A DNA stretch of 61,864 nucleotides, filler included, from Circinaria calcarea (lineage: Eukaryota): assembly GCA_051942165.1 (NCBI GenBank). It is 8 parts of 8 records of this genome, joined end to end, with 100 filler letters (N's around TTAATTAATTAA, not from the genome) between each part and the next. Parts side by side here need not be neighbours in the genome. Positions count along the whole stretch, not along the records: positions 38,766 to 46,400 come from JAVECS010001278.1; 7 more parts are not named here. One strand, written 5' to 3'. The position numbers were made by a program, and so were the translations under genes. Shown piece after piece: positions 1 through 61,864 of the stretch; position 1 is the first letter of the stretch; the number at the start of each line of letters is the position of its first letter. Below the pieces are notes generated by a model. The model was not told the DNA's origin. It saw nothing but the letters and a program-made list of their open reading frames with translations, and did no database searches.

Positions 1-521
1 GGGGGAGAAGGTGTCAATACGTCCTATTAGATGTGACCGCGATTGTTTGGCAGAGGTTGCCCCCAGCGGGAGGCTCCTCCGTTATTCTGTAAGTATTCCA
101 ATCTCCTTCTTACCCACCCAGCACCGAATTCTCCAGGGTAAAATGACCTACGACTAGGGCCAGAAATCCACCATCCAGAAAGAATACTCGAGTTTTCTTG
201 TGTAACTGTTCAATCCCTTCCATCTAGTCATATTGTTCCTTGTCCTATTCCCACCTCTTATAACCCTTTCGCTGACGACGCAGACAGAGGCAAAGTTTAG
301 GGGAGGGTTCGTCTAGAATCGTTATTCGTTCGGTATTCGATAGTTGGCTGATGAAGCTACTGGTGTCCTGTTAGCTAAATATAATGAATTGGCATATGCT
401 TTCAAAACTCAGTGTATTGAGAAAACTAGCCACTGTGAACGATATCCTCGTTGGGGCTACTTATGGCTCCAAGACTGAGAGTTTAGCTGCCTCGAAGCTC
501 AAGGCGAAGATTGTGCTCGGT

Positions 522-670
522 GCCCAATGCATCAAAGACGCTGGTGCTTCCAAAAGCCCAAGGCATCAAAGACGCTGGTGCTCCAAAAGCCCAGTGCATC
601 AGAGATACTGGTGCTCCTTATGCATCAAAATTCGCTGATACTTTCAGACAATAAAGTCGCTGATACTCCT
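522..670. repeat. Degenerating ~33-bp tandem repeat (GCCCAxxGCATCAAAGACGCTGGTGCTCCAAAA), 3 good copies plus 2 partial
   Basis: Copies start at 522, 556 and 589. Partial copies GCATCAAAATTCGCTGATACT (~622) and AAAGTCGCTGATACTCC (~653). Confidence 0.85.
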
Positions 671-832
671 AATAGTATATCAATGGCATCGATTGTTTTA
701 TAAAGGGGAAAATCGGGGAATCGGCGGGGAAATTTTTACCGCGCGTTTACGAAAATTATAGGTAGAGTAGGGTTGGGCGGGACAGAGCTGAATAACCAGG
801 TCTATAATTTTTTCATTTGGGCTTATTAGATA

Positions 833-2419
833 ATGGCAAGGAAAACTACAGCTCAAAGAACGGCCAAGAGGAAGGAGGAGGGTTCAGATGTGGTAAATTT
901 CCCCTGAATTCTCAGCCAAAACCTCAACTAATAAAACCTAGAGACACAAATCGAGGCCAAACAAGAAAAGACGAATGGCGATAGCAAAGAAAGCTCAAGA
1001 GGAGGCAGCATCTGGTTAATAGGCAATATATATACACTCCAATAGAATAATTTCTCACCATTTTCAATAATAGTGACTGAACCTCGCGCCCCCCCTCAAA
1101 ATACCTCCATTGCATCGATCATAGGATCATCTGGGGAATATAGCTCTACTACCGAGACCGCGAGAATAGGAAATGAAGGCCCTCATTCATCAGGGCTAGC
1201 AAACGAGATCGACTCCCGTGTGGATACCGACCGCGATGGCTCTACCACTATTGGCAATGACCGCGACAGCTCTTCCAACACTGGCGATACCACTGGCGAG
1301 AGTTCCAGAGACACGTACGACACAACCGGGAGCAATGTAACGGCAAACACGTCAACAAACTCGACGCATCGCCTAGGTGGAGAATCCAACAGCTTATCTT
1401 GGCTTGATGTTGTCCTAGGTGGTAACGCCACTGGCGCCGGTCATCCCTCAAGTTTTCCAACATCCCCCTCAGCCTCCAGCCATCAGTTAGCCCAATTCCG
1501 CTTGTTGAATACCACCTCAGTAGACCAGAGCTATCAGTCACCATACCACCCGGTATCGCCAGATGCTATCCAATCTCCTGATCAAATAACCTCCTTTGTA
1601 AAGTCGTCACTTCCCACTATACCGCCAGATGATCCTCTCACCAACGGCCGTGAACTAGGGGGAAATTCTAGTAGCAATGTGCTCTCTCCATTTCCGCCAG
1701 GCCCACCACCACCATTTCCAGGCCTACCACGACCATTTCGAGGCCCACCACCACCTCGAGGACCGCCATGGGACCTACTTATCGCCGTAAATAGATCCTC
1801 GGGAAAGCCTATTATGTCACCTGATGAGACCCCAGATGGTCGACAGTATTTACTAGGACGACTTGAGATGAGACGGAGACTCGAGGATTGTGTCAATATA
1901 TTCTTTGAGCATTTGCAATACCCTCGCCCCATTGAAGAGCAGTTTTTCGTTTTGACGGATCGAAAAGCTACATCAGGATTCCGGTTTGGAAACCAAATCC
2001 TGAATCCGAATACCTTGGTATTATCGGATTTTATCAAAAGCCGACCACAAAACACACGGATCTTATTTCTCACAATGGGCTTGGACGGTCTCTCTGTTAA
2101 TTTTGATTTTTGGTTGGAGCTTTCATTATTTTTTCCTGTTTTTACTTTAGCTGTTATTATCGATCAGGCCGAGAGGAATATTCCCACTATACGATTCGGG
2201 CCATATAGAGGAAAATATCTTGCTGTGTATGATGGAGACGAGATTTTAAGAGGAATTCACGGAGAGGAAATTAATAATCACGCTTTTCAGCTGTTGTATT
2301 TTTGGTTTTGGATGTCCCATTATAGGGGAGAGGTTGGCAGGGCCATGTCCGCATTTATTAATGTTGTATCAACACGGGGCCGAAATAGCGCGCCATCTGG
2401 GCCTCCAGACATTATATAG
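833..2419 (+). CDS. Orphan ~492-aa protein: basic N-terminus, Ser/Thr/Pro-rich linker, C-terminal alpha/beta domain resembling a serine recombinase (resolvase) catalytic domain
   Basis: Hand-built model with exons 833-892, 942-1014, 1074-2419. Introns GTAAAT..CTAAT..CTAG and GTTAAT..ATAG join in frame: MARKTTAQRTAKRKEEGSDV/RHKSRPNKKRRMAIAKKAQEEAAS/VTEPRAPP. Domain call is by eye only. Confidence 0.65.
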
Positions 2420-5400
2420 CAGTAACGAAATACCGCGGATTTCTATTCATCCACCCAAAAGTTAAATTTTCGAGAAATCGAAGCCGAATGTCCCGGGGGT
2501 GGGATCGACGATTCGTATCATCCGGCTTCCGCTCCAATCCCATTATGTAAAAGCTAGAAACGGGGAGGGAATACCTAAGCCCGAGTGACACGGTGCGCTT
2601 ATACGCAGAATATTTCATGGGATTAATGGCAAGGGCTAGGAAGCCGGAAAGAAGCCGGGGAAAGTAATGTGTGCAATCCCAGCGCATACCAGAATCAGCA
2701 TTGATGCAGCCATGACGGCAAAGGTCCCAAATGGATGCGCGGACCTTGCATAGGAGATTAGGGTGTGGTCCATCGGAAGATAAGAGTGGGATCTCTATCG
2801 CCCGCTGCAGGTGAATTGCCATCTTATTGGTGCGCATGAACAATGATCTGATGCGGAAGTTAGCCTACCGAGTAGAGTCATTTCTATACTATGAATGCAT
2901 CACAGCAATAGCAGCCGAGGGCGAGGACAGCTGTAGCCTGTAAGTCAGGGGAAACTCTGTGTTGGCCATGCCATCCCAGATTAGTTGAGGGAATTACCAG
3001 TCCTTGCATTTCGAGAGTTATTGCAGTGAATGCCGCATGTTGCGCTTCATCCAGGCATGATCTGGCTCGAAAAGAAGCCAAACATAGCATGAATAGATAT
3101 CACGCAGCAATAACTATTAGTAGAAATTTTGGGTAGCATTTATCAGAAGGACAGGAAGATTTTCAGCCTCAAGGAGTCCAGACGAGACTAAATATTTAGG
3201 GTAACGGCGGACTAGGGACAGGGATCTAAGCAGACCACTGCGTCGGTAACACACGTGTGAAGGATATCAATAGAGCCCCTTGCGAATACCAATCCCTACC
3301 CTACCCTTTTATAGCGCGGGCGGCTCTTGTTAATGGAAAATCTGGATCGGTACGTTCGGATTGATCTACGCCCCGGTATAGATTGGCAAGCACACAGATA
3401 GTCGTTACTAGTTGGGTCATAAGCAACAAGGATATACCATTGTTGGTACGGAGTAGCATGATGAATGGTACGGATCCGAAGGGAGTCAACGTCCACCTCA
3501 ACGTTGTGGCATGATGCAGGGTGTCAAGTTTTTGCGGCATAATTAGATGATGCTGTCCAGTTGCACGACATTACCATCCCTGGAATAGTTCGAACGGATT
3601 TCTGCCGGTGCTTCCTGAGGCAGGGCGTCAGGCACAGTAAGCAGCCATCGACTGACGCCAGAACATTCGCGCGAAGCCTCACGGTAGAATACCTTGCGTA
3701 TCCGAAGCGTTGATCATAGCCAAGCCCAGTGACAGCAAATTCCCTGTAAGCCCTAAAGGAGAAGGTGGGCAATCCGTATATAGACAAGATGCATAATGGG
3801 TGGGACCCACGTGTGTGAAACTACACCGCACCACTTTTATCCCTCAGTTTGTTGCAAAGCAGACAAGGTGGTTCCAGTACAGAGTATTTTCTCCAACATA
3901 ACATGATTGTCAGCTTCGCCTCACAAACTAGGCAAGAACTCCGACAGCGTCTTTAGACATGGCTGAAATTGTTCACTTTGGGTCTGTATGGTACCAAGCA
4001 TATAAGATATGAGCTCGCGATTTAGCCTGCCCGGTTTGGTGTTACATTTCAGTAAGGACAACGTTATCCACGATCCGAGACTAGGAAACTCAACAAGTCT
4101 AGTTTATCCTTTGTCTCGTCCCCTTCCTTCCGTAACTTGGCGGCTTCGTGTAAGCAAATGACCTCGTAGGTAATGCTTTACTATGGGCTTTTCCAGAGCC
4201 GGACTTCGACTCTGACGATCTTCGGATTCCTGTCAAGTCTTTTTCTCTCGCACACACGCCACGCTTAGTTGATTTGGGGTTTGCTCATGCTGCTTCCGTT
4301 CCCCTCCTCCTTTGCCTGCTCCTCCTCCGCTCCCTCTTCCTCCGCCGCCTCCTCCCTCGATCCTATGCGTCATGTAGGACCTAACATAAATGATCTGCTG
4401 CCGTTGTATCGAGCTGCAAGTTTGGCTCTTGAGTCAGTCAAACGCCTAACCAACAATTAATATGGCGTGAAAGCAAGGTCAGTTTGACATCCCTGACGAT
4501 CGCTGAAACTGCTCACCAGCCCCTACAAGATCTTGAAGCACATGCTAGGCTGCGGCACCCCCATCGGCGCCAGCTTTTCAAAATGCTCAAGCTATGTCAA
4601 GTTCGGTATCGATTTCCATACAAACAGCTGCGCTATCTGACGATTGTTTCACACGAGCAGCAGCTTGGCAGCGCAATCAATTTAAGGCTCCGACAAAGAC
4701 TCCACGTGGGTGAGAAACCTAAAATCCCGCATGCCGCTCCACGAGGCGCACTTGCGACTGCATGCTGATCCGTCCATGCACGGCGTAGCTCGATCCTCGA
4801 GTACCATCGTTTGCGGTGAAGAAAATCAATACTTTGGAAGATTCCGCATCCTTGTCGCTTTATTTCTCGAATTCGGAAGCGGGGCCGGCCGCAGGATTCA
4901 ATCAACTGGTCAAGGTTGACCGCATTTTTAGATGTTATTTTCCTCCACAAAACTCGTTCAATTTGCAACACGGTTAGTGGAAGGAATTCATCCTAGTGGG
5001 TTCTGACTTCGACGAAGATCGTGATACCATTTTCGTAGGGACAGATCCACGCTCAAGGTAGTGTAATGGTTGCGAAAATTTCGCCGAAGATCTGTCTATG
5101 CTTTGTTAGAGATTTACCTCGACGTTCGGTGGACTGAAAGGTACACCATGTATCCTTGGACTGTCTCAACATCCCATCGCAATGGTCCGTCTTGATAATG
5201 CCCGATCTACCTCGTGAACTCTTCATCCTTTGCCAGCTCCCTGGGCCAAGAGGGCGGATGCTCATGATTAGTCCAGCAACTGTAGCCAATAAGAGAGACA
5301 ACTATGGAAAATAGCAATGATGCGACGAAAAGGTACGGAAGGCGGAGATGCTTGTACTTAGGTAGCTATGGAATTTTCCGACAACGATTGGTGCTTGGAA

Positions 5401-6477
5401 GATGGAATGTCGGAGAACTGGGAGCAAGGAGGCGGCATGGGTTGGTGGTTCTCGTGCTGGCCGTGGGCCAGAGAGGTCCACCGCTTCACTGGATTGCGCA
5501 CCCAACCCTGCACATTCTCAATGTTGCAGCTGGGTAAGGCAAAGACCTTTCCACAATCTGGCCTACCAGGAATTGCTTCTGCAGCAAGTTGACCGCCGTC
5601 AAAGATGCTGTGTACTGTTTTAGGTTCCACATCCTGACATGCGATGGATGCCAGTTCGCCAAACCACACTAGGCCCAAGTAGTACCGCAGACGAGGAAGA
5701 AAAGGCATACTATCGCAGTAGCAGTCAGTCAGCTTTATGGTTGATGACCTGATTATTATGATGAATTTGAGTGTATTTGTCTCCTATTGTTTCATCCCCA
5801 GCTGTGAAGGTTCGATTGTGTATAAGTATGAGGACAGTAACCAGAGAACTTCACCATCCCTCTTCCCTTTTCGACAGGCTACGGTATGATAATCTTCAGG
5901 GCTGATAAGATCACCATTGCCCAATCATATTAAGCTATGGCGTAAGATCTTCCCTTCTGTGGTTGTTCGTCAGCTATCATTTTTTTTTCTGATCGTAACC
6001 ACAGAACCAACTCCAATAGCCAGGATGGCAGACAACATTGTTCCCACAACCCATCAACCGCATACTCGATGAGTCAGTTCAAAGGAGGTTATGATCAATA
6101 TCAGGCCTTTCTTATCGGACAACAACAAGACCCGTCTCTTCGAGCTCGCAATATAAAGCATGACCTCCAAAGATACAGCAGGGCGTTGGACGGTATGAAC
6201 GGCGATTCTAAGGATCAGCGTGACTCGGGTACTTTTATCCCCGGTTCCAACAATTGTGGCTGGTGCTGATTAGCTCACAGAAAGTCGAATTCGTTGACCT
6301 ATTGAGGTGAAATCGATGCCCAACACGACTGGCCTACCACAAGTCGAAGATGAATATACGGTACGAAGGGAGGCGGCAGACTCAGTACATGCTCTACCAC
6401 TTGAGCATACTGTTAGATGGTCGACCAGCGATTCTTCCCAAAGAAAAAAGGTTTTCACATAGACAGACCACAGACGC

Positions 6478-7665
6478 TTATAGCTGGCTTTCGTTACCCG
6501 ATTTATAGAGTACTTTCGTGTGTAGTCTTCCTTGAAACTTTTGTTTTAGTCTCTCTTCACTCATGCGAAAAGGTCTTGGAAACCATTCACAAACGTCATT
6601 TCCCCTCTCACCGTTCATAATTTCCACCAAAGCCTTCGCAGATAGCATGCACAATACCATGCCGTGTCCTTGGAATGAAGCTGCGATAAACAGGCGGTTC
6701 TCCCCGGGTATCTCGCCGACGAGCGGGTAGCCGTCGCCGAAACCCATGACTCCAGAGAATTCATAGCGGATCCTACCTTCAGCATCATCCTCTCCCCAAT
6801 CCGTACCAAAATAACGGAGGGTACTTTCTCGAAGATAGCTGGTTGTTATAGGGTCCATGGTTGTGTCATCCGTGGTCCCGTACTCATATAGTCCCTCTTC
6901 TGCCGCCTTGGTCAGTCCTCCACCTATAATGATATCACCGGCGAACTTAGAACCTTGCGGTCGTTGGATCATGTACTCATATCCATCTGCATAGATGAAG
7001 GAATACGTCGTTGCAAGTCCTTCCTTTGGCATGTTACTTCCAGGTCTGTGAGCTGTAATATGACCTCGTAATGGTACGAGAACCCCTTGCAGTGCGGGAT
7101 ACAGATGGGCTGTGTATCCATTTGTCGCAAGTACAACTCTACAGGATTCGACGGAACCTCGAGGTGTGTCGACAACCCACCCTCGTTCATTCTTGCTGAC
7201 CCCCGTGGCTGGTGTTCTCGTCTGCAGATTCAGACCTTTGTCGATTGCCAACTTCAGGATACCAATTACAAGCTTATACCCACTGATGCTTCCTGCTTCG
7301 TATGTGACAGCGCCAAATGCGCCTTGCGTGAGAAATTTCTTTTCGGCCTCGTCTGAGCTCCAAAACCTATAATTCGCCACGGGGTCTGTTTCACCCAATA
7401 TCCCTTTCATCTGACCTACGGCTTCCTGTGCTAGCCTCCATTTCCCTTCGTCATAGAATATGTCAACGGTATCGCCCTCCCAACTATCACATTTAATACC
7501 CTGTTCCCTGGCAAAAATATGCATAGCTTTCATACATTTATACTCGAATCTCGCGATCTTTGCTGCCTCTTCTTTGCCCAATGCATCACAGTTGTCGAGA
7601 AATGACAAATAAGATGCATGCTTTGTGTGGCCGCCATTGCGACCAGTTGCGCCGCTGCACGCAGT
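6478..7665 (-). CDS. FAD-dependent oxidoreductase, DAO family; 5' end cut off by the contig end
   Basis: Frame stays open to the gap (TACSGATGRNGGHTK). Motifs VVLATNGYT, SGVMGF and FQGHGM are typical of the family. Confidence 0.9.
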   Translation of the reverse strand, partial: TACSGATGRNGGHTKHASYLSFLDNCDALGKEEAAKIARFEYKCMKAMHIFAREQGIKCDSWEGDTVDIFYDEGKWRLAQEAVGQMKGILGETDPVANYRFWSSDEAEKKFLTQGAFGAVTYEAGSISGYKLVIGILKLAIDKGLNLQTRTPATGVSKNERGWVVDTPRGSVESCRVVLATNGYTAHLYPALQGVLVPLRGHITAHRPGSNMPKEGLATTYSFIYADGYEYMIQRPQGSKFAGDIIIGGGLTKAAEEGLYEYGTTDDTTMDPITTSYLRESTLRYFGTDWGEDDAEGRIRYEFSGVMGFGDGYPLVGEIPGENRLFIAASFQGHGMVLCMLSAKALVEIMNGERGNDVCEWFPRPFRMSEERLKQKFQGRLHTKVLYKSGNESQL

Positions 7666-7666
7666 G

Positions 7667-7766
7667 NNNNNNNNNNNNNNNNNNNNNNNNNNNNNNNNNN
7701 NNNNNNNNNNTTAATTAATTAANNNNNNNNNNNNNNNNNNNNNNNNNNNNNNNNNNNNNNNNNNNN
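7667..7766. other. Artificial contig spacer N44-TTAATTAATTAA-N44; also at 15425-15524, 23175-23274, 30923-31022, 38666-38765, 46401-46500, 54136-54235
   Basis: Identical 100-bp spacer carrying stops in all six frames occurs seven times, and contig lengths descend. Confidence 0.98.
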
Positions 7767-7897
7767 CTATTTCCGCTCTTTAGAATAGCATGCTTATAGA
7801 ACCATAACGAGTTCAATATACTCCTTTCATATTGAGCCTAGGGCAACAGTTCAACTACACCCTATGTAACCGTGCTATCACCAATCGGGACTTATCA
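7767..7897 (+). mobile_element. 3' part of LTR-like repeat family A
   Basis: 7767-7842 is the reverse complement of 8788-8863 (4 mismatches in 76 nt). The first 18 nt match the contig end 15407-15424 with 1 mismatch. Probable end ...CTTATCA at 7897. Confidence 0.7.
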
Positions 7898-8059
7898 TAT
7901 TCCTCAATAGGCCCCAAGGATTGCAGCGCCCTTACAGGCTGAGCCGGAATGTGTGTATTGGTAAATGCTAAGAATATACTATATAAACTATGCGGTTTAT
8001 GCCCTTGTATATGCTGGTGACGCGCGCCAGCGCGCAGAACTCTGAAACGTATTGTATTA

Positions 8060-8430
8060 AATATAGTATATAACATAGCATTCGGCATAGCATGCAGTAT
8101 AGCACTTAGTATAGCATTTAGCATAGCACCCAGCATAGCACTCAGCATAGCACCCAGCATAGCATTCAGCATAACACGCTGAATAGCATGGCAATAGCAT
8201 GTTTTATAGCATGAAAAGAATACGCGGCAAGTATAGCAATAGCACGCGGCATAGTATAGAAAGAGTATATAATATAGCATAGAAAGAGTATATATTATAG
8301 CATAGAAAGAGCATATAATATAGTATGGAAAGAGCATGCAGCATAGCATGGAAAGAGCATATAGCATAGCATGAAAAGAGCACATAGCATAGCATATAGC
8401 ATAGTATAGAAGGAGCACGCGGTATAGAAT
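8060..8430. repeat. AT-rich degenerate minisatellite built on ATAGC/AGCAT units; probable decayed transposon relic
   Basis: Repeated 12-mers like AGCATAGCACCC and ~24-mers like ATAGCATAGAAAGAG. TpA-rich, lying between LTR-like copies. Confidence 0.7.
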
Positions 8431-8441
8431 GGAAAACCTAG

Positions 8442-8787
8442 TGTAATGACGCACCCGGCAAGGCTGTGCCAAGAGGTATAAGCAGTACGCGTCGCAGGGG
8501 TACCAGTGGTACTGGACGTACTGGACGTACTGGACGTGGGCTACGTCCACTACGTCCACCCCTTTCTGGGCGTCTCGTGTAATCATCGAGGATCTATATA
8601 GTCACAGTCCTTTCCGTAGTATTAGGATCCTCGTGGTCAAGACCTTACAATACTTTACATTAGAGAATTGTATTGTCATTTCTTACTTGCTAGTGATTGG
8701 TATAGAACCCTAGTGCATATCTACAGAGCCCCTGCCTTATACCAGTGACTAGCATTGCCTTTGCCTCAGACGCTTAGGGACGTAACA
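8442..8787. mobile_element. Solo LTR (family B), 346 bp, with 5-bp flanking direct repeat CCTAG
   Basis: Starts TGTAATG and ends CGTAACA (TG...CA, imperfect terminal inverted repeat). CCTAG at 8437-8441 and 8788-8792. Internal TATATA and a (GTACTGGAC)x3 repeat. Confidence 0.75.
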
Positions 8788-9039
8788 CCTAGGCTCAATA
8801 TAAAAGGAGTATGTTGAACTCGTTATGGGTCTATAAGCATGCTATTCTAAAGAGCGGGAATAGCCATATCTATAATACGTTTGTTTACTCTGCTCATACC
8901 TATGAGCATACTGAGCACCCTTCCGTGCTCACCCTGCTCACCTTCATGAGCACCCTGAGCACGGCTTCGTAAGTTGATCCTCCTCCGGCGCTAGTCCCTT
9001 CCCGGGCCTAGTACATGCTATGGCGCTGGCGCCATAACA
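8788..9039 (-). mobile_element. LTR-like repeat family A, inverted copy, 3'-truncated at the family-B element
   Basis: Reads TGTTATGGCG...CATGTACTAG... on the minus strand, homologous to 15207-15424. Shares the TGCTCA/TGAGCA repeat tract and the GGCTATTCCCGCTCTTTAGA core. Confidence 0.75.
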
Positions 9040-9395
9040 TTATACTGGTGCTATTGCGGCCTTTATCGTGGTCAGTGAGGCATCTCCGGACAGGACGAAT
9101 TGACCAAAGTTTCGTAACGGTTATAATCCTATAATATTTCACACCTCATTATCGAAGTCTCATTATCGAAGTCGTGTTCACCATTGTAGTCGCCAAGCTG
9201 CGGGAGTTTACTATTAAAGTCGTAACCTCTACTAAAATAGCTTATGATATTAGAATATTATTATTAGTGCTGTAATCATTCCCGAGCTCCCAAAGGTAAA
9301 AAGTTTCTATACTTTTTAGAAATTTTCTATTCTACCATTCCTCTATTTATTTACTACCGTTCATGCCTATGTAGAGATGCCGTCAAATCATGTTC

Positions 9396-11443
9396 TCAGT
9401 TTCTTACTTTCATCCGAAGGCCCAAACTTCCTTTGGCTGGGACTGGAATAATATAGTCACTATTCGCATCAATGTCTCTCGTGCGCTCTGTATCATATGC
9501 TCAAGCGTCGCCCCTCCTGGCCTTGATACACGTCGTATCTAAGAAACAAACTTGCCAAGATGATAGCCATTTCACGACGCGCAAGTGTCATCCTGCAATT
9601 CACAGTCAGGATCATAGCCATCAGGGTGCGCCGGAAAGGACACGGATGAGTATCTCCAGCGACTTACCCAACGCAGTTTCGAGTCCCTCGAGCAAAGCCA
9701 TGAAAATATCTGTTGAGCTTGGGATTGGCAATCCATCGCTGGGGCCGGTATTCGTATGCATCATCTCCGAAAGCATCGGGATGCAGGTGAGTGTCAAGCG
9801 GCGACATGCTGATGACGGTGCCGGGCGGGATCGTGTGCTGCTTGCCTCTGCGTGTGTTGTTGTACATAATCGGAACCTCAGGGGAGATGCGTACCTGACG
9901 AGCCATGACTCCGGGGTGCAGACGAACAGCCTCCTGGATAATGGCGCTGAGGTAAGGCAGCTCATCGACTTGTGCAATGGATGGATCTGACCTCGCACGA
10001 AGCAGGCCGCCGCGAGCTCATCCTGAAGCTTCTTCGCCTCGACTGGCTGAGCGAGGAGGTGGTAGAGCGCGCAAGTGAGTGAGTATGCTATGGCATCAGT
10101 CCATATCAGCCCGATCCTCAACCCTGTGCGCAGGTATCTATAACAATAGTGAGAAGGAGGGGCATTTCCTACCGGTTGTGCCCTCGCCAGCAAACACAGT
10201 CAACTGAGCCTCGCTCGCTAATCGTAGGTCGGCCTTCTCCTCGGGCAGGCTACTACTCAGGATACCCTCGAAAATGGTGTTCTTGACTCGCTCAGGGTTG
10301 GGCAAAGCCTTGATATCGCGCACCCTATTAATCCACCACTAGTATCCCTTGTCAGCCGGATAATACCGGGCAAGCGACTAGCACAATGAAATACGCACGT
10401 CTTGTCTATCCCGCAACTGTGCTAAGTTCGGGATGAAAATCTTCAGAAGCCATGACGGCGTGTTTTGGGCAAATTGAACCAGTGCTGGCACGAGGGCGAA
10501 AAGGTATGTCATATAGAAAAACACATCAGTCGAATCAAAGAACGACTTGCCATAGTCCGGCTTGTTCATAAACTCAAATGAGTTGTCGAATGCGTAGACG
10601 GTGATCACGTCGCTGGTACAGGCTTTGAAGATGTGGTGCATCTGCAAGACTTCGCCAGACCTTCCGGATATCTCCATCCGCGAGAGCAATTCTTCCAGGT
10701 GCTCCGTGATGATGGGCTCGAGCCGACGAATACTGACGACAGAGAAAAAGGAGTTGAGGGCATTTCGACGTAGGCGGTGCAAGTCGTGGTCTGGCGTAGA
10801 CACAATGGAATAGGGGGCTAAAAATCAAGTGCTCGCTGTCAGCAGGAAACACTTTGTGCACGCCGTTTATAGCTGGGATTGCTCTTACTTCCAGTTCTAT
10901 GAGCGAACCACAAAGGCTTATTAGTTTTTCTCCTGGGACCGGGATACACTATATCCAGAAATTCGGGGTCGTTGAAATGCACCTCATTTGGTGTGATTCG
11001 TACGACCGGACCTTGAGATTTTGCAATCAGTCTGGGCTCTCAGATGGTAAGTAGCACGACGTGCACGAACCGTATTTTTCATGTAGTTTAGCGACATGTT
11101 TAAAGAATTGCCCCCCTTTCCAAACCTCAAAATAAGCCTCGTACAAGTAAGTCAGACCTAGAAGTGTTAGATGGGTATAGAATGCAGCAAAGTTGGAGGA
11201 GTATGAGCTTACCGGCTAGTTTGGGTCATGGTATTTTCGAAAGCGGAGAAATATACACTATAAGATGGGAAATCAATTACGTAGTTCAATCGGTAACATG
11301 ATCTAGTGCTGCAGTGCATACTGACCCAAGTAAATAATACGACAGAGGCCGACAGCCAAAACAGCCGCGATCAAAAGGTACACGATGCCATCGGGTGTTT
11401 CATTCCAAAACCTCCCCATCAGACCTGTTACCAGAGTCGTCAT
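9396..11443 (-). pseudogene. Cytochrome P450 pseudogene, trichodiene oxygenase (TRI4/CYP58)-like
   Basis: Spliced reading gives PLSKIP*PKLA, GPVVRITPNEVHF, HDLHRLRRNALNSFFS, I-helix VFAGEGTT, EAVR, PQRW and heme motif FARGTRNCVG. Lesions: TGA at 11226-11228 where Gly is expected, a frameshift near 9983, and apparent single-base losses near 9495-9510. Confidence 0.85.
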
Positions 11444-11734
11444 GTTGAAAACGACCTGGAAGATGTCGATGAAACACTGCAATCTGGATTTCCCATTTCC
11501 AACATATAATGAAATGAAAAATTGTGATAGAAAATTAATATGTAATTGACCATGATTACGCGTAAGACTCACATTACAACACCCCTGTCCGTATAAGCAT
11601 AAGCAAGCAGATCGTAGAATTCAGCTTTACTTCCAAAGTTCTCGAAAACAGACAACACCCCGAAATCATAATGTAGGCCGCATTGGTGATCGATTCAATA
11701 GAGTCCTCACCTAACAGCTCGCAAATCTCCAGCG

Positions 11735-13609
11735 ATGTCACTCATAAACTTCATGGCCCGTTTGAACGGCTAGGACATCCGGTCCCATGTATTATCTTTC
11801 CTTCTTGTGTGCTTGGTACTGACCAGCGTCGTATTTTCACTCCGTCTACTCTACCGTCTCGCCCTGCCTAGGCCCATCCCAGGGATTCCTTACAATGAAG
11901 CATCCGCTCGCAAACTATTGGGTGATGTCTCTGGCATGACGTCGCATATCAAAAATGCCGACGGCACCTTCATCACCTACATCATGAAGTCGATGAAGAC
12001 GCTCAACGCGCCTCTGATCCAAGTCTTCATCCGGCCTCTGAGCTCGCCGCTCCTCATCCTCGCCGACTTCCGCGAAGCGAAGGACATACTCATTCACGGA
12101 AAGGACTTTGACCGGTCGCCGTCATTGGGCGACCTAGTCAAGGGGCTCACCCCCGATCACCACATCCACCTGCAGACCAATGCGGCATGGAAAACGCAAC
12201 GCCGACTTGTGCAGGATCTCATGACGCCCTCATTCCTGCACAATGTCGCTGCCCCAGTGATCCACCAGCATGCGATGCTGATGATCGAGCTGTGGCGCGC
12301 CAAGAGCAGGATTGCGGATGGCAGATCCTGGGCCGGGAACGATGACATTAACCATATCGCCCTAGATGCCGTGATGGCGTTTACATTCGGCGAGGATTTC
12401 AGACACAGCATGACGAGGCCCAACCTCGACGCAGTCAGGCGACTAGATTGCAGGGCTATTGATAAGCTAAGGAGAGGGGACCGGGACGAGGCGGTTGAGT
12501 TTCCTGAAGGCGAGATAGATGAGCTGATCCAGGCTACTTTGGATCTGACGGAAACGGTCGGGGAGGTGCAAGGCAATCCACTGCCTGCGTTGACATGGGC
12601 ATATGTAAATCGCAAACCAAAAATCAAGAGAGCGACCAAGATCAAGGAGGATTACATCATGAAAGAGTTGAGGGGTGCTGTCAAGAGGCTGAATGGAGGC
12701 GAGAAGGAGGCGAGAAAGAGGTAGTCAAGTCGGCCGTTGATCATCTAGTCCTGAGAGAGAAGGAACTCGCAGAGAGAGATAATCGAACGCCCGCGTATTT
12801 TTCGCGTGTCATGAATGATGAAGTATGTTGTTCTTGGGCAGCGGCCCCTTTCCATCGGATTTCAAGGATCTTGTGGCTGACTAAGACATTCTTCCTTACA
12901 GATCTTTGGGTTTATCTTTGCCGGTCATGAAACAATCAGCATGACCATCTGCTGGGTCCTTAAGTTCCTTGCGGACTAGCCGAGTGCATAAAGTACACTG
13001 CGAGCGGCTTTACAAGATACATTCGTGGCTGCAAAATCAGAAGGACGCAACCTAAGCATTCAAGAGATCATCGGCAAGCACATCCCCTATCTCGATGCCG
13101 CAATTGAGGAAGTGCTGCGTTGTGCTGGCACTGCACCCGTCGTTGATCGCCAGGCCTTAGTTGATACTGAAATCCTTGGCCACCGAGTCCCTAAAGGTAC
13201 TATCGTCACTTGCTTGGTGACAGGGCCGAGTATGATGACTCCAGGCTTTGCAATCGACGAGGGATTACGAAGCCCAACCAGTCAGGCAGCCAAAAAGAAT
13301 GGACGGGACCGAGCCTGGGATCCGGAAGACATGACGCTCTTCAAGCCCGAATGCTGGATTGTGGGCGGCGAGTTCGATGCAACGGCAGGACCCCAATTGG
13401 CCTTCGGCTTGGGTACACGAGGATGTTATGGAAAGAGACTTGTATATGTGGAGATGAGGATATTGCTGACACAGATTGTGTGGAATTTTGAGCTTCTGCC
13501 ATGTCCAACGGCCTTGTTAAATCATAAATCGATTCTGATCACGACGAATGAGCCACGACAATGTTATGTGCGCTTGCGCGAAATTAGACTGAAGGAGGCA
13601 GGGGATTGA
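11735..13609 (+). pseudogene. Cytochrome P450 pseudogene, TRI13-like
   Basis: ALPRPIPGIPYN, AGHET, EEVLR and heme motif FGLGTRGCYG; intron 12823-12901. In-frame stops at 11771-11773, 12977-12979 and 12989-12991. An 11-bp tandem duplication (GGAGGCGAGAA, 12695-12716) shifts the frame. Confidence 0.9.
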
Positions 13610-14002
13610 GGACAAATAGCTGCGCAATGGAGATACTGTAGACTGAGAGGAGAACTGCGGAAGAAAAACATGAATATATCTCTTAAAATGATATTTGCTA
13701 AGCATCTATGCAATCTATACAGCCCAATTATCTAATCGCGAACATCACTACTTCATCCGAATTCTAAAATATGGCGTCAAGAAGGGACAATTAGAAGTAG
13801 AGAAGATGATCAGTGTGATTGAGAATGGAACGAAATACTTCATTTACAAGCTTTCAGTCCGAACGACTAGAACTATTGTAAGCTTGAAATAAGCCGAAGA
13901 AATCAGAAAAAACGGCATCAGTGAAATGGAAATTGAGAACAAATCCCATCCTTCACTCCTCACATTCTATCCCACGAACAGTATGACCTGGCCGAACCAG
14001 TG

Positions 14003-14995
14003 TTATCGAGCAGCAAACTCCTTCGTTTGCGCCTCACAATAGTCGAAGAACTCGACAGCGAGCCCAGTTCCGCCTTCTTTCTTCGACTTTAAGCTTGCCA
14101 AATGCTCCTTCTTCGGCGTCGTATTCCACCGTCCCCAGGGGATGATAAACTTCTGTCCATCACCACTCTTTATATCAGGACTCAGTCCTGCCCACAGCTC
14201 AGTGTATGCACCCATCTTTGGTGGTTGAAAGATCGGTGCCATCATTGCCCTCATTAGCCACGGAGTTCCATTCCAGCCCGGGGTTCTTAAAGTTCCTGGA
14301 TTCTGCACGACAGCAGCAATCCCATCCTTCGCATATCTCCGGTCAAATTCAGACGCCAAGAACCAGTTGCCGGCCTTCGAGCCACTATAGTTGCGGTTCA
14401 TGTCGCCAGAGTGCTTACCGGGCTCAAGCTCGGCGAATGAGACGCCACCTGGAGGACCGGCCAGATCAATAATTCCAGAAGATGTGAATACAACGCGGAC
14501 ACTATTCTTGGGCGCGGACTCTGCGGTCTTGGTGAGGATTGGAAGCAGAAGCTTTGTCAGAAGGTAAGGTCCCAGGCAATTGGTGCCCATATGTATCTCG
14601 TGGCCTTGGGTTGTAACGCGACCTGGAGGTTGGCGACTAACACCGGCATTGTTAAAGAGAACGTCGAGACGGGATTCCTTGGCGAGAAAGTCAGAAACGC
14701 AGGGTGCAATGGTAAATAGATTGCCCAAATCGATGATCAGGCTATTGAGCTGTCCTGCAGTAGAGCTTGCCGTTTTGGCTGCTTCTGCCTTAATTTCTTC
14801 GATTGCCGTTGCGATTTTTGTAGCAGAACGGCCAGCCACGTAAACGTTACCGCCTTTGGAATAGAGGATCTTTGCGAGCTCGAAGCCAACACCTGAATTT
14901 CCACCGGTGACGATGAAGACCTTGCCGGCGAGAGAAGGAGTTTGCACCTCAGTGAAATGAGGGCTTGGAGGGAAAAGTTGCGTCCAAGCTCCCAT
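14003..14995 (-). CDS. Short-chain dehydrogenase/reductase (retinol-dehydrogenase-like), intact
   Basis: MGAWTQLFPPSP start, TGGNSGVG, NNAG and catalytic YSGSK in an uninterrupted frame. Confidence 0.92.
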   Translation of the reverse strand: MGAWTQLFPPSPHFTEVQTPSLAGKVFIVTGGNSGVGFELAKILYSKGGNVYVAGRSATKIATAIEEIKAEAAKTASSTAGQLNSLIIDLGNLFTIAPCVSDFLAKESRLDVLFNNAGVSRQPPGRVTTQGHEIHMGTNCLGPYLLTKLLLPILTKTAESAPKNSVRVVFTSSGIIDLAGPPGGVSFAELEPGKHSGDMNRNYSGSKAGNWFLASEFDRRYAKDGIAAVVQNPGTLRTPGWNGTPWLMRAMMAPIFQPPKMGAYTELWAGLSPDIKSGDGQKFIIPWGRWNTTPKKEHLASLKSKKEGGTGLAVEFFDYCEAQTKEFAAR

Positions 14996-15206
14996 GATGA
15001 TGGTGAGTATGCAATGTATCGTTTGCTTGGAGAGTAACAGGAGCAGGCTCTTAAAAACTAGGCAACTATAGGAAGTTTGAAGTTCTGGGAAACGCGGTAA
15101 ACAGCGTGGAGGGGAACAGAAAATCACGTGAGATTTTCTTACCTGGAAAATAAACGGGTTATTATACGGGGTAATAATAATTTGGAAATCAGCGTGTATA
15201 TATATT

Positions 15207-15424
15207 TGTTATGGCGTGCCCGCCATGACATGCACTAGACCCGGTCGGGAAGGACCGCGGGCCGGAAGAACCTCCACCACCGAGGTGCTCAGTGTGCTCA
15301 TGGTGCTCAGGGAGATGAGCAGAGTGAGCAGGGTGAGCAGGGTGCTCGGTGTGCTCATGGTGCTCAGGAAGGTGAGCATGGTGAGCAAGGTGTTATATAT
15401 AGCAGGCTATTCCCGCTCTTTAGA
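15207..15424 (+). mobile_element. 5' part of LTR-like repeat family A, running into the contig end
   Basis: Starts TGTTATGGCG, contains the TGCTCA/TGAGCA tract and a TATATA, and ends in GGCTATTCCCGCTCTTTAGA shared with the other two copies. Confidence 0.75.
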
Positions 15425-18142
15425 NNNNNNNNNNNNNNNNNNNNNNNNNNNNNNNNNNNNNNNNNNNNTTAATTAATTAANNNNNNNNNNNNNNNNNNNN
15501 NNNNNNNNNNNNNNNNNNNNNNNNGATGTGTTATAATCTGTCATGAATGATCGGTCTATCTTGGCTGTGGATCTGATGAATTTCCATCTACTACGCTCTT
15601 TGGTTAGGAATCTCGAGATGACGGGTTGGAGACATTAAGGAATATGAGAACCTATTAGCTAGCCATATTACTCTTGCTTCGTGACAGGTTTTTGGTCTCT
15701 CCACATCGCCATCGCGCCCCGGATATCTCAATGCCCTTTTGGTTACAAAACGAAGAGGCGGTATCCCCAACCCAACGTCCCTCACCTTTGCTTACCCTCC
15801 TGGCAGCAATGTCGGTCAAAAACCGAAAGCCCGAAATTCCCCCCCACGTTTCGATACCCACACCCGGACAACTTGCCCGGGTCCTCTGTAGCAAGTGACC
15901 TACCTAGCCATGATCCATTCATCTCCCCTTTTCCAAAAAAAAACCAAACACAGAATTAGAAATGTAAGAACCGTGGCTGGCTTTGCTGGCTTTGCTTGGG
16001 CTTGGGGCTACGAGCCGTGAAAGTAAAAACGGGGCTTGTCATCATCCTATCCCATTCCGGTTACCTCGGTTAAAAACAGCCCTGCCTGCCATATATGAAC
16101 ATTCAAAAGCTTCATCAGTATGGTATGGTGTTTCGGAAATTAAAAAGTAAAAGTAGAAAAGTTTTCGTACTATGTAAGTAAAATAGGTTTCCTTCTTTGC
16201 TTTCTGATGATATGATAGATGAATAAATGTATGAATGAATGGAGGGAAAAGGGGGTCTGGGTTTTGGTAATTTAATATGCAGTGAGTATACACTCCGGCT
16301 GGTTTGGTTTTCGTTTGGGAGATTGGGAGATTGGGAGATTGTTGACGTGGCGGTTGCGGTTGCTGTTACGGCGGGTTCGAACACCACCTTTACTTACCAT
16401 GGGGGCGGAGAATGCTGTCGGGTAAGGATTGGGGATTGGGGATTGCGCTAAGATAAGATTGGTGATTTGCGCTTCTGAAACTCCTTGGTATTCTCAATAC
16501 CATGCCGCATTTATTTTTTAGAGGTGAGGCCTTTGGGGAGAAGGGAGTGTTTGCGACGGGTCTTGGAAGGTGAGAGCTGAGGTGCTGTAAGAGCTGAGAC
16601 GCTGTAAGAGCTGAGGGAGGGACGGGGGCGGACGGAGCGTCTTTTCGGTTCGTACACCGTTTTCCATTCACAGTTTGTCTGAATCGATGGCAGTTTCGGG
16701 AAGTGAAGGATGGTGCTGCGGTTTGGGGATGTAGGTCTTCGTTTGTGATTGTGGTGCTGGAATGGGAGTGGAGTCGTGGGTTGCCTGGTTGATTGGTTGG
16801 TCGGGAAGATGGGAGTATGCGGGTGTAGGGGATGAGTCGTCTCTTTGTTTGTGGGCGACTCTTGAAGTTTTCGCGTTCGAGTTGCTCTGGTTGATGATTT
16901 TTGGCCTTGCTTGTGGAGGTTTGGGATTTGGTTTTTGAGATTTAGTGGATGGCTGAACGGGCATGGTAGGTTGCTGTCTCTCCTTTCTTTCGCTCCTGCT
17001 TCGTCATAATGCTCGAGTCTTGTAGCCCAATCGAGTTGACCCGTTTCTCGGATGGAGCTTGTTGTGGGGGTGCTGGCTGGGTAAGCCAAGGAGGGTGTGG
17101 GAGTAGGGGGCATGTAGGTTGTCGCTCGTCTCCTTGAATGATGGCGTTGTTATTCGCAGTGATGCTCTTAATCTGCTGCATGGTATCGGACTTGTTCCTC
17201 AGATGGAGCTTGTTGTGGTTTCGTTCATCGTCTTAATTGGAAAGCTGAGCTCTCCATGGGAATGTGAAAGAGGACCTCTCTCCCTATGCAACTGGGACCC
17301 ATCCCTCGTCATTCCCAACCTTTCTGCTCAATCACATTGTACTTGTTGTTACCCTTGAGGTCGCTGGGGAAGGTTGCTATGGTCCCGTAGGTAGACCCAG
17401 CTCGATAGTTACTGTAAGTTTTGTGGTATTCGCTATGTCTTGATCTAGAGATCGAAGGTGTACGTCAATACTCATCTTTCCATATTCACCGGAGCCTCTA
17501 CCCGCTCAATCAAGTGGAATCTCTGATAGCCGTCAGCATGACTATGAATATCAGATTCACGAGACTCTCGATGGTGGAGAGCAATTTGGGGAATAGCCTA
17601 GGGAAGCGAAATGAGTCAATCTGCCAAAAGCATATATTCTCCGTAAGTTGCAGTTATATCTTCTTTCTCTACCATATATATGAGTTTGCGGTATTGAGAA
17701 CATACATGCTCCTTTCGCCATGTCTTTTCTTTTTAGACTCTGATCATCTAGCTCTGTACCTTGTGGACCTATGAAATAAGCGAAGTCTTAGAGAGCGCTG
17801 TCAAACACTGTGTTGTCCAAGTGTTAGATGGAGAGGCTGCGATGCCATTGGCCCAGCCTTCTAGTGTTACATACAGTGAATGAAAAAGTGTTAGAAATGG
17901 TGATCATCTTGAGGGTATAAATTCGGAGCCAATCCTCCTGGATTTCTTCCTCTCTACATCTTGTTCCAAGAATTCAATCACTACTTCTATGAACTGTCTA
18001 CCAGAGAGTTAGATATCCTGCTCATACATTCTGCAACATACCTTCTTTCAAGACACCTAGTCGTAGCGTACTTGAGCTTCGAACAATTGATTCTTTCATT
18101 GCGCATCCTTCAAGCATACTTTTTCGAAAGCATACTAGCAGG

Positions 18143-21100
18143 ATGACACTTTCGTGGATCCCCGTGTTCTACCGTACCCTCCAGTCAAAGGTATGTATCT
18201 TCTAAACTCCTCTCATCAAATCTTCAAGCTGATTACAAATGCTCGCAGGCTTATAGAACCATCACGTATGTGGCTGCTGGGTCTTGGTGCGAGGTCACGG
18301 CAGGGCCAGAGGTAAGCTTAACAAGATCTCCTATGAATGCAATGTACCATGCTAATACGTAATAGATGTTCGAAGAACGCTTCATCATGGAGGCTGCTCT
18401 TGTCAACATGGACAACATACCCTTTATCGATGCAGTCTTCGTGGTACCATCTGAAGCTCCCGCCTACAACACTTCCGACTATCGGGCCTACCTTGACCCA
18501 TCAACACAAGCCTATCACGTGAGACATTCTACGTCTGTCCCTTGTCCTACTCCATCACTTAATCTCGTCACTGCAACCGGGCCTACTCGTACACTTGCTA
18601 GTGTGCCCTCCCCTCTACCTCTTCGTCCTGCTCGTACACGTGCTCGTGTTCTTCCTCCTCTTATTCTTCGTCCTCTCACCGGGGATGTCATACCTGTCGT
18701 CCAAGGTAAATCCATTGAAGAGACCATGCCTTCCATCCAAGGTGGAACGATTCAGGGTGTCGTATCTTCCATACAAGACATGATAGCTCAAGACACAACT
18801 ACTCCAAATACAGTCGAGTCGGCAGTATCAACGGCAGCTTCATACTCACTAGCATCCGTTACTCTACTACAGGCTATTCCGTCATCATCGTCACCACTAA
18901 GCCCGATGGATGTTGAGTTGACACCTCTTATCCCCACCTCAGTGTCCAGTTCCAAGTGGGCCGATCTTGTGGAAGAGGACTTGGAGCAAGAACACAGTAC
19001 TGTATCGTCTTCATCAGGCAGTGCACAAGACAACGACAACTCAGCGCCAGTTACCCCGTTCACACCACCAACACCTGACTTTCCAACGTCACTTGAGGAT
19101 GGTCAGCCTCTCCAAAAGATCCACGTCAACGTCAAGGATCTATCACCGCTTTGCATCTCCTTAGACCTACCTTTGGTCAAGTACATGAGGCCTCAACCGG
19201 TCCCTGATATTGATGCACTGTCAGACGCATTTCTGCGTGAGCGCTTCCTCAAGACACTCGACTTGGCGGTAAGAGAGTGCAATAACGCTACGTGGGCCGA
19301 GTATGTACTTGGCATCTATCTCAATGGCGGTTATGATTGGGAAAACCTCTCCTCCTCCTCTTCCTCGTCCTCGTCCTCGTCCCCCTCATCCTCCCCTTCC
19401 TTATTGAGCCTTCCTAGGCTTCGGCAGTACATTCCGGTAGTCGACTCTGAAGTATATGAGCGTCAATACGAGAACGAGCTCGTGAGAGCTAATGAGGTCG
19501 AGTGGAGAGTACAGGACTATACCACTGTCGAAGACCTGGCAAGGGTAAACACTGATTGGCAATTTATGTACAAAGCCTCGGAGGAGTTGAAGGCACAGGG
19601 TGATTATCGACGACCGGTACTTGAAGGGACTGATAGGTCTGTGGACTGGTTCTGGAACACAGCCAACCATAATGGCTCTCGATCATATGATCCTCGAGAG
19701 TTTTCTTGTCTAGAAGTTGGATATGCTCCGCAAAAGGTTAAGGTAGCGGAGATGCACCATCTCAACTTTTCAAATCAGCCTGCGAGCCACAAAAATGCCA
19801 CAGAGCCCGAAGTATCGCTCTGGGCAGCATGGAGCAGCGGCTTGGTCAAGTGGCATCATGATGTAGACCTCACCAGACGGAGAGTCCTTGCATCTCAAGC
19901 AGCAAAGCTGCTCGATCCATTCTACTGCAATGACCAAATGGATCCAGCTATCCTTGAACTCCAAGGTGACGCTCTGCGAGAAGCTACTGCCGGATACGTT
20001 CGCAAGGTATACTCAGAAGGGACGTGGGTTAACGACCGCTACAACTCCAGGGCAGACACGCCGCTCTCTTCTTACGAGTATGAATGTTGCACGATTGACT
20101 CCCAAATCAACCGTCTTGTGCAGCCATACATTGTTTACGCCGGTGTCGATGAAGACTCTACCGTGAATGATGATGGTCGACCTATACCTTTTATGCCTTC
20201 GAAGGTACACAAGCCTGAAGGCTGCTCAAAGTACCGCACTATCGAGAGCGTCGACGGCAAAGTCACCATCATCGAATCTGGCAAAGTTAGAGCACCCACT
20301 GGTCCAGTTGTTGATGGAGCAGTGGCACAGCCCCAGCGTTCTCGCATGTTTGTCTTCGGTGCTAGCATGGTGTCCTTCCAGCCAGATCCTCCTATTCGAA
20401 GTACTGAACTGCCGTTACACATGCAGGAAAATCTTGAGTCATTTGGTGCAGATCGAGAAACCCATACTGATAAAGTTGATGGGTCGACACAAGAGGGTCG
20501 ATTAGGAGATGTCGATGGTGCGCTGGATGAGGTCTCAAGTTCTCAAGATAACCCGCGGCAAAGCCATGAAGAAGAGCAGGAGAATTCGCAATTAACGGAA
20601 GCTTCAATGCTAAGCGAGGTGCCTACAACCTCCGAGGATGGATTTGGTGGTACACCTGAGTCCAACACAGAGGTGGGCAACTCATCGGGACAGTACGGGA
20701 TGTGTACACCAGGCATCAAGAAGGCCCTTGAAAAGTACGTCAACTACGATGACTCAGGAGAAGAGACTTCGCAGTATTCGGAAGATTCACCCTCCAAGGC
20801 TTATGGTTCTGATCGGTACGCCCCATCGCCGGTGGATTCGTCATACCCGTATGGATCGGTGTCGGTGTCATCAGAGGATCTACTACATGACGAAGATCCT
20901 TCTTCTGAAGACAGTGAATACGAGTTCGATGATGAACACTCTACCGTTGCTGAACGGTTAGCTCTATTGGCTGACCGTCCTGAGGTAGTTAAGAAAGTGG
21001 ATTTTCCATATGATCATGGTTTCCCTCAGGCACAGGACGAGGCATTTGCCGTTCCCGAAAAGTTTGGATACAATGGTGACATCAGATATCCGAAGACTGG

Positions 21101-22280
21101 AGAATTCGAAAGAGCAGGTTACAGCAACGACCATGGTGAGTCCATGTCTAGTGGCGAGGAGTGTTCCGAAGGCGGAATAAGCAACGGATCCCACGAGGGA
21201 GACTCTATGGCTACCAGTCAAGAGTTCGAAAACGACGGCCAGGACTCGACATTCGAAGATTATGATCATAATACCGATGCTGGTAACGATGCAGTTGGAA
21301 ATGATGATTCTAGCAGCCATGACGGCACTTCCTCGATTGTTGAGACCTCTCCTGAACATGACGCCGGAGAATATGCTGTGGTCCTTTACAGACCCAATTT
21401 ACACTGTTATAACTCGACTATGAATGTCGTCCCACGTGATGAGATCACCGAGGACATCGCCGCCGATAGCAACCTCCAAGCTCTTACCCATAATCTAGCA
21501 TACGGTGCGGGTGATGATGATTTCTTCGATCAAGACTCCGTGATCGACGACGATGAGGATGACAATAATGTTTCCGCATCGAACAGTACTACTGTCGCTA
21601 GGGAGACTGTTTTCTCCTCAGCTGAGCAGAGCATTATTACTGAGTTCTTAGGATCACAGATACCTGGACTGAATCAGATCGATAAGATTATTGGGGGCGG
21701 TCTACTGGAAGCGCCGACTACTGATAAACAAGATTCCCAGCTAGAGGAGGGTATAGCAAAGGCTGATCATACTATTGTCGGAATCAATGACATCCACGAG
21801 CCTACTCTTCCGAGGATCCCTCGGTACAAACTTTCAAGGCATTCTGGAAACCAAATAGCAACGGTAAAGGGTCTCAATGATGATGAGAACGACGTGGCTC
21901 TCCGGGAATCACCGCCATCGCTTAAAGCAAACTACGTGCAGGATGTCGCCCTCTCCGTTTCAGTATCTGATGGAGCATATAGTAGCATTGCCAGCGAGCA
22001 ACTACAGAGGAAGGAGGAACTGGGCATAAGTCTCGACACAAGCCACGGGGAACCCGTTAATACCTCCGTCCCATTGATCGAGGATGGCCCTGAAGGCGCT
22101 GCTCATGAGCAGCCAGAGACAGAGGATCTATCAGGAGAAGAACTACTCAACCTCCAGCTCCGTGAATTCGAGGACGTGTCAGAGATACCTAACACTCGAC
22201 TGAGCTGGCCTGAATTTATCTATGGCACCTTCGCCATCTCCCTTGGGCAGAAGGCCAGGGAGATGCTCAGGTTCTCTTGA
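18143..22280 (+). CDS. Hypothetical ~1341-aa protein with a Ser-rich N-terminal region and long acidic low-complexity C-terminal half
   Basis: 1304-codon open exon 18366-22280 plus in-frame upstream exons 18143-18190 and 18249-18311 (introns GTATGT..CAG and GTAAGC..CTAAT..TAG). Confidence 0.8.
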
Positions 22281-24109
22281 TCTCCTATTTTGACATTTTG
22301 CTTTCATCTCTGGTCCGTTTAAGGTTCATACATGTTAATGTTAGGCGATATGCATATTATTGGGAGCTCAAGGTATGCTGCCACTAAAATACATTCTATA
22401 TTAGATGATCCCAATGCTAACCGATACCTTTAGGTGTTTTCTCTGAGCACTGGGAGTATTTCTACGCACCAACATATCATATTTCAGCAGCACTATCACT
22501 CACCAATATTATCACGCAGCAATATACCACGTCCCAAACGTAGGGCTATGACAACCTTACTCTCACACTTCCTCACCATATCCTCACCCAATCCATCCAA
22601 CAACTCTTACATCTTCCACCCTCACCCCACAAACAAACACCAAACCCAAAGCACCCTACCTATTCCCCTCTGCTCTCACCACACAACTCAACTACTTGTT
22701 CCCCGTTCCACAAACCGCGGTTTATGTCCGAACTGAGCTTTCGCCGGCTCTCCTCGTGATGTACTGGGCTTGTGGGCGGACTGAGCTTGGTTGAGTGATG
22801 AATTTTAGCTGAAGGGGTTTAGGATGATGATATCATGGGGATAGGGACGGCGTTTGGAGGATGGACTGAATATTCAAGGGTTCTCTGGTTGGATACTACA
22901 AAAGATGGATGGTTTGCCACAGAAGCTTTCTGAAGACTGGACGGATCGGCTGGGGCTTGTGTTGGGCTGATCTTGGAGCGCTTGGGGTTTGGAGTCTGAT
23001 GTTATCTGCGTTTGGGAAGCTCGTAGGGAAAATCCGAGCGATAGTAGCATACCAAAGGCTCAAATTTAAAGATACAAATCTAACAAGTGATCATATACCC
23101 TATGCAACAGCCGGGCGTGAGCACTTGACTTGCAATATCTAACCACCGGATTTCCGGCCGTCGAACAATAACAGNNNNNNNNNNNNNNNNNNNNNNNNNN
23201 NNNNNNNNNNNNNNNNNNTTAATTAATTAANNNNNNNNNNNNNNNNNNNNNNNNNNNNNNNNNNNNNNNNNNNNCCACCCCTCCTCCTACCGATATTTAT
23301 CCTCATTAGACCTCTGCAAAAACTGACTCTCTTCCAGCATCTGAGGGAGAAGAAGGGTGAACGGCTTGATAGGGCAGTAAGCATCCATAATTTCAACCAA
23401 CAACCAAGGTCCGTCAGAAAAAGGCCGGCGGTCGAGACTGGTTCCGTCAGACTAATGAATGGACGTCGTAGGAAAAAGGGGGAGGGGGGGTTTAACTTGA
23501 TGGGCGTGAGCATTCAGGGGTGGCCAGTGGACAAGTCCCTCGAGGCCAGGAAGACAGAGCGATTAGAAGGTAAGGTGCATTTGGAAACACGCAACGTCGT
23601 GATTTACGGCAAAGGACAGATACCCTCCCCGACACGGTAAAAGATGCACGCCTTGCTGCGGAGGGGAAGCGGAGAGAGAAAGAGGGCAACTTGGGAGGTG
23701 AGCCAATACCTCCGTAGACGAGATTCCTGTATGCGGTTTGTTGGTGGGTTAAGTACCGATCACGAGTTTACCAATTATGATAACATCTAGGAAATCCCTA
23801 CTTGGAAACTGCTTAAGAATATCTGTAGCTGTAGCAATACCCAGAGATGTACAGACAGCACACCACCACCAATACCGTCCATTTCTTTTGCCGTGCCGTC
23901 TTAGAGCAGTGCTCGGAAGAAGTAAAAAGAGGAACAGCACGTTAGCAAGAAGCAAGGAGTCTTCATTAACTTAATGCAGCATGACAGGTATGAATACCAG
24001 GTTGAGACACGAATCGAGGAAAGGGGCGGAGTAAGGATTTCATGGGAACGGTTTATGCTCTGCCAGTAAGGCACTCCGAGTGCTAGATCTGATAGGAAAT
24101 TTAGATCTT

Positions 24110-26069
24110 TCATATTTTGCCCTCAGCCCTAGCTTCCTTGACCTGCTCAAAAACCTAGGCGGGATTTAGTAGAAGCCCAAATCGCAGACTCGAGCACACA
24201 AACCTTTAGCATCTTCCGTCTCGCCCCGAGTGCATTAACACCGCGATCATCCAGACCTTTATCATCAAGCTCAATCAATTCGGTCCAGTTCATGTCCTTG
24301 AGGTTATCCGTGTATTTGTGAAGTCTCAGACTTCTCAACCAGCTCGGTATATCTTGCAAGAGACTCGGATCGGTTGGATCCTCAGGAGGTTTCGACGTCC
24401 CTCGTTTACCTCTTGGTGAACGTCCTCGCGTCATTTCTGAATGGTCCGATAAATAGCCTTCGTGGCCGCCATGACCCATACCAAATTGCCCAAGACTAAG
24501 TCCGCCCATACCGCTGTTCATGCCCGAGGTGCCATCGTACGCAGCCAAGTAGCCGTTGTTCTGAGGAGAAGCAAATCCAATGCCACCGAAATTACCACCC
24601 TGCATTGCCAGACCGGGAGAATTGGGTCTGGATCTATGACCAGCAAGTGCGGCTTGTTGCTGCATCTGAAGTGCAGCAAGCTGCTGAGCACTGAGAGGCT
24701 GGGAATTCAGCAGTTGCCCACTTTCGTTGACCACTAGGACGTTCGTGCCCGACAGCCCAGGTGACATTGACATTTGCCCTCCGCTTAGTTGACCATCGTT
24801 CGAACGAGCACGCCGGTATTTACGAACGTCATCCAAAGCAATTCTGTTGTTGACCGTCGACAGTGCAGCCAATTTCATTGCAGTTGCATTCGCAACCATG
24901 TCCGCCTGGGTTGCAGTTTGTTGGCTATGGAAGTTTGGGACCATAGGTGTATTGGTCATGGACGCCCAGCTTGCATTGACATTGTACGGGGAAAGCAGAG
25001 GCAGTTCACCAGTACTATGATGCTCAGGAACATTCACGTTAGTGCTCTGCATACCACTGCTACCCGATAAGTGTAATGGGCGAGGAGATCGAAGCCCGGC
25101 AGAAGGAGGCGGCTGAGTGAATTGACCCATCGGCGGCTGACCAGAAGATGATTTTGGTCGAGCCTCTGCATGCCGCTGGCCCCATGGAGAAGACGACGAT
25201 TGCCCCATGTTCTCCTTGTTGACATCGGTAGGCGCCGAGATGGTTGGAGCAACAAGCGATGAGCGGTCAGCGAAAGCAGCACTATTCCGGTTTGATGTAG
25301 GTGCGTTGCCAGTTTGCTGGGTATATTCCGCCTTTTTCTTTGCAATAGCGGCGGCAGCATCAGGAAACATCGCGTTGATGGTTGAAGGGTCTAGGCCAGA
25401 GTTACGCTTGTTACCTGGAGAGGGTGGAGGACGGCCGAGAGGAGTTCGTTGACTCTCGGCACCCAACTTCGTCATGGCATCATTTAGGCGATTCGACATA
25501 GCATCTGGGGCTACGTTAGCTTGAGATTTTAACAGGAAGTAGACAAAGCCCTGACCCTTTTCACCAAAGTTTGCAGGAGAGAGAACTCCAGACATCGGAT
25601 GGCTCTTCGCCATTTCCTGGAGAACTTGGATAAAGAATCGAATCTGCACTTGAGTGGTCTGCTGTAGGAGAGCATATAATGCAGCAGTCCTTTCAGCTTC
25701 ACTAAGGACCTTGAACCATTGCTCAATCGCACTGAGTTCGCCCTTGAAGTCCTGATCAAGAGTGGCGCCCGCCATTTCCTCCAGTGTGTTTTCATATTGA
25801 TCTATATCTGCGATCCATTGCTGTGCAGCCTTGTCCATAGCATCGTCGACAGTGTTCTGATTTTGTGATTGCTGCGATTGATTAAAGTAAACTTCGGAGG
25901 ACGGTCTGATATTCCGTCCAGATAGTGGAGAGGGTGTGAAGGCCGACATATCGGCAGAAGCACGCAGATGGTGTCCATTGCCTACATTTCGTGATGTAGG
26001 AGGCCGAAGCGAAGACTGGGTTGCCTCGGGAGTGCTGTTACGGTTCCCGATGATATGACTGGCCGACAT
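24110..26069 (-). CDS. VTS1: SAM-domain RNA-binding protein Vts1 (Smaug family)
   Basis: [36 protein letters not shown] and SAM domain [18 protein letters not shown]...GARRKMLK. Final exon [14 protein letters not shown] after an intron; a short in-frame intron near 25506-25556. Confidence 0.93.
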
Positions 26070-27142
26070 ATCGATTGGTTCTAAAGGTCGAAAGACGGTT
26101 GTCACCCCTCGAAGGTCGACAAGATACTTCAAGGTACCACTATACAGCGATGTTCTCGACAGGATCCACGAGCGAACAATGTCCCAGGTGGGTGACGGAT
26201 AGTTCAGGCGTGCCGATGTATTGATCACTCCTGCAGTACCTGCTGACCTCAAAGGAGCTTCAAGGGCGGTCGATTCAGATACTTTGACGATAGTCTCGCA
26301 TCAAAACGGTCAGAGGGGAAACTCAAACGGTCAGGCTGTAGGAAGGCAGCTATGAAAGCGAGCAGGATCGTTTGTTGCCAAAGTAGACTCTTGTGCCGAA
26401 ATTGCCAGACCAGTGGCAGGCTGAAGTGGAGTAGGATCGAGGCTGAAGAAGCGAGCTATGAATATGTGTCAAAATGTTGGTGAATGTGCAGTCACGGATG
26501 ACTAACCCAGACGATTGCAGATACGACTCCGAGTGTTCTCAAGTCATGCCACGAAGCTGTGTCGAACGAATGAGGGGAATGTACTTTTGGACAAAAGCAT
26601 CAAGGGAAGTTGAGGTTCTATATAACAATGAAATCGCTGGTCTCCTGCCTCGGTCGGTTGGTGGAAAGATGGGGGTGGAAAGATGAGGGATGGTAGTGGA
26701 CAATGGCATGCTCTATTTTTGGATTTGGTCCCTTCGCCGTGAACGGCTTCTACAAGTAATAATCCGTAAAGGCCGTGTTGTGTTAGAAACCCCTGAGAGC
26801 TGATAATATTATCCAACCACGCCAGTGACTTGTATTATGTATGCCTCCTATCCTGCACGGTCGACTCCGGGGAACTGAGCAGTTGTGCACTGGTATTTTC
26901 CGCACGCTGAGCATGCCTGTTCTAGTTACTCGAACGTTTGGTATCGTGCAATAATTACTTTCCTTTAACTTCCCCCCTACAGAACCGCATACGGACCATT
27001 TATCTCATGACTACTCGCGCTACCACTTTGTCATGTGTTTCTCTACCCAAGTATTGCAACCTCCAGTGTGTATACATGTTTTTGTGAAGACCAAAACATG
27101 TGACCTAATACCCATCAACACGACCACCTGAACCACACAGTC

Positions 27143-30100
27143 ATGTCGGGAGGACACGAATATCCTGATCCAGACTATGTTCCACGATTCCCATGGCTGG
27201 GATATCAGGACCACGGAGCTTCAACCGAAGATCTGGGGCATCATCCATTCAGCACCAGGCCTACATCTCCAGAAGAATTCGTTTTACGTGACCCAGATGC
27301 CGAGAAAGCCAAGCACATTGCAGACGGGCCTGGCCAAGATCGCTCCCCTGATCCTGACTATCATTACCAAGAAGACAGTGCGAAGTAAGCTTGCATAGAT
27401 GATACTTCTGAGACTCCACATTCTCACAACAAGACAGAAGTGACGAGCTCATTTCGGAAGCAGAGTCGGACCTGAGTGGCAATGTACCATCACCAGGACG
27501 AGGAAGTGGCCGCGGTCGAACAGGTCGATCACGGGGTCGCGGTCGGCGAGGTAGAGGACGTGGCGGGCGTCAAGGCCGAGGCGGGAGAGGAATTAAAAAG
27601 GGCCCACGTAAACCGCTGGAGCCGAGCTATGAATTCAAAACGCTTCACTCGCAAGCCACTTTGGCCTTCCTCGATCATCATTATGACAAAGCCGAGGAGT
27701 ATGTACAAGGAGCAATCCGCAACAATCCAGAAATGTTTTCCGCCCACGCCTTGTTGTCGGAGATACATTTGGCAAGAGGCGACAACGATAGAGCGCTTAC
27801 CGCCCTCTTTCATGGTGCCCATACCAGACCCAGGGACACGGAAGTGTGGACCAAGGTTGCCGAGCTAATTTTGGAACGAGCTGGTGATGATAGGCTTTCT
27901 GGTGTCCGCGACGCTATATACTGCTATAATCGTGTCATCGGTGTAGACCCAGCTCAAGTCGAAGCGCGCTATCGAAGGGCAGCCTTGAACCTCGAACGTG
28001 GGCACAAAGGCAAAGCGGCTTATGACTATGAGCGGCTGCTCAAGCTATTACCCCATGACACAACCGTCCTTCGCCACATGGCTGAAGCATTCAATGAAAT
28101 AGGCGATACGGAACGTGCCATCTCACACTTTGAAGAAGCGATCGCACACTATCAGTCAGTGGAACCTAGGGTGGTGACAAGCTTTACGTGGTCTGATGGC
28201 AACATATACGCGGAACTCCTTACATATTCGGACCAACCGAGCAGAGGGATTGCCAAATTGAAGTCTCTCTGCCGTTGGCTGCTCGGTCGAGGACAGGAAG
28301 TGTTCTGGGACAAATATACCGACGATGATAGAGAGTTCGATGCTGATGATCAACCACGCCGTAACGAGGTGCCCGAGTTTATATGTGGCAAATATGGACG
28401 GTCAGGATATGGTGAAGGTCTACCCCTGGAGCTACGCGTCAAATTAGGTATACTCCGTCTGAAGGCAGAGAATTCAGAATTCGAGGAAGCAATGGTAACT
28501 CGATCTACCAATCATAGTAGCGTCATGCTGAGTTATTTGCAGAATCACTTCGAATGGCTAGAGCCTGATGATGACCGACCGGAAGGTAAACTCTTCGACT
28601 ACCCTGACCTGTTTCGTAATGTGGCAGACGCGCTCTGCGAGCAGAAACGTTTTGATGAAGCACTTCGATTTTTTGAACCGGTACAACAAGTAAGCGACTA
28701 TACAGACACTGCCTACTTCAGTGGAATGGCAAGCTGTTATCGAGCGCTTGGTTTGTACAGCGAGGCCGAAGACTGTTACCGGGAAATCCTACGGAATGAT
28801 GATGGCAACCTCAACATTCGTGTCCAGTTGGTAAAGATGTTTGAAGACGCTGACATGCCAGATCGAGCTTCATCCTACACATCCCAGATTGCTAGGATTA
28901 CTCATGAAGAGTTGAAGCCACGAAAAAGGGCTAGAATTGCGGCCAAGGGACTTTCTGCAGAGCGCTCTCCTGATGTACCGAACGCTTCTGGCTCGCCCTG
29001 CGTCACATCCATGCTTGAACCTCCACCAGCTCCTAAACCAACCAAGAAATCTACGTCGGAGCGCAGAATTCGAGAGATGGGGGAGCACGGTGAATTACAG
29101 GTCCTGTTTCTTCAGATGCAGGCTCTCAAAGAAAAGTTCCATGAGAGCGATGATTCATTCGAGCTTGAGTGGATGAGAAATGCCAAGGTTCTTATCGAGG
29201 ACTTCAGAAGAAGAAAAGTGTTCTTTCCCTTTGACAAACATGTCAAATTCTTTGGCTACACTCCTGAAGCACGAATGAAATCTACAAGGTCCAAGGCGAG
29301 TCAAGCTTTACTGACGATTGAGAGACAGCGGAATGATACGCCAGGTTTATAAGTCCAGCTCCGTTTGACTATGAGTCATCGACTAATGTTGATATATAGA
29401 GGATATGGAAAGCGACAATTCGTCGATACCTAATGAGTACTGTGGTATTACCTTTGAGAACTGGCTGGACATTTTTCTCGAATGCGGATTGCTTCTAACT
29501 AAACATGGTGAAGTCAGCTCTGCTTATGACATTATTTCAGCAGCATCCAGAGCCAACGTATTCTATCACTCTCCACACTACTTGTTCCGTGTTCATGTCT
29601 GTTGGTTCAGTATGTTATATGAATCCTGGATGCTGAACGAAGCTAATCTATGTTACAGCTTGCGCCTTACTCGCAGACGATGCAGAAACCCTCTGTAACG
29701 TTGCCAGGTACTTCATGAAAACATTTCAGTTCGTTACCGACAGCTATCGCTTGTATACATCGCTAAACAGATTATGCAATGGACCACGCTTGTGTTTCAA
29801 CGCTCCTCCATCACAGAAATATCTTCTACGTCAAGTAAAGGCCATGGATAATTGTCTGATACAAGAAGATCAATCAAAGACGTTGTTCCAGGAGAGAGCA
29901 CCTTGCACAATGAAAGATGACGAGGGCAATCCAATCAAAGCCGAGGAACTGGACGTTGGGCTACTTGTTCTGTACGGCCATGTTTTATATGCAGGAACGA
30001 GTTATGCATTCGCCCTAAGTAAGCCAAGCCTACCAAGAGGCAAATGTACCCTTGAGCAATTGTTCCGTCATAGCTAACTGGAAGACATAGACTACTACTT

Positions 30101-30512
30101 CCGTGCATATGCGTTGGATCCTACAAACCCGATGATCAAGTTATCATTGGGCCTGGCATACATACACTACGCACTCAAGAGGCAATCTGAGAACCGTCAC
30201 TATCTCATCATGCAAGGCTTTTCCTTTTTGCAGAATTACTACAATGACCGCCAAATGTCGAGAGTTCTCAGTGAGCGGCAGGAGGCCGAGTTTAATCTGG
30301 GCAGGGCCCATCATATGCTGGGATTGACACATCTGGCGATACCATACTATGAGCGGTGTTTGGACTTAAGTCGAGCGTTTGGTGGTGGAGGATCACAAAG
30401 CTATCTGGAGGACTTTGCACAAGATGCGGCTTTTACTTTACAGGGTATTTGGGCTGCCAGCGGGCGAATGGAATTGGCGCAGGCGGTGACGGAGAGATGG
30501 CTGGTGATTTGA
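27143..30512 (+). CDS. TFC4: RNA polymerase III factor TFIIIC TPR subunit (Tfc4/tau131), multi-exon
   Basis: RG-rich N-terminus, TPR array, LPLELRVKLG and C-terminal KRQSENRHYLIMQG...QEAEFNLGRAHHMLGLTHLAIPYYERCL. The ORF pieces are separated by GT-AG introns. Confidence 0.88.
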
Positions 30513-31022
30513 GCTGGGATATCACAAGGGTTTCGCGGACTGTATTTAACGGGTCTTCGACTGCTTGAGGAAGCATAGATACCGAGCTGATTTGAGGTTT
30601 AGATTATGCGTCTTTCTACGTAGCGTTGCACCGATATTGTCCATGAATACGGATATATCCTAACGGAGGAAAAAAAGACATATGTGTACGTTGCTTGTAG
30701 TCTAGGGATAGCTGGGATTTTTGGCAGTAAGCGTCTGTATGGGTAGCATGTAACCGCTGCTGATTCCCAGATTCTCATTAAAGTCGGAACGACTCTTCGA
30801 AGTCGGGCGCCCAGCCATGGGTCATGTGAAATCTGCGCTCAGTGCGAAAACAATCAAGCCACAGGTTTCTGCAGGATTGCCATAGTAATGTGAGATAGTA
30901 CCGGCGCTCGAATGTAGAGGAANNNNNNNNNNNNNNNNNNNNNNNNNNNNNNNNNNNNNNNNNNNNTTAATTAATTAANNNNNNNNNNNNNNNNNNNNNN
31001 NNNNNNNNNNNNNNNNNNNNNN

Positions 31023-33160
31023 TGGAGGAGGCCACCATCGATCAACTCCAAGCCGCTATGATCCATGGCCGATTGAAGTCGGTACAGTTGGTGAGGTGTT
31101 ACTTGCAGCGAATAGCTCAGACAAATGAATATCTTCAGTATGCATGTCCCCTCCCGCTACCAACATCCCCTTGTTGCAGTGAAGTTGGGTCTTACAACAG
31201 CAATACTGACGTTCTGCCACAGTGCCGTCTTGGAACTCAATCCGGATGCTCAACAAATCGCAGCTAAACTCGACGCTGAACGCGCAACCGGCCGTACTCG
31301 GGGACCTCTCCATGGCATTCCGTTCCTCGTTAAAGATAATATCGCTTCGAAAGACCAGATGGAGACCACCGCGGGCAGTTGGGCGCTCCTAGGTTCTGTT
31401 GTCCCGCGGGACTCGTTCGTTGTCCATCGGTTACGAGAGGCTGGTGCTGTGTTACTGGGAAAAGCAGCTTTGAGCGAATGGGCAGATATGCGGAGCAGTC
31501 TTTATTCGGAAGGTTATTCGCCTCGAGGTGGCCAGTCGAGGAGCCCCTACAATCTTACGGTTAATCCCGGAGGAAGTAGCTCCGGAAGTGCGATTGCCGT
31601 TGCAGCAAATTTGTGCGCTTTTGCACTTGGAACGGAAACCGATGGGAGTGGTGAGCGCCTACTCCCCGAAATTGAGTTGGGAATACCTTCGAATACTCTA
31701 CTAATTCCCTTTCGCTACGTAGTGATAAACCCAGCAGAGAGAAATAATTTAGTCGGTATAAAACCCACTGTTGGTCTAACTTCTCGAGCTGGGTACGTCC
31801 CTCTTAAGGATTACCGTATCTTCAACACGCTTACTAATACTAACTTGTTGGTTTAAGCGTCATACCCGAAAGCATACATCTGGACACCATTGGTACATTT
31901 GGCCGCACAGTTCGAGATGCCGTTCTAGCGCTAGATGGCATTTACGGGGTTGATTCTCGAGACAACTACACAGCCGGGCAGGTCGGGCGGACCCCTGCTG
32001 AAGGCTATAGTCAATTCTTGAGAAAGAAATCGGCGTTGAGAGGCGCTGTTTTTGGGTTGCCTTGGAAGAGCTTTTGGGCACTCGCAGATCCCTTACAACG
32101 AAAGCAGTTACTTGAATTAATCAGTCTTATCGAGGGAGCCGGCGCGAAGATCATCAACGGAACCGAGCTGCCAAATTACCAAAGGATCGTAAGCCCGAAT
32201 GGGTGGAATTGGTAAGACTTTCCAGGATCTCCCAGATATTGCATGAAGCTGACTAGTTCTTCTTTTAGGGATTACGGTACAACTCGTGGCTACCCAAATG
32301 AATCAGAATTTACGGTCGTTAAGGTGATAATCTAGCGGATGGGATCTGGAATGCAATTACTAACTCACTAATAGGTTGACTTTTATAATAATATTAAGAC
32401 GTACTTGTCGGAATTACAGAATACCGGCATAAGGTCGCTCGAAGATATCGTTGAGTGAGTGTCGGGTTGGCTTATCAACAAGAGTTCTAGACCACCGAGC
32501 TGATAACCTTGCTCAGTTATAATAATAAAAACGTTGGCACGGAAGGTGGCATGCCAGGCGTGAATCCAGCCTTTGAGTCCGGTCAAGACGCTTTTCTAGA
32601 ATCGCTAGAGACCAAAGGTCACAACCTCTTAACATCCATGAAATGATCTTCAGAGTTTCTTTACTGATTGTTCTCACGTCTTGGTTTAGGTGTCATGGAT
32701 GAAACTTACTGGCAGGCTCTTGCCTTTACTCAGAGGTCGACACGGGAAGACGGGATTGATGCCGCCCTGCGCCATAGTGGAACGAAAATCGACGCGTTGC
32801 TCGTCCCTCCGGACGTGGGCCAGACATATCAGATCGCAGCTCAAGCAGGTAAGCACAGCTCCCCTGGGGTTCTCGGCCAAGTCAACCCACCCCGACCCCA
32901 AACTCTGACAAGTTAAACAACTCACCAATTGACGCTTTCCCACAGGCTATCCCGTCATCACTGTTCCGGCCGGAGTCAACGCAGAAAGCCACATGCCGTA
33001 TGGTCTTGCCTTGATGAACACGGCCTGGTCGGAACCCACGCTGATCAAGTACGCGTCGGCCATTGAAGACTTGCAGCTCAGCTCGGGAACTATATATAAG
33101 CGGACGTTACCGCAGTGGTACGGGTATTTGGAGAGGAATATTCCTGTGATTAACGCTTGA
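31023..33160 (+). CDS. Amidase-signature family protein, multi-exon, 5' truncated
   Basis: EEATIDQLQ, GPLHGIPFLVKDN, GGSSSGS, GTETDGS and GIKPTVGLTSR; ends IPVINA* at 33160. Confidence 0.92.
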
Positions 33161-34252
33161 GGGCAGGCAGAAGGGTGGGAAGTAAATATGTACTATAAAC
33201 ATAAATTCAAAAAGTTACGTCTAACGGGAGTCACTGGACCCTAATTTTGTTCAGAGAATCCCTTGGCATCATCACCTGACAGTACAAAGGGGGCGGGGCT
33301 TTCAGCCTCCGCGTACATGGACGGTATGCCACGGCTTTCGTGCGTGGCGACTGAAACCCCTTCTTTGTAGGAGAGCGACTTGGTAGTAAGGCGCCCAACA
33401 GGTGCCGGAGTCTAGATTACCGAGGTAGCTATTCGCTGGCAACATCGCGAAGGGGACGATACGACTGGTTGCTGACTATGTACCTGACAAATGCAAATTA
33501 GAGATCCAGTGAGACCATGCGTGATGCAGATTGCCACGTTCTGTGGCGTAACTCTCCTTCTTGGCCTCAGCTTTCGGGGATTGGCCGAGCCCTACAATTC
33601 TTGGCAATGAGGGCGAGCCGCCGGATAGAAAGTTTCCCTTTGGACTAGGCCGCTGCAGAGTCAACAAGTAGGCTAACAAAGACGGTAAGGCTGTACTGGG
33701 TAAATCTTGCTGGCCCAATGGATTGGCCTGGATTCAAATAAAGGGACACCCCCTAGTGCTTTCCCATGTGGTACGACATGAGGCTCATTGTTATTTCAAG
33801 CGTGAAACCACACTTTCTCCTAGATGACAGACGATGGCAATGCCCCAAAGGCAGTCATCATTGCTGTGCAGTGGCAATGAACCTGGCATCGAGTCTGTCT
33901 GACCACGTTGAAGGGAAATGCTGACGCACCTGACCAAAAACCGAGATCCTTTGCGGCTGAGAATGGTTCGACGCCAGGAGCCTGGCTACAACCAAAATTC
34001 CGGACATGGCCCGACGTGAAGATGTATAGAAACAGCTGCTTCTGCCGGCTTCCGTTCATACTACTCAGAATAACCCATGGCAGTGTTTTGTATATCTGCT
34101 TCATTTCCGCTGCCGCTTGCGGTAATCATTTCCTTCCACCTGCTCGGCTTTTCTGTGTACAAGCAAGAGCTAGACGTCTGACAGCTGCCCTAATCCCTTC
34201 AATTTTCCCTTCTAATTATATCTGGAAGTTACCGCCGCGGTTTGGCAAGAAT

Positions 34253-36628
34253 ATGACAACGAATTTCACACTCTGCGCAGAGAGGTTCGGCAGGAACGAA
34301 GGTGGTATCGCTACCAAGTACAGCTATACGGGGCCAGTTAGCGGAATATTCGCGAACTCTTCTCCCAAGCCCTCACTCTTCACGTTAGAAGGTTGCCACA
34401 ACGAGTGTGGCACTGGGAATGACTACTATCCTTGGTCTCGTTCGTCAGGAACAATCTCTACGTGGGTCTTGCCAATCCTAGGCCTGCTTCTCCAGGCGCC
34501 GTACGAAAGTAATGCGTTCCGCGACACATTGTACGCAATTGCCAGGTGGCTGGGTTCCCCGATAGCATCACTATCTTATATGCTCTGGAATATCAAGGTT
34601 ACCGCAAAATGTGCGTTGATGGTGGATATGGCGACTCCATATGAAGATGTACCGGAGGATGAGTACTCTCAATTCGCCCAGATGCGGGACTCCTTCTATA
34701 TCCTCAGTGTGATGAATCAATACTCGATGAAATCAAAGATGCCTACAGTAGAGGCAGAGAAGCTATTAAGAGTGGCGCTGTTCAGTGACAGCTTGCAGTT
34801 GGAGATGGTAGAAGATGAGACCCGCAACCTAGTCGAGCGCCGGCGGAAACTCGCAAAGAGTTTACGGGAACTACGCAGGAAGGGGGCAGTGCCTGCTTTT
34901 ACATCTCTGCTATGGTTCTTATACTCGCTGGCGGTTTCAGTACAAGTTGGTGATTGCTCCTAGCAGCCAGAGTTCTTTTATGATAGCTAATAAAACCAAT
35001 CAGCATTCGATCAAGCTGGCGACAACGCAACGGCTCACAACCTTGCAATCGGACTCCTCCTTGCATGGCTACCAGTCTTCATTTTATGCTCGATTGTGGA
35101 TCGTAATCCAATCGCTCCAGATATCATCCGTCTCAAGCTTAACCGACTGCTAGATGCAGTCCGTAGAGCCCTCCTCAACCCTGGTTTACGGGATACCTAC
35201 ATCCGGGAGACAGGACGTGCACCGGAAGAACTCACTTGGACGTCAGAGCTTAGTAACGAAAACCACTTTCACGACTTCTTCGAGAAATTCGCTGGCCAAG
35301 GTCGTATACGTTGGCATTATGGCGTCGCACATCCGATCCTGACGGGCATCGAGGATGGTTATGTGACAGAATACGGACGAGGTTGGCTGAATGATGCCGA
35401 AGAAGTGCGAACAGCCTTTGTCAAAGGTCCCGTTTCAATAAGGGGCTTACGCCGGTTCGATTTTCGGGAAGTCTGGCAGATCATGGCTTCAATTTCCATT
35501 GTTGGTGGTTCTATAGGGGGGGCATTCGTTTTATCCTACTACACTCCCACTGTCGGTCTAGGTTGCCGGACTGGTGGCTATCTCGTATATATCGTCGTCG
35601 CCGTTAGCCTCTTTATTTTTGAAATGCTTTGCTGGCTACTAATCTCTCAGGGATTCTTGACGGCAGGGGACCCTATAACTAAGTTTGGTATCAGTGTTCA
35701 ACGCCGACTGTCCCGCACGCCCAGCAATTTGTGGATCGTGACAGCGAGACATTGGATGCACAAGCTTATCTCCATGTGGACGGGTCTAAGTACTTGGGAC
35801 AAGATTGAGTATCTTCTGATACGACCGGGCGAGATGTTCAACTTGGTATGGCTATGCTACATAGTACTTGCTCAGACTTTTGGATTCTATCAGAACTGTG
35901 ATTGCCTTGCAAGCACGTAGGTACCGATAACTCCTTACTTCACTTTTCATATTGTTAATTTATCCTCAAGGTGGTCCTTGGGCTCCGGAGGCTACGTGGA
36001 TTTCGAAGTAAGGATTGCTTATCGCAAATATCGGATTAGAACCTGCTGATTTTGTGCTAAGAGTTATGATTACTACCGCTCGAACAGAGAAATCTTTTAC
36101 TACTGGGGCTTAGGTACTGGTTTAAGCATGCTTGTGATGGGGGTATCCTTTTTCTTCATAATAGTGGAATGGTGCACGCAAAGCCATCTCAGCACCGAGG
36201 ACTACCAAAAAGCGACACAAGGCCTGCGAACAACCCGGCGATATAGAAAGTACACCTTATATATCAGAGACATCAAAGGCCATGCCATCAAACTTGCTAA
36301 ATATCTATGGTACCGTGGAGCAAGAAGTAGCTCCCCCCATCCATACCATAAGACTCGAAGATCTTTGGCCTGGACAAGCAAGGTGAAGCAACAGAAAACT
36401 AGGCCTCTAGATTTGCCGATAATCATAGAAGGTCATGAGCCGAGATCCGGAACTCCGCTCGGCGACGAGCAAGAAGTTTTGCTGGAAAGAGGCAAGGATA
36501 ATGCAGACTCGGGCTTCGTTCTACAGAGAATGAGCACAACACATTCACGATCTCATCATTCAAGCTTCACAGAAGACCGTCCAGATATACTAGTGCTGTC
36601 TCCGCTGCGCCAAGGCGACTTCTGTTAA
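34253..36628 (+). CDS. Multi-pass membrane protein of unknown function, multi-exon
   Basis: Long same-strand ORFs joined by introns with several hydrophobic helices (TWVLPILGLLLQAP, FVLSYYTPTVGLGCRTGGYLVY). Confidence 0.75.
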
Positions 36629-36768
36629 GTGCCTGTGGACTGACATCGGATTTGGTACTATCTATTCAGTATTTCATCAGCTATGATATCAAAACCCTTT
36701 CAAAAGCATGCACGCTAAATCATCTACCAACGGGTTCGAACATCTCCGTACAGTTGAGCTCAGCTAGC

Positions 36769-37755
36769 TTAAAAGTGTCTCTGGATCCCGCATGTTGACA
36801 GCATTCTCTCATACGAATCCAAGTTGACAGTGCAGCCCTCCCGAGTCTTAACCTCTATAATCTCCACCAAAGTCTTGTTTGCTGAATCTTGTAAGAGTCC
36901 CTCGAAGGTTCTTCGTATCCACAGATTCAGAAAGGTGCCGTGCTGATTGTTCGGATTGGGTTCTCTTTCCTTTCTGATGTGAGCGAACGCGTCGTCATAG
37001 GCTTGCCGAAGGTTGCGGTCAAGCATCCATATCATCCAATCTTGAATCCCGGATCCTGAACAGCGATCTCCAAAATGTTCGGTGTGCAGGTGCAAAAGTA
37101 CCAGCAGCTGATGGACGGCTAGCTTCTTCCGATCAGCACGAATGCTGTTTGCCTCCTCTGGCACAGAGACGGGTATCAAATCGTTTTCTTCCTCCTCAGT
37201 ATACCATATCATGTCCTCCCTATCACAAGTTACCTCATCACCGACTGAGAACTTTGTCAGGGGAAGGAAGCTGTGAAAGTTGGTATCTGCTGCGGAAGAA
37301 GTCGTCTGCGGCACTATCTTGAGAGACCAGTGAGCATTACCTTCGATATCTCGCGAGGTCTGGAACTTCTCGTTGTCAAAAGAGGATTTCGTCGGTCGAG
37401 AAGAGATGTGTAAGTTCTTATCTACTGGAGAAGAGTTATGTAAGTCATGGTCTGCTGGAAGAGAGTTGTGTAAGTCGTCGTTTGCGGAAAAAGAGTTGTG
37501 TAAGTGGTTGTGTGCTGGAGAAGAATACTGGAAGTCGTTGTCTGCTGGAAAATAGTTGTGTCGGTTATTACGTGCAGGGAAATAGTTGTGTGAGTCGCTA
37601 TTTGCTCGAAAGTAGTTGTGTACGTCGTCATCTGCTTGGAAAGAGTTGTGAAAGTGGTTGTCTGCTGGGAAAGGCCATGTCTCTGACAACGTTGTACGTG
37701 GTGTATGAGGGCTTTGGGAACCATGAGCAAGATCTTGCGAGTCGGAAGGCCCCAT
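36769..37755 (-). CDS. Orphan ~328-aa protein with a decapeptide tandem repeat
   Basis: Single long open frame with repeats HNSFQADDDV/HNYFPADNDF/HNSLPADHDL and others. Start uncertain. Confidence 0.6.
   Translation of the reverse strand: MGPSDSQDLAHGSQSPHTPRTTLSETWPFPADNHFHNSFQADDDVHNYFRANSDSHNYFPARNNRHNYFPADNDFQYSSPAHNHLHNSFSANDDLHNSLPADHDLHNSSPVDKNLHISSRPTKSSFDNEKFQTSRDIEGNAHWSLKIVPQTTSSAADTNFHSFLPLTKFSVGDEVTCDREDMIWYTEEEENDLIPVSVPEEANSIRADRKKLAVHQLLVLLHLHTEHFGDRCSGSGIQDWMIWMLDRNLRQAYDDAFAHIRKEREPNPNNQHGTFLNLWIRRTFEGLLQDSANKTLVEIIEVKTREGCTVNLDSYERMLSTCGIQRHF
37395..37675 (-). repeat. About 9 copies of a 30-bp coding minisatellite (consensus peptide HNSFPADNDL)
   Basis: AGTTGTG/TCTGCTGG motifs recur every 30 nt on the plus strand. 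Confidence 0.9.
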
Positions 37756-40700
37756 CGCCACGTAGGTTTGATGGTTTTAGGACTCTTGGGAATTTCGTGT
37801 TATAGGCCTAGATGCGGAAGCTGCAGATCGTGTGTATAGGACAGGGAAAGCGTAAAGTGTGTTGGAAGAAACTCGGTTCAAGATCGCCGCTGACTTTAGA
37901 TAGAGAATGTATGACTGCGACTCCCTCCACAAAAGCATAGTGAATACCTCATATTCCGCTCACATGAATCATAATATTCAATCTCAGCCATGACCACATA
38001 ACAGGATTAAGTACGGAATAACTTATCTCTTTGCCGCCACCCCCTTGTTTCCAGCGTCGGCATAACTTAGCATCATCCCATATCTATGATATAGGTACTT
38101 ATACGGTAGCAAAGCATGGTATTTCTCTCCTTGTCGGGGAACACCAAGTAGGCAGAGCCTATGTCCATATCGGAAGCACCTTCGTCACCAGCTTCGCGTC
38201 AACACCTGATGCACAGAATGACAGATAGATACAGCGAACTATGCGTTAGTGGTAGTTTGGGAAGACTTCCCGGTAGGGTCAAGAGGGAAGAGAGCTCGGA
38301 AATGGATATTTATGCAAAGAGCAACGATCCGGAGCGGCCAAAGAAGGTAGATACGAACAATGCAGGCGTCCACGCCCGCAGCGATTGTTTGAAGACCGAT
38401 GTCAAGATTGAGGGAAAAGATGGGCCTTCTTTAGCAGAGCAGCCTAGCTTTACCGAGGTGAAGCATACCGAACCACGACAGGATGGCCATAATATCACGA
38501 CAACCAAAGATTTAAAAGTTCCTCGACCAGCACCCACCAACACCTACCAGTGCGGTGATCCCGAATGCAAGCAGTATTGGTTCGGCCAGAAACGCCGCGT
38601 GAACGAGGCTATATCCGCCATACATAGATACCTCAAGAACGCCGGGGATGTTGATCGCAAAGAGGNNNNNNNNNNNNNNNNNNNNNNNNNNNNNNNNNNN
38701 NNNNNNNNNTTAATTAATTAANNNNNNNNNNNNNNNNNNNNNNNNNNNNNNNNNNNNNNNNNNNNTACCTCTTCCGTTCCCCCCTTTTCCCCCTTTTCTA
38801 TCCCAGGTCTTATAACTCCCTCCTTCTCCATGACTTTTGCACCTGGAAAAGCAACTTTTTCGCCTAACTTTCGCCAGGTCAACATCAAATCGTGTTTGTT
38901 TTCTATCGATTAATTACGTTATAGCATATACCACCGCTGACGGTTATTTTCGTTTGAGACTTCTTGGAAAGAACCCGAGGGCACTTGTGAGCGGGGAAGC
39001 TCGTGACGGAGGCGAGAAGAGGTCTCATTGCTTGGGGGAGGATGATGATAGGCTGTGGCAAAACGGCTCGGTGGAGACTGATGGCGGTGGCGGTGGCGGT
39101 GGCGGTGAGTGTCACGGGAGGTGCCCGCATCTGATCATGGGGCATAGAATTGATGAATTCCTAATCTATGCCCCGAAGGCAGGCTTTAAGGCCCAAAGGC
39201 CTTGGTTAGCCCAGCTGACCTGCTCCTTCCTTCGCATAACAGTGAGCCAGGCTCCGCTGGTCTCAAATGAAGGTATCAGAAGGGAGGGCTTTGCCGGTTG
39301 ACGATGATGGTTGTATACAGATCATGGCTCCATGTTTCACTCAAGTTCGACAAGGAGGTATCATCGTTTGATATTTGGCTTGTTTCCTCCAAATCCCCAT
39401 CGATTTTTCGCAAGGAAGACATTCCGAAAACCTGGGGCATCTCAGAGATTTCGTCTTCATTTGGATCTCCCAAGGTCTATAATCTCCGCTGTGTCTGTTT
39501 TCCTTTCGCTTCGAATACTTTTGTCGTATAAGATGACTTGGTTTCTCGTCGGAGTTTTTTCATCAGCGGCCTGGATCAATATCTGGGGGTCTATGCCGGT
39601 TGTGTTTCAATGACCCAGACGGTATCCAATTGCTTGGCATCGCAAGCACGTTACCGGCATTATTAAGGCTCCAGTCGGCAAAGGCCCTCGTCAATGGGAG
39701 GGTTGATAGGATGAAGGCTTCATCAACAGTAAGACTTGCGTACCTCTCCTGAAATACGCCACCTATCCCCATTTTCTCCAGAAATCGCCGGGGCTTCGAA
39801 GCTTCGGCGACACCATCCTCGAGTCTCGTTATGCCTGCTATGATATCTTCTGCACGGTGCTTTTCGTACGTGTTATTGGAATCGAACTAGAACAATTAAG
39901 ACGTTCAAGGCGGCATATTGCGTCAATAATGCCGATAACCCCGAGAGGTCCGGTGTAAATCCGTGCGCTTGAGAAAGAAAACAATGGCTATCTGACGTCC
40001 ATGTACGGAGGCAACCAGCCAGTCGAGTCTGCGGGGGAGAGATGGTAGTCCAGAGAGATTGGACGTGAGTACGTTCGTGTTGGATGATACAGCCACTAGG
40101 ATAATTGGATCTTGCTTTTCGGGCTGTCGACAGCTGCTATATTCGTGCATATAGACATGACGGCGCCTCCAGTAGAATTCGTCCAGCGTATAGCAACGAG
40201 CTTTATCTTGGTCGAAATCCCAATTCGCCGGATGACCGTTATATAACGGACAATACGGATAATATCTCGAATTTCCTCTTCTTCTATAAATTGATCCATG
40301 GAGATTAACGCTTTTATATATCCGGAGTGTGCCAGTGCTGAATCGAGGATATAAAGAAGACGATGGGGATAAAGGTGTAATCGTGGACAATATCAGCAGC
40401 CTAGTAAAAAGGTGGGATGGTACTACTCATGTATGCGGAAAATTCTGAAGATGGGTACATTGAGAGTTTCGACTAACGAGAAAACCATCGGTATGATATA
40501 TCGAACCAGTTAAGAATCCTAGGTGGCAAGAGCGATTGCGGTGAGTGTATAAACCGCGGAGGGTCGCCAGCGGTGTAATATGGAGGCAGATGGGAAACCT
40601 AAGCCACGCTAGGGTAGGTACAAGTGAAAAGAGATTATATAAATTATATGATAGCAACTTTTGCCATATAGTATCAGCAACTACCCCCCTACCAAGAACA

Positions 40701-41145
40701 ACGAGTTCTTGCCAAAGAAAAGTAGGCTGACGTAAGGTTTGCGATACCCAACCCCAACCCCGAGGTCTCGAGGTGGATGGGTGCCGAATTCAGGTCACCA
40801 GGGCTGGGTGGATTGGGGTACGGCATCAGAAGGAGGTGATACAACTATGGAAAGGAAAAGGGCTTTCTTTCTTGCCTTGAATAATAAGATTTCAGAACGA
40901 CGTAATATAACACAAACTCGTATATTTCGAAGCCGCGACACTATACTGTAAATAAACAACAGAAACTCTGATAGATAGCCTGAGAACAGGTACTGAGATT
41001 AGATGTACGTGTCGTAATCATATATAAATGCAGTAGGCTCCCTCAAACCAGTCAAAGGGTCCCCAAATATGATCGCATAATTACCCATCCAATTCGTAAA
41101 TATCATATTATCGTTGCTCATGCTGTGGGGGGTAAAGAAATTTGC

Positions 41146-42624
41146 TCAGGTCGTCTTGGTTTCAGCCCAATCCACCCATCTCCGCACAACTTGGTCTACA
41201 TTCCTCACCCCTTTCCTACTTGCTTCAACCTCAAACCACTCTCGATGCTCTTTCCCACACCCCACGCAATCTCTTTTCACTCGCTTTTCCGCCAGCTCGA
41301 TGTGAATAAGACGCTCTACCCTGTGCGCGTACGGGACTTTCCTGGGATTGGGCGATGAGGTGGAAGGGGTAAAGGGAGATGCAGGGGCCAAACTTGGGGA
41401 AGAAGGAAAGTAAGGATAATAGCGGACTAGAGTGAGATTGTGGTTGCATTGTCGTGTCCACTCGTTCATACGACGCTGAACGTTTGATGCGCGGCCGATT
41501 TTGAGGAGGATGGTGGCTTTTCCGGAAGAGTTCTGACTCGGAATACTCGTGCTTGCTGGATAGTCCTGTTTCAGTTCACTCGTTCTTCGAACTCTGGGAT
41601 TGGACTTTGTAGACGGCAGCAAGAGAGATGATGCGAGATCTGGCTCTGGAGCTGCGGATGTATCCGGTGTGAGCCAGAATATATAGATCCAGCCGCCGTC
41701 TTGATCGAATGGCGAGGTGGGTTTTGCCAGTTCTGCAAGAAGCAATGATGTCGTTTGTGGGGATAGCGATTTAGGGATCAATGCAAGCAGGGACTGGGTT
41801 TGGGTTGAGAGATCTCGGGCGAGAGCAGGCCGGTGGGAATGGATGGTAGGGTTAAGGGTTGATAGAGGTTGCCGATGATTGATGTCATTTGAAGAATCCG
41901 CTTTCTTGGAGGCTGCAGCTCGAGGAGATACGGCTGATTGTAGTCCCATTGGAGGCGTAGACATAGAATGGTGCGATAGTCGAGTATTTTCAGCAACACT
42001 GGGCTGCCTAGGTGATTCATCGTAGTGTCGAATGCGAGGTGCTTGCGTATACTCTGGATCCGTGGATCGGACACAGCAGAAGATGGATAGCACGAAACTC
42101 AAATCCCCTCTAGGCTTTCGTCGGTACTGAGAGCTTGGAGGTAAACGATTTTCCGGTACTGACATCAACGGCCCCGAGATGTCCTGCCATTGCGGAGGTA
42201 ACGTCTCCTTCTTCACTGGCTTCCTTCTGTGTTTGGAGTTTCCTTGCTTCGACGTCTTATCATTATCTTCAACATTCAAGACGCCGAGGCGATCAACGAG
42301 CGTATCTATACTGGATCTTTCCTTTAGGCCGAGAACTCTGCCTCCTTTGTCTTTGGCTTCTCCATTGGCAAGAGGTCCAGCTTGTTCTTTGTGTTGCCAG
42401 CAGAAGAAGGCCGCTGCCGCCTCATGATCATCACTGGTATCAGGTAGTATGGCAATCACGCCGTATTTCGTACCCGGCGATGCAGTTGGTGAGTTACCAT
42501 TGGATGCAGCTAGAGATCTCCGACATGGCCGGCCACTTGACGTGATGCCCTTACATGTCGTTGATGGGTTTTTGGAGTCTGACCGAGGCAGAAGAGACTC
42601 GGGAGTATGAGGAATGAAAGGCAT
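41146..42624 (-). CDS. T5orf172 / MUG113 (DUF1766)-type GIY-YIG-like domain protein
   Basis: N-terminal CKGITSSGRPCRR..FCWQH; GWIYIF, LKIGRASNVQRRMNEWTRQC and HRVERLIHIEL..CxxCGKEHREWF. Confidence 0.85.
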   Translation of the reverse strand: MPFIPHTPESLLPRSDSKNPSTTCKGITSSGRPCRRSLAASNGNSPTASPGTKYGVIAILPDTSDDHEAAAAFFCWQHKEQAGPLANGEAKDKGGRVLGLKERSSIDTLVDRLGVLNVEDNDKTSKQGNSKHRRKPVKKETLPPQWQDISGPLMSVPENRLPPSSQYRRKPRGDLSFVLSIFCCVRSTDPEYTQAPRIRHYDESPRQPSVAENTRLSHHSMSTPPMGLQSAVSPRAAASKKADSSNDINHRQPLSTLNPTIHSHRPALARDLSTQTQSLLALIPKSLSPQTTSLLLAELAKPTSPFDQDGGWIYIFWLTPDTSAAPEPDLASSLLLPSTKSNPRVRRTSELKQDYPASTSIPSQNSSGKATILLKIGRASNVQRRMNEWTRQCNHNLTLVRYYPYFPSSPSLAPASPFTPSTSSPNPRKVPYAHRVERLIHIELAEKRVKRDCVGCGKEHREWFEVEASRKGVRNVDQVVRRWVDWAETKTT

Positions 42625-43419
42625 CTGAGATAGAAGTCTTCAAGCTAAGTATAACGGGCATAAGTTTAGTAGGGGATGAAGCAAGATAACGGTAAGGCAG
42701 ATGAGAACGAGACAGCTTGTTACAAGCGGAATTTAGGACTTAATCATACTATACATTCACCATCACCTCCAGCAGGATAGTATTTGAGTCAACGAGAGAT
42801 CATGTCTGTCGAGTGAATCATGGCAGATGCGCGGTCGATGGCCTGGGCAAGCGCGTAAATTGTGGCTGGGATGGCAGTGCTCCCATTGAGCCACCATCGA
42901 TGGGCATTGCCACTGCAGACCTCCATCATGAGTGATTAGTTGTTTGTATACATGTAAGGTTAGACCAGCCTGACTGTCCTTGATGGTTATATCGGCACTT
43001 CGCGAGCGCTGAGTCGGCTGGTTTCAATTAATACAACATCCTTTGATGAGCCCCCTTTTGACGGGCAGTCTATGGTTTATATACGAGTGCTGTATCAGAA
43101 TGAGAGCAAACTTGCCTGAGAGCGATTTCTCCATTACAGTCGATCGGTACAGAAGTAATTCGTGCTTTGCTCATTTTTCAACCCACGTACTCTGCTTCGA
43201 CCTACGCTACACTACGATTCTTGCCGGCCGACACGTTTCTAGTTGCAGCCGGGTTAGGTACAAGGGGTACGTCTATGAACCAGTGGATACAGAAAGCCAT
43301 CGCCTCCGTGCCATAAGGTGAGGATGGAACATGGCGGTTTCGGATCAATCAAAAGTAGAGAAACTATCCTCTGATCAGGAATTTGGCCATTTCGAGGGCT
43401 CGCGCTCTAACATGTCTAC

Positions 43420-45129
43420 TCACGAACCGGTCTTCTTGCCATCACAGAACTGTATCACATCCCATTTTCCACTCCATTCCCACTTCCGAGCCCCGCTATC
43501 TTCCCCTCCATCTTCTGTGGCTTTTAGTCTCTCGTCCTCACCTTCGGGAAGACCTACCACAACGTCGGCTTTGCACGTTCGGAGGGCCAATGTACGAACG
43601 CCAGAGTCAAGGCCCATCGGGCCAATGGCTGCGGTAAATGGGGTAGTAGGGTCCCACATGACCTATACGGCATCAGCTGTTGATATCGACAATGGTAAAC
43701 GATTTTACGCACGTCGCCAGTCAGTTTTCGATAATTCAAATCACCCTTGAAGATGACAAGTTCGCTCTCTTTCAAATCGTCAAAGAGTCTCGGCTCGGTT
43801 CTGGGTAACCGCCAATAGCTGCCGGCTTGGGTCCAGAAACGGTTGGGGCGGATGGTAAGCTGACCTTCTTGATGAAAACTACTCCACCGCTCAAAGAGGA
43901 AGGATAGTTCTTCGGCTTCCTTTGAGGATAGTGGTTGTGGGGTCTTACCAGCGTGCCTATCATCGTCTGAAGCACCGGTGTAGAAAGCTTGTGGGTCGGC
44001 AAGCGCATTGAACAGGGAAGCGAAGTCGCCTGGGAGGACGTCTGAAACGAACCATGGTATCGATTTCGGGTGGAGGACAACGTGAGTGGCGAGATTAGCC
44101 GATAGTAGGTAACCGGCCAGGATGAGGTCTACAAAGAGCTCAAAGCCGGCATTATCCAGTATAATGTCTACCCGTCGATCCTCCTTCCGCTCAGTTTTCT
44201 GCGCATTCTTGAGGGCTAAATATGCAGCGGGGAGGTCGTTGGCGATGATATTCTTCTCGGCAGCCTTTCTAGCGTCGGATCCTTGAAGTTTTTGAATATC
44301 TTCGTAGGTAAGAGATGTCAGGAGAGATAGATCCGTGGCATTACCCCAGAGGCAGATTTCACACATTTCCGTGAAAACGATACGTTCTGCTTGTTCCAAT
44401 TCCTCTGCGCTCTTGTTGATTGTAGTGCCGCTTCCCAGCTGGGATACAAGCTCCTTGTATTTGGCAGCTAGTTCTAGAACAGCTGGGCGGGAGGATTTGA
44501 AGGTCGACATCTTCTGTCTAGCGAATACATCATAACTATTCCAGTGTTTGGAGAGGGTAAAGGAGGTGCTCATGCGTCTGGCTTCTGTGAATTAGCTTGA
44601 TCTCACATTGTGGTTCCCCCAGGGTATACCGATAGAGATAGCATTCTGCATAGAGCCAGGGCACATTAAACCAAGTTGGCGATCCTAGAGCTTCGAGCTC
44701 CGTATTATAGCTCGCAACGTCAGGTTGCCCATCATCCGTCAATGATCTGTTGAAGTTAGTATATTGAGGTAAAGCATCGAGCTTGGGACTCACGTCAATT
44801 GGCGATCGTGCTGTAATTCATATTTGAGCTTCGCCAACACTTCGACAATGGCCTTGCCCTCGTTCCGCTTTTCTTCTTCGTTGCATGCCACAACAGCGCG
44901 ATGGACGTCATCAATGGCTCCGGTCTAAACTTGTTATGAGAACTGAAGTTACACCGTACATGGCTGGTCTGCCTCACCAGTATGACTGGCCATCGATCTC
45001 GTGCGGAGATGTAGGCAAAGGATGTTTGGTCGCCAGTCCTATACGGAGCTAGGTATTCCGGTCAATTGAAATCGTTCTATCGGGTAACACGCCTGGGCCA
45101 TACTCACGAACTTGTGGGTCCATCTCCAT
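43420..45129 (-). CDS. DUF89 / ARMT1-like damage-control phosphatase, multi-exon
   Basis: WFNVPWLYAECYLYR, CLWGNATDLSLL, LDNAGFELFVD, PWFVSDV, FKGDLNYRKL and LRTCKADVVVGL. Confidence 0.92.
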
Positions 45130-45286
45130 AGCTGGGGCTGGGAAAAGGGACAATTGGAGGCTTGGAGAAGTCCTTGATGGGGCGCTCAGTACACTATGGC
45201 AGTCCGATGTTTCCCCGTTTATTCGCACAAATCGAAAAAAGGCTTGATAAAAATATTCCCCAAAAAATTGCCAAAAGAAAAGCCCG

Positions 45287-45292
45287 AAAAAA
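45287..45292 (-). terminator. RNA polymerase III oligo-dT terminator (T6)
   Basis: TTTTTT on the minus strand one base after tRNA A73, with further T-runs downstream. Confidence 0.8.
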
Positions 45293-45293
45293 T

Positions 45294-45542
45294 TGGAGAT
45301 GCGGGGAATCGAACCCTTGGACTATTAGTGACTGATTCTGATGTAACAATGCACATTAACTTACCCGGACCCCATCCAAACATGCTCCTGAAAGAGGATT
45401 ATGCTACTATGCGGGGTATTAGCCTACGGCTCTTAGAATAAATTACCAATTTTACACACAGGATGTATTATACTAGGCTATGATTAGCGTAATGAATAAT
45501 ACAAAGATTGATTCAAAGTCTTACCCACTAAACCACATCCCC
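45294..45542 (-). tRNA. tRNA-Ala(AGC) split by three spliceosomal-type introns and one canonical tRNA intron
   Basis: Exons 45542-45525, 45472-45460, 45406-45402, 45378-45365 and 45315-45294 join to GGGGATGTGGTTTAGTGGTATAATACATCCTTAGCATGGATGGGGTCCGGGGTTCGATTCCCCGCATCTCCA (72 nt). Acceptor stem has G3:U70, anticodon stem CATCC/GGATG with anticodon AGC, T stem CGGGG/CCCCG. Confidence 0.93.
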
Positions 45543-47160
45543 AAGTAATGAGACTTATAATCTTATTTAAATGTATATTCATATTTAACTCAGTCAGATC
45601 GCCTCACCTCAAAATAAACACAAGCTAGCAAAAACACATCCTATTAATTTTATTCATTTTCCAAATTCCTCTTGATTCTAACCACTTTACTCCAATGAAC
45701 AGATCCCCATCCCCATCCAATCCGACCAACCCCGAAAAAACGTGGACGTTAATTCCATCCATCCTACCTGATTCTAATCTAATTATCCAGGTATCATCTC
45801 GGCGGACCCCCCCTCTCTCCGCTCGCCTAATATCCAGCACCTGCACAACCATTCAACTTTTAAACAAATCCCCGAAGTTACATTACAAAAAATGGGCTCT
45901 CGCGACCTTTTAGATTCTGCCCCGGGGGTTCATCCAGGAGTCCGGAAAACGGGCTGACTGACGGCAAAAACGAAGCTTTTTGTTTCAAATACAATTTTTC
46001 GTTACAAGGGTTGCAGATTTGGCGATTCAAGGTGTTTTGGGGGAGAATTATCAAACTATGACTACGACTACGAAAATAGAGATACCTCGAACTTCTCTCC
46101 AAATTTAGGAAGATAATTTTTTGGTGCTTCAAAATCTTAGATAACCGTATGCATTTATGACACTTTGGGCCCCTAGCGTACGCACACCCAAGCCGGAAGA
46201 AGCTTCCACTTTCGCTCAAAAAAACCCCGTGCAACTTCCCGCTACCGACCAAGCAACCCAGGTAGGCACCACCATCACAAACACCCTCCCCTTGGTCTAT
46301 CCTTCCTCGCCGTAATCCCCCATTCCTCAACGCTTCTCCCCTTCCCAGCTCATCCACTCGCCTGCGTACTCGCCACCACTCTCCCTCTCCTCCCTTCCTC
46401 NNNNNNNNNNNNNNNNNNNNNNNNNNNNNNNNNNNNNNNNNNNNTTAATTAATTAANNNNNNNNNNNNNNNNNNNNNNNNNNNNNNNNNNNNNNNNNNNN
46501 TTTTTTTCTAGGACCTGGATAATTGGGAGAATAAGCGGGTGAAGCGGTTAAAGGGGGAGCATGATGGGATACTCTGATGGGACCTCTTTCCGGGGGGGCA
46601 AAAGGGGATTGCGGGGCCTGTGGAGAATGACTACGGGCGAAAGCGAACAAGTACCGACAATGTGTGAGGATGAGGGAGAGGGAGAGGGGGAAATGATGAA
46701 GAGGACTTGGGGCTTGGGATAAGAGTGGCTACCCGGGGGCGATAGGAAAGGATTGGTCCAGTGACCGCGTCTAAGGGGAGGAAGGGGGGGATATTTGCTA
46801 CTTGCAAGGCGACATTGGTTGCTTTCTGCGGCTTATCACGAATGGGGTTGATTCCACAAGGGGGACTATGGGAGCTACCAGTGATGGGCAGTGGAGGAAG
46901 AAGAAGCGTATTTCGAGAAGACCATTCCTCGAATACCACAATAACCCATCGACGCTTCCACCACCCAAGTTCTGCTGACAAATAGTGTACACGGTTTAAA
47001 ATATATGCGCAAAATAACAATTGTCAACCAATCTGTGCTTCCACATGTTTCCGGTCCAGCGCCTTGCTCGAGAAACTCAATAAAACCCCTGTCCGAACGC
47101 TATACCTATCTGGGGAATTCCCACACAAGAACCATTACCGCCCCCTGCTCTTCGACCAGA

Positions 47161-50100
47161 TCAGTAAGCCCTCCCGTTTCTCGTCCTGCCGATGGTCTGG
47201 AAAGTCTGGTGCCCAAATGCAAGTGTATCAAACCGATCGATTCCCGCAGCGTTCACGTCTCCAGAAAACCCGGAGAGGTAGAAACCAAACACCACCACCA
47301 GATAAGTAAGCACGAGAATACTCCCCTTGAAGTAGTTGCTCTAGCATTCTTTGTATCAGTGTCTGAGTCTGGAGATGGAAAACAGATATGATTAGCTTAC
47401 CTTTCCTTCACCGTACATGTAACTGAGCAGAAATACGCAAAGAATGACAGTAACCTGTACATGTTAGCAAAGAGTTGACAAAAGTTGTAGCACTGGCCAT
47501 ACCATATCCCACTGAGGGAAGATCAGGCTGTTGAATTATTAGCTCCTTTCAGTAACACAGACTCTGGAGGCCTCACTTGAATGTATGATTCGAAAGGTCC
47601 TCAGCATTGACGTAAAGACCATAGACGGCGCTGAACAGCACTAGAGCAGGAATCTGAAGCAAGCAGACCTGCAAAGCATAGGCAGATCCAATCTCCATTG
47701 ATAGTGCAATGTTTCCGTTCATAGCGAAGGATATGGCGTTCTTTGTGTGACATCAGTATGAATCAACGAAGCAGACTTCCTTCTGACTCACCAAGAATTC
47801 AGTAGTATTCGGTACAAGAGCGAATAAAGTGATTCCCAGAAACTTCTCGTCGATGTCAACACTCTCCAGGACCACATCTACCGTATTGACCAGGATCTCT
47901 GCAATAATCGCGTACAGCACTGTAGCACCAAGCAGTATCACAGCGCTCTTAAGCCGGCTCCAGTTCGGTGCATCATGCCCTCCACCTTCCCCGTGAATTG
48001 TAACCTCCCCAGCAACCAAATCATCGTTTTCCTCATGCACTGTTCCTGCTCTAGATGGAGCTTTGTGATGAGGGTGATGGGGGTGATGAGCGATGGCTTG
48101 CGCAGATGCCTGAGTTTTTCTCGGTGCTCGGGTGGCATCCCGAGCTGCCACAGTGGCCGCTGTCGCTGCCATTTCTGCCACTTGGCGAACCAAATAATTG
48201 TTCTGTTCTTCAGAAAGAAAATCAATCTGCAGAGTTTTCACACTTGCATTATCGTTTGTAGTACCCTCGCCTCCGCTGCTCTTTGGTGGTACAATGTACG
48301 GTGAGACATGTTGAGGTTGTGGTTGGTGTATGTCACTGACAACCGAGACGTGTCGTGAATCTCCTGGGTTCGATGGCGCTAGTCCTACTTGTCTGAGTGA
48401 CTGCCCAAGGATCCGCTTATATAATTGCGTATCTCTGATAGAGGTATCTCTCATAGGATTACGACCCATAGAACCAGCGCTAACGTTATGATGCTTGTAA
48501 CCGGTAGGATGAGGTACATGAGGAAGATATGATATGCTGCCATTCGGTCCTGAGGCAGGCTGAGGTTTCTTCTCTTCAACTTCAGTGTTCCAAATCACTG
48601 CTGCATGCGTCCGGAGTGTGAACCAGAGACCGACCACATATGACAAGAATAGCATGACAGCAGCAAACCAACAGTACGGTCGGACAGCTTGAATGAAAAA
48701 TCGATCATAGAGGGCAGGCACTTGAGAGAAGTAACAGCGTCGGCAGGTCCTATCAGAGGGGTCCTCTGCTGTGCAAGCATGGCAGTAGAGCTCATGCTAA
48801 ATCCGTTAGTATAGTTGAGACTCCAAAGGTACACCAGCCTACTTACACTACCATATATTTGATAGAACAGGGTAGGCCCGAAAGCAGCGATCATGGCGAA
48901 GAGCAGCATCGTCGATGTCACACCTGCAGACTTTACATTGAACCTCTGCGTCTTGCGTTTGATAGCACCGAAGCACATGGAAAGACCTGGTAGGAAGAGG
49001 ATACCGGCAAATATGCTTCCTATGATGCTGCCTTCAACCAGTTGGCCCTTGCCTTGATTGAGGGCAACACAGTATAGGAAGACCTCGACTATGGTTGAAA
49101 AGAAAGCATTGATCGCTGCACCTAGCCCCATCGACGACTGCGCGGATATGGAAGCCACAGCTTGACCAATGAAATAGGCCAAGGGAATTATGGAGAAAAG
49201 CGCCAGGGCAAATACGAAACCGGGATGAACAAGCCAGATTTTAAGGCCGAGAGCGACATCGAGGATCCAGTAGTCGAATATGACGAAGAGCACCACTCCG
49301 ATAAGGTTGATGAGAAAGATATTAGTGCCATCTATGGTGTACTTCCAATACTTGAGACCGACGGCACGATAGGTACATAGGAGTATGGAAGACGAAGGAG
49401 ACGAAGGAGAAGAAGGTCCGCGTGAATAAGCAGCATCAGAGTGGAATGTTAGCGCTAGTGGATGTCGGCGGAGGTGGTAGAAGAGAATCAAAGTCACCTT
49501 GCCCATAGGGATCCAAAAGACCATAAACCAGCAGATGGCGGAGACCAGTAGCAGTAGAGGGGCGATAAGAAAGTAGAAGAAGATGAAGAATATGACACGG
49601 CCAAATGTCCATTGACCACGACCAAACAGTCGCCGTTTGCTCCTTGGGCCATCTTCCTCTCTTCTTCCACCAATCCTGGCGTGGCCAAGAAGGCTGTCAT
49701 TCTCACCAGCAGAATCTATACTATCCCTGCGACGTCCTACTAAGGTCCTCATTGTCGATGGACCGAAGAAAAGGCGTCCGTCTTCCAAATCGCCACTTTG
49801 CCACTGTTCGTATTCTGTAATGCTCCGACCTTCGCCTTCGTCTTCCTCTGCATAAGCTTCGTCTTGCTCTAACTTCACAAATTGACCAAACGGATAAAGA
49901 AGATAACCTGCGAGGCCCCAGAGAACATGACCGTATTCTGCGGCTCCAGGTGTGAAACCAAGTATGAGGCATGTACCAGCACCCACTGCCGCCACTATCG
50001 CTAGCCACCATCCGAATAGTAAAGTCCACAGAAGGTTGAAAGCCCACAGCCATCTGCTGACTCTACCGCCTGGTGAGGAATGAATATCGCCATCGGCTGT

Positions 50101-51045
50101 CTTCTCTACGGATCTATTTTTCTTATAGAGTGCAGGCTTCCAGATACGGATACCAAAGGGGTGTGTTTCGTTGATAGCGTCTTGACGATCCTTCAGGGTG
50201 AAGCTCTCAGCATCACTTAGATCATCGTCGTCATCGTCGTCGTTGTCGTCATCGCCATTGTCATCAGGCTGCGCATGGGGATGTATGGTACCTTCTTCAG
50301 ATGTATCTGAAGATTCTGCAGGTTCATTTGATGGATTAGGCGCAGCTTTTGGGGCCGACGCAGCTGCCGCCTCCTCTTCTTCGTCACCTTGTGAATCGAC
50401 GCGCGGAAGATTTGCAGGTTGCAAGGTCTGTCGCCTCCTTAGGGTTGACGCTTGCCTCCGCATTGATGGGCCAAATCCTGATGCTGCCTTGGCTACTGAT
50501 GACCTTCGCCTTGCAAAGTCTGATTCGTACTCTTCAGGATCATCGTCAACCGAAAAATCCTGGCCTTTGTGGGGGCCTTGATATCTCGAAGAACCTCTTC
50601 TAACCAAACTTGGCTTCTTGGCTTTCGCAGTGGGATTTGTAGACTCCGGCGGGAAAACTTGGCGGCGGATGGAGGAACTTGCGCTCTTTAACGTTGGACG
50701 AGCCTGTTCCTGTGTCGATGTCTGCGTTGGAGTGCGTTGTCCTTCATTGGTTGACTCTTGGGCGGTTTCGTAACTTTCACCAGAGTCTGCTTGGAGTCAG
50801 CATGGTTATAGCAGGAACCAAAGGGATTTATGGTCTTAGGGTCTCGCACCGTCGGTGTTGATACTCGTCGATGGAGTTGGAAGGCGGTTTCGCCGTACCG
50901 TCGATTCTGCGCCATGGGGATCCCACCCATCATCTTCCTGTGGTGCTGGTGGCAGACGGATGGATGGTGCTCGAGTATCAGTTGGAGAAATTGGAGTAGA
51001 CTCCGCACGCCTCGAAGGCTTTGACGAGTCCTTGTCAGGCGTCAT
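47161..51045 (-). CDS. VNX1: Vacuolar cation/H+ exchanger of the CAX family, Vnx1-like, multi-exon
   Basis: ETHPFGIRIWKPALYKK, YKYTIDG-like YWKYTIDGTN, alpha repeats GAAINAFFSTIVE / GSIIGSIFAG and FALVPNTTEFL. Ends GRAY* at 47161. Confidence 0.88.
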
Positions 51046-51898
51046 TTTCTACGAGTGCGGTTGTGTAAGAGAAAGAAGCAGGATGGGCGAAAGGGGTTAA
51101 TGGGGAGATATCAGGGCCGCAAGGCCATCCAGCTCAGGACACCGACTAATCCGCGGCCTGGAGAGCAACGTTCCAGGGAGAATTGACTCACGATGTCTTC
51201 ATGATAAGTCTCCGACCCAGCATAGGATGGCAGCACGTGGACTTATCGCAGATGGGCAGCGATGTAGTGCATATCAAGTAAACGGGCCCGACGACAGAAA
51301 CATGTGCCAATTTCCTGATTCGCTGCCGTTTGAGCTTGGCCTTACTCCGTAACATTCACCCGTGTTCCGATTTACCGAACTGCGGCTATCTGTGGCAGGA
51401 TCTGCCGGCGCAATTAGAGCTTACATGGTATTGCCGGTAAAACTGTACTGGTAAGTTGCTGTAGTAGATGTTAGTGGGGAGGTTGACCAACCCCGGTATA
51501 CTCACCAAAGGCTGTACAGATACTTGGGAAAAGGAGCTGTAATATGGAGGGTATCCACCAGTGTATATTCCATCTTTCGGTATGAAACCAAACTGTCGCT
51601 TGGGCCTTGTATAATTGTTATAATAAAACCACGCTAGCATATATTATACCTACGACCACAAGAAGTGTGCACAGGATAGAGTCCATTCAGAGCTAATTAC
51701 ATGCTTATCTTAATAGAAAACTCCGCACTGCTGGGTACTAACACGTGACCAGTAACGCTAGGAGCCGGGCTTTTCAGCTTCTGGACCGGGAAAACTATTG
51801 GACGTTGTCTTCCAAGTTGCCCTAGTCTATTGTCCTACAGCAATAGGAAGCTGGTCCTTAAAAGTTCTTACCTTTTCGTCTGCAACTAAAATATTACC

Positions 51899-53177
51899 AT
51901 GGCGCTCGACAAGTTCTTCCACAACAAGATCGAGAGCATGAAGCTCGAGATCATCCAGGGCCAAGCTGTCCTGCGGCGATTAGAAGCTCAACGGAACGAC
52001 TACAACTCAAGAGTGCGCTTGCTGCGTGAGGAGTTGGGCCTCTTGCAGCAGCCGGGCTCATACGTTGGAGAGGTGGTGAAGGTGATGGGTACCAAGAAAG
52101 TCCTTGTAAAGGTACATCCCGAAGGCAAATACGGTACGCTCATCATCTCATCACAGTCTTTGTGAATGTTTTCTAACATCCTTTCTGAAGTGGTGGACAT
52201 ATCGGACAATGTCGACATCACCAAACTTACAGTCGGCAAACGAGTCACTCTACTCTCCGATTCATATAAACTTGAAAAGCTTCTTCCCTCCTCTGTCGAC
52301 CCACTCGTCTCGCTCATGATGGTGGAGAAAGTTCCCGACAGTACCTATGACATGATTGGAGGACTTGATCAACAAGTAAAGGAGATCAAGGAAGTCATTG
52401 AACTCGGCCTGAAGCACCCTGAACTATTCGAATCGCTTGGTATAGCGCAGCCCAAAGGGGTCCTGCTTTATGGGCCCCCCGGAACCGGAAAGACGCTGTT
52501 GGCCCGAGCGGTGGCGCATCATACAGACTGCAAATTCATCAGGGTTTCAGGATCTGAGCTTGTGCAAAAATACATTGGTGAAGGTAGTCGAATGGTCCGA
52601 GAACTCTTCGTTATGGCCCGAGAACATGCCCCCAGTATCATCTTCATGGACGAGATTGACAGCATCGGTTCATCGCGTGTAGAGGGCAGCAGTGGTGGAG
52701 ATTCAGAGGTACAACGGACGATGCTGGAACTACTAAATCAGTTGGATGGCTTCGAACCGACAAAAGGAATCAAGGTCATCATGGCAACGAATCGGCTCGA
52801 TATTTTAGATCCAGCTCTACTCAGACCAGGGAGAATAGACAGAAAAATTGAATTCCCCCCTCCTACGTAAGTCCTTATTATACTATTTATGCCAGAGCTA
52901 CTCCTAACATAAGAACAGGGTCGAAGCACGTGCTGATATTCTCCGGATCCATTCCCGCTCCATGAACCTGACTCGTGGCATCAATTTAACCAAAATCGCC
53001 GAGAAAATGAACGGTTGTTCAGGCGCCGAACTGAAGGGAGTTTGTACGGAAGCAGGCATGTATGCTCTGAGGGAGAGAAGAGTACATGTCACCCAAGAGG
53101 ACTTTGATTTAGCCACAGCCAAAGTGCTGAACAAACATGACGACAAGGAGGTCAGCCTTGGGAAACTGTGGAAATAG
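51899..53177 (+). CDS. RPT6: 26S proteasome AAA-ATPase subunit Rpt6 (regulatory subunit 8)
   Basis: [17 protein letters not shown], Walker A GPPGTGKT, Walker [10 protein letters not shown]-terminus SLGKLWK*; two introns. Confidence 0.97.
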
Positions 53178-53557
53178 ACAGCTGGAAGGGGGGAGGATTA
53201 GTCCGAGGTCCGCGAGTAAGAGGTCCCTTGATATATCTCTGTAATATAGCAGCGGCAACCATCGTCAGTAAAGATCATGACGCTAATAGATGGGAAATCC
53301 TTCCACGACTGCAACATGGGCAAGTTCGGTGTCGGCTTCGATGTGAGATTTCATGGCCAAATAACACCGGCGACCTCCTCCCAGTAATGTTATCCAAATG
53401 TGTCACTGTTAGGGGTATCTCTCTAATCCACTCTTTGACAAAAGTTTATGTCTTTGATCTCCTCCGAGCCAACGCTGTTCAATCCCCATGTTGTCCTTCC
53501 CTAGTATAACCGTTTCCGACCCTCGAACCTGGAAGCACGGGGCTGCCTCATCCCTCC

Positions 53558-54135
53558 TCACTTGTCCCCTCCTCCGCCGACCAAGGCTAATACCACCGCC
53601 CCAAGGATGAGCCACCAATACCTACCCCAGTCCGTTACATTAGTACTTCCTCTCCTAGCCGCAACACACCACAAGCAAAACTTACTTCTGCCAAAACGTC
53701 TTCTCCTCCACCTCCCCCTCCACCTTGCCGTCCGGACTGAGCACCACAGGCCTGTTCAGCACCGGCCTCGGTGCCTGCACCCTTTCCAGAATCCTCAAAT
53801 CCGGCAACCGCTTCTTCCCATCCTCTCCAGCACCATCGCCGGAACTGGAAGCTTCTATCGGAGCAGGCGGCTGGGCGGAGGAGACCCGGTAAGATACGCT
53901 CCATACATCGCTATTCGCGGGATCGAGGTAAGCGTAAAAGACACCGTGGAGGGAGGGCTCGAAGGAGGAGAGCGCAGTGAAGGTTGTGCGGCTGGAGAGA
54001 GTGTTGGATGTGGAGTTTAGGGTGCCAATGCGGATGAGGTTGTCAGTGGAGGAGGAGGGTGAGATGGAGGGAGGGGTGAAGGATTGAATGGTGTAGGTTC
54101 GCGGGTGGGAGGGTTTGTAGGCTAGGATTGCGAGG
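53558..54135 (-). CDS. ER membrane protein complex subunit 10 (EMC10)-like, 5' truncated; absent from the ORF track
   Basis: Own translation: ...PRPVLNRPVVLSPDGKVEGEVEEKTFWQK / GTAAGT intron / YWWLILGAVVLALVGGGGDK*. This matches the EKxFxQKYWW plus transmembrane-helix C-terminus of the family. Confidence 0.75.
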
Positions 54136-54235
54136 NNNNNNNNNNNNNNNNNNNNNNNNNNNNNNNNNNNNNNNNNNNNTTAATTAATTAANNNNNNNNN
54201 NNNNNNNNNNNNNNNNNNNNNNNNNNNNNNNNNNN

Positions 54236-55652
54236 AAGAGCGTCGATTCCACGGTTCTTCATCATGGTCCAGGTGTCCTTTGCGGCAGGGATATAAGCCT
54301 TTCCGTAGAGAGCAATGTATGAGAAAGCATAGCGATTGATAAATTGCACTGCCCAGTTGAGCAGACCAACCAGACACCCGAGAATGCAGAAGAGAAATGC
54401 TGCAAGAGCATTACCCGATTGAGCCTCTTGTTGCCGTGCAATCGAAACCGCTTGGCGTAGCATATTGATGAGTGCAACCACCAAAGATCCAAAGCTGATA
54501 CTCCCAAACGAGTATGTCAAAGAACGCCGCAGAGCTCCGCGTGTCGCCCCGGATGGCATTCCTCCTGGCTTTCCAGAACAAAAGAACCATGAACCGTACA
54601 CGCCAGCGATTACCGAGTGGATGGTATTCTTCAGCCATTCGGTGATCCAATAACCCGCAAAAGTGACGAAAACGACAAGCCCGATAACCTTAGCCGACGA
54701 ACAGCCTCCGTTACCTGCTGAGCAAGCCGGGTTTGACGCATTTCGATTTGTCTGATACTTGACATAGATTGCCACCAGAGTCACGGAAAACCATGCACCG
54801 AACGCGAATGCAATAAGACCCCCAACTGCAGACACAGTGTAGACGTGCCCATAGTTTTTGGATACATCAATGGCTGTCTGAAGCATTAAAACGGAGTACG
54901 GGATCCTGGGTATCCACGATATAAAGCAAATAATAGCGAAAATGCTGAAGACTGCAAACACAATGCCCGCAGAGTAATAGCGTCTGTAAAGGTAGTAAAT
55001 GGCAGTTCCGACTCCGAAGGCAATGTTCAAAATCCCAGTAATCCAGCTTATTGACGTTAGATGTAGCCTCTATAGCTATGCGATTGGAATGGGTACATAC
55101 ATAAATTGCTTGGTAAAAGCCCTGGCCATGGCAAAGTAAAGCCACGAGAAGACCAAGGCAACGACCAGAACAAAGGCGAAGAGGACGATGGTGTTGGTGT
55201 TCAAGGAAAATTCGTTCCCGGCGTTATAAATCCCACCGCCATTGAAGCTTTTATTGGTCGCGTACCCGTTCAGGGTGATACCAGAAACTGCGGTGAAACC
55301 GAGGAAAGTAAGGATAAGCTGATAGTGTGTCAGTAAATCTGCCGTAATAATATGCATATTTATCGTGTAGTTGTACCAAAATTCCTGCCCATATATCATT
55401 ATACTTTGGTTTCTCGAGCTTGAATGCCTGGTCAAACGTCTGTTTACCACCGGCGAGAGGAGATACAACGTCGCCGTATTGGGGTCCTGAGCCGTAGACA
55501 GGGGGACTCTGCTGGTAATTGGAGGAGCCATTCTGTTGGTAGTCTAGATTATTATTCTTGTTGCCGTTACCATCGTAAGGCTGCATCGGATATTGTTGCT
55601 GGGGTTGCCCTCCCTTGTAGTATGAATCCGCCTCGCCGCCATGAGAGGCCAT
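54236..55652 (-). CDS. PNS1: Pns1 / choline-transporter-like (CTL) membrane protein, 3' truncated
   Basis: FKLEKPKYNDIWAGIL, ISWIPRIP, TYSFGSISFGSL and YAFSYIALYGKAYIPAAKDTW. Confidence 0.9.
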
Positions 55653-57121
55653 TGCAACTGTATCGACAGACCAAGGTAGTTAGAATAAGGTCGAAGGTGC
55701 ACCTCTCTGCACAGCAGGAGGCTTAGCAATTGCTACAGAACTGCGAATTAACTCTGTGTCACCAATCTCCTTTGCTGCTCGAATGGTAAGTAGAAGGAAT
55801 AATTGCGCGCAGAGAACTGGGCTCCGGTGAGGATGAGAATGCTGGAAATGGTCTGAAGGCAGGTCAAGGACACCTGCGAAGCGTTGCTTTGGATGGAAGT
55901 TGGCTAAACGTTGTCGACCGTTGGTCTTGTCTGTTGATCACTGTGGTCGGATGGGAAATTGTTCATAGCTCGGCGCTAAAGTCACTAGAATCCTCACTTA
56001 GACTATTAAAATTTTCAGGTATTTTAACTCCATCTCCTATTCTGATTGGTTCAGATGGTATGCATACGAGATACTAGAAGTAAATAACAAAGCTTTTCCG
56101 GAGTTTAACTGAACAAGGCATTGATCTACTAGCGCCGAGCTATGAGCAATTTCCCATCCGACCACAGTATTCGCGAAAACCGAAAATGGATAAGCTTATG
56201 ATGTAATCGGCTTTCCCACCGCTACAGTTTCCCGGTTTAGCGCTCATCGGGAGTCTAGATGGACGCCACATCTTCAATCTTAAGCTAGCCAGGGGCTTAG
56301 CGCCTTGGAAAAGCGCCTTCAACGCCACGTTTACGGGGGTATAATAGATGTTAAGCTTCATAAATTCTTAGAATAGGAATTGTAATAGGGAGGGTATCAT
56401 CCGGTATATATTCCAGCTCTTCGTATAAATTCAAACAGCCAACTGGCCCTTCTATAGTTATTGAAAAAAATTCATGCTTACATTTATTATGCCCACGACC
56501 ACAGCACGACAAAAGCAGAGACTTGTGTAGAACTATTGGATATAAATTAGCGTTTGAATAATAAAATGTCAAGCTGTATCCTACTTTATGTCGCCGCTAT
56601 AACTATGCAAACTTGTCTTGAGTGCCAGCTTCTTGCCATATTCACTACAATCGCTCTGCAAAACTGCCCTCAGGAGTCCTTCACAGCACAATCAGGCTGT
56701 GGAGATATGGTAAGATTGTTCAGGCTCCGCCAAGGGCCTGAGTACAGCTGTAGCTCACTTATAACGGGGATAATCACGATTGTTACCTTCTTCCTACCCT
56801 GAAAATATACTTGTACCTCGGTCATTACGACGGTGAATGTGAAATCATCTACAACCACGGTGGAGCCGATTGCTGGAAGATAGACAGGTGAGGAGGAAGA
56901 CAATAATCGGGCTTAAAGGGAGTAATTGGAACTGAAGAAGGGGTAAGGATCCGAGGGTAAATGGCAGCACAGCAGCAAAGTCAGATCACGTTTTATGCAT
57001 TGTTTCTTGTAGTGGTCTAGGAGCAAGTAGCAGCTTCGATGGTGCTATCTCGAGAAGTCGAGCAATGGAGGTTACCAAAAGAAAAGCAACCCGTTGGAGT
57101 CCATCATAATACCAACATAAC

Positions 57122-59567
57122 CTATTTTACCTCCTTCATATCCCTCCCGGTCTTTGCACACCAGTCACGCAACATATTAGTAAACATTTGGCAAACTTCA
57201 ACATATCGCCTTCCATGACCTGCCTGTAGGGTTTCGAAAAACCAACCGCACCAGAATTCTTTCAAGGGGTGTAGTTCAACATGTAGTCCAACCCAGTCCT
57301 TCCTCACCTCGTCGAAATGAATAGCGATAATATCAGTAATCGACATATCGACCAATGTAGGCGGTAGAAATACCCACCCTGTTCGAAGGGGGGTGCTATT
57401 AATCAGTAATCGAAAGGTGTTACCGGAATATTTGTTGGGCTATTGGAAAGGGTCCAACGGCGAATCTACTGCAGTATGAGACGCGTCAGAATCTGAGCTC
57501 AAAAGCTCCTTCGTCGCTCGAATCGTCTCCCTCAATAATGCCAGCCCGGGGAATATCTGGGACGCACAGAATGAGTCACCAGCAGATATAAGAGATGGAC
57601 GAAATGTAACAACCAATCCTTCAGACATCAGAGCTGATAGAATGAGACACCCAGGGTACTGCTGTGCAATGGATGTTTGAGAGCTTGTCGTTGAGCTGGC
57701 GTCTGAGAACGGAGGGCTAGCAGTCGTCGAGCTCAACGCAACAGGCCTTGCAGGTGACTCTTCCACTGTGTGATGCTGCTCTTGAGCTGGTGCGGAATCA
57801 GTAGATTGTGCTGAATCTGTAAGTGATCCTAGAGAGGTTGTGATGATCTCATGTGCTAGTGGATATGTCGATAAAGATTCCCAAGAGCTTTGTTCTCGGG
57901 TAGATATGATAGAAGTGCCGTTACTGCTTATGACTCTTTTGACCGTGGGGCTCCCTATTAATGGAGATGTATCAACAGAAGATGCAGCAACCGTAAGTGA
58001 TCTTGGAAAGACTGTGACGGTGTCATGTGCTTTACACGGACGTGAAGGTGATTCTTCCACTGTGTGATGCTTCTCTTGAGCTGGAGATGTATTAACGGAG
58101 GATGCTGCAGCTGCAAGTAGTCTTAGAGTGGGTATGATGGTTCGGGTTTCGTTCCCGGGTAGGTATGGTAGAAGTGTCGTTACTGCTTATGACTCTTTTG
58201 ACGGTGGGACTTCTCATCATTGGAGAGGCAGCAAAGGAGAGTGATGCATCGAGAGTTTGAGGTTGAGATTGCTTGAGAGTACTAGGCAAGTCTACTTTGT
58301 TAGCTGACGGAGCTGACGGCATAAAAGGCGCCTGATGAGAAGGTAGATCTGCTTGATGGTTGTTCGGATGACCTGATGACATAGACTGATATCCCGGCGC
58401 TAAAACTGTAGCAGAATGCTGCCAAGTGGTCATATCCAACATCTCCTTGCGGATAGGAGAAGATGATAGTTGTGCAGATGTAGGGCCTGAGATGATGGGA
58501 GGCTGATGCTGGATTTGGGTATCATGATAAGTCCCTGGCGCAGTCGTTGGTGTCGTCATGCTATGATGTTGCAAAGTTTGAGCGTTGGGCCAAGTTCCAT
58601 TGGCGGTAGTAGCAGTTGGATTGCTAGGAAGTTTATGCTGATGTCGAGGAAAGTTTGGTCGTGCTCTTCGTGCAGTCATTGCAGTTGAGATAGTCGGGGG
58701 AGGGTCTTTCGGGGCGGAATAGGGTAGCAATGTGCCTGGTGGAATCCCTGCAGATGAACCAAATGGGAGACTCTGCTTTTGAAGAACTTGATGATTTGAC
58801 CTTGGTGCCGAGGGTGAAGTACCAGTTGGTTTAAAATTTGCTGTATCAGGCTGCTGGTGGGTAAACTGCGTTGATCTTAGCTCTTGTCGAGGCATTGATG
58901 TATGAGCAGGAAGAGTAGATTGTCGTGGAGGAAGAGTTGGCCATACAATAGGTGAAGGTTTCATTGCAAATGAGGTGGAAGGATCAGGCTGTTGGGTATA
59001 ATGATTGAGGTGTGCACTTGTAGCTGACGGAGTTGTTGGATTCGAAAATGGGAATAGAGGTGACTGATGCCCCTGGGTATTATATGGCGGCAATGGTCCT
59101 GATAGAGGCCTTGAGGTTGGACGACGAAATGGAACTGACTTAAACCCTTGTGTAGGATGGTAGAATAATGGTCCCCCGGTATTCTTGAAGACTGAAGGAG
59201 GAAATGGAATTGGCACATTTTGTTGAGTTTGATAAGACGATGATTCTCCTGCTGCATTGGTTGGGTTTGGAGCATTGGAGAGATTCTCTCCGAAAGGTGT
59301 GATCAACGAAGGTCTTGGTCGCAGGCTGGTATCAAATCGTAGCCTCTTCGATTCGGGTTGTTCAATACTTGAGCTCTGGCTGTAAGAGCGTTTATGCACG
59401 GCTTGACCATTGTAGATGAATTGTGATCCTATATCAAGGGTCAGGTGTATACATTGGAAGCCTCTCGTCCATATACCATACAGAACGGCGTTATAAAAAA
59501 TAAAGACTGGCCCTTTCTCCGTTCCTCCGTTGCTGGCCATCTCAGACTGTTGACGTTGAACGCCCAA
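57122..59567 (-). CDS. Orphan Pro/Ser/Thr/Gln-rich protein with internal duplication and an apparent frameshift (possible pseudogene)
   Basis: Three consecutive same-strand ORFs. SPTVKRVISSN and QExHHTVEESP each occur twice; the frame changes near 58145. Confidence 0.5.
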
Positions 59568-60498
59568 AGGCCCAGGGTGTGATCACTGATCCAAACAGAG
59601 TTGAGAAATGTTGAATTGGTAATGAAGAATAAGGGATGGCCGGTGAGAGAGAAGATGATGGGTATCATGGCTAGTGAGGAGCAGATAGAGAGCTTCATAT
59701 ATAGCCATTGAGAGCGGGGACATCTCGGCTTGGCCCTAGCCGGTTTAGGTCAGGTAAGATGGATCCAGCCCTGGTATCCTGAGACAGTACAGGCGTCATG
59801 GCAGACGTAGCTTGGACGGTTTAATCTGGAAGGAGCAATCTGAACTGTGTAATCCAACAGCGCAACAGCATTGCGTACAGTGACTTGAATGATGAAAGTT
59901 GCCCTAACCACGTGGAAGATTAAGGCGTTGATACAGATGATTCCGTTGGGGAAGAGGTCAGGAGCTTGTTATGAAACGGGTGAGGAGGCGGACGAGTAGG
60001 TGGAGGCTAGGTACAGTGACGACGTTTTATGGTGTGAAGCCTAAGTGAATAGGAAGATCAAAATCATCTCTTGAATTCTTCCTAAATGTCACGCAATGCT
60101 CCTCCTCCTCTTCCGCTTCCCCTCCCCTAGAACACGCTCAAGCTCCTCCTCCTCCTCCTACTATTCCCATTCCCACTCCCTATCGCCTGTCCCACCAACA
60201 AGACTCGACATTGGTATCATCAAAGCGCGAGACCGGTTGGCAAACACCTCGCTACAAGATGGAAACGGTAGGATGACCCGAAGCCTGATCCTAGCATCTT
60301 TTGATATTGGAATCAACCATCACGGTAAAGTTCTTCCCCCCCCCCGGCGGCCCCCCCTACCCCAAAAGATGAACCTATGCTTCCACCACTACCTCGCAGA
60401 CGACCTGTCCGCCCCAAGTCCTCGACCGAAAAGAGGGAATCTTCTCTCTCGAATTGCTTACGGAAGACGGAGCATATCAAAACGATATCTTTACGGAA

Positions 60499-60531
60499 TC
60501 GAGGAACCTTCGAGGAACCTTCGAGGAACCT
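60499..60531. repeat. 11-bp tandem repeat (TCGAGGAACCT)x3
   Basis: Read directly from the sequence. Confidence 0.9.
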
Positions 60532-61131
60532 CCAAGTAACTGCCCAGGCCCTCGGCCCGGAACATCTCACCTTCCATACTTTCTTTGTGTGTGATTGCAG
60601 GGGGAAATAGTTGTTAGTAGCATTTTTGATAACGCCCCCGGGCCCCCCGCCCGGTATACTTGATAACAACCATATGAAAACCCCAAGTAGAAAAAGGTAA
60701 ATTGTTGAATAGGCCTTCCGATATATATTCCGGCTCTTTTTGATAATTTTCAAAACATGTATCTGGGCTTGCTGCAGCTTGCTGCAAATAAACCGCGCTA
60801 ACAACTGTGTCCCCCGCAAGCACAATACTACGAATCCGGCGAATAGGGAAAAACTTCGTCTCTGCGGGCAGCGGCTGGGATGGCATCTACGGCAATCAAG
60901 TACCAGGTTATCTACTATTGACATCCATCGGAGGTCCCGGCGGGTCTTCAATGGTATCCACCTCTCCAAATAATGGTCCATGGAAGGTGATTGAAAGAAG
61001 AATAATAAAGATACATGAATGCTATTCAAATCGAGATATAATATATTTGTATCGGATGATGGGTTCTAGTGGCTCAAGATGTACAGGTATCCAGAAAAAA
61101 AGTAAAAAATGAAAGAGCGGTATGATGTATC

Positions 61132-61864
61132 TCATATCCTGACGCTTAGATCCGTAAAGTCCTTCGTCAAGAAATCCGACTCCATCGACATAATTCCCAT
61201 GGCAAAGTCTTCTCTGGTTTTGGGTTTGACAACGACCAATCTCTTCTCGCTATGCTTGTCACCCATATAAGGAGTTGTGTCTTCGTCACTCTCATCCTTC
61301 AAGGTCACATCATAAGTCTGTCTGTAGGGTGGGCCCCGACCGGCTTCTGCCATTTTCGTCCAAGACACTTCCAGGCCAGCCCCAATCATCGAACTGGTTG
61401 TCCAACCGGTGAGTTCGTTGATATTGCGCAGAATATCTATAACGTATTTTCTCTGATGAGGATCCTGATACTGGATTCCCGCAAAGAAAATGCCAATGGT
61501 CGACTCCAGTAGCGCAGCTCCAAGAGAAGGATTCAGCGGTTGGTTCGACCTAGCAGGTTGTAAGCCGGCACAGATACGACCAAGTCTCTTGGCCCAATGT
61601 GCTGTTTGCGGTGCGGCCACTCCGGCTGCAACCATAGCGGCAGGGGGCATTGAAGGATGTGTGCGAGCAAGAACAATCGCCCCCGTGAGCCACATGATCC
61701 AGATACAAGAAATACTCCACGTGCGGTATTCAATTGAATCACCGAATGGTGTCGACAAAGGTGGAGCGAGATCAGCAGTTAGTGGTTGAAACTCATCGCC
61801 TAGGCTATTCTGAAAGGCTTCAAGAGACTGTCTTATGTCTTGCCATTCCTGTTCGGCTTCGAGC
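61132..61864 (-). CDS. C-terminal part of a fungal-specific transcription-factor-type protein (probably Zn2Cys6 class); 5' part outside the window
   Basis: HPSMPPAAMVAAGVAA, FFAGIQYQD, TGW..GLEVSW and GRGPPY. The DNA-binding domain is not visible. Confidence 0.65.
   Translation of the reverse strand, partial: LEAEQEWQDIRQSLEAFQNSLGDEFQPLTADLAPPLSTPFGDSIEYRTWSISCIWIMWLTGAIVLARTHPSMPPAAMVAAGVAAPQTAHWAKRLGRICAGLQPARSNQPLNPSLGAALLESTIGIFFAGIQYQDPHQRKYVIDILRNINELTGWTTSSMIGAGLEVSWTKMAEAGRGPPYRQTYDVTLKDESDEDTTPYMGDKHSEKRLVVVKPKTREDFAMGIMSMESDFLTKDFTDLSVRI

Follow-up and report, generated by a model that had tools for sequence, protein, structure and literature searches.

A split tRNA-Ala gene

Within the window, by which we mean the whole 61,864-nt stretch of DNA that was analyzed, a tRNA-Ala(AGC) gene lies on the minus strand at 45542-45294, split by three inserts with GT-AG ends and by one canonical 23-nt intron. 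G1 of the tRNA is at position 45542 and the discriminator A73 is at 45294. The locus starts with GGGGATGTGGTTTAGTGG and ends with GGTTCGATTCCCCGCATCTCCA, which correspond to the termini of an alanine tRNA carrying the G3:U70 pair, and approximately 200 extra bases lie between them. The 72 coding bases are spread across 249 bp, and the GT-AG introns are placed after nucleotides 19, 32 and 51.

The segments are described here in the order in which they would be transcribed, all on the minus strand. Exon 1 (45525..45542) comprises nt 1-19 (18 nt), with the 5′ half of the acceptor stem, U8, the 5′ half of the D-stem and the D-loop through G18 G19, and it holds the A box. It is followed by GT-AG intron 1 (52 nt, 45473..45524), which lies in the D-loop between nt 19 and 20 and reads GTAAGA...GCTAAT...CCTAG. 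Removal of this intron gives back the D-loop AGTGGTA, as in the homologues described below. Exon 2 (45460..45472) is a 13-nt micro-exon, nt 20-32, containing the rest of the D-loop, the 3′ half of the D-stem, nt 26, the 5′ half of the anticodon stem and nt 32. GT-AG intron 2 (53 nt, 45407..45459), reading GTGTGT...GCTAAT...CATAG, is located in the anticodon loop between nt 32 and 33. Exon 3a (45402..45406), as placed by ARAGORN on the joined exons, carries nt 33-37, i.e. U33, the anticodon AGC and A37. Then comes the canonical tRNA intron of 23 nt at 37/38 (45379..45401; ARAGORN i(38,23)), for which a placement at 45378-45400 leads to the same product, followed by exon 3b (45365..45378; nt 38-51) with the 3′ half of the anticodon stem, the variable loop and the first three nucleotides of the T-stem. 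GT-AG intron 3 (49 nt, 45316..45364), reading GTAAGT...ACTAAT...CCAAG, interrupts the 5′ strand of the T-stem between nt 51 and 52. Exon 4 (45294..45315; nt 52-73) completes the gene with the rest of the T-arm, the 3′ half of the acceptor stem and the discriminator A73, and it holds the B box.

In the raw 61.9-kb window no tRNA was found by ARAGORN, nor by Rfam at the gathering score, and a permissive Rfam scan of 45150-45700 (E up to 10) gave four weak, irrelevant matches only. Once the three GT-AG segments are taken out, 95 nt are left, in which ARAGORN recognizes a tRNA-Ala(agc) that has G3:U70 and carries a 23-nt intron at 37/38. The features that characterize a nuclear tRNA-Ala, that is a 72-nt cloverleaf, an alanine anticodon, G3-T70 and the conserved bases U8, A14, G18 G19, U33 and those of the T-loop, are found in the joined exons alone. 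In the 95-nt intermediate folded by RNAfold the canonical intron is paired with the anticodon, the bases AGCAU pairing with the 3′ part of the intron. Since it combines the 37/38 site with pairing between anticodon and intron, the 23-nt insert is the only one of the tRNA-endonuclease type. A preliminary description of this DNA had counted four introns. There are indeed four inserts, but they are not of one kind, being three GT-AG introns and one canonical tRNA intron.

The locus is a genuine fungal tRNA-Ala(AGC) gene of the nucleus, and the fungus is probably an ascomycete. The protein domains encoded in the window (Vts1, MUG113/T5orf172, ARMT1 and Na/Ca-exchanger) are consistent with fungal nuclear DNA, and the atlas clusters nearest to it come mostly from Ascomycota. 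We also looked for other split tRNA genes by scanning the window for B boxes and A boxes. This left 45542-45294 as the only plausible candidate; a site with one mismatch at 39878-39888 is not a tRNA.

Neighboring genes

Downstream of the tRNA, and on the same strand, lies a gene for an ARMT1-like damage-control phosphatase (43420..45129, minus strand, the low-coordinate end being approximate), with a match to Pfam PF01937 on the large exon (E=6.5e-68). Its ATG is 165 nt downstream of A73. The exon model, which rests on reading frames only, gives an open frame of 482 aa with introns of 59, 53, 47, 52 and 50 nt. These introns have GTGAGT-like donors, and CTAAC, CTAAT or CTGAT as branch motifs. 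In the intron at 44629-44578 it is the distal AG that fits the frame where two or three AGs follow the branch motif, and introns 1 and 3 of the tRNA gene are alike in this respect. A 339-aa ORF at 43554-44573 crosses the last of the ARMT1-like introns (43712-43663) by chance. Further along, a 492-aa ORF at 41146-42624 (minus strand) has a C-terminal T5orf172/MUG113 (GIY-YIG-like) domain (E=6.6e-23).

On the upstream side none of five ORFs tested in roughly 2.2 kb had a Pfam match, where about 100 bases read N. Two short runs of N, either masked bases or a gap in the assembly, occur at about 46400-46500 of the window, between the tRNA and a Na/Ca-exchanger-like gene at 47753-50607 (minus strand).

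Exactness of the insert borders

The choice of borders was examined by scoring 10,818 combinations of GT/GC-AG segments for the cloverleaf that results from their removal. The top score of 22/23 was reached by just two combinations, the second of which destroys G18 G19. The single stem position left unpaired in the cloverleaf of the joined exons is T13-T22, a mismatch common to all the homologues compared. Removal of GT-AG introns alone, with no canonical intron, was also considered; the best score was then 21/23, with loops that are not those of alanine, and an Ala tRNA was never obtained.

Homologues were sought in metagenomes using the 18-nt exon 1 as the query. This yielded 21 loci, seven of which hold tRNA-Ala(AGC) genes, and the 18 nt of exon 1 are identical to the start of all seven. 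A metagenome scan with AG plus the 22-nt 3′ exon gave no match. Among the homologues, four uninterrupted genes (L006, L009, L014 and L016) are identical to one another, and L011 is a further uninterrupted gene. L010 and L015 are fungal tRNA-Ala(AGC) genes with a canonical 37/38 intron only, of 44 nt and 27 nt, respectively. ARAGORN mislabels L015 as tRNA-Val(cac) by misplacing the intron, and its sequence reads Ala(AGC).

Four of the seven homologues were taken into the comparison of identity, with L006 representing the four identical genes. The comparison was made position by position with the joined exons, as MAFFT misplaced the exons when given the gene with its inserts. The joined exons are identical to the four homologues at 65/72, 65/72, 65/72 and 62/72 positions, the junctions are free of insertions and deletions, and the sequence flanking each of them is that of the homologues themselves. 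The stem differences from L006, L010 and L011 are compensatory, affecting two pairs of the anticodon stem and one of the T-stem, and one further difference from the same three genes lies in the variable loop. All 21 stem positions of the joined tRNA behave as in the homologues. The identity to homologues and the compensatory nature of the stem differences therefore indicate that the borders of the GT-AG inserts are exact, and that a foldable product has been kept.

The remaining 14 of the 21 metagenome loci are unrelated to tRNA. In six of them (L002, L004, L005, L012, L017 and L021), around position 440-860 of each, there is a common conserved repeat of >400 nt in which the exon-1 18-mer occurs, followed by CTCAACGG. 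On the upstream side of the 18-mer the similarity reaches 60 nt, and ARAGORN finds no tRNA in this sequence, which may be a dispersed repeat from another eukaryote. Within the tRNA gene itself, intron 2 contains CCCCGCAT (45413-45420) just past its branch motif, an 8-mer equal to the T-stem/acceptor junction at 45296-45303 (minus strand). This match is probably a matter of chance.

The three GT-AG inserts

The three inserts have GTAAGA, GTGTGT and GTAAGT as donors, in each the branch motif CTAAT lies some 10-15 nt ahead of the TAG, TAG or AAG end, and they are 52, 53 and 49 nt in length. Donor, branch motif, 3′ end and length are in each case those of U2-type introns, with a length typical of the mRNA introns of this genome. 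The inserts look like spliceosomal-type introns, of the same class as the mRNA introns of the neighboring gene in both length and signals. They are dissimilar to one another. Introner-like copies were sought by comparing each insert with the window by blastn-short, and only the insert itself and chance matches of 8-13 nt were found. As read from its sequence, this gene keeps every normal tRNA signal yet is split by mRNA-like introns, and it may therefore need the mRNA-splicing machine for its expression.

Pol III-type signals

The A box TGGTTTAGTGG (45535-45525, minus strand) agrees with the consensus at 10 of 11 positions, and is one of three matches to TRGYNNAGTGG in the window. Its fourth base is T where the consensus has C, and T is also found there in the uninterrupted homologues. 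The B box GGTTCGATTCC (45315-45305, minus strand) agrees at all 11 positions, and is the sole mismatch-free site among six matches in the window with up to one mismatch. The gap between the A and B boxes is 209 bp, compared with 32 bp in the homologues.

Upstream of the gene there is an AT-rich, TATA-like stretch at −38 to −12 from nt 1 (45554..45580, minus strand), which is a possible TFIIIB/TBP site. TATATA-like motifs are present at about −30 to −47 in three of the four distinct homologues (L010, L011 and L015).

Beyond the gene lies a terminator-like cluster of T-runs (45235..45292, minus strand), comprising T6, T4, T4, T6, T5 and T6. The preliminary description had placed a T6 run after A73, and this is found at 45292-45287, starting 2 nt past the discriminator with one extra A between; the five further runs of T4-T6 lie in the next 55 nt. 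There are 14 runs of T6 or longer on this strand of the window, and the probability that one starts ≤4 nt from a given site is about 0.0009. As many runs of T4 or longer occur in 8 of 6023 windows of 120 nt on this strand. The homologues end similarly, with T8/T9, CT6, GTTCT4 and TTCT5 within 4 nt and often more T-runs.

The sequence layout is that of a type-2 Pol III gene, with intragenic A and B boxes, oligo-T after the gene and no run of T4 or longer within 45542-45294. Since this layout is complete, transcription by Pol III followed by splicing by the spliceosome is a reasonable reading. The two boxes fall on nucleotides that are universally conserved in tRNAs, and would thus have to be intact for tRNA function under any polymerase.

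Intron position and sequence in relation to the promoter

It had been proposed in the preliminary description that the position and sequence of the introns were filtered for compatibility with Pol III. The observations on which this was based hold. Intron 1 begins right after G19 and leaves the A box whole, the first GT-AG insert starting at 45524 directly after the box. What had been called intron 3 ends right before G52, leaving the B box whole; this is the third GT-AG insert, ending at 45316, and the fourth intron by position. No intron has a sense-strand T-run longer than three despite AT-richness, the longest being 3, 3, 3 and 2 nt with an AT fraction of 0.60-0.69. The T content of the four introns is 30-39% each, and 34% overall.

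The wider proposal fares differently: the complete type-2 layout is kept, but there is no statistical sign that Pol III filtered the introns by position or by sequence. Runs of T4 or longer occur in none of the five ARMT1-like introns and in 3 of 12 candidate mRNA introns in the window; the candidates are defined by ORF joining only, and as one is shared with the ARMT1-like set this amounts to 3 of 16 distinct introns. When the introns of the tRNA gene were shuffled with their splice-site ends kept, 22% of trials were free of T4 or longer (P=0.22) and 65% were free of T5 or longer. On the same strand 43% of all 249-nt windows have no such T4 run. The absence of T4 runs is what is expected of the short introns of this genome anyway.

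Nor can avoidance of the boxes by insertion sites be seen at 45542-45294 alone. There are 71 internal junctions, of which 20 fall inside a box, and three junctions chosen at random would miss both boxes with P=0.37 and would all lie in the spacer between A and B with P=0.10. The placement of two of the three introns exactly on box borders has P=0.009, and their placement on both inner borders P=0.0006, as calculated post hoc. If introns were simply excluded from the boxes, no accumulation at the box edges would be expected. The placement at the inner borders may equally be a preference for sequence, as both sites follow GG. The only features that remain unusual are the terminator (P about 0.001) and, as seen post hoc, the position of two introns directly against the inner borders of the boxes. 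The tRNA itself and its splice signals likewise exceed what chance would give.

Proposed pathway and alternative explanations

We propose that Pol III transcribes the tRNA-Ala gene, and that its GT-AG introns are removed by the spliceosome and its 37/38 intron by the tRNA endonuclease. We give this reading a probability of about 0.5. TFIIIC would bind the intact A and B boxes over the stretched 209-bp spacer, and Pol III would initiate shortly upstream of nt 1 and continue as far as the T6 tract. In the nucleus, the three GT-AG introns would next be excised by the spliceosome, which acts in this way on the U6 RNA made by Pol III in fission yeast; this step is predicted from the splice signals. 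The resulting 95-nt RNA would be an ordinary intron-containing pre-tRNA, to be trimmed by RNase P and RNase Z and spliced by tRNA endonuclease and ligase, as its fold and its recognition by ARAGORN suggest.

Several points count against this pathway. The 13-nt micro-exon, and a first 5′ splice site only 18 nt into the RNA, would probably be awkward for spliceosome assembly. As a rule, the action of the spliceosome is coupled to Pol II transcription and to the cap. In the relevant passage of a 2025 preprint (10.1101/2025.06.17.660180) spliceosomal introns are still treated as characteristic of the transcripts of Pol II. The gap of 209 bp between the boxes is far beyond the 30-90 bp of normal tRNA genes as given in the U6 review (PMC5855946); the same account puts the spacing of the A and B blocks of Saccharomyces cerevisiae U6 at about 200 bp, a length known to work there.

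We regard as improbable a more far-reaching proposal, in which a Pol III-made precursor of ~260 nt gives a working tRNA-Ala after acting as substrate for the spliceosome three times and then for the tRNA endonuclease, and in which the promoter has shaped where introns persist. Inserts would then be found only in the stretch where TFIIIC tolerates extra length, with the outer introns pushed against the inner edges of the boxes.

The RNA might instead be made by Pol II, either at the front of the ARMT1-like mRNA, as a long 5′ leader, or within an unannotated non-coding host RNA. The introns would then be spliced co-transcriptionally and the tRNA cut out by RNase P and RNase Z, with the boxes being simply the conserved bases of the tRNA, and the T-runs a relic or part of the promoter of the neighboring gene. 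A covering Pol II transcript is conceivable, given that the tRNA lies on the same strand as the ARMT1-like gene and close ahead of its ATG. The integrity of the boxes is needed for a functional tRNA whatever the polymerase, and the statistics of T-runs and of intron position are without sign of Pol III-specific filtering. Against this, the T6 run 2 nt past the discriminator and the back-up T-tracts behind it match what is seen in the uninterrupted Pol III-type homologues. Excision of the tRNA from a 5′ leader would be expected to decapitate the mRNA, and there is no Pfam-recognized gene among the five ORFs tested in the roughly 2.2 kb upstream, N bases included. We consider a Pol II origin unlikely. 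It is similarly doubtful that the gene is a non-functional copy, whether recently disabled or kept for another purpose such as a TFIIIC-bound boundary element, with inserts that are removed inefficiently or never while other, uninterrupted copies serve for alanine decoding. Genes for tRNA-Ala(AGC) are usually present in multiple copies, so a split copy could be dispensable, and the micro-exon and the stretched promoter would probably be handicaps. The U6 review (PMC5855946), in the part that deals with intron-bearing U6 paralogues, cautions that these still require experimental validation. Yet the conserved bases are all intact, and the compensatory differences in the stems relative to L006, L010 and L011 are not what a decaying gene would show. 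Three independent inserts with exact borders, and with splice signals that are complete and differ from one another, would be hard to gather in 72 bp of dead DNA, and they are copies neither of one another nor of anything else in the window.

Removal of the inserts by a mechanism other than the spliceosome is very improbable indeed. The inserts might be self-splicing, or they might be cut out by the tRNA endonuclease at bulge-helix-bulge motifs in the way known from archaea, red algae and nucleomorphs. tRNA genes with multiple introns that are spliced by the endonuclease are well known (see PMC3978253 and the preprint bioRxiv 10.64898/2026.10.13.758758). A simple search of our own design for a 4-bp central helix with 3-nt bulges at the junctions found no bulge-helix-bulge for introns 1 and 3, where the best central helices have 3/4 and 2/4 pairs. 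Intron 2 can form a GU-rich helix with 4/4 pairs, but only 1/3 of the outer pairs. An endonuclease intron has no need of GT, CTAAT and YAG, all of which are present in each of the three inserts. At 49-53 nt they are too short for self-splicing introns, and no Rfam model of a group I or group II intron matched at the gathering score in the window, nor was there one among the four weak matches in 45150-45700.

Comparison with known systems

Textbooks separate spliceosomal introns, which belong to Pol II transcripts with U6 as the exception, from tRNA introns removed by the endonuclease, and the 2025 preprint cited above again keeps these classes apart. A search of open-access papers and bioRxiv for tRNA genes with spliceosomal introns found none reported, which is not proof that none exists. 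If our reading is true, the substrates of the spliceosome include a second class of Pol III transcripts, and introns can be gained, by reverse splicing or by a comparable process, in abundant RNAs far from the core of the spliceosome. The failure of ARAGORN and Rfam to detect the gene in raw DNA means that standard tRNA finders miss such genes, so counts of fungal tRNAs may be too low. The locus also raises the question of whether an internal Pol III promoter constrains the position and T content of introns, which one gene cannot answer.

The canonical tRNA introns of eukaryotes provide the comparison for one of the four inserts. The 23-nt insert is like them in its 37/38 position, shared with L010 and L015, and in its pairing with the anticodon; the other three inserts are unlike them. 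Several introns per tRNA gene, in the D-loop, the anticodon loop and the T-arm, are also described for Archaea, the red alga Cyanidioschyzon and nucleomorphs in the relevant account (PMC3978253). The introns there have bulge-helix-bulge structures and are removed by the tRNA endonuclease, whereas those described here have spliceosomal signals, and introns 1 and 3 have no such fold.

Spliceosomal introns have been reported in the U1, U2 and U5 snRNA genes of Rhodotorula hasegawae and in ascomycete rDNA (Takahashi 1993, 1996; Bhattacharya 2000, as summarized in PMC5855946). These resemble the present case in being GT-AG introns within genes for abundant, structured fungal non-coding RNAs, including rDNA that is not transcribed by Pol II. 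They are found in other classes of RNA made by other polymerases, and as summarized there none is a tRNA.

Of the known cases, the mRNA-type introns of fungal U6 genes come closest. Removal by the spliceosome was shown for the intron in the sole U6 gene of Schizosaccharomyces pombe (Tani and Ohshima 1989, as cited in PMC5855946), and a survey found up to four introns in one fungal U6 gene, unrelated in sequence to one another (Canzler et al. 2016, as cited in the same review). As there described, fungal U6 is like the tRNA gene in being a Pol III-type gene with internal A and B elements that is interrupted by short introns with a canonical 5′ splice site, branch site and 3′ splice site. As tRNA is not a component of the spliceosome, reverse splicing at the catalytic center does not explain the insertion here. 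The present gene differs from U6 as described in that review in that the host RNA is a tRNA, that its splicing by the spliceosome is predicted, and that a second and unrelated splicing system, the tRNA endonuclease, must act on the transcript as well.

Follow-up and report, generated by a model that had tools for sequence, protein, structure and literature searches.

Introduction

Canonical introns of eukaryotic tRNA genes lie between positions 37 and 38, and they are removed by the SEN/TSEN endonuclease and the Trl1 ligase (PMC10275265, PMC12530127). Spliceosomal introns and tRNA introns are treated as unrelated systems in the passages of PMC12530127 that concern them, and also in those of PMC10275265, where the spliceosome is named once, as a contrast. 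Spliceosomal introns are known from some genes for non-coding RNAs, and the sections of PMC5855946 devoted to these cases name only U6, U2, U5 and U1 snRNA genes and rRNA genes as hosts. The snRNA examples given there are U6 of Schizosaccharomyces pombe and other fungi, and U2, U5 and U1 of Rhodotorula hasegawae (Tani and Ohshima 1989, 1991; Takahashi et al. 1993, 1996; Canzler et al. 2016, all as cited in PMC5855946). According to the same sections, the determinants of intron insertion into non-coding RNAs are unclear.

Lichen-forming fungi are a further source of such cases. In ascomycetes, lichen-forming ones among them, ‘ectopic’ spliceosomal introns have been described in rDNA (Bhattacharya et al. 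2000, cited in PMC8527467 and PMC5855946). According to the part of PMC8527467 that deals with their removal, yeast excises one such intron, from lichen rDNA, when it is carried in transcripts made by Pol I; tRNA is not mentioned by name anywhere in PMC8527467. Our search of openly accessible full-text literature turned up no paper that describes tRNA genes with spliceosomal introns, which agrees with the preliminary description of the locus presented here, whose author knew of none. Ectopic introns do reportedly interrupt tRNA genes at several positions in Cyanidioschyzon merolae, in nucleomorphs and in archaea, as described by Soma et al. in 2013 and by others, and these are said to be of the bulge-helix-bulge (BHB) type.

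Here we analyse a tRNA-Ala(AGC) gene that is split by three inserts with the appearance of spliceosomal introns. The gene lies in a stretch of DNA of 61,864 nt, filler included, which we call the window; the counts below cover the whole window unless the locus is named. With a probability of roughly 0.6, we read it as a functional, spliceosome-dependent tRNA gene that contains three spliceosomal-type introns and one canonical tRNA intron.

Results

Anatomy of the split tRNA-Ala gene

The gene occupies 45542–45294 on the minus strand, and its 249 nt comprise four exons and three inserts, all given here in the order of transcription. Exon 1 (45525–45542, minus strand, 18 nt) carries tRNA positions 1–19: the 5' strand of the acceptor stem, U8, the 5' strand of the D stem, and the D loop as far as G18 G19. 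Insert 1 (45473–45524, minus strand, 52 nt, GC 0.31) falls between positions 19 and 20 and reads GTAAGA..GCTAAT..CCTAG. It is followed by exon 2 (45460–45472, minus strand), a micro-exon of 13 nt that holds positions 20–32, namely U20 A21, the 3' strand of the D stem, A26, the 5' strand of the anticodon stem, and U32. Insert 2 (45407–45459, minus strand, 53 nt, GC 0.40) lies between positions 32 and 33, with the motifs GTGTGT..GCTAAT..CATAG.

Exon 3 (45365–45406, minus strand, 42 nt) contains U33, the anticodon AGC, A37, a 23-nt canonical intron, and positions 38–51. This ordinary tRNA intron, which ARAGORN detected in the joined exons, lies at 45379–45401 (minus strand), at 37/38; its register is ambiguous by one T, and the program itself sets it one base later. 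Insert 3 (45316–45364, minus strand, 49 nt, GC 0.35) separates positions 51 and 52 and reads GTAAGT..ACTAAT..CCAAG. Finally, exon 4 (45294–45315, minus strand, 22 nt) supplies positions 52–73, that is, the 3' strand of the T stem, the 3' strand of the acceptor stem with U70, and the discriminator A73. CCA is not encoded at the 3' end. The exons have a GC content of 0.50, compared with 0.31–0.40 for the inserts.

All coordinates and motifs that had been proposed for the 249-nt locus were recovered base by base. The three inserts of 52, 53 and 49 nt had likewise been assigned correctly to 19/20, 32/33 and 51/52, with the right motifs at their boundaries.

Splice signals compared with introns of the same genome

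Each insert starts with GTNNG, ends with AG, and has CTAAT located 10–12 nt ahead of its end (3/3). The features that define a U2-type GT-AG intron (GT, G at +5, a CTRAY branch site near the 3' end, and AG) are present in all three. The genome’s own introns were represented by the five introns of a neighbouring ARMT1/DUF89-like gene, mapped with the annotated protein P0002; another 39 noisy candidates from an ORF-based heuristic were left out. These five are GT-AG introns of 59, 53, 47, 52 and 50 nt, with branch-like motifs that include TACTAAC, GCTAAT and GCTGAT, and all of them end in YAG. The lengths of the tRNA inserts (49–53 nt) fall within the range of the neighbour’s introns (47–59 nt), a reference of n = 5 introns. 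The preliminary description had compared the inserts to fungal U2-type introns, and this comparison held for donor, branch site and acceptor in 3/3 inserts as well as for length.

The same description passed over two irregularities of the inserts. The acceptor is YAG in two of the three inserts and AAG in insert 3, and a scan restricted to YAG missed the proposed solution because of that AAG. Insert 1 has a second AG (CATAG) 5 nt upstream of its acceptor, and the product obtained with that AG is also called tRNA-Ala by ARAGORN.

The joined exons form a tRNA-Ala

When the exons were joined by their coordinates, the result was a 95-nt sequence that ARAGORN called tRNA-Ala(agc), with 72 bases and a 23-nt intron in the anticodon loop. 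This matches the earlier claim that cutting at GT/AG and removing the 23-nt intron would yield a 72-nt cloverleaf. The acceptor stem is paired at 7/7 positions, including G3:U70, the anticodon stem at 5/5, and the T stem at 5/5, for 17/17 pairs. The D stem is weak and AT-rich, with 3/4 pairs (G-U, U-A, U-A, U:U). Thus the full pairing claimed for the acceptor, anticodon and T stems was borne out, but the D stem had been omitted from that claim and pairs at only three of its four positions. Reading from the sequence, the joined tRNA retains U8, A14, G15-C48, G18 G19, A21, U33, A37, G46 and G53, along with T54 T55 C56, A58, C61 and A73. Its alanine identity is coherent: G3 pairs with T70, the discriminator is A, the anticodon is AGC, and the identity pair agrees with the anticodon, as had been noted beforehand.

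The folding energies were computed for unmodified sequence. For the 72-mer, the cloverleaf has −20.5 kcal/mol and the minimum free energy (MFE) fold −25.7 kcal/mol; thermodynamics alone therefore does not favour the cloverleaf, which is not the MFE structure. A cloverleaf that falls short of the MFE in unmodified sequence is common among tRNAs. The MFE structure of the 95-mer has an anticodon stem lengthened by an intron helix and a hairpin.

Standard searches did not detect the gene in raw DNA. ARAGORN found 0 tRNA genes in the window and 0 in the raw locus, and Rfam gave no tRNA match in the window at the gathering threshold or at E up to 1, and none at the locus at E up to 10. The only related Rfam match at the locus was a 13-nt piece of a tmRNA 3' end that covers the T arm (E 0.031). 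The predicted blindness of standard scanners was borne out for these two programs.

These data bear on the possibility that the locus is an idle or decaying copy, in which the inserts are real spliceosomal-type introns but no working tRNA is made, the job being done by uninterrupted Ala(AGC) genes elsewhere. The weak D stem is what such a copy might display, and so are the AAG acceptor of insert 3 and the competing AG in insert 1. Neutral decay would, however, be expected to harm some of the stems, invariant positions or splice signals. Instead, there are 0 mismatches among the 17 pairs of the acceptor, anticodon and T stems, the invariant positions and the identity pair are kept, and donor, branch site and acceptor are complete in 3/3 inserts. 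We regard an idle copy as unlikely for that reason, and a functional gene as the better reading of the joined exons.

The splice solution is specific to this locus

We used a splice-aware scan that removed up to three candidate introns (GTNNG, CTRAY 5–35 nt from the end, AG; 35–120 nt in length) and passed the product to ARAGORN. Over the whole window, matches occurred at the split tRNA-Ala locus only, where they came from 38 of the 1915 minus-strand combinations. The plus strand of the window gave 0/2403, and the controls gave 0/25,701 (0/4407 for reversed or complemented sequence and 0/21,294 over ten block shuffles).

The signals themselves are rare. Among 364,562 window segments of 49, 52 or 53 nt, 11 had GTNNG at the start, CTAAY 6–25 nt from the end, and a terminal AG, or 3.0e-5 per insert. 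At that rate the joint chance for three inserts is 2.8e-14; it rises to ~3e-11 if a separate trial is counted for each boundary that the template tolerates (37, 10 and 3 of 169 variants for the respective inserts).

ARAGORN was less useful for ranking solutions within the locus. Combining up to three GT..AG deletions gave 4526 products, of which the program accepted 704 at its default setting. With increased stringency, the proposed solution was one of 13 still accepted at 110% and one of 5 at 111%, and it was lost at 112%, where 4 others remained. We rejected the score as a ranking: the survivor at 115%, a ‘tRNA-Arg’ of 95 bases whose acceptor stem has 8 bp and whose intron lies at 34/35, is implausible. 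The score is not selective because a high value goes to any product that retains the strong acceptor stem and T arm of this locus. A strict type-I cloverleaf template (stems of 7/7, at least 3/4, 5/5 and 5/5, plus U8, A14, GG, U33, TTC and A58) was far more discriminating and fitted 3/4526 combinations. The proposed combination is the only one of these whose anticodon is consistent with G3:U70; the other two require a D loop of 11 nt and have Ile or Asn anticodons, against G3:U70. We concluded that the split tRNA-Ala arrangement is real and far beyond chance.

The inserts are neither BHB introns nor repeats

Removal of the inserts by an endonuclease, in the manner of ectopic BHB introns, was considered together with the idea that they are not removed and resemble mRNA introns by accident. 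Some support for these alternatives comes from the multiple tRNA introns at non-canonical positions that, as mentioned, are said to exist in C. merolae, nucleomorphs and archaea, and from insert 2, whose ends could form a 4-bp helix. A BHB was defined here by a 4-bp central helix, at least two outer pairs, and junctions located in the bulges. By this definition 0/3 inserts have one, as against 224/5000 random junction pairs; the ends of insert 2 give the 4-bp central helix with one outer pair only, so that the full BHB is absent. In addition, the rarity of the combined GTNNG, CTAAT and AG signals (11/364,562 segments) speaks against an accidental likeness, and the insert lengths match those of the genome’s mRNA introns. 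Cleavage at positions such as 19/20, 32/33 or 51/52 is not known for the ruler mechanism of the eukaryotic tRNA endonuclease. Endonuclease removal and non-removal are, taken together, highly improbable, and the spliceosomal reading of the inserts is preferred.

We also considered the inserts as repeats or introner-like elements and rejected this idea: no insert is a copy of another, and the rest of the window contains nothing like them. An 8-mer, CCCCGCAT, is common to insert 2 and exon 4; the chance of this is ~0.06, and we gave it no weight.

Further copies were sought in metagenomes with a pattern that combined the branch motif, AG and exon 4 and left the T stem loosely specified. None of the 41 matches, at 40 loci, was a split tRNA-Ala. 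Twelve matches at 11 loci were ordinary tRNA-Ser or tRNA-Leu genes with a T stem reading xAGGG, and the other 29, which gave no tRNA call, had the appearance of tmRNA-type 3' ends. A pattern of exon 1 followed by GTNNG had 0 matches in collections of prokaryote contigs and viral contigs, both of which are without fungal genomes.

Transcription signals and the neighbouring gene

In the 80 nt upstream of the gene we read a TATA-like element, TTTAAATA, at 45564–45571 on the minus strand, that is, −29 to −22 from the tRNA 5' end; it may act as an upstream element for Pol III (or Pol II). An A-box-like sequence, TGGTTTAGTGG, is contained whole within exon 1 and agrees at 10/11 positions with the consensus. 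A B box, GGTTCGATTCC, is contained whole within exon 4, and it is the only one of three B-box-like motifs in the window that belongs to a tRNA. Insert 1 starts directly after the A box and insert 3 ends directly before the B box, leaving the two boxes ~210 bp apart.

A T6 run at 45287–45292 (minus strand), two bases after A73, is a candidate Pol III terminator, and runs of T4, T4, T6, T5 and T6 follow within ~60 nt. Within the 249-nt gene no run of T exceeds 3, although the missing T4 run is a weak sign of Pol III transcription, as it is also missing in 184/798 (23%) window segments of similar T content. The candidate A box, B box and oligo-T terminator are together the features of a Pol III type 2 gene. 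The ~210-bp spacing of the boxes would suit the idle copy discussed above, but against this the entire B box and the terminator have been retained.

The ARMT1/DUF89-like damage-control phosphatase gene that provided the reference introns lies at 43423–45129 on the minus strand (Pfam PF01937, E 4.5e-68; five GT-AG introns). Its ATG follows the tRNA 3' end after 164 nt, downstream on the same strand. This arrangement raises the question of a Pol II route, in which the tRNA would be embedded in an RNA made by Pol II, such as a spliced 5' leader belonging to the ARMT1-like gene; the spliceosome would act during transcription, and RNase P and RNase Z would then release the tRNA. The tRNA is upstream of that gene in the same orientation, its 5' end precedes the ATG by 413 nt, or by 259 nt once the three inserts are taken out, a length that a leader could plausibly have, and a TATA-like element at −29 would serve either polymerase. 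On the other hand, a complete A box, a complete B box and a T6 run that starts two bases past the discriminator fit a self-contained Pol III gene, and the T/C-rich sequence that separates the ATG from the tRNA resembles what may be the neighbour’s own promoter region. The signals thus fit a Pol III unit, which we favour, and are also compatible with co-transcription with the ARMT1-like gene; the Pol II route itself we consider quite improbable.

The ARMT1-like protein is 100% identical to P0002 (482 aa), a protein named for a Circinaria calcarea metagenome-assembled genome (MAG). Its next named relatives, at 79–83% identity, belong to the Lecanoromycetes Lambiella, Candelaria, Lasallia and Xylographa. 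The best explanation of these matches is that the split tRNA-Ala gene is a nuclear gene of a lichen-forming ascomycete. By the name of the identical protein, the source is a metagenome-assembled genome.

A MAG origin lends some weight to an assembly artefact, meaning a chimeric join or a mis-assembly within the locus. Mis-assembly would not, however, yield three inserts bounded by splice signals whose removal restores a cloverleaf, and the flanking gene is intact and collinear with the annotated protein. An artefact of this kind is scarcely credible.

Discussion

A proposed maturation pathway

The inserts resemble the genome’s mRNA introns, and therefore the tRNA-Ala probably needs the spliceosome to mature. 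We propose that RNA polymerase III would transcribe a precursor of ~260 nt from the intact A and B boxes and stop at the T6 run. The spliceosome would then excise the three GT-AG inserts of 49–53 nt by intron definition, using the CTAAT branch sites. Once the inserts were gone, the 95-nt pre-tRNA could fold and become a substrate for SEN endonuclease and Trl1 ligase, which would take out the 23-nt intron at 37/38. The tRNA would be completed by the action of RNase P and RNase Z, by CCA addition and by editing of A34 to I34. Every processing step in this scheme is drawn from knowledge of the two splicing systems; what was seen directly in the DNA is the anatomy.

Several observations on the locus weigh against a functional reading: the weak D stem, the AAG acceptor, the rival AG, the 13-nt exon 2, and the box spacing of ~210 bp.

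A single process probably accounts for the gain of these inserts and of the spliceosomal introns in lichen-fungal rDNA and in the snRNA genes of other fungi. A broader interpretation would be that the lichen-fungal spliceosome is a routine part of tRNA biogenesis, that an essential tRNA-Ala(AGC) undergoes four splicing events carried out by two unrelated machineries, and that introns have spread into tRNA genes as they have into rDNA; we offer this tentatively, at slightly less than even odds. The tRNA introns may be part of the slow-growth, stress-tolerance strategy that has been proposed for rDNA introns, because they would tie tRNA supply to spliceosome capacity.

Significance

The locus would add a new class of host, tRNA, to a known phenomenon, namely ectopic spliceosomal introns in non-coding RNA genes, for which the hosts described before were snRNA and rRNA. 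With three spliceosomal-type introns within 72 nt, it would be an extreme example. If our reading is correct, a tRNA that needs both systems would break the textbook split found in the relevant passages of PMC12530127 and PMC10275265, in which the spliceosome serves Pol II transcripts and an endonuclease serves tRNA. The spliceosome would also have to act on a Pol III transcript that is very short, highly structured and probably uncapped, and in which one internal exon has only 13 nt. Annotation of the tRNAscan and ARAGORN type would then undercount the tRNA genes of such fungi. The split tRNA-Ala could serve as a compact natural system for the study of spliceosomal intron gain, in a lineage known for its rDNA introns.

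Comparison with known systems

The ectopic introns of the BHB type are alike in that they break tRNA genes at several non-canonical positions, D and T arms included, and in that scanners reportedly miss them. They differ in being short, flanked by BHB motifs and cut by the tRNA endonuclease, whereas the inserts described here have GT, CTAAT and AG and lack a BHB. Canonical tRNA introns are represented at the locus by the 23-nt intron at 45379–45401, which is of that kind; the three other inserts, at 19/20, 32/33 and 51/52, are not.

Introns of snRNA genes, as portrayed in the sections of PMC5855946 on this subject, are similar in that they too are short, have GT-AG ends and branch sites, and interrupt a gene for a small, structured non-coding RNA; U6 is itself a Pol III transcript. 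The same sections report several introns per gene and species-specific insertions. In contrast to these genes, the host here is a tRNA and not a component of the spliceosome, and thus the usual explanation by reverse splicing, which concerns RNAs at the catalytic centre, is not directly applicable. The split tRNA-Ala also differs from snRNA genes in carrying a second, endonuclease-type intron; therefore, two splicing systems would act on one small RNA.

The spliceosomal introns of lichen rDNA share with the present inserts a lichen mycobiont as host and a location in a gene that is not transcribed by Pol II, given that the tRNA gene is presumably a Pol III gene. The two cases differ in the RNA and the polymerase, which are tRNA and presumably Pol III here and rRNA and Pol I there. 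They differ also in density: unlike lichen rDNA, the split tRNA-Ala gene holds three introns in 72 nt of mature sequence, between exons of 13–42 nt.

Insert placement, a shared 8-mer and flanking sequence of the tRNA locus

The putative tRNA-Ala(AGC) gene (45542–45294, minus strand) retains an uninterrupted A box and an uninterrupted B box, because two of its spliceosomal-type GT-AG inserts sit at the edges of these internal promoter elements. Insert 1 (45473–45524) immediately follows the A box on its 3' side (tRNA position 19/20), and insert 3 (45316–45364) immediately precedes the B box on its 5' side (position 51/52). By a rough count, three random insertions would spare both boxes ~37% of the time; thus, a placement of inserts 1 and 3 that spares the boxes is suggestive only.

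The 8-mer CCCCGCAT occurred twice on the minus strand of the locus, once in the 3'-terminal part of insert 2 (45410–45417) and once in exon 4 (45299–45306), where it falls within the 3' strand of the T-stem and acceptor. We estimated the chance of its being in both insert 2 and exon 4 at ~0.06. In the precursor, the insert 2 copy might offer an alternative pairing with the 5' strand of the T-stem.

Between the tRNA and the start of the ARMT1-like gene, the minus strand carried a series of closely spaced T runs (T6, T4, T4, T6, T5 and T6; 45214–45293). These runs may act as a stack of Pol III terminators, or else may belong to the neighbouring gene as its pyrimidine-rich promoter tract.

Other features of the window

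Downstream of the ARMT1-like gene was a 497-aa ORF (41146–42639, minus strand) with a C-terminal T5orf172/MUG113 domain (Pfam E = 6.7e-23 and 1.3e-16). Domain searches also revealed a large membrane-protein gene with Na_Ca_ex domains and a YccF domain (47753–50796, minus strand). It comprised two long ORFs, whose overlap at 48595–48796 suggests an intron near that point. At 30746–30897 (minus strand), Rfam gave a weak match, below threshold, to snR32, an H/ACA snoRNA (E = 0.75; 29.4 bits versus a gathering score of 45).

The window contained 14 runs of 44 N's, arranged in pairs ~7.75 kb apart (7667–7710 with 7723–7766, and six further pairs). The tRNA locus overlapped none of the 14, and the pair closest to it was at 46401–46444 and 46457–46500. 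These 44-N runs resemble withheld sequence more than assembly gaps.

Follow-up and report, generated by a model that had tools for sequence, protein, structure and literature searches.

The window analysed here is a stretch of 61,864 nt (filler included) from Circinaria calcarea, a lichen-forming fungus of the Pertusariales, and its Pfam matches (Vts1, MUG113, ARMT1-like), together with reading frames that are broken, identify it as fungal nuclear genome. On the minus strand of the part derived from JAVECS010001278.1, positions 45542-45294 hold a nuclear tRNA-Ala(AGC) gene whose 72 coding nucleotides form five segments (18, 13, 5, 14 and 22 nt) dispersed across 249 nt, with 177 non-tRNA bases between the gene ends. 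Read along this strand, the interval opens with the 7 bases of an acceptor strand and has a D-loop that resembles an A box; its 3' side presents a T-loop reading TTCGATT, the acceptor strand complementary to the first, a single A and a run of six T residues.

The layout, always on the minus strand, is as follows. Exon 1 (45542-45525, 18 nt) provides tRNA positions 1-19, that is, the 5' acceptor strand with G3, positions 8-9, the 5' D-stem strand and the D-loop as far as G18 G19; it contains the complete A box, and the identical 18-mer begins the seven environmental tRNA-Ala(AGC) genes described below. Intron 1 (45524-45473, 52 nt; GTAAGA...CTAAT...TAG) interrupts the D-loop between G19 and U20, with a border that slides by one G. 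Exon 2 is a micro-exon of 13 nt (45472-45460) carrying positions 20-32: the end of the D-loop, the 3' D-stem strand, A26, the 5' anticodon-stem strand and U32. Intron 2 (45459-45407, 53 nt; GTGTGT...CTAAT...TAG) separates U32 from U33 in the anticodon loop; both borders admit a single placement and fall exactly at GT and AG, the latter at 45408-45407. Exon 3 (45406-45365) measures 42 nt including a 23-nt insert. Its first 5 nt (45406-45402) are U33, the anticodon A34 G35 C36 and A37, followed by a canonical tRNA intron of 23 nt (45401-45379), which ARAGORN places at 37/38 once the three long inserts have been removed in silico; its last 14 nt (45378-45365) comprise U38, the 3' anticodon-stem strand, the variable loop and T-stem bases 49-51. 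Intron 3 (45364-45316, 49 nt; GTAAGT...CTAAT...AAG) splits the 5' strand of the T stem at 51/52, and its border slides by one G either way. Exon 4 (45315-45294, 22 nt) completes the molecule with positions 52-73, namely the remaining T arm, the 3' acceptor strand with U70 and the discriminator A73, and it contains the complete B box. One base past the discriminator, a T6 run (45292-45287) resembles a Pol III terminator. A sequence-only reading of this DNA had given internal exons of 13 and 42 nt and a spacing of 5 nt between the intron 2 acceptor and the 23-nt insert, and both agree with the intervals above (45472-45460 and 45406-45365 for the exons; exon bases 45406-45402 for the spacing).

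Neither ARAGORN nor Rfam recognises the gene in its genomic form. ARAGORN reports no tRNA across the whole window and, applied to the raw locus, returns nothing in three of four settings; the tRNA-Asn(GTT) with a 162-nt intron that it proposes there at a lowered threshold has a poor T stem and was discarded as an artefact. The Rfam tRNA model (RF00005) does not match the raw locus at its gathering score, nor at E values up to 10, and the sole Rfam match at E up to 10 is a 13-base T-loop segment assigned to the tmRNA family. Once the three long inserts are deleted in silico, ARAGORN calls a tRNA-Ala(AGC) of 72 nt with a 23-nt intron at 37/38, with an acceptor stem of 7 bp, an anticodon stem of 5 bp and a T stem of 5 bp. 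The cloverleaf features sought, a 7-nt anticodon loop, a purine at position 37 and a TTCGA-type loop, appear only when the inserts have been removed. The joined product has G3.U70 in the acceptor stem, U33 and A37 in the anticodon loop and A as discriminator base 73. Alanine identity is marked by G3:U70 and A73. These marks, borne by exons 1 and 4, and the AGC anticodon, which is assembled only on removal of intron 2, are two independent features that agree. On sequence evidence, the observation of a nuclear tRNA-Ala(AGC) gene with three GT-AG inserts and a further insert at 37/38 is thus confirmed. A-box and B-box matches elsewhere in the window (33711/33965, 42883 and 52748) proved on inspection not to be tRNA genes.

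The metagenome contigs were scanned with the exon-1 18-mer and yielded 21 loci, 14 of them unrelated chance or repeat matches and seven of them related environmental tRNA-Ala(AGC) genes (L006, L009, L010, L011, L014, L015 and L016). ARAGORN calls five of these seven, and the Rfam tRNA model scores 52.5-63.5 bits in all four that were tested with it. Five relatives are uninterrupted, and L010 (44 nt) and L015 (27 nt) carry only an intron at 37/38; a GT-AG-type insert was found in none of the seven. The three insert junctions are contiguous in every relative, by which all three predicted splice junctions are independently confirmed. The predicted 72-nt product is identical to six relatives at 65/72 positions and to L015 at 62/72. 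Against L011, six of the seven differences make up three compensated base pairs, located in the anticodon stem and the T stem; the remaining one lies in the variable loop. The D stem of the joined product consists of the pairs G.U, U-A, U-A and U.U, as it does in 7/7 relatives; the U13.U22 mismatch, common to all eight sequences, is therefore a family trait rather than a sign of decay. The relatives also decide between two arrangements of the D arm, since an alternative model with a contiguous D arm and a non-GT insert at 26/27 folds well in ARAGORN, yet was rejected because all seven show the D arm predicted by the GT-AG model.

Each of the three long inserts has a GT start, a G at +5, a CTAAT motif whose branch A lies 9-12 nt from the end (11, 12 and 9 nt for introns 1, 2 and 3, respectively) and a terminal AG. 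The fungal branch-site motif is CTRAY. We defined a full signal set as GT, R at +3, G at +5 and CTRAY located 3-13 nt before NAG; only 73 of 2,000,000 random 49-53-nt segments of the window carry it, whereas it is present at all three sites dictated by the tRNA fold. The same product could be obtained with 2, 1 and 3 placements of introns 1, 2 and 3, exactly one of each being GT-AG. From the frequency per segment and these numbers of placements, the joint probability of the three sets arising by chance is about 10^-13, and a chance origin is excluded.

For comparison with mRNA introns, a reference set was taken from the window itself: 94 stretches show the signal pattern, and the removal of 17 of them restores long reading frames. 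These 17 are only putative mRNA introns, as the frame test is weak, passing 8.55% of all 17,012 GT..AG pairs in this size range against 18.1% of the signal-bearing set. They measure 47-85 nt, with a median of 60, a range that includes the 49-53 nt of the tRNA inserts, and the branch site lies 7-14 nt from the end in 16 of the 17. Their 3' ends are AAG (8/17), TAG (5/17), CAG (3/17) and GAG (1/17). Among these putative introns, which include 44793-44747 (minus strand) and 52867-52918 (plus strand), AAG is more frequent than the YAG rule predicts.

Acceptor choice is less simple at two of the inserts. Intron 3 has two candidate acceptors, and only the AAG at 45316 yields a T stem with 5/5 pairs; the TAG at 45322, which lies 3 nt from the branch A, was rejected, leaving 3/5 T-stem pairs and a variable region of 11 bases. 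In intron 1, a competing AG occurs at 45479-45478 on the minus strand, 6 nt past the branch A. Its use would add 5 nt to the D-loop, and ARAGORN still calls the resulting 77-nt sequence as a tRNA, a point that counts against the explanation we favour below.

Multiple non-canonical introns within D and T arms of tRNAs do occur in archaea, Cyanidioschyzon merolae and nucleomorphs (PMC4090602, in the sections available), and by analogy the tRNA endonuclease could remove all four inserts through motifs of the bulge-helix-bulge (BHB) type, the GT-AG appearance of three of them being incidental. We consider this most improbable. A BHB motif has two 3-nt bulges that bear the splice sites, a 4-bp helix between them and one or more flanking helices. 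A home-made scan that asked for the 4-bp central helix plus a flanking helix of no less than 2 bp found none at the borders of any of the three long inserts, and the best scores were equalled by 1499, 250 and 559 of 2000 shuffled-insert controls for introns 1, 2 and 3, respectively. The inserts do not have unusual secondary structure either (fold z scores of -0.13, +0.37 and +0.43), and this explanation leaves the triple coincidence of full spliceosomal signals unaccounted for. Mutual similarity among the three inserts stays within the range of shuffled sequences, and none has a match longer than 13 nt elsewhere in the window, where no introner-like family was seen. In their sequence, the three long inserts look like ordinary spliceosomal introns; they resemble neither tRNA introns of the archaeal type nor self-splicing introns nor elements derived from repeats.

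The fourth interruption is of a different kind. The 23-nt insert begins with TA and ends with TT, lacks GT, AG and CTRAY, and has borders that slide by one T. Its position at 37/38 (45401-45379) and its ends other than GT-AG had been described in the sequence-only reading, and coordinates, ends and the ARAGORN placement all concur. The same reading had taken it for a normal SEN/TSEN-type intron, an assignment made more credible by the ARAGORN call and by the presence of an intron at the same site in two of the seven relatives. With the three full sets of spliceosomal signals, the in silico evidence also bears out the claim that one RNA would carry two intron types. As to structure, a small UCCU/AGGA hairpin attributed to the insert does appear in minimum-energy folds, but its strength is at chance level, 60 of 200 shuffles folding equally well or better (z -0.41). 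A proposed pairing between the 3' end of the insert and the anticodon region is likewise found in the minimum-energy fold, as the 5 bp AGCAU:AUGUU, in a fold no better than those of shuffled sequences (z -0.54). The last five bases of the 44-nt L010 intron (537-580 of that locus), which pair with the anticodon region, recur at the end of the 23-nt insert, and the two introns may derive from a common ancestral tRNA-Ala(AGC) intron.

Transcription signals were searched for with the A-box and B-box consensus motifs. The A box matches at 45535-45525 and the B box at 45315-45305, with all four interruptions between them, and together with the T6 run these elements make Pol III the likely polymerase of the unit. 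Two considerations weigh against such a reading: the boxes stand 209 nt apart, compared with about 32 nt in the relatives, and Pol III transcripts are without the cap and the coupling to Pol II that normally aid splicing. Runs of four or more T residues are absent from the 249-nt unit, which is uninformative, because 12% of shuffled sequences lack them as well and the putative mRNA introns contain only 2 in 1036 nt; we accordingly gave their absence no weight in favour of Pol III. The longest T runs within the 249-nt gene are T3, of which there are six, as against six T4-T6 runs in the 60 nt that follow (45293-45234, minus strand), a suggestive difference but not a significant one. After three of the four distinct relative genes, T5 to T9 runs occur within two bases; L011 has only T4, four bases on.

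Downstream of the tRNA gene, at about 160 nt, lies the first coding exon of an ARMT1-like gene on the same strand, the protein product of which is 100% identical, over 85% of the query, to a protein attributed to Circinaria calcarea and has its next named counterparts in other Lecanoromycetes at about 80-82%. This proximity raises the distinctly unlikely alternative that a Pol II transcript, such as one of an ARMT1-like gene that extends further upstream, contains the tRNA; its introns would then be spliced co-transcriptionally and the tRNA released by RNase P and RNase Z. Spliceosomes normally work on Pol II transcripts (PMC12530127, in the portion seen), and the T6 run belongs to a T-rich spacer in which such runs abound. 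Both boxes are whole, on the other hand, the oligo-T lies one base past the discriminator as for three of the four distinct relative genes, and spliceosomal introns are on record in fungal transcripts of Pol I and of Pol III (PMC5855946 and PMC8527467, in the parts consulted). Transcription by Pol II would in any case alter the first step only, and two machineries would still be needed.

Another alternative, which we hold to be unlikely, is that the locus is a dead or dispensable copy which acquired inserts and now gives no expression or no usable tRNA, the cell being supplied by intact paralogues; other intact tRNA-Ala(AGC) copies may indeed exist and would make the interrupted copy dispensable. 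In eukaryotes, insertions in the D or T arm of tRNA genes mostly concern a single copy among many synonymous ones and are regarded as pseudogenes (PMC4090602, as far as its text was available), none of the seven relatives bears the inserts, and the wide A-B box spacing fits the same idea. The exons themselves show no decay: stems pair, changes relative to the environmental genes are compensated, and boxes and terminator are whole. Three full sets of splice signals, at borders that restore a tRNA, would not be expected from random insertion into a dead gene, and the gain of introns by reverse splicing requires an expressed RNA.

The explanation that we favour, and regard as probable, is that of a working tRNA-Ala(AGC) gene, transcribed by Pol III, whose three introns would be removed by the spliceosome before SEN removes the 23-nt intron. 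Pol III would transcribe the whole unit from the A and B boxes through the T6 run, and the nuclear spliceosome would take out the three short mRNA-type introns at 19/20 in the D-loop, 32/33 in the anticodon loop and 51/52 in the T stem. The spliced RNA would then be able to form the tRNA body, be end-processed and be exported, and SEN together with tRNA ligase would remove the 23-nt intron at 37/38. Maturation of this tRNA thus probably needs two different splicing machines, as far as can be judged from its gene.

The proposed order of these steps would follow in part from geometry. SEN takes the tRNA body as the reference from which it measures out its cleavage sites (PMC4090602, in the passages available). 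With insert 2 in place, the SEN 5' site is set off from the anticodon stem by 53 bases; insert 3 divides the T stem, and insert 1 enlarges the D-loop, which is part of the elbow. Removal of intron 2, at least, would be required before SEN acts, because that intron, lying between the anticodon stem and the 5' cleavage site, abolishes the constant spacing on which the SEN measurement depends. In budding yeast, moreover, SEN resides on mitochondria and acts after export (same source, same portion); if SEN is cytoplasmic here as in yeast, compartmentation alone would put the nuclear spliceosome first. Folding models point in part in the same direction. The predicted probability of the anticodon stem is 0.00 in all five constructs that retain intron 2 and 0.78-0.94 in the five that do not, and that of the T stem is 0.01-0.05 in the five constructs with intron 3 and 0.11-0.89 in the others, in models that are weak for tRNAs, since they never predict the D stem and give the T stem only 0.22 in the mature sequence. 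Taken with the SEN ruler, the cytoplasmic SEN of yeast and the position of intron 2, these predictions make "spliceosome first, SEN second", which the sequence-only reading had put forward as a likely obligatory order, a reasonable inference. That tRNA supply should thereby be coupled to spliceosome activity, as the sequence-only reading went on to suggest, is speculation. Within the spliceosomal phase, the intervening exon is so short, at 13 nt, that the intron 1 branch A and the intron 2 donor are only 24 nt apart, and introns 1 and 2 are for that reason probably excised one by one.

No spliceosomal intron in a tRNA gene was found in the full-text literature searched, the coverage of which leaves out most subscription journals. 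The nearest precedents are in other non-coding RNA genes of fungi. Fungal U6 genes, in Schizosaccharomyces pombe and many other species, contain mRNA-type introns, up to four per gene, and such introns also occur in U1, U2 and U5 of Rhodotorula hasegawae (PMC5855946, in the part seen). The U6 case resembles ours in that short introns with canonical 5', branch and 3' sites lie in a small non-coding RNA gene transcribed by Pol III, and in that introns within a gene are unrelated in sequence. The tRNA differs in bearing a SEN-type intron as well and in having far smaller exons, down to 13 nt. Nor can closeness to the catalytic centre account for the insertions, since a tRNA does not belong to the spliceosome.

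Lichens themselves provide a second precedent, since their rDNA carries ectopic spliceosomal introns, one of which, of 57 bp, yeast excised when it was part of Pol I transcripts (PMC8527467, from the sections available). The host is a lichen mycobiont in both cases, and the introns sit in a gene outside the Pol II repertoire; there, however, the interrupted RNA is an rRNA made by Pol I, here a tRNA, and the word tRNA has no occurrence in the available text of that report. In archaea, Cyanidioschyzon merolae and nucleomorphs, tRNA genes have up to three introns, placed in the D arm, anticodon loop and T arm, and are hidden from standard tRNA finders much like the present one; their introns are cut at BHB-type motifs by the tRNA endonuclease (PMC4090602, in the relevant portion), whereas spliceosomal signals and no BHB are found here. 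Dependence of one RNA on both the spliceosome and a protein endonuclease with an RNA ligase is known from XBP1/HAC1, where, in contrast to our locus, an mRNA serves as host and IRE1 rather than SEN acts as the second endonuclease (PMC12530127, as covered by the portion consulted). On these comparisons, we place the tRNA-Ala(AGC) locus with the ectopic spliceosomal introns of fungal non-Pol II RNA genes.

A paper of 2025 presents spliceosomal and tRNA introns as unrelated types, the former being found in mRNAs and other Pol II transcripts (PMC12530127, in the text available). A tRNA processed by two machines, if real, would break this division of intron types by host RNA. It would add tRNAs to the few genes transcribed by Pol I or Pol III in which spliceosomal introns are on record, namely U6 and lichen rDNA, and would show that the spliceosome copes with 13-nt exons inside a highly structured RNA. 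It would also offer a natural substrate for studying the order of two splicing systems on one molecule and the ways in which introns enter non-coding RNA genes. Since ARAGORN and Rfam both miss the interrupted gene, tRNA gene counts in fungal genomes would be underestimates. A wider proposition can be advanced tentatively, as a possibility against which we would still lean: that lichen fungi and other filamentous ascomycetes possess a set of essential tRNA genes left unannotated owing to spliceosomal introns, that the tRNA-Ala described here, with its three such introns, SEN intron and 13-nt exon, matures only through a fixed relay from the nuclear spliceosome to SEN, and that the supply of a major tRNA is thus tied to spliceosome capacity. 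If true, this would be the tRNA counterpart of the lichen rDNA introns proposed to throttle ribosome production.

Two further features were noted in passing. A reading frame of 492 aa with a T5orf172/MUG113 domain, of the GIY-YIG-like nuclease family, occupies 41146-42624 on the minus strand, about 2.7 kb from the tRNA gene. Among the loci retrieved with the exon-1 18-mer, six others (L002, L004, L005, L012, L017 and L021; from position 501) start with the 18-base 5' end of tRNA-Ala and continue into a shared, conserved non-tRNA sequence, which could be followed over some 320 nt in five loci and ends after about 60 nt in L012. This shared sequence may represent a tRNA-derived (SINE-like) repeat of some other organism.
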